From Candidatus Thorarchaeota archaeon (GTDB lineage Archaea; Asgardarchaeota; Thorarchaeia; Thorarchaeales; Thorarchaeaceae), in assembly GCA_048882385.1 (NCBI GenBank), contig JBHLRQ010000062.1, forward strand, positions 1-18,614: a stretch of DNA of 18,614 bases, written 5' to 3'. Made by a program: the position numbers and the translations under genes. Below, piece by piece: positions 1 to 18,614 of the stretch. How positions within the stretch are numbered: the first letter of the stretch is position 1; each line of letters begins with the position of its first letter. A model generated the notes under the pieces. That model was not told the DNA's origin. It did not search any database and was given only the letters and a program-made list of their open reading frames with translations.

Positions 1-1170
1 CATACAGTCACTGTGACTGCTCTCAACAACGATCTTGACAGATTGTCTGATCAAGAAACTAGTATCCTCTCTGACACCATAACGATTGAATCTACGTTGC
101 CTCCTGAGTCATTGCTCGAGATTACAGGTGAAACAACAGGCTCGTACTCAGACATTGTTTATCTTGAAGCGCGATTGATGGATGCGACTACTGGACTACC
201 CATTCCTGACAAGTTGATAGTGTTCAATATAGGTATGGTATCGGTGGATGCACTCACAGACTCCTCTGGAATTGCATCCTATATTCTAGTCCTTGACCTA
301 CAGCCTGGTGACTACATGTTACTTGCATCCTTTGCTGGAGATGATGACTATCTTGGCTCATCTGTAATGTGCGAATTCATCATTGCCAAAGAATATGCAG
401 ATGTTGAGTACACTGGTAGGACAATCATTCCAACCTCTGATGCCACAATCACACTGATGGCTACAGTGTTCGAAGAAGATGATGGTTATTGGGGTGACCT
501 AACCCGCATCTATGTGACTTTTGCACTGTATCTTTCATCTGAATTGGTCCATTCCACAGGTCCAATCGTGGTCACACAGACTGATGTTCAGGGTGTTGGG
601 CTCGCTATTGTCGAGATACCCAATTTGGATGCTGGAGAGTATCTTATTATCGTCAGCCTCAATCCACTCGATAATGACTACTATTTCGGACTTGAGGATG
701 AAGCATCGATTTCCATTTACGAGCCTGAACGTGAATCTATCCAAGGTGCTGGATGGATCAAGGATTCTGATGGAAACAAAGTCTTCTTCGTGTTTCACGT
801 GAAATACAGCTGCAAAGGAAGTCTGAAAGGATTCTTCTTCCTGACATATAGAGCGAATGGATGGGTCTACTTTATTCGGAGCACAGACATTCTCAGTATG
901 TCTGTTGATGGGAACCACGGAATCTTTGAGGTAGAAGTCAAGATCAGTCAATACAACCTGGACACTCACCAATGGATTTGCTTACATGAGAGATATCGAC
1001 TCAGAGTTGATGTGTGGGATAACAAGAAGTCGCATGACGACGATGCAATCCAGCTGCGTGTCTTTGACAAGAATGGGCTTGTAAAATATGAAGTTGGCTT
1101 TGACCCGTATGGCGACCTGATTAGAGGCAACATCAAAATCAAAGAAGCCAAGAAGCGACATAAATGGTGA
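1..1170 (+). CDS. C-terminal part of a large extracellular-type protein: Ig-like beta-sandwich repeats plus a terminal beta domain resembling the post-COAP-1 type (5'-truncated)
   Basis: Frame is open from base 1 (HTVTVTALNND...), so the start lies upstream. Acidic Ig-like motifs (TDSSGIASY, PGDYMLLASFAGDDDYLGS). Terminal domain runs GAGWI...D.IQLRVFD...GNIKIK. Domain name is from recall. Confidence 0.7.
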   Translation, partial: HTVTVTALNNDLDRLSDQETSILSDTITIESTLPPESLLEITGETTGSYSDIVYLEARLMDATTGLPIPDKLIVFNIGMVSVDALTDSSGIASYILVLDLQPGDYMLLASFAGDDDYLGSSVMCEFIIAKEYADVEYTGRTIIPTSDATITLMATVFEEDDGYWGDLTRIYVTFALYLSSELVHSTGPIVVTQTDVQGVGLAIVEIPNLDAGEYLIIVSLNPLDNDYYFGLEDEASISIYEPERESIQGAGWIKDSDGNKVFFVFHVKYSCKGSLKGFFFLTYRANGWVYFIRSTDILSMSVDGNHGIFEVEVKISQYNLDTHQWICLHERYRLRVDVWDNKKSHDDDAIQLRVFDKNGLVKYEVGFDPYGDLIRGNIKIKEAKKRHKW

Positions 1171-1173
1171 AGA

Positions 1174-1192
1174 GAGAGGCTAAATGCCTCTC
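1174..1192. terminator. Hairpin between convergent genes
   Basis: GAGAGGC-TAAAT-GCCTCTC, 7-bp stem in the 31-bp gap between two stop codons. Confidence 0.55.
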
Positions 1193-1201
1193 ATTCTAAT
1201 T

Positions 1202-2428
1202 CTACCAGACCTTCTCAAGCACTCTTAGTGCATTCTTTCCAGCAATCTTAGCAATCTCTTCGTCTGAATATCCATTCTTGACTAACCATCGAATGACGTT
1301 CTCAACAGCTTCTGTTGGATTCTCGAGACCTTTCACATGAGTTGGTAGTTCTGTGACTGTCAGGTCTTCTGCCTGTTTCGGTCGTGGGTAATGTCCCATT
1401 CCATCTTTCGTCATTCTCTCATCGTATAGTTTGTAGAGACCTACATGGTCTCCGTAGAGAGTGTCTGGGCCACAACCAACATGATCTATACCCATGAGTT
1501 CTATGCAGTACTCCATATGTGCCATATAGGTGTCAATTGAGGGCACTGGATTGTCCTTGGTAGCAGTATATCCTGGAGCTGCTTCGATTCCAATGACACC
1601 ATCTATGTCAGCTAATGCTTGAAGGACATCATCAGGAACCATTCGCTTGATTGGATGTACCGTCTTAGACCCAGCATGTGAGATGATAACTGGTTTCTTA
1701 CTTGATTCGATAGTGTCTCTGGCTGTCTGGTCGCTAACGTGACTGACGTCGATGAGCATTCCAAGCTTGTTCATCCTGATTACACAGTCGTATCCAAAAT
1801 CTGTGAGACCGCCATCTCTCATCTCATCAAGACCTGTTCCAAGCATATTGGACTCACTATAGACAAGTCCCATCTGTCGAATTCCTAGACCATACAGAAT
1901 ATCAATACGGTCAATCTCATTCTCGATACACGTTGACGATTCGAGAACTGCAACCCATGCTAATCTTCCTGTTTCAAACGCATAGTGAATGTCTTTGACA
2001 CTCTTGCAGTGGATGACATAGTCCTGATGTGCAATATCGCAGAGTCTCTGCCCCAGGTCATGGATTGTATCAGTCCATTTCCAACCATGCTTGGATGTTG
2101 TATTTGCGGAGCCATCCATCATGTTGTCAAAAACACAGTCCAGACCTGTACTACTCAGAGCCTCATAAGCAAGGAAGTCTCGACCTTCTCTATTGAGCTC
2201 AAGGGACTCTCTCTGGTTTTCAGTATACATCACTGGATGCTCATGGAGGTCAATTATGATATTCTTCGCAAGAATATCCTCGACCCGCTCTTCTTCTGCC
2301 TTTGACAGAGGTACCTTGTATGCCCAGTCTTTCGGTGTTGCATCCCTGAACTTGAACTCCTTATAATCCACTCCAGGTTCCAGATAGTGATAGGCCTTGT
2401 AGCCCGAGTATTTCTTTCCTCTTCCCAT
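1202..2428 (-). CDS. Membrane dipeptidase family protein (peptidase M19, amidohydrolase fold)
   Basis: IIDLHEH, LGIRQMGLVY, GGLTDFG, MNKLGMLIDVSH, PVIISH, IDHVGCGPD, GYSDEEIAKIAGKNALRV; no signal peptide. Confidence 0.93.
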   Translation of the reverse strand: MGRGKKYSGYKAYHYLEPGVDYKEFKFRDATPKDWAYKVPLSKAEEERVEDILAKNIIIDLHEHPVMYTENQRESLELNREGRDFLAYEALSSTGLDCVFDNMMDGSANTTSKHGWKWTDTIHDLGQRLCDIAHQDYVIHCKSVKDIHYAFETGRLAWVAVLESSTCIENEIDRIDILYGLGIRQMGLVYSESNMLGTGLDEMRDGGLTDFGYDCVIRMNKLGMLIDVSHVSDQTARDTIESSKKPVIISHAGSKTVHPIKRMVPDDVLQALADIDGVIGIEAAPGYTATKDNPVPSIDTYMAHMEYCIELMGIDHVGCGPDTLYGDHVGLYKLYDERMTKDGMGHYPRPKQAEDLTVTELPTHVKGLENPTEAVENVIRWLVKNGYSDEEIAKIAGKNALRVLEKVW

Positions 2429-2443
2429 TGTTCATACTTCCAT

Positions 2444-3196
2444 TTATTCCTTGAAAACAGTCCCTACAAGTTTCTTGAAATCTCCAGCAGGGTAGGTGAC
2501 ACGACTCTGAAGTATACCCATGTCAACAAAACTCTCAGCAACCTTGATCGCTGCAGTTAGTGGATTGATGACTGGAATTCCCACATTCCACTCTGTCTTG
2601 GCAGTCCGAAATGCCATTGACATACATCCAAGAACAACAGCACCTGCTCCATTCTCCTTTGCTTTGCTGATTGCCTTTGTTGCCTGTTTGACAATGGCTG
2701 TTGGATCATCTCCCCACATCTCAGTTATCTGCATTTCAACAAACTCAACCGATGCCAGTCTACTGTTGATCCCCATCTCACGAGTACGGGCCACAAGATC
2801 ATCTGCTACATCAAATCCTCCCGCCTGCTTTGGAGATATCACACTGAACCGGTCAGCTACCATACAGGCGAAGTGGTACGCAGACTCAGCAGGACCAATT
2901 ACTGGGACATCCATCAGTTCCCTGGCTGCACCCAGTCCCGGGTCACCAGCGCATCCGATAATGATGGCATCAAACTTATTGTTCTTGCGGAGTCTGAAGA
3001 GCCACTCTAGCATGGGTCCAACCGACATATACGCTTCAATCTCAGACTCTATTGATAGTGGTCCTTCACCGACCTCTTCTACCGTGATATTGGTTCCTGG
3101 TCTTGCCAACGAGTTTGTGACATCTTCGCGACGTTTGATTTCGTCTTCAGGCATTCCGTCGCCAGGTATTAGATAGAGCAATTCCAAGATAGACAC
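2444..3196 (-). CDS. Asp/Glu/hydantoin racemase family protein (hydantoin/allantoin racemase-like)
   Basis: GPLSIESEIE, IIGCAGDPGLGAARELMDVPVIGPAES, VLGCMSM (two catalytic Cys), GIPVINP. True start may be TTG at 3187, 6 nt after an AGGTG SD. Confidence 0.92.
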   Translation of the reverse strand: MSILELLYLIPGDGMPEDEIKRREDVTNSLARPGTNITVEEVGEGPLSIESEIEAYMSVGPMLEWLFRLRKNNKFDAIIIGCAGDPGLGAARELMDVPVIGPAESAYHFACMVADRFSVISPKQAGGFDVADDLVARTREMGINSRLASVEFVEMQITEMWGDDPTAIVKQATKAISKAKENGAGAVVLGCMSMAFRTAKTEWNVGIPVINPLTAAIKVAESFVDMGILQSRVTYPAGDFKKLVGTVFKE

Positions 3197-3402
3197 CTTC
3201 TCTCAAGATGTTAACAATCGGGTATTATACACTTTCGAGTGAGGTAAAGAGATTCTTCAATTTGTAGAAAGGAGAAAACTTGAGGTTTCAATGGCGTGAT
3301 TCAATATATCGGACAATATTTTGGTACCATCTTTGAAAGAATATATGAGTGCTTTATTTTCAATTTTGAAATCTATAAACGCCTTAAATTTGATTAGATA
3401 TG

Positions 3403-3409
3403 TTTATAT
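3403..3409 (+). promoter_or_regulatory. Candidate TATA box for the leader/micro-ORF transcript
   Basis: TTTATAT about 25 nt upstream of the start of the structured region (3434); region is AT-rich, so specificity is limited. Confidence 0.35.
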
Positions 3410-3433
3410 CCAATTAAACAGGAAAATAAGAAC

Positions 3434-3531
3434 GCGAGTTTTTTTCTGTACAGATTTCTCGCCTTAGTCCCTCATGAGATGCGGCGGCGTCCAAGGCAAG
3501 AAGAACTCTGAATGTCATGAGAGGTGACATT
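3434..3531 (+). promoter_or_regulatory. Putative structured 5' leader with alternative pairings and an SD-occluding hairpin
   Basis: Stems 3436-3445/3499-3508 and 3461-3465/3493-3497, versus 3434-3438/3458-3462; hairpin AATGTCA(3511-3517)/TGACATT(3525-3531) overlaps the SD GAGGTGA. Confidence 0.35.
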
Positions 3532-3532
3532 A

Positions 3533-3592
3533 ATGGGTAAAACAGACAAACAGAAGAAGCAGCAGAAGCCAAATCAGAAACCAAAGAAGTAG
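3533..3592 (+). CDS. Putative 19-aa Lys/Gln-rich micro-peptide MGKTDKQKKQQKPNQKPKK
   Basis: Strong archaeal SD GAGGTGA (3521-3527) 5 nt before ATG; 8 Lys and 4 Gln in 19 codons; followed by a strong hairpin. Confidence 0.55.
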   Translation: MGKTDKQKKQQKPNQKPKK

Positions 3593-3634
3593 CTTTGAGC
3601 TGATATTGGGCCCTCGTATTTTAGTTCAATCCCC

Positions 3635-3657
3635 CCGGGGAGGCAAGACCTCCCCGG
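3635..3657. terminator. Perfect GC-rich hairpin between the micro-ORF (+) and flavodoxin (-)
   Basis: CCGGGGAGG-CAAGA-CCTCCCCGG, 9-bp perfect stem. Confidence 0.65.
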
Positions 3658-3668
3658 TTCATGCCATT

Positions 3669-4178
3669 TTAGTTTTTGGACTTTATGAACGCTGGAAACT
3701 CAGTGTTCCTTAGAGTGATCCCAATCTCTCGGCCAATCTCAAAAAACCGTTCTTCAACTCCAGAATCCAGAGGGCCTTCTCTTCCATGTACAATTGCAGA
3801 TTCACGAGGTCTTATGATCTTCATTTTCAGTCGTTTCATCCTTCCTTCAATGACCCTGGCTGCGCTGTTCTCCAGAACAAATAAGCCCCGCTTGTTCATT
3901 CTGGATTCATTTCTGGTGTCAAAACTGAATCCTGATACTCCCTTGAGATTGAAGACTAACAAATCCTCAAGGAATGCACTCATTTGCTTCGAGGTCTTGA
4001 GAATGTGCGTAGGACCACCTATTGCAATGAAATCAAAGTCTGTTACACTTTTGATATCAAACTCATCAATACTTCTGCAGATAGTCTTCACTCCTGCCTT
4101 CTCGATTCCTCTTGTCAGACTCATTGCCACTGATTTCGTATTTCCATAGAGTGAGTGGTATAGTACCAGAGCCTTCAT
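3669..4178 (-). CDS. Flavodoxin-like protein
   Basis: FMN phosphate loop YHSLYGNTKSVA, DFIAIGGPTH, FSFDTR; ATGA overlap with upstream gene and GGAGG SD. Confidence 0.9.
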   Translation of the reverse strand: MKALVLYHSLYGNTKSVAMSLTRGIEKAGVKTICRSIDEFDIKSVTDFDFIAIGGPTHILKTSKQMSAFLEDLLVFNLKGVSGFSFDTRNESRMNKRGLFVLENSAARVIEGRMKRLKMKIIRPRESAIVHGREGPLDSGVEERFFEIGREIGITLRNTEFPAFIKSKN

Positions 4179-4663
4179 ACTCCATCCTCCTTATTCTCTT
4201 TATAAGAAAGGACCAACTCAACAATCAGCCCAATGACAAATCCAATCCCCAGTCCAGCTCCCATTCCCATGAACATAACAATATCAAATCCTATCAGAGC
4301 TCCCAAAAGTAACCCCCCAGCTGTCCCAAGAAAAACAATCTTGCCAACTCTTCTTCCGCTTCTAAGTCTATACGCGAAACCTACGCCAACAGCTGCGGCA
4401 GTGAATAGAGTCAGTGTGCTAATGGGTGCGAAGGAGCAATGAGAGATGTACCCCATTCGATTCACTGCTCCTGCTCCCCAAGCCAGTAACTCGGTTGGAA
4501 TTACTGTCCAAACAGCTGCAGCCAAGCATCCAACGATTAGGGCTGATATGAACGCCCATGCAGTTGCAAGGCCAAGTGTTTTGATGAATCCTCTCAGGCC
4601 TTCAGTCTTGCTTGCTACGATATGTTGTCCTCGTTCGAGTTCTATTGTATCTACTTGATTCAT
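4175..4663 (-). CDS. Hypothetical membrane protein (about 4 TM helices, Gly-rich)
   Basis: Hydrophobic segments; loop motif NRMGYISHCSFAPISTL. ATG at 4663 (AGGT upstream) preferred over TTG at 4690. Confidence 0.75.
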   Translation of the reverse strand: MNQVDTIELERGQHIVASKTEGLRGFIKTLGLATAWAFISALIVGCLAAAVWTVIPTELLAWGAGAVNRMGYISHCSFAPISTLTLFTAAAVGVGFAYRLRSGRRVGKIVFLGTAGGLLLGALIGFDIVMFMGMGAGLGIGFVIGLIVELVLSYKENKEDGV

Positions 4664-4686
4664 TATCTTGTACCTACTTTTACAGT

Positions 4687-5370
4687 TCAATCATCAAAAT
4701 GCCGAAGTCCCTTGTCGATAATCGTGAAAAATACAGAGAGGTAGTCCCTTGTCGTTTCCTCTGGTCTGCCACTCATCATGCCACGTGAGATTAGTGTTCG
4801 AATGGCTTGAGCAAGTGTGCTCAGAGCCATGATTACTGAGAATGGATCCACCTTTCCCTCAACCCCTGAGCTCTTCATGGTTTCTGTGATTATAGATGTC
4901 ATGAGTTTCTCAAGCCGTTTCATCTGCTCACCGAACTCTCGTTCACTTTCTGTCAGTGTTTCATTGTTTGCAATCTTATTTTGAATGTTAGAAGTTACCA
5001 CACTCAAACGACCTGCTTCGAAAAGTAGAGCATCCTCGGAATGTTTCTTGAAGAAAATGACATATGCCTCTCCCATGGATCGAAGATTATAAGGTACATC
5101 CTCTCGGTTCAGATATGTTTCCATGATTTCATACAACTTGACATAGATTTCTGCTACAACAGCCACAAACAGGTCATCCTTCGACTCGAAGTAGTTGTAG
5201 ATTGTAACTTTGGTATAGCCGACCTCCTTCGCAATCCCATCTACCATCGTTTCATCATAACCGTGTTTGATGAAGAATTCTCTTGCTACATCAATGATGG
5301 CCTGCCTACGTTGCCTACGTTCTTTCTCGAGTCGTATTGCCTTGGGCGAAGTTGCTCCTTTCTTGTTCAT
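4687..5370 (-). CDS. TetR/AcrR family transcriptional regulator
   Basis: IIDVAREFFIKHGYDETMVDGIAKEVGYTKVTIYNYFESKDDLF N-terminal HTH signature. Confidence 0.95.
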   Translation of the reverse strand: MNKKGATSPKAIRLEKERRQRRQAIIDVAREFFIKHGYDETMVDGIAKEVGYTKVTIYNYFESKDDLFVAVVAEIYVKLYEIMETYLNREDVPYNLRSMGEAYVIFFKKHSEDALLFEAGRLSVVTSNIQNKIANNETLTESEREFGEQMKRLEKLMTSIITETMKSSGVEGKVDPFSVIMALSTLAQAIRTLISRGMMSGRPEETTRDYLSVFFTIIDKGLRHFDD

Positions 5371-5389
5371 CAGACCACTTCATCAGATG

Positions 5390-5427
5390 ATTTTACTCAA
5401 GTAAAATAAATTTTACTTAAGTTAATA
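5390..5427. promoter_or_regulatory. Tandem palindromic operator upstream of TetR
   Basis: ATTTTACT-CA-AGTAAAAT (5390-5407, perfect 8-bp arms) and ATTTTACT-TA-AGTTAATA (5410-5427), 20-bp period. Confidence 0.7.
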
Positions 5428-5493
5428 AAACATCCTTTGTGCGTAATATGAGATACAATGGAAATCTATGGACAAGTACCATTGACCTCATTC

Positions 5494-6594
5494 TCAACGT
5501 TTTCTCATTAACAGCACAACGAGTGCAACTATGACAATACCTCCTCCTCCCAATAGAAGATAGATTGTCAGATCTGGTGGTGGTGGTGGTGGATTTACAA
5601 TGACATCAAACTGTGCCGATCTCGTATACCCCAGAGAGTCACTCACACTCACATTCAAACTATATCTGCCACTCTCAAGGTCGACTAGATTTGTAATGAT
5701 GCCATTCGAATCGATTGTAAAGTTTGTCGTGTCATTCAGTTCCCAAGCTTCCACTCCTGAGGAATCGGTTGCATTCAGGTCATATCTGAAGTCCTGACCA
5801 AAATCTATCGTCTGGTCGACTGGTACTTGATCCCATTCTGGTGGAACGGCATCATAAGTGATATTATCGTAGACCACGATGTTGTCAATTGCAGGTCCCG
5901 GTCCGGTTCCAAAACTGAACTCTTTACATGTCGTGTGCTCATTGTCCTTCCAACTCGTTGCTAGAGTTCCATTCATGTAGACGTAGACTTGTCCATTGTC
6001 CTGTCTAGTTATGATGAAGTGTTTCCAGCCCAGCATGTCTTCGTATAAATAGTCATCATACCAGTCTATACCTCTTGGTGCGGGACTTGCAGGATGATCA
6101 TGACATTTTCCAGCCTGCAATCTGGGCCGTGCATCATTTTCATACAGACCTGTTACGATTTGAATGAAATAGCATCTTATTCCCAAGTTCGCCAGAGTCC
6201 ACTCAATCATGATGAACGGAATCACAATCTCGTGGTTGTACGTGTCCACAACATCCACATCGAACTCCCATGTTCCATATGCTACTGAACTGTTGATAAA
6301 AGCCTGACTCCACATTTCTACCGAACCATTTGCCCGTAACATTGCATCTTCAGCTGTGAAGTTGCCTGGAGGATTGGTGTACGGAGGAGGGCCTACAAAA
6401 CCATAGATACTCCAGTCCGAGATGTTACCATCATCAAAATCTTCTGACCATTCAACAGCTGCTGGTGTTTTGTTATCAATGACGATATACTCCTGAAGCA
6501 CAATAGGATTCTCATTTCTTGGAATGATTGAACACATCATAATTAGTGCCACAGAGAGTGCAACTAGTTTCAGCTTATGATTCACCACATTCAT
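5494..6594 (-). CDS. Membrane-anchored surface glycoprotein: ConA/LamG-like beta domain, Ig/cadherin-like domain, poly-Pro linker, C-terminal TM
   Basis: N-terminal signal-like segment; WKHFIITRQDNGQVYVYMNG and IDNIVV; FRYDLNATD...FTIDSNGII...YSLNVSVSD; PPPPPPD-TM-MRKR; 10 N-x-S/T sequons. Confidence 0.75.
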   Translation of the reverse strand: MNVVNHKLKLVALSVALIMMCSIIPRNENPIVLQEYIVIDNKTPAAVEWSEDFDDGNISDWSIYGFVGPPPYTNPPGNFTAEDAMLRANGSVEMWSQAFINSSVAYGTWEFDVDVVDTYNHEIVIPFIMIEWTLANLGIRCYFIQIVTGLYENDARPRLQAGKCHDHPASPAPRGIDWYDDYLYEDMLGWKHFIITRQDNGQVYVYMNGTLATSWKDNEHTTCKEFSFGTGPGPAIDNIVVYDNITYDAVPPEWDQVPVDQTIDFGQDFRYDLNATDSSGVEAWELNDTTNFTIDSNGIITNLVDLESGRYSLNVSVSDSLGYTRSAQFDVIVNPPPPPPDLTIYLLLGGGGIVIVALVVLLMRKR

Positions 6595-6727
6595 ACCTCC
6601 GAACCCACATTAATTTCAGAATATTGCACATAATTCATCCAACTTGTTAATAAAATGGAGGTTAATTTGCATAAGCTCGAATTATATCAGCGAATTGCAA
6701 AGTTATATTGAGCTCCGATAATACTGG

Positions 6728-7696
6728 ATGAACATGACAAGAGAAGGAGTTTTGAGAACACCTGAATCTCGTTTTGAGAATCTTGATGGATTTCCGTTCC
6801 AGCCAAACTATGTCGAGATTGATGGATTGAGGATACACTATGTGGATGAAGGTCCGAAAGATACGCAAACAGTTCTCCTTATGCATGGAGAACCTTCATG
6901 GAGCTATCTCTATCGAAAGATGATTCCACCCCTTGTTGAAGCAGGATTTAGGACAGTTGCTCCCGATCTATTAGGATTTGGTAAATCAGACAAATTCCCT
7001 CGGACCAAGGACTACTCATACCAACTTCAAGTAGATTTGATGCTGCAATTTGTCAAAAGTCTGAACCTGAGAGATGTCACACTGTTCTGTCAAGATTGGG
7101 GCGGTCTCATTGGTCTTCGTGTTGTTGGTAAAGACCCAGATCGGTTTTCACGAATCGTTGCAGCAAACACAGGACTACCCAGTGCAAAAGGCTTCAGGGC
7201 ACTAACAGGATACCCCCTCTTCAAATTTCAAATCAGACGGATAGGAACGATAACACAGGAAAAATTCCAAGCTGAACCAAACTTCATGAGATGGGTTGCA
7301 TACTCGAGAACAGTCAAGGAACTTCCAATCGGACCTCTCATCCAATCAGCAACAACGACCAATCTGTCCCCTGAGGTTGTGAGAGCATATGATGCGCCTT
7401 TTCCCGATGCAAGCTACAAGGCTGCAGCACGTATCTATCCATATCTGGTTTTATCTCAGTTATCTGAGAACCGGAGGGTTTGGGACAATGTGCTGACTAA
7501 ATGGGAGAAACCTTTCTTGACCGCATTCAGTGACCGTGATCCTATCACAAGAGGTGGTGAGAAGTACTTCCAGAAGATGATTCCTAGCGCCCAGAACAGA
7601 GAACATGTCACAATCAAAAATGCGGGGCACTTCTTACAGGAGGACAAAGGCGAGGAACTGGCTCAAGTCCTGATTGACTTCATGAATGGCAATTAG
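6728..7696 (+). CDS. Haloalkane dehalogenase (alpha/beta hydrolase, HLD-I/DhlA-DhmA-like)
   Basis: LRTPESRF, HGEPSWSYLYRKMIP, GFGKSDK, nucleophile QDWGG, FMRW, SDRDPIT, AGHFLQEDKGE. Confidence 0.92.
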   Translation: MNMTREGVLRTPESRFENLDGFPFQPNYVEIDGLRIHYVDEGPKDTQTVLLMHGEPSWSYLYRKMIPPLVEAGFRTVAPDLLGFGKSDKFPRTKDYSYQLQVDLMLQFVKSLNLRDVTLFCQDWGGLIGLRVVGKDPDRFSRIVAANTGLPSAKGFRALTGYPLFKFQIRRIGTITQEKFQAEPNFMRWVAYSRTVKELPIGPLIQSATTTNLSPEVVRAYDAPFPDASYKAAARIYPYLVLSQLSENRRVWDNVLTKWEKPFLTAFSDRDPITRGGEKYFQKMIPSAQNREHVTIKNAGHFLQEDKGEELAQVLIDFMNGN

Positions 7697-7700
7697 AGAT

Positions 7701-8228
7701 CTACCTTGCAGCACAATAAAGAATTGCAGCTGTAGATTCCAGTGGGCTCTCACCAATCCCTTCAGGTTCACAACGTGAGATAGCGAAATAATCAGCTGCA
7801 GAGCTCATGATTCCTTTTGGTCCTTCTAACTTGAGTTTCATGAGGAATGCAACAGCCCTAGCTGCTGCGCTGGTTTTTCCAATTGGTTTTCTCGTATCCT
7901 TGAAATGTTCAGCCACGAGTCTCTCGACAAATACAATTCGTTCCCAGAACGTGGAAACCTCCTGATGGAGCTTGAATGCGACGACATCCCCGAGTGAGTC
8001 AAAAACGAAAACACCACATGTGTTCTTTGGAATGCTACCTACAATCACCTTATGGGCATCTTCTGTCAGAGTGGTTCTGCTTAACCGACCTCCGAAGAGC
8101 AGGGTTTCTCCGATTTTGACGATTGGGACAATCACAATGCCTGGATATGACAATGGTTCCCCCAAGCCAATCACTTGACCCTTGAGAATTTCATCGGCAA
8201 CTGCCTGAACACATTCGTTCCCACTCAC
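7701..8228 (-). CDS. Hypothetical protein, possibly a shortened ARPP-1/DUF6569-like protein
   Basis: GTG start with GAGAGGAGA SD and an upstream BRE/TATA; LGEPLSYPGIVIVPI recalls the N-terminus of that family (recall only). Confidence 0.6.
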   Translation of the reverse strand: MSGNECVQAVADEILKGQVIGLGEPLSYPGIVIVPIVKIGETLLFGGRLSRTTLTEDAHKVIVGSIPKNTCGVFVFDSLGDVVAFKLHQEVSTFWERIVFVERLVAEHFKDTRKPIGKTSAAARAVAFLMKLKLEGPKGIMSSAADYFAISRCEPEGIGESPLESTAAILYCAAR

Positions 8229-8252
8229 GCTACATCTCCTCTCTCATCAAAT

Positions 8253-8303
8253 TGTAATTATATTACATATTACACTATTACACATCTGTTTATAAACTTT
8301 TCA
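8253..8303 (-). promoter_or_regulatory. BRE/TATA promoter with adjacent TATTACA repeat operator
   Basis: Minus strand GAAAAAGTTTATAAAC; plus strand TATTACA at 8261, 8268, 8276 and inverted TGTAAT at 8253. Confidence 0.6.
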
Positions 8304-8355
8304 ACTCTTGAAAAATTGTGCTGGGGAGGGTCTATGGGCGAAATGACAATGAAAT

Positions 8356-8994
8356 CTAGGGTTTTGGAATGATCACGTATACTCCCCCAAAATCTGAGAT
8401 TTGCTCATAGACAATGTCTAGACCCTTTCCCTCGATCATTGTCTTGAACTCATCAGCAGCCCAATAGTATTCATCATCATCCCAAGCACTAGCAAGTATT
8501 TTGCGGGCTTTTGCTCTAGCTGAGAAAGTTGGGAATGAGATGTCACCTACGATGATACATCCGTCTTCTCTTAGGAGTTCATCCACAATCCGTTTGATCA
8601 CTATAATCTTTCTTTCAAGAGTGAGGTGATGCAGTGTATACGCAGACACTATACGGTCAAACCCTATCTTGAGCTCTATAGGCCATTCAGATTCCACATC
8701 GATATGATACAGATGCGCACATGGTACCTTCTTTCCAGCCTTTTCAAGCATCTTTGATGAGTAATCTATCCCCCAAATCTCGCAATCAAAGTCAACAAAT
8801 CTCTTGGCCAGATTTCCAGTTCCGATACCTATGTCGAGAATCCGCAAACTTGGTTTCGGATCAGTGAGTTCGACAATTCTGTTCAAGACTTTCTCATAAC
8901 CCTGGAATGGAAAACTATCTGAACTGATCTTTATCCAATAGTCGTAGTTCTCAGCCCAAGCATCGAACAACTCAGGAGTTCTCTCAGGACACAT
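8356..8994 (-). CDS. Class I SAM-dependent methyltransferase
   Basis: FDAWAENYD, ILDIGIGTGNL, GIDYSSKML, FDRIVSAYTLHHL. Confidence 0.92.
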   Translation of the reverse strand: MCPERTPELFDAWAENYDYWIKISSDSFPFQGYEKVLNRIVELTDPKPSLRILDIGIGTGNLAKRFVDFDCEIWGIDYSSKMLEKAGKKVPCAHLYHIDVESEWPIELKIGFDRIVSAYTLHHLTLERKIIVIKRIVDELLREDGCIIVGDISFPTFSARAKARKILASAWDDDEYYWAADEFKTMIEGKGLDIVYEQISDFGGVYVIIPKP

Positions 8995-9106
8995 TTGGTT
9001 TTCCTCTCAGATTGTCTGAATTTGACGGATTTTCAATCTAGAGGTAGGCTTTTGTAGTTAATTGCAATAATATGAAACAACGCGTTGAACTGGAGGTTGT
9101 TAGACA

Positions 9107-9334
9107 GTGTCAGTTGTCGTTATTGTCCTCATTCAAGTTGAAGTTGGAAAAGCAGAAGCAGCGCAAAAACACATTGAAAAGATCGGTGAAGTCAAGAGCT
9201 GTTACATGGTAACAGGTCCTTACGATGTCATTGCATATGCAGAACTACCTGCAAAGAGCGGTTTTCGAAAACTGGTTGAATCAATTCACGATGCCCCTGG
9301 TGTCACGAGAACTGAAACCTGTATGGCTATCTGA
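9107..9334 (+). CDS. Stand-alone Lrp/AsnC ligand-binding (RAM) domain protein
   Basis: 75 aa, YMVTGPYDVIA and GVTRTET motifs, no HTH; GGAGGT SD. Confidence 0.9.
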   Translation: MSVVVIVLIQVEVGKAEAAQKHIEKIGEVKSCYMVTGPYDVIAYAELPAKSGFRKLVESIHDAPGVTRTETCMAI

Positions 9335-9341
9335 ACGGAAT

Positions 9342-10172
9342 TTAATCAGCAATATTGTACTGACCAGTATCTGTGCGTTTAACAAGTCCTTCAGCAATGA
9401 GCTGGTCAAGCACAGGACCAACATCCTTGCATTGGATGTCTTCCGAGTCTAGATAAGAGATGAGTTGGTTAAGATTCAGTGTATCTGAGTTTGATAGGAT
9501 GCGAATTATTCCTCCTCGAAGCTGTCTGGCTGACCCCTTGAACTGAGGTTGTTTTGATATCGGCTGGATACTTGTCAAGCTTGATGTTGAAACGAGTGAG
9601 CCATAGTCCATCAACGCATTGTGCCAGTCGCGAGACCTCCCTCTCAGAAGTAGGTCTTCAGCCACGTTTTGGAGTTGAGTGCTTGACATATCCTCATTAG
9701 CAAAACCAGAAGCTATGAACACTCGACGAATGTTTGTGTCAACTGCAGCAAGGTCTTCATTAAATGCAAAGATAAGTATTGATCTAGAAGTGTAGGGTCC
9801 AATGCCCTTGAGTTCTCTTAGTTCTTTAACGGTCTTTGGAAATGTCCCTCTATCGCTGATTTGTTTTGCAGCATCTCGGAGCCATAATGCCCGTCTGTTA
9901 TAGCCTAAACCACTCCAGACTTGGAGTAACTTCTTTGTGTCTGCAGTAGCCAGGTCTTCGACAGTCGGGAATTCTCGAAGAAACTCAATATACTTCGGTA
10001 TCACCCGATTGACCTGCGTCTGTTGTAACATTACTTCTGAAATTAGTACATTATACGGGCTATTGTCGCATCTCCAAGGCAAGTCACGCGCATTCTTCTC
10101 CCACCAATCCATGATTTTATCCTGGAATGCACTGATTTCATCGCTACTATATTTGGTACAATCAATGGACAT
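9342..10172 (-). CDS. mutY: MutY-like A/G-specific adenine glycosylase (HhH-GPD), lacking the Fe-S cluster motif
   Basis: RDLPWR, SEVMLQQTQV, WSGLGYNRRA, LKGIGPYT, VDTNIRRV, ALMDYGS; no Cys-x6-Cys-x2-Cys-x5-Cys. Confidence 0.85.
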   Translation of the reverse strand: MSIDCTKYSSDEISAFQDKIMDWWEKNARDLPWRCDNSPYNVLISEVMLQQTQVNRVIPKYIEFLREFPTVEDLATADTKKLLQVWSGLGYNRRALWLRDAAKQISDRGTFPKTVKELRELKGIGPYTSRSILIFAFNEDLAAVDTNIRRVFIASGFANEDMSSTQLQNVAEDLLLRGRSRDWHNALMDYGSLVSTSSLTSIQPISKQPQFKGSARQLRGGIIRILSNSDTLNLNQLISYLDSEDIQCKDVGPVLDQLIAEGLVKRTDTGQYNIAD

Positions 10173-10246
10173 TATAGGACCAATGACTGAGAAACTAATA
10201 ATTGTCTTTGTTTACTGGAAAAAACTCTCTCAGGAGCAGAAATCAT

Positions 10247-11539
10247 ATGCTTTCTAAAGATGGACATGACATTGATGACACGGACAACGCTGTTCCTTTT
10301 ACTTCTCGTCTGCTCGCACATTACCGTGCTGAAGAAACTAAACGAGATGCTCGACTCATTTCAGATCCATTTGCAGAACGACTTGCAGGCGATTTGAGTC
10401 CATACTTTGAGAAACATAAACGAACCAGTGGAACTGGTGATTATGCCATAGTCCGAACATTTCACATTGATGACAAGATTTTGAATCCATGGTGCAACAC
10501 TCACAAGGAATCACAGATTGTCATTCTTGGTGCTGGACTGGATACACGCGCATATCGTATCGCCCCTCTGCAGAAGAATAAGCACACTGTCTTTGAGATT
10601 GATTTCGAGGTCGTAAACAATTACAAGGAACAAATCCTCCAGAATGAAACTCCCTTCTGCAAGCTTGTAAGAATCTCTTCTGATCTCACTAAACCAGAGT
10701 GGATTTCTGATCTATTGGAAGGAAGCTTTTCGAAAAAGATACCAACTCTCTGGATATTAGAAGGTCTCACCTACTACTTGGAACAAGATGCAGTCATATC
10801 AATTCTTCAAATAGCATCCAAGAAAAGTGCCGAAGGAAGTCAGATCTTTGCAGATCTGTGTGTACCAGGACTTACGGAAGCGCGATTTGGTCCATTCATG
10901 ATGCATTTCAAGTGGGGGTTGAACGAGGATGAAGTCCCTTCATTCTTTGAAAAATCAGGCTGGAACGTTTCAAGCTCTTTTGCTGATGAACATGATCAAG
11001 GTCGTGATGTAGGGCAGAGAGGTCTCATGTTTGTTGAAGGAACTCCTGACCCAACAGGGATAGGCGTGTACTTACTTATCGAGGAACCGAGTGAAGAAGC
11101 TGTTCTCAAAATAACAGATCCGGAACTACAGAGGCGTGCTTTGACCTTTCTGAGAAAAATCAAACCAAAAATAGAATCCATTGTGTATATGTATCAAAAG
11201 GACCGTGATAATGGTTTGAATCACTACTATGATTTTGTCATAAGGGTGTCACCAAATGTCTTGGAAATCATACAGGGGTTCTCGAACATTGTTTCAGTAG
11301 GTCATATCTCTCCTAGATTACTGAAAGACCCACTAAAAGCAGAACTTAATTCCCCTGAAGAGGAAGAAGCACACATAGTGGGCTATCTGAAGGCAATCCT
11401 CTCTCTTGCCTATTGTGGGATCAAAGGCCTTGAAGGGGAACAATATTCAAACACTAAAGTAGAGAGTGAGAGCCAGAAGGTTCGAAAACTTTCTGAAATT
11501 CCCTCTCTGATCGAGCTCATTCACAAAGAAATTAGGTGA
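10247..11539 (+). CDS. SAM-dependent methyltransferase, leucine carboxyl methyltransferase (LCM)-like family, with ~150-aa C-terminal extension
   Basis: RAEE, DPFAERLAG, VRT, QIVILGAGLDTRAYR, FEID, WILEGLTYYL; ATG at 10247 follows AGGAG. Confidence 0.88.
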   Translation: MLSKDGHDIDDTDNAVPFTSRLLAHYRAEETKRDARLISDPFAERLAGDLSPYFEKHKRTSGTGDYAIVRTFHIDDKILNPWCNTHKESQIVILGAGLDTRAYRIAPLQKNKHTVFEIDFEVVNNYKEQILQNETPFCKLVRISSDLTKPEWISDLLEGSFSKKIPTLWILEGLTYYLEQDAVISILQIASKKSAEGSQIFADLCVPGLTEARFGPFMMHFKWGLNEDEVPSFFEKSGWNVSSSFADEHDQGRDVGQRGLMFVEGTPDPTGIGVYLLIEEPSEEAVLKITDPELQRRALTFLRKIKPKIESIVYMYQKDRDNGLNHYYDFVIRVSPNVLEIIQGFSNIVSVGHISPRLLKDPLKAELNSPEEEEAHIVGYLKAILSLAYCGIKGLEGEQYSNTKVESESQKVRKLSEIPSLIELIHKEIR

Positions 11540-11545
11540 ACCTGC

Positions 11546-11926
11546 ATGGGATGTATGAAGATCTATGTAGCAGGACCATACACTGGTTCAACGATAGAGG
11601 AGATTGAAGAGAATGTTCGGAGAGCTATTGAAGCTGGGCTCAAGATTTGGAAGAAGGGTCACTATCCTTACATTCCTCACCTCACACATTGGCCTGACCA
11701 ATATGCAAAAGAGCAGAACATCGCAATGGACTGGACCGATTACATGAGGTGGCATGCTCCTTGGGTTGATCACTGTGACGCGCTCTTTTTGCTTGCTGAA
11801 TCAAAGGGTGCCCTATTAGAATATGAACGGGCGAAACAAGAGGGCAAGCAGGTGTTTCATTCTCTTGATGAGATTCCCACAGTCAAGAGAGCTTCAACAT
11901 GGGCTGACCCTCATGTAGGTGAATGA
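11546..11926 (+). CDS. Nucleoside 2-deoxyribosyltransferase-like (DUF4406/DUF1937-like) protein
   Basis: KIYVAGPY, PYIPH, CDALF, ESKGALLE...A...GKQVF; AGGTGA SD overlaps the upstream stop. Confidence 0.75.
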   Translation: MGCMKIYVAGPYTGSTIEEIEENVRRAIEAGLKIWKKGHYPYIPHLTHWPDQYAKEQNIAMDWTDYMRWHAPWVDHCDALFLLAESKGALLEYERAKQEGKQVFHSLDEIPTVKRASTWADPHVGE

Positions 11927-11932
11927 AAAAAC

Positions 11933-11959
11933 GAGAGGAAGGGAGTGGAGCTTCCTCTC
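11933..11959. terminator. Hairpin between convergent genes
   Basis: GAGAGGAAG-GGAGTGGAG-CTTCCTCTC, 9-bp stem. Confidence 0.6.
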
Positions 11960-11971
11960 TTCTTGGATTGA

Positions 11972-13096
11972 TTAACGTCTTCTGATGAATACAACCAAGA
12001 CTACGATGACCACTCCTACACCCACTGTGACGAGAATAAATGGTCCCCAGTCCGGAGGAGGTGTAGTTGTTGGCTCTGAAAGCTCGAGTGACCAGGTATC
12101 ATTTAGAAGCTCGTCCCAATTTCCCGGTCCCATCCCTCCGTAAAGTACAGTAACATCAGATTCTATGTCATAGACAAGTGCACCTCGCTCACGAGCGCAA
12201 GGACATGTACTAACACTCGCATTGGACCACATATTACTGTTGTAATCATATGTCCAAGTTACATTGTTTACTTCATCTTCTTCATTTAACCCACCAAAGA
12301 GAACACAGAGATCCTTTTCCGAATCGTAAGCCATATGGGCTACTCCATCGTCCGGCTCAGTTTCAGGGTTCATATTCTCCCATGTGTTGGTGTTATAGTC
12401 ATACGCCCACGTGTCTCTGCTCGTAAAAGCTCCAGAGAAGAGTATGATTTTGTCACTTTCCGAATCATAGGCCATGACAGGATAGAAACGTGATGATGGT
12501 GCCACAGATGGACTCATTTCTTCCCAAGTGTTAGTATTGTAGTCATAAGCCCACGTATCTCCAATTGTGCCGCCCTCGTAGTGGATTCCCCCGAAGAGAA
12601 TGATTCTGTCTGATTCTGAGTCATAAGCCATACATCCATAACGACGCGGATCTGGCATCACTGACGGACTGAGTTCTGTCCATGTATTGGTGTCATAGTC
12701 ATAAGCCCAAGTATCATTAAAGTGGGTCTCCGTAGTGCCACCGATGGCTCCACTGAACAGGATGAACTTGTCTGACTCTGAGTCATATGCGTACTGACAT
12801 GCAAGTCTCGCTGATGGTGCGACTGATGGTGACTTGTTTGTCCATGTATCTGAATCATAGTCATATGCCCACGTGTCGTTGAACACAATTTGCGTGACCG
12901 GACCTGTCGTGCCTCCGAATAGGATGGCTACATCCGATTCACTGTCATAGACGAAACATAAGTCACATCTGGTTGGTGGTATAACGGTTGGACTCATCTC
13001 CGTCCAAGTTCCATCAACTACAGCAGCAACGGGTGTCTGCAACAATGTTACAATGAGCACTGCAAGCAGAACTGCTTGGATTGTTCTTTTCTTCAT
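11972..13096 (-). CDS. Secreted, C-terminally anchored Kelch-repeat beta-propeller protein
   Basis: Signal peptide MKKRTIQAVLLAVL; six YDSESD-LF(G/S)G-DTW.Y..W type repeats; PTTTPPPD-TM-IRRR. Confidence 0.88.
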   Translation of the reverse strand: MKKRTIQAVLLAVLIVTLLQTPVAAVVDGTWTEMSPTVIPPTRCDLCFVYDSESDVAILFGGTTGPVTQIVFNDTWAYDYDSDTWTNKSPSVAPSARLACQYAYDSESDKFILFSGAIGGTTETHFNDTWAYDYDTNTWTELSPSVMPDPRRYGCMAYDSESDRIILFGGIHYEGGTIGDTWAYDYNTNTWEEMSPSVAPSSRFYPVMAYDSESDKIILFSGAFTSRDTWAYDYNTNTWENMNPETEPDDGVAHMAYDSEKDLCVLFGGLNEEDEVNNVTWTYDYNSNMWSNASVSTCPCARERGALVYDIESDVTVLYGGMGPGNWDELLNDTWSLELSEPTTTPPPDWGPFILVTVGVGVVIVVLVVFIRRR

Positions 13097-13129
13097 TTTT
13101 CTAACTCCTAACCTCTATCTATCTCATCA

Positions 13130-14494
13130 TCAGGTCAAGAGCTCTCGAGTGATTGCTGCAGGCTGAACGTTTGCTCTTTGCTCAGTCACAAATGATATTT
13201 CACTTAGGCTGAGTGGAGCTTCAGAATTGACCATTCCTGTGATGACAAAATCACCATCATTGCATCCTGTCAACATGAAGCCTTTATGAGATTGAATAGC
13301 TGAGTATGCGACACTCCACAGTAAGAATCCGTCTTCGTTAGTTCGTCCTAACCATAGATCATTCTGATTCGGGTCATCTGAGGAAGCATCTTCACCAGCA
13401 ATGGCAAAACCGCCATCAGCACACTCAATCACGGAATATCCTCCATCATCATAAGTCAAGCCGTAGTTCTCATCCCAGAGGAAGTCTCCCTGTGCGTCTG
13501 TGCGAACCAGGTAGATATTACCTTCATTGTAGTCTCTCTGAGTTCCTATGATGGCAAATCCTCCATCATTGCATTCAATGACTGACCACCCACGTTCCCA
13601 TCCGAATCCCCCATAGGTCTTGTTCCACATGTGATTTCCATGTGAATCAGTACGAACGATCCATACATCGCACAGTCCTATTGCATAGCTTTCAGTGTAT
13701 CCGACGAGAAGAAAGCCACCCTCTTTGCATCTTATCAGAGAATTGGCCTCATCATCCAAATGTCCACCAAATGTTGTATCCCAGAGAAGTTCACCGACAT
13801 CGTTGGTGCGTATCAACCACATGTTGTTGTCTCTTGTGCCAGCAATAGCAAACCCTCCATCGTCACAAACAACTATTGACTTGCCACTTACTGAGGATGA
13901 AGTATCGCCTCCGAAAGTCATCATCCATCGCTCGTTTCCCCATGCATCAATCCCAACAAGTAGGACATCGCGCTCTCCTGAACCAAAGCTCTCTGTTTCA
14001 CCTACCGCTGCAAATCCGACGCGACATTCTGCGATGTCGTAACACTCCTCCCATCCGTCTTCTCCGAATGAACAATTCCATGCGAGATACCCCTTATCGT
14101 CTGTTCGTACAATCCACATGTCTGTATCACCGGAGACTGGGTCTTCAGTAGATCCACCTATGACAAAACCGTCATCTGTGCAAATTCGTACTGTATGCCC
14201 AACGTCACGGAGACCAACACCATATTCATAGTCCCACTGTGCATTGCCATTCTGATCCACTCTGATTAGGTACATGTTTTCACCAGGTTCTACAGCAGGT
14301 GGAGAAATAGTGATCCACAGAGGAAATATGGGTGGGGCAATAAGAACAAGGAAATTTGTCACTAACATCATTGATAGTCCGACACTCATGATACGGGAAA
14401 ATAGTCCTCCATGATCTCCTCTCTTCCTTGGAGTGGGAGGTATTGGACAGGCTTCTAGGCTTTTACCTACTCCTCCGTTGGATCTTTGACCCAT
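13130..14494 (-). CDS. N-terminally anchored acidic repeat protein, probable 7-bladed beta-propeller
   Basis: Seven ~50-aa repeats C.DGGF.I.G...W.VRTD..G...W; hydrophobic segment at about residues 36-63. Confidence 0.8.
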
Positions 14495-14949
14495 TTCAAC
14501 CGCCTCATTATCGTATCGAACAGGTATACTGATAGATCAGTAGGAGGTCTGTCATCCGGGATGGGAATCTTCCATTCCTCGGCAAGTTGTTGAAGTGTGT
14601 CAGTGCATTGGTCAATCTGGTCGCACGTACCGCAATCACCTTGGTGAGCGAACCAGGTTTGTATACCAATCTTAGGTGAGTAGAGAATGTATGTATCTGT
14701 GTCATATGCTGGACAATAACCAACAGCAATGCCATAGTATGTGCTGATGTGGTCTATCTTGATTCGGTTTATCGATGCAGCGTGTCTCAGTAGTTTGTTT
14801 ATACGAGCTTCTGCTATTCTTTGAGCTTTACTGATAAAAGGTCGTGAGACGTTCAGCTCCTTTGCGATCTCAAAGGGACGCACCTTCTGCTTCCTCTTGA
14901 GCCAGATGACTCCCTGTTGAGTTGTAGGATATCGTAAAGATTTGAACAT
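14467..14949 (-). CDS. HTH-containing protein with an H-x3-C-x2-C-x5-C motif
   Basis: [21 protein letters not shown]; [14 protein letters not shown]; AGGAGGAG SD. Confidence 0.75.
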
Positions 14950-14974
14950 CAAACGCTCCTCCTGAGCACTCGAG

Positions 14975-15045
14975 AGTTAACCTGATTTAGGCAACTAATA
15001 TTAAACTTCCGTTTTACTAATAAATTAACCGGTTTTGGGTTAACT
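14975..15045. promoter_or_regulatory. Two TTAACC-N7-GGTTAA-type inverted repeats upstream of the HTH gene
   Basis: TTAACC-GGTTTTG-GGTTAA (15025-15043, perfect arms); AGTTAACC-TGATTTA-GGCAACT (14975-14996, imperfect). Confidence 0.5.
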
Positions 15046-15201
15046 GCCTGATTTTCTCTACTTAAAACTCCTTCTCACAATCCCAAATGCGAACAAGATT
15101 CAGTCTTGAAACCATTAATGAGTAATTCATTGTTAGCAAGAATAGCAAGAATTATCAAACAATCTTCGTGGATGCGCGCACTATCAACGGATTGATTCAG
15201 C

Positions 15202-15714
15202 TTGTCAGACATCGAGAAGAAGAAAGAGGCTGCTCGAAAGAGAGCAAAGTCTGTTAGAGACAATGCCCGATGGGCGCGGCGTCATGGTACTTCTCGTCAA
15301 CAAACACCTGGTGTGAAAATCATTGGGAGCCCTCTTCTGGATGGACCTTCCGAAGAAGAAGAATCCGACATTCCTGAGTCATTAGAAAACGTCGTTACAG
15401 AGTATATTCTTGGAAAGGGTGGCATTTTGATTACAGATCAAACTACAATTCCAACTATCCATAACGAAGTCGATAGTAGAGATGTTTCCGAGGTTATCAT
15501 CGCTCGGATTCTAGGTTCTGATGAGAAATGGGGTCTGGAACGCAAATTCTTCTTCCGGGGAAGACAATCTATTCACGCACATCGGCTACAAAATGGAACT
15601 ATAATTGAAGTCGGTCTTCAGAGCTATTCGGGATATGTGAGTCGTACATACTATATTGTCGATGGGAATGAGTTTCGTGCTTTCGCACAGTACAACTTCA
15701 GGAGAACCGACTAG
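15202..15714 (+). CDS. Hypothetical protein: basic N-terminus, acidic linker, beta-rich C-terminal domain
   Basis: 170-aa ORF with TTG start filling the gap; short TAGGA/TCCTA hairpin at the stop. Confidence 0.65.
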   Translation: MSDIEKKKEAARKRAKSVRDNARWARRHGTSRQQTPGVKIIGSPLLDGPSEEEESDIPESLENVVTEYILGKGGILITDQTTIPTIHNEVDSRDVSEVIIARILGSDEKWGLERKFFFRGRQSIHAHRLQNGTIIEVGLQSYSGYVSRTYYIVDGNEFRAFAQYNFRRTD

Positions 15715-15779
15715 GAAATCTCCTAAGCCTTATATCTCAGCAAGTAAAGAACCCACAAAATAGCTATGTGGTTTGTACT

Positions 15780-16244
15780 ATGAAGAAAGTTCTAGTTGTC
15801 TTTGATACGACTTATGGAAATACAGAGAAGATTGGACGAGAAATTGCCGCAGGAATTGACGAATCTGGTTTGGCAGAGTGCAAGGTGATTAATATCGACG
15901 ATGTTGAGTCGGAAGACATCTCTATCTATGATGGTGTGCTCTTTGGTGGTCCAATCCACGCGTTCAGAGCTACCCGGGGAATAAAGAGTGCTGTGAACAA
16001 GGCTGCAAAGAAGGGACTCGATGGAAAACTGGTTTCTTCATTTGATACATATCAAGCTCCAGGACATGTAGGAAGAGCAGCCAAGCAGATTGAGGATGAG
16101 TTGAGGAAGAAGGCTAAAGGTGCCAAGGTCTTCTCGCCTGGTATGACAGCACTCGTCCTTGACCTCAAAGGTCCATTGAAAGACGACGAGCCTGCAAAAG
16201 CTCGTGAGTTCGGTAAACGATTTGCCAATGAACTGGGCGAATAG
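15780..16244 (+). CDS. Flavodoxin-like protein
   Basis: MKKVLVVFDTTYGNTEKIG, YDGVLFGGPIH, SSFDTY; candidate TATA (TTATAT) at 15730-15735. Confidence 0.9.
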   Translation: MKKVLVVFDTTYGNTEKIGREIAAGIDESGLAECKVINIDDVESEDISIYDGVLFGGPIHAFRATRGIKSAVNKAAKKGLDGKLVSSFDTYQAPGHVGRAAKQIEDELRKKAKGAKVFSPGMTALVLDLKGPLKDDEPAKAREFGKRFANELGE

Positions 16245-16302
16245 AGCGTAGACCGCACAATTCATAGAATGCTCTGAACCCCTGTTATATGGTCGAAAAC
16301 AC

Positions 16303-17124
16303 ATGAAGGATCTGGATAGGTACTACGAAGCAAATCGGACCATGTGGGACCAGTTTGCTAAGATCAACGTGGAGTCGAAGTCCTACAGGACAGAAGAATT
16401 CCTCAAGGGTGAAACTGCACTCAACTCCATCGAACTCGAAGAACTCGGTGATGTTCGAGGCAAGAGCCTGTTGCATCTTCAGTGTCACTTCGGCCTTGAT
16501 ACACTCTCTTGGGCTCGCTTGGGTGCTGATGTCACTGGTGTTGATTTTTCCGGGGAAGGGATTTCTATCGCACAGGACCTAGCGAAGAAGGCTGATATCA
16601 ATGCTAAGTTCATTCAATCAAACATATACGACCTACCTGATGTTCTGGATGAAGAATTCGACATTGTCTTCACGTCATATGGTGTACTCGTCTGGCTACA
16701 TGACCTGAAGAGATGGGCTGAGATAGTCAACCACTTTCTGAAACCTGGAGGAACCTTCTACATTGCTGAATTCCACCCACTGATGTGGATCATGGACTGG
16801 GATGACCCTGACGACTTCAAAATCGTTCGTAACTACTTTTCTAGTGGTGACCCCCATGAATTTGATGTAGAGGGGTCGTACGCTGCATCGGAAGCGAAGA
16901 TTGAATCGCAGGTCGATTATGAGTGGGGTCATGGACTTTCAAAGATTATAACCTCAATAGCTGAGGCTAGGCTCAGGATTCAGTTCTATCACGAGTTCAA
17001 TAGGATACCATTCAAGCATTTTCAATTCCTAAAACAGGAAGAGGACGGCTACTGGTACTATGACAATCCTGAGGTGCAACTCCCTCTGGTCTTTTCCATC
17101 AAGGCTACTAAAGACATTAGCTAG
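16303..17124 (+). CDS. Class I SAM-dependent methyltransferase (LHLQCHFG subfamily)
   Basis: LLHLQCHFGLDTLSWARLGADVTGVDFS, FDIVFTSYG, LKPGGTFYIAEFHP. Confidence 0.92.
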   Translation: MKDLDRYYEANRTMWDQFAKINVESKSYRTEEFLKGETALNSIELEELGDVRGKSLLHLQCHFGLDTLSWARLGADVTGVDFSGEGISIAQDLAKKADINAKFIQSNIYDLPDVLDEEFDIVFTSYGVLVWLHDLKRWAEIVNHFLKPGGTFYIAEFHPLMWIMDWDDPDDFKIVRNYFSSGDPHEFDVEGSYAASEAKIESQVDYEWGHGLSKIITSIAEARLRIQFYHEFNRIPFKHFQFLKQEEDGYWYYDNPEVQLPLVFSIKATKDIS

Positions 17125-17564
17125 GACTCACTCTCGTCCACATTGAACAGGTCATCCCATCCAAATACGACTGGCGAGAGTAGCACCCAGCCAATGAGAA
17201 GCCCAACGAGGATGTGGACGAACATAATATTCGCAACAAGGATGTCTACGATTAGCCCTATGGCTACTGCAACAATTCCCAGATATCCTCCTAGCTTTTT
17301 TCTTTTCAAGATGAACCATAGTGCGACCAACGCAATGAATGCACTGACCAGAACTATCGGTCCCCAGAGATACAGTCTCATGGTCCACTGCCTAAAGTGA
17401 TATGTCAAGTAGTACCCAGCCATGTTCAGGAGAAGTGTTTCCTCCTCCAACTGTATCAAGACCCATGCAATGAATGCTCCGAGACCTCCAATAGTATAGA
17501 ATAGGAATTGGGCTGCGACTATCTTTCGATCAGGCCATCTCATGTGAAGGATGAGAGTATGCAA
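17121..17564 (-). CDS. Hypothetical membrane protein (about 4 TM helices)
   Basis: Four hydrophobic segments with a KRKK loop; stop overlaps the convergent methyltransferase stop. Confidence 0.7.
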   Translation of the reverse strand: MHTLILHMRWPDRKIVAAQFLFYTIGGLGAFIAWVLIQLEEETLLLNMAGYYLTYHFRQWTMRLYLWGPIVLVSAFIALVALWFILKRKKLGGYLGIVAVAIGLIVDILVANIMFVHILVGLLIGWVLLSPVVFGWDDLFNVDESES

Positions 17565-17602
17565 TGTATTTACTGTTTCCTAAATCCATTAGTTGTACTA
17601 CT

Positions 17603-17920
17603 CTAGCGCTTCCACTTCAGGTCTTTTACGATGAAGTCTGCAACTGAGCTGAGGAGTCTTCCCAACTTCCTACCTTTGGGAGTGAGAATATGAATAATCT
17701 CCTTTCCATCCTTCTCTATCTCAATCAGCTCATTCTTCAATAGGAACTTACGAGAAGCCGCTACTCTGGCTCCATTGAGAGCTGGTAATGTCTTAGTTTC
17801 GAGACCTTTCTTGATGATTGTGTCAGCTCGTGCTTTTCCTTTAAGCCGTGTGAGAAGAAGTATCACGGTGAGTTCGTATTCACCTCTCAGTAACTTGACG
17901 AAGGGACTGATTTTAGCCAT
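17603..17920 (-). CDS. Small winged-helix DNA-binding protein (HxlR/MarR-like)
   Basis: Very basic; FLLKNELIEIE...HILTPKGRKL wing motif; ATG at 17920 or 17926 after GGAGTGG. Confidence 0.65.
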   Translation of the reverse strand: MAKISPFVKLLRGEYELTVILLLTRLKGKARADTIIKKGLETKTLPALNGARVAASRKFLLKNELIEIEKDGKEIIHILTPKGRKLGRLLSSVADFIVKDLKWKR

Positions 17921-18002
17921 TGACATCCACTCCAATCTAGATGTAGCTCATTCCTTTCGAATAATTATCAATCTTCATGCTATGTCCTAGTAAATCGGTA
18001 GG

Positions 18003-18614
18003 TCATCTTCTGCGAATCAATAGAACTACTACAACTGCAGCAACTACAATCATGGTGGATGGGATCAGAACGAGTAGTAATGAGTCAAACCCTGGACCAT
18101 TTGGAATTGTTGGAGTTGGAGTGGTGGTTGCAGAACTCGAGCTTGATGTAATATTAGACCATTCATTGTTTTCATAGGAATATACCCATGTATCGTCATG
18201 CTGTTCTCCGTCGATTTCCCACCCTCCGAATAGGATTGATACATTGTTTTCTGAATCGAATGCAAGTCCTGTGTTTATTCTACTAGAAGGTGCTTCATCA
18301 GGATACCTTCGTGTCCACGTGTTCAACTGTCCATCATATATCCAAGTATGGTCAACAGCATTGTCTCCAATCTGCCCGCCAAAGAGTATACACTTCTGGT
18401 TCATTGCGTCATATGTCATCGATGGCCATTTCAAAGGGTCTGGACTCCCTGTAGGAGTGAGTTCCGTCCAAATGTTTGCAGTGGTACTAAAGACCCAAGT
18501 GTCGTCTTGATGTCCCTGTGTTGCTGTGTTTCCTGCCGTCATTACTATGAGGTTGATGGACTCATCATAGACCATAACATGCCCGTATCGAGCAAGTGGT
18601 GTGGTTGAAGGAGC
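18003..18614 (-). CDS. C-terminal part of a Kelch-repeat surface protein with Ser/Thr linker and PGF-TM-RRR tail (5'-truncated)
   Basis: Frame is open to the window edge (APSTTPLARYGHVM...); YD...ILFGG...TW.Y...W repeats; SSSSSATTTPTPT-PGF-TM-IRRR. Confidence 0.85.
   Translation of the reverse strand, partial: APSTTPLARYGHVMVYDESINLIVMTAGNTATQGHQDDTWVFSTTANIWTELTPTGSPDPLKWPSMTYDAMNQKCILFGGQIGDNAVDHTWIYDGQLNTWTRRYPDEAPSSRINTGLAFDSENNVSILFGGWEIDGEQHDDTWVYSYENNEWSNITSSSSSATTTPTPTIPNGPGFDSLLLVLIPSTMIVVAAVVVVLLIRRR

Follow-up and report, generated by a model that had tools for sequence, protein, structure and literature searches.

No known organisms are more closely related to eukaryotes than the Asgard archaea; nearly all Asgard genomes are metagenomic, and the programs used to annotate them ignore very short reading frames. 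The stretch of DNA analysed here (18,614 nt from a Candidatus Thorarchaeota archaeon, hereafter the window) contains such a frame, only 19 sense codons long, and raises the question of whether it is a gene and, if so, what its Lys-rich product might do. The source assembly comprises 3.7 Mb in 256 contigs with 42.7% G+C, and neither mcrA nor a 16S gene was found in it. It does encode ribosomal protein L15e, which occurs only in archaea and eukaryotes, in a form 94% identical to Candidatus Thorarchaeota sequences. Two minus-strand genes 472 nt apart flank the frame; one encodes an Asp/Glu racemase and the other a flavodoxin, the flavodoxin gene being the last of an operon that also codes for an unknown protein and a TetR regulator. 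An earlier note on this DNA had described a GAGGTGA motif, an ATG at 3533, the peptide, a stop at 3592 and a perfect 9-bp hairpin, all of which are read directly in the sequence; the two further hairpins that it reported near 1174 and 11933 are also present and lie between convergent frames. The window contains no tRNA, and its comparison with Rfam 15 gave no match at the gathering score, the best sub-threshold scores (15.6 and 12 bits, where 60 and 55 are required; E-values of 2.4 and 4.9) being at chance level. The features on which the analysis rests are as follows.

2444-3196, minus strand: Asp/Glu racemase gene, flanking the micro-ORF on one side
3395..3411, plus strand: BRE/TATA-like promoter element TAGATATGTTTATATCC, with TTTATAT at 3403-3409, preceding the ATG by about 130 nt (column conservation)
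3431..3532, plus strand: predicted 5' untranslated leader of about 100 nt, its start site placed from the position of the TATA-like box
3445-3454, plus strand: palindrome TCTGTACAGA in the leader (inverted-repeat listing)
3521..3527, plus strand: Shine-Dalgarno (SD) sequence GAGGTGA, 5 nt before the ATG, invariant across units
3533..3592, plus strand: micro-ORF of 19 sense codons and TAG, encoding MGKTDKQKKQQKPNQKPKK (direct reading; codon-position conservation)
3593..3634, plus strand: variable 3' spacer, poorly conserved in the genus alignment but with its length kept
3635..3657, no strand assigned: perfect 9-bp GC-rich hairpin CCGGGGAGG-caaga-CCTCCCCGG (inverted-repeat listing)
3667..3677, plus strand: T runs TTTT (3667-3670) and TTTTT (3673-3677), overlapping the flavodoxin stop codon (3669-3671)
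3669-4178, minus strand: flavodoxin gene, flanking the micro-ORF on the other side and convergent to it

Selection on the reading frame

The micro-ORF runs from its ATG (3533-3535) to its TAG (3590-3592) and encodes a 19-residue peptide with eight Lys, one Asp and two Pro residues, which is rich in Pro and Gln and contains no Arg, no Trp and no hydrophobic, Cys or His residues. This peptide, which has no hydrophobic core, cannot fold alone. Homologous frames of 17-25 codons are likewise rich in Lys, Pro and Gln, begin with M-[A/G/S]-K and mostly end with K-P-K-K, and among 18 aligned homologues the columns M1, K3, K16, P17 and K18 are conserved. The start codon is ATG or GTG in every unit. Since the sense tract is a T-poor purine tract that is open in all frames, its openness by itself proves nothing, and the evidence for coding comes from the way in which the sequence varies.

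Across eight species of the genus, the variable sites at codon positions 1, 2 and 3 number 6, 4 and 14, respectively. Expressed as invariant columns, positions 1 and 2 are conserved at 13/18 and 14/18, compared with 5/18 for position 3; the neutral flanks show 8/33 far upstream and 5/18 between the TATA region and the start-site zone, so that third positions are as free to vary as neutral DNA. The SD and its spacer are invariant at 10 of 12 columns. The same picture is obtained in four other genera (g24, g25, g26 and g27), where eight within-genus pairs display 12 pairwise differences in the ORF, all at position 3, and peptides that are identical apart from one whole-codon indel, while differences affect 2-29 of 100 leader positions and 1-18 positions of the 40-nt spacers. 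A metagenome contig (L351) encodes an identical peptide with six base differences in 60, again all at position 3. Length differences among homologues are always whole codons, with indels of 3 or 6 nt. Because sequences within a genus are related, these codon-position counts, which cover approximately eight to nine lineages, are not independent events, but the bias towards synonymous change recurs consistently in each of these lineages.

The excess of synonymous over non-synonymous change, together with indels in whole codons, is the pattern of a protein-coding sequence, and these sequence comparisons show purifying selection on the peptide. The earlier note had proposed a small plus-strand gene here and had asked whether the frame, the SD and the ATG persist in relatives and whether variation favours synonymous sites. 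The SD, the start, the frame and the position of the stop are all kept, and the variation is indeed biased to synonymous sites, so its proposal of a gene holds. Overall, it is very likely that the micro-ORF is a real gene.

Against this stands the reading that the frame is a chance product of the T-rich region where the minus-strand flavodoxin operon terminates, or that a hydrophobic antisense frame is the actual product. The hairpin lies only 11 nt from the flavodoxin stop, and the antisense strand at 3530-3625 is a Leu/Phe-rich stretch. This stretch, however, contains no ATG, GTG or TTG; the variation is concentrated at sense position 3, which corresponds to antisense position 1; and the unit is kept where the convergent gene is missing. 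A chance frame or an antisense product is therefore extremely improbable. In particular, the scenario in which the A-rich tract is simply the flavodoxin operon terminator is excluded, because the unit has the same form in front of downstream genes that are co-directional or unrelated. A resemblance to type I toxins was also considered and found no basis, as the sense peptide has no hydrophobic stretch and the Leu/Phe-rich antisense frame has no start codon.

Signals around the frame and evidence at the RNA level

The signals on either side of the frame are conserved as well. GAGGTGA is invariant in 22/22 units of the window's type (family A), standing 4-9 nt before ATG or GTG. The 3' end of the 16S rRNA in a genome of the same taxonomic family reads ...GGATCACCTCCT and is complementary to this motif, which thus pairs with seven of its bases. 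Among 2483 long frames of the source genome, an SD-type 5-mer precedes the start in 577, and the full 7-mer in only 35, which places the site of the micro-ORF among the strongest 1.4% of SD sites.

Further upstream, 15 of 19 columns of the TATA region (79%) are invariant among the eight species of the genus, compared with the 8/33 beyond it. In genera g1, g25, g16, g27 and g22, a TATA-like box, which reads TTTATAT in most units, precedes the start by 124-137 nt. Archaeal promoters share a BRE/TATA consensus, and by this consensus the element at 3395..3411 is a putative promoter. Approximately 25 nt past the box come a G-rich block, then a T run and, in most genera, TGTACAG, and leader blocks are shared across genera. 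In the genus, 48 of 89 leader columns are invariant, compared with 24-28% in neutral flanks, so that the leader is nearly as constrained as the frame itself. This conservation suggests regulation after the start of transcription, and the RNA may have a role of its own alongside coding.

Two specific regulatory models were tried and rejected. In the first, the SD would be masked by the leader: the genus consensus fold pairs AATGTCAT (3511-3518) with GTGACATT (3524-3531). However, the pairing probability of the SD averages 0.45 over 22 units, which is not above the 0.59 of 60 control genes with the same SD type, and this simplest regulatory model is thus left without support. In the second, the unit would be linked to the TetR regulator, whose gene is divergent from the unit in three relatives; the TetR promoter region in the window carries a palindrome (5392-5425) that differs from the TCTGTACAGA of the unit. 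The genus fold also predicts a long-range pairing of the U tract in the leader with codons 6-9, with double changes at two pairs, on which no claim is built here.

The 3' hairpin has arms CCGGGGAGG (3635-3643) and CCTCCCCGG (3649-3657), each 9 nt long, 100% complementary and separated by a 5-nt loop. None of 1000 shuffles of the 100 nt after the stop reaches its score. A perfect GC-rich stem of 6-12 bp begins 26-52 nt after the stop in 21/22 units, and shuffled downstream regions match the observed stem in only 0-25 of 1000 trials in those 21 units. Both arms change together between genera, as illustrated by the pairs GGGGAGG/CCTCCCC, CAGGAGGATTT/AAATCCTCCTG, GGAGGAGT/ACTCCTCC, GAGGGGGG/CCCCCCTC, GGCCAG/CTGGCC and AGAGAGAGT/ACTCTCTCT. 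A T run of at least four within 35 nt of the stem occurs in only 10/22 units and is thus a weak feature. The structure at 3635..3657 is probably a 3'-end or terminator hairpin that serves the convergent flavodoxin gene as well. A role of its SD-like arm as a ribosome decoy was rejected, since the two other gene-end hairpins of the window have the same make-up of one purine and one pyrimidine arm, which is a general habit of gene ends in the source genome.

The degree of conservation outside the frame also brings up the possibility that the transcript of approximately 240 nt is a functional small RNA, perhaps with a dual function, in which the open frame is incidental or secondary. In addition to the constrained leader, the conserved 3' hairpin and the all-frame openness of the purine tract, this reading can point to a predicted fold of 3432-3662 whose stability exceeds that of shuffled sequences (z = -2.58). 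Yet RNAalifold on 22 leaders found no consensus pair across genera, no Rfam family was matched at the gathering score, the SD and the start codon are invariant, length changes come in whole codons, and the variation has a three-base periodicity in which third positions behave as neutral flanks. A primarily regulatory RNA is therefore a rather improbable explanation of the locus.

Contigs assembled from RNA carry neither strand nor ends, so that they can do no more than hint at the presence of RNA from the region. One metatranscriptome contig from sediment (a single study) of 207 nt is 100% identical to 3536-3742, with a word depth of 20.6. It covers both the frame and the hairpin, together with 74 nt at the 3' end of the flavodoxin gene, and because it runs into this convergent gene it could derive from the 3' end of that gene. 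In run X1 no cover was found on 2900-4400, an absence that is uninterpretable, and run X2, whose kind is not given, contains a 205-nt contig of a relative at 3382-3575.

Distribution, neighbourhoods and descent of the unit

The reach of the unit was examined with searches of increasing sensitivity. A DNA search with the intergenic region matched 11 of 41 related genomes, including that of the window itself; seven relatives match across the micro-ORF region at 76-88% identity, and three match only a 27-30-nt piece elsewhere in the spacer. A search with the neighbouring unknown protein as the query for related loci found nothing. Across the taxonomic family, a plain DNA search recovered 14/86 genomes, and a covariance model built from 13 units and applied at E-values up to 0.01 recovered 25/86. 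Inspection of the 16 loci that were new with this model identified ten SD-led Lys-rich micro-ORFs of the window type, two loci of a second, acidic/basic type, three Lys-rich ends of long frames and one unclear case. After inspection of the DNA and covariance-model matches, units were confirmed in 21/86 genomes and 8 of 16 genera, namely eight genomes of g1, three each of g25 and g26, two each of g24 and g27, and one each of g16, g19 and g22. The source genome has a single copy, and genus g26 contains tandem paralogues approximately 500 nt apart.

A pattern search of relatives for SD-led Lys-rich micro-ORFs, which the earlier note had recommended, bears out this distribution. The strict pattern (GAGGTGA, 3-9 nt, RTG, any codon, AAR, 24-54 nt, CCN AAR AAR TAR) has 22 matches in 19/86 genomes of the family, and its reversed control has none. 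The pattern is blind to frame, yet all 22 matches are in frame, 20 according to translations and the second copies of G088 and G089 as read by eye from the matched strings. A looser pattern returned the same 19 genomes with two control matches. Global pattern scans additionally turned up two unrelated micro-ORF families.

Beyond the taxonomic family, the covariance model matched 22/151 genomes of the phylum and the looser pattern 48/400 genomes. Outside the family, approximately 32 matches of the looser pattern compare with approximately 23 of its reversed control, rates that are close, and a few of these matches are SD-led Lys-rich micro-ORFs whose relatedness to the window family cannot be shown. 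Metagenomes contain at least two further copies among the 80 loci listed. None of 19 pattern matches on viral contigs belongs to the micro-ORF family, which is not viral.

Neighbouring genes differ between genera and include UPF0047, MarR and AsnC-type regulators, FtsZ and peptidases. In the species of the genus, by contrast, a single, rearranged neighbourhood surrounds the unit, and a flavodoxin-like gene is next to it in 8/8 species. In six of these the gene is co-directional and follows on the same strand within approximately 100-200 nt of the hairpin, an arrangement that would fit a cis-acting leader peptide (uORF), in which read-through past the hairpin into the downstream gene depends on translation of the Lys-rich frame and the peptide itself is functionless. 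The resemblance of the hairpin and T runs to a terminator and the enrichment of the frame in one amino acid point in the same direction. Nevertheless, the next gene is convergent in the window genome (G000), in G013 and in all three g25 genomes, and the neighbours are unrelated in g16, g19, g24 and g27. Several lineages thus have no co-directional gene downstream, and the unit is not a general attenuator. Moreover, the orthologues of that flavodoxin-like gene and of the upstream LCM methyltransferase are 7-12 kb away in the window, and this flavodoxin orthologue (15768-16244, 63% identical) is not preceded by a micro-ORF. The genus and cross-genus folds contain no alternative antiterminator pairing. 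The non-Lys residues and both termini (M-x-K..., ...K-P-K-K) are conserved as amino acids, a constraint for which a purely codon-sensing leader has no need. A cis-acting leader peptide is accordingly unlikely. The TATA/BRE-like element and the 3' hairpin travel with the ORF while the neighbours vary, which identifies an independent unit whose start site is an estimate.

The history of the unit was traced on an EF-2 tree of the 30 best-scoring rows of the family, from which G016, G021 and G003, having no EF-2 match, were left out. All six gene-bearing species of the genus present in the tree fall in one clade of ten (support 100/98), and none of the 13 other rows of the genus bears the gene. 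Four of the ten clade members are without it: one is near-identical to a bearer and 74% complete, and the three others form a subgroup. In total, the gene was not found in 65/86 genomes of the family, some of these absences being gaps, as the genomes are 52-99% complete. This distribution reflects vertical inheritance with loss, repeated in several genera. The absence from 65/86 genomes and from 4/10 species of the clade indicates a role that is dispensable or replaceable.

Known relatives and the proposed function of the peptide

The earlier note had not recognised the family of the peptide, and no assignment emerged here either. Five homologues of 20-25 residues were scanned against Pfam and NCBIfam without a match (Pfam E-values up to 10), a profile search of PDB chains gave no match, and nine related peptides of at least 20 residues were absent as exact sequences from a collection of 15 billion proteins. 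Searches of the literature turned up nothing on such peptides in Asgard archaea, and small-protein catalogues may include them. The micro-ORF represents a new family among unannotated small basic proteins.

The ribosomal protein eL41 (PF05162), with which the earlier note had drawn a parallel, is likewise very short, highly basic, not self-folding, missed by gene callers and preceded by a strong translation signal, and it shares the idea of RNA binding through charge. The parallel does not extend to identity: the window peptide has no sequence match to eL41, is rich in Lys, Pro and Gln without Arg or Trp, and is a stand-alone unit with a 100-nt leader, whereas an eL41-like ORF of another Asgard genome (G112) is Arg-rich with Trp. 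A genome-wide PF05162 search gave a 12.5-bit match on contig C29 and none at the micro-ORF locus, a weak control given that the M. jannaschii protein itself falls below the cut-off. Other lineage-specific tiny basic ribosomal proteins include Thermus bTHX and mycobacterial bS22/bL37. A core ribosomal protein would be present in nearly all genomes of its lineage, and the patchy occurrence of the micro-ORF in 21/86 genomes, restricted to one clade within the genus, argues against such a role.

Among archaeal small proteins, sP26 of Methanosarcina mazei offers a precedent. It is reported as a 23-residue product of an unannotated small ORF with its own transcript, and is an example of such a peptide acting through a larger partner to which it binds; its lineage is unrelated, and it has experimental support, whereas the window peptide is known from sequence alone. 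In composition (K, P and Q/A) and in endings such as KPKK and KPKPKPKK, the peptides recall the Lys/Pro/Ala-rich tails, with SPKK-type motifs, of linker histones and bacterial histone-like proteins, and like these they are expected to be disordered polycations that bind nucleic acid. Those tails belong to larger folded proteins, whereas the window peptide is free and represents a family of 17-25 residues, and homology cannot be claimed for low-complexity sequence.

Two further designs resemble the transcript more than the peptide. Bacterial attenuation leaders of the trpL and hisL type also combine a tiny frame enriched in one amino acid with a hairpin and T runs, but a co-directional regulated gene is missing in the window and in several genera, and here the peptide sequence itself is selected. 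Dual-function small RNAs of the SgrS/SgrT and RNAIII/hld type likewise consist of a short transcript with constraint on both a long, conserved untranslated part and a micro-ORF; for the window's unit neither a target pairing nor an RNA family was identified, and its archaeal context is different.

Taken together, the locus is best read as a stand-alone Thorarchaeota micro-protein gene whose peptide is a disordered polycation acting on a specific polyanionic partner, a reading to which we assign a probability of roughly 0.6. A TATA/BRE-type promoter near 3395-3411 would drive a plus-strand RNA of approximately 230-250 nt, which would carry the leader of approximately 100 nt, a near-perfect SD, the 19-codon frame and the GC-rich 3' hairpin. 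To judge from its composition, the disordered peptide would then dock on a polyanion. The most plausible partner would be a structured RNA or the ribosome, with the peptide as an accessory and dispensable factor, followed by DNA and then by an acidic Asp/Trp micro-protein. Peptides stay identical while their flanks diverge by 20-45%, and such strong selection on a sequence of low complexity suggests that the peptide binds at a defined site and does not simply screen charge in bulk.

The last of these partners would be an ultra-acidic Asp/Trp micro-protein that joins the Lys-rich peptide in a disordered polyelectrolyte complex, and a candidate exists in the source genome. On contig C1 (28305-28518), a bicistronic pair of micro-ORFs begins with an acidic frame, MHFDDEDVWADDDDDDWDDDDDDEDW, led by its own GAGGTGA (G000:C1 28305-28382), and continues approximately 70 nt downstream with the Lys-rich MAKKKPAKKTKTETPSKKKKK and a hairpin. 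In the family, 60/86 genomes contain DNA that matches this locus, many of the matches being only to the low-complexity acidic part, and in 20 of 30 loci inspected an acidic ORF is followed by an ORF of the MAKKK/MSKKK type. The window's unit, however, has no acidic frame of its own, and beyond the SD and the Lys codons the two units share no significant DNA similarity; a homology between them was considered and dropped as not significant. An acidic micro-protein as the actual target is thus unlikely.

The broadest version of this idea would place in Thorarchaeota, and perhaps in other Asgard archaea, a hidden layer of polyelectrolyte micro-proteins, in which free Lys-rich peptides of 17-25 residues (represented by the window gene and the MAKKKPAKK...KKKK type) and ultra-acidic Asp/Trp peptides of approximately 26 residues bind each other and nucleic acids as disordered high-affinity complexes. 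Such a layer would be a minimal archaeal counterpart of the eukaryotic pairing between linker-histone tails and acidic chaperones and would tune chromatin or ribosome activity; we regard it as a speculative scenario with little chance of being correct in this form.

What the stand-alone gene offers is a comparatively validated example of a 19-residue gene equipped with a promoter-like element, a leader, a ribosome-binding site and a 3' hairpin of its own. Within the family, a simple pattern, consisting of a strong SD, a start codon, Lys at codon 3 and a terminal Pro-Lys-Lys-stop, is enough to find such genes, and false positives are almost absent. Should the peptide bind to ribosomes, to chromatin or to the acidic micro-proteins of the source genome, it would represent an unrecognised class of regulators in these organisms.

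Micro-ORF pairs and tandem copies within the family

Besides the micro-gene unit, the genome that carries the window (G000) contains a bicistronic pair of micro-ORFs on contig C1:

C1 28305-28518 (locus L198:1306-1516), acidic/basic micro-ORF pair

The first frame, introduced by GAGGTGA and ATG, encodes an ultra-acidic peptide of 26 aa, MHFDDEDVWADDDDDDWDDDDDDEDW, and is followed about 70 nt 3' by a 21-aa frame, MAKKKPAKKTKTETPSKKKKK, beyond which lie a GC hairpin and then a T run. Neither MHFDDEDVWADDDDDDWDDDDDDEDW nor MAKKKPAKKTKTETPSKKKKK was present in a collection of 15 billion proteins. DNA matches to this locus occur in 60 of the 86 family genomes, many of them covering the low-complexity acidic part only, and the order of acidic ORF followed by Lys-rich ORF was seen at 20 of the 30 inspected related loci.

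In genus g26 of the family, the micro-gene unit is itself tandemly duplicated, with copies approximately 500 nt apart that encode the paralogous peptides MAKDKKGKKTTDEKKKKPKK and MAKNNKGKKTTEEKKQKPKK / MAKDNKAKKTTDEKKQRPKK:

L130:998-1175 and 1501-1670, tandem units
L131:1501-1670 and 1999-2176, tandem units
L132:988-1107 and 1501-1639, tandem units

A separate observation concerns the 16S rRNA gene of G042, another genome of the family:

L257:1404-1500, minus strand, a stretch of approximately 70-90 nt, unrelated and hairpin-forming, that separates ...GGTATCCGTAGCGG from ...CTGCGGATGGATCACCTCCT

The segment, near the 3' end of the gene, has the appearance of an insertion or an intron.

Micro-ORFs in other Asgard families, viral contigs and metagenomes

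Other families of the phylum also have SD-led Lys-rich micro-ORFs, of uncertain kinship with the window's family (L140, L143, L235, L241, L249 and L256), with MAKKKKATKKKTQAKSKQKK, MGKKGRRQNKKKPKPKK, MAKKKKVTSKKKSTGKKSKK and MSKKKKEGKKGKKKK as examples. An Arg-rich frame with the end MRRKWLKKRRRRMKRKQRRRKK (L155, genome G112) looks like ribosomal protein eL41, its match to the covariance model being due to purine-rich codons.

Among the viral-contig matches of the pattern scan, 8 of 19 are identical copies of an SD-led 18-aa frame, MPKGKGTYGTKKGRPPKK (L294, L297, L299, L301, L306, L307, L309, L312), which also accounts for 8 of the 80 metagenome matches listed (L313, L318, L338, L359, L367, L369, L373, L387). 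This is a conserved micro-ORF separate from the window's family, and apparently of viral origin.

Approximately 16 further loci among the metagenome matches listed carry Lys/Pro/Gly-rich frames of 14-24 aa, such as VQKKPMPGKPGPKK (L330, L336, L337, L356, L365, L366, L370, L376, L382, L390, L323, L347, L360, L374, L334, L362). These frames are preceded by AGGAGGTGAT and followed, within about 15-25 nt, by a strong GGGGTGGGAG...CTCCCACCCC hairpin. Since a TTGACA-17-TATAAT-like promoter is found at some of these loci, their hosts are probably bacterial.

Other elements and genes of the window

Three further elements were identified in the window:

5392-5425, palindrome of 16-18 nt in two adjoining copies, TTTACTCAAGTAAAAT / ATTTTACTTAAGTTAA
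1173-1191, gene-end hairpin GAGAGGC-taaat-GCCTCTC between convergent genes
11935-11963, gene-end hairpin GAGAGGAAG-ggagtggag-CTTCCTCTC between convergent genes

The palindrome pair lies directly upstream of a TetR-led operon and is probably its operator. Both gene-end hairpins, like the micro-gene hairpin (3635-3657), are purine-rich in their first arm and pyrimidine-rich in their second. Paralogous accessory genes are abundant in the window (10202-11539, 15768-16244, 8356-8994 and 16303-17124); the accessory genes, whose order varies among species of the genus, encode two flavodoxin-like proteins, an LCM-type methyltransferase, several SAM methyltransferases and Kelch-repeat proteins.
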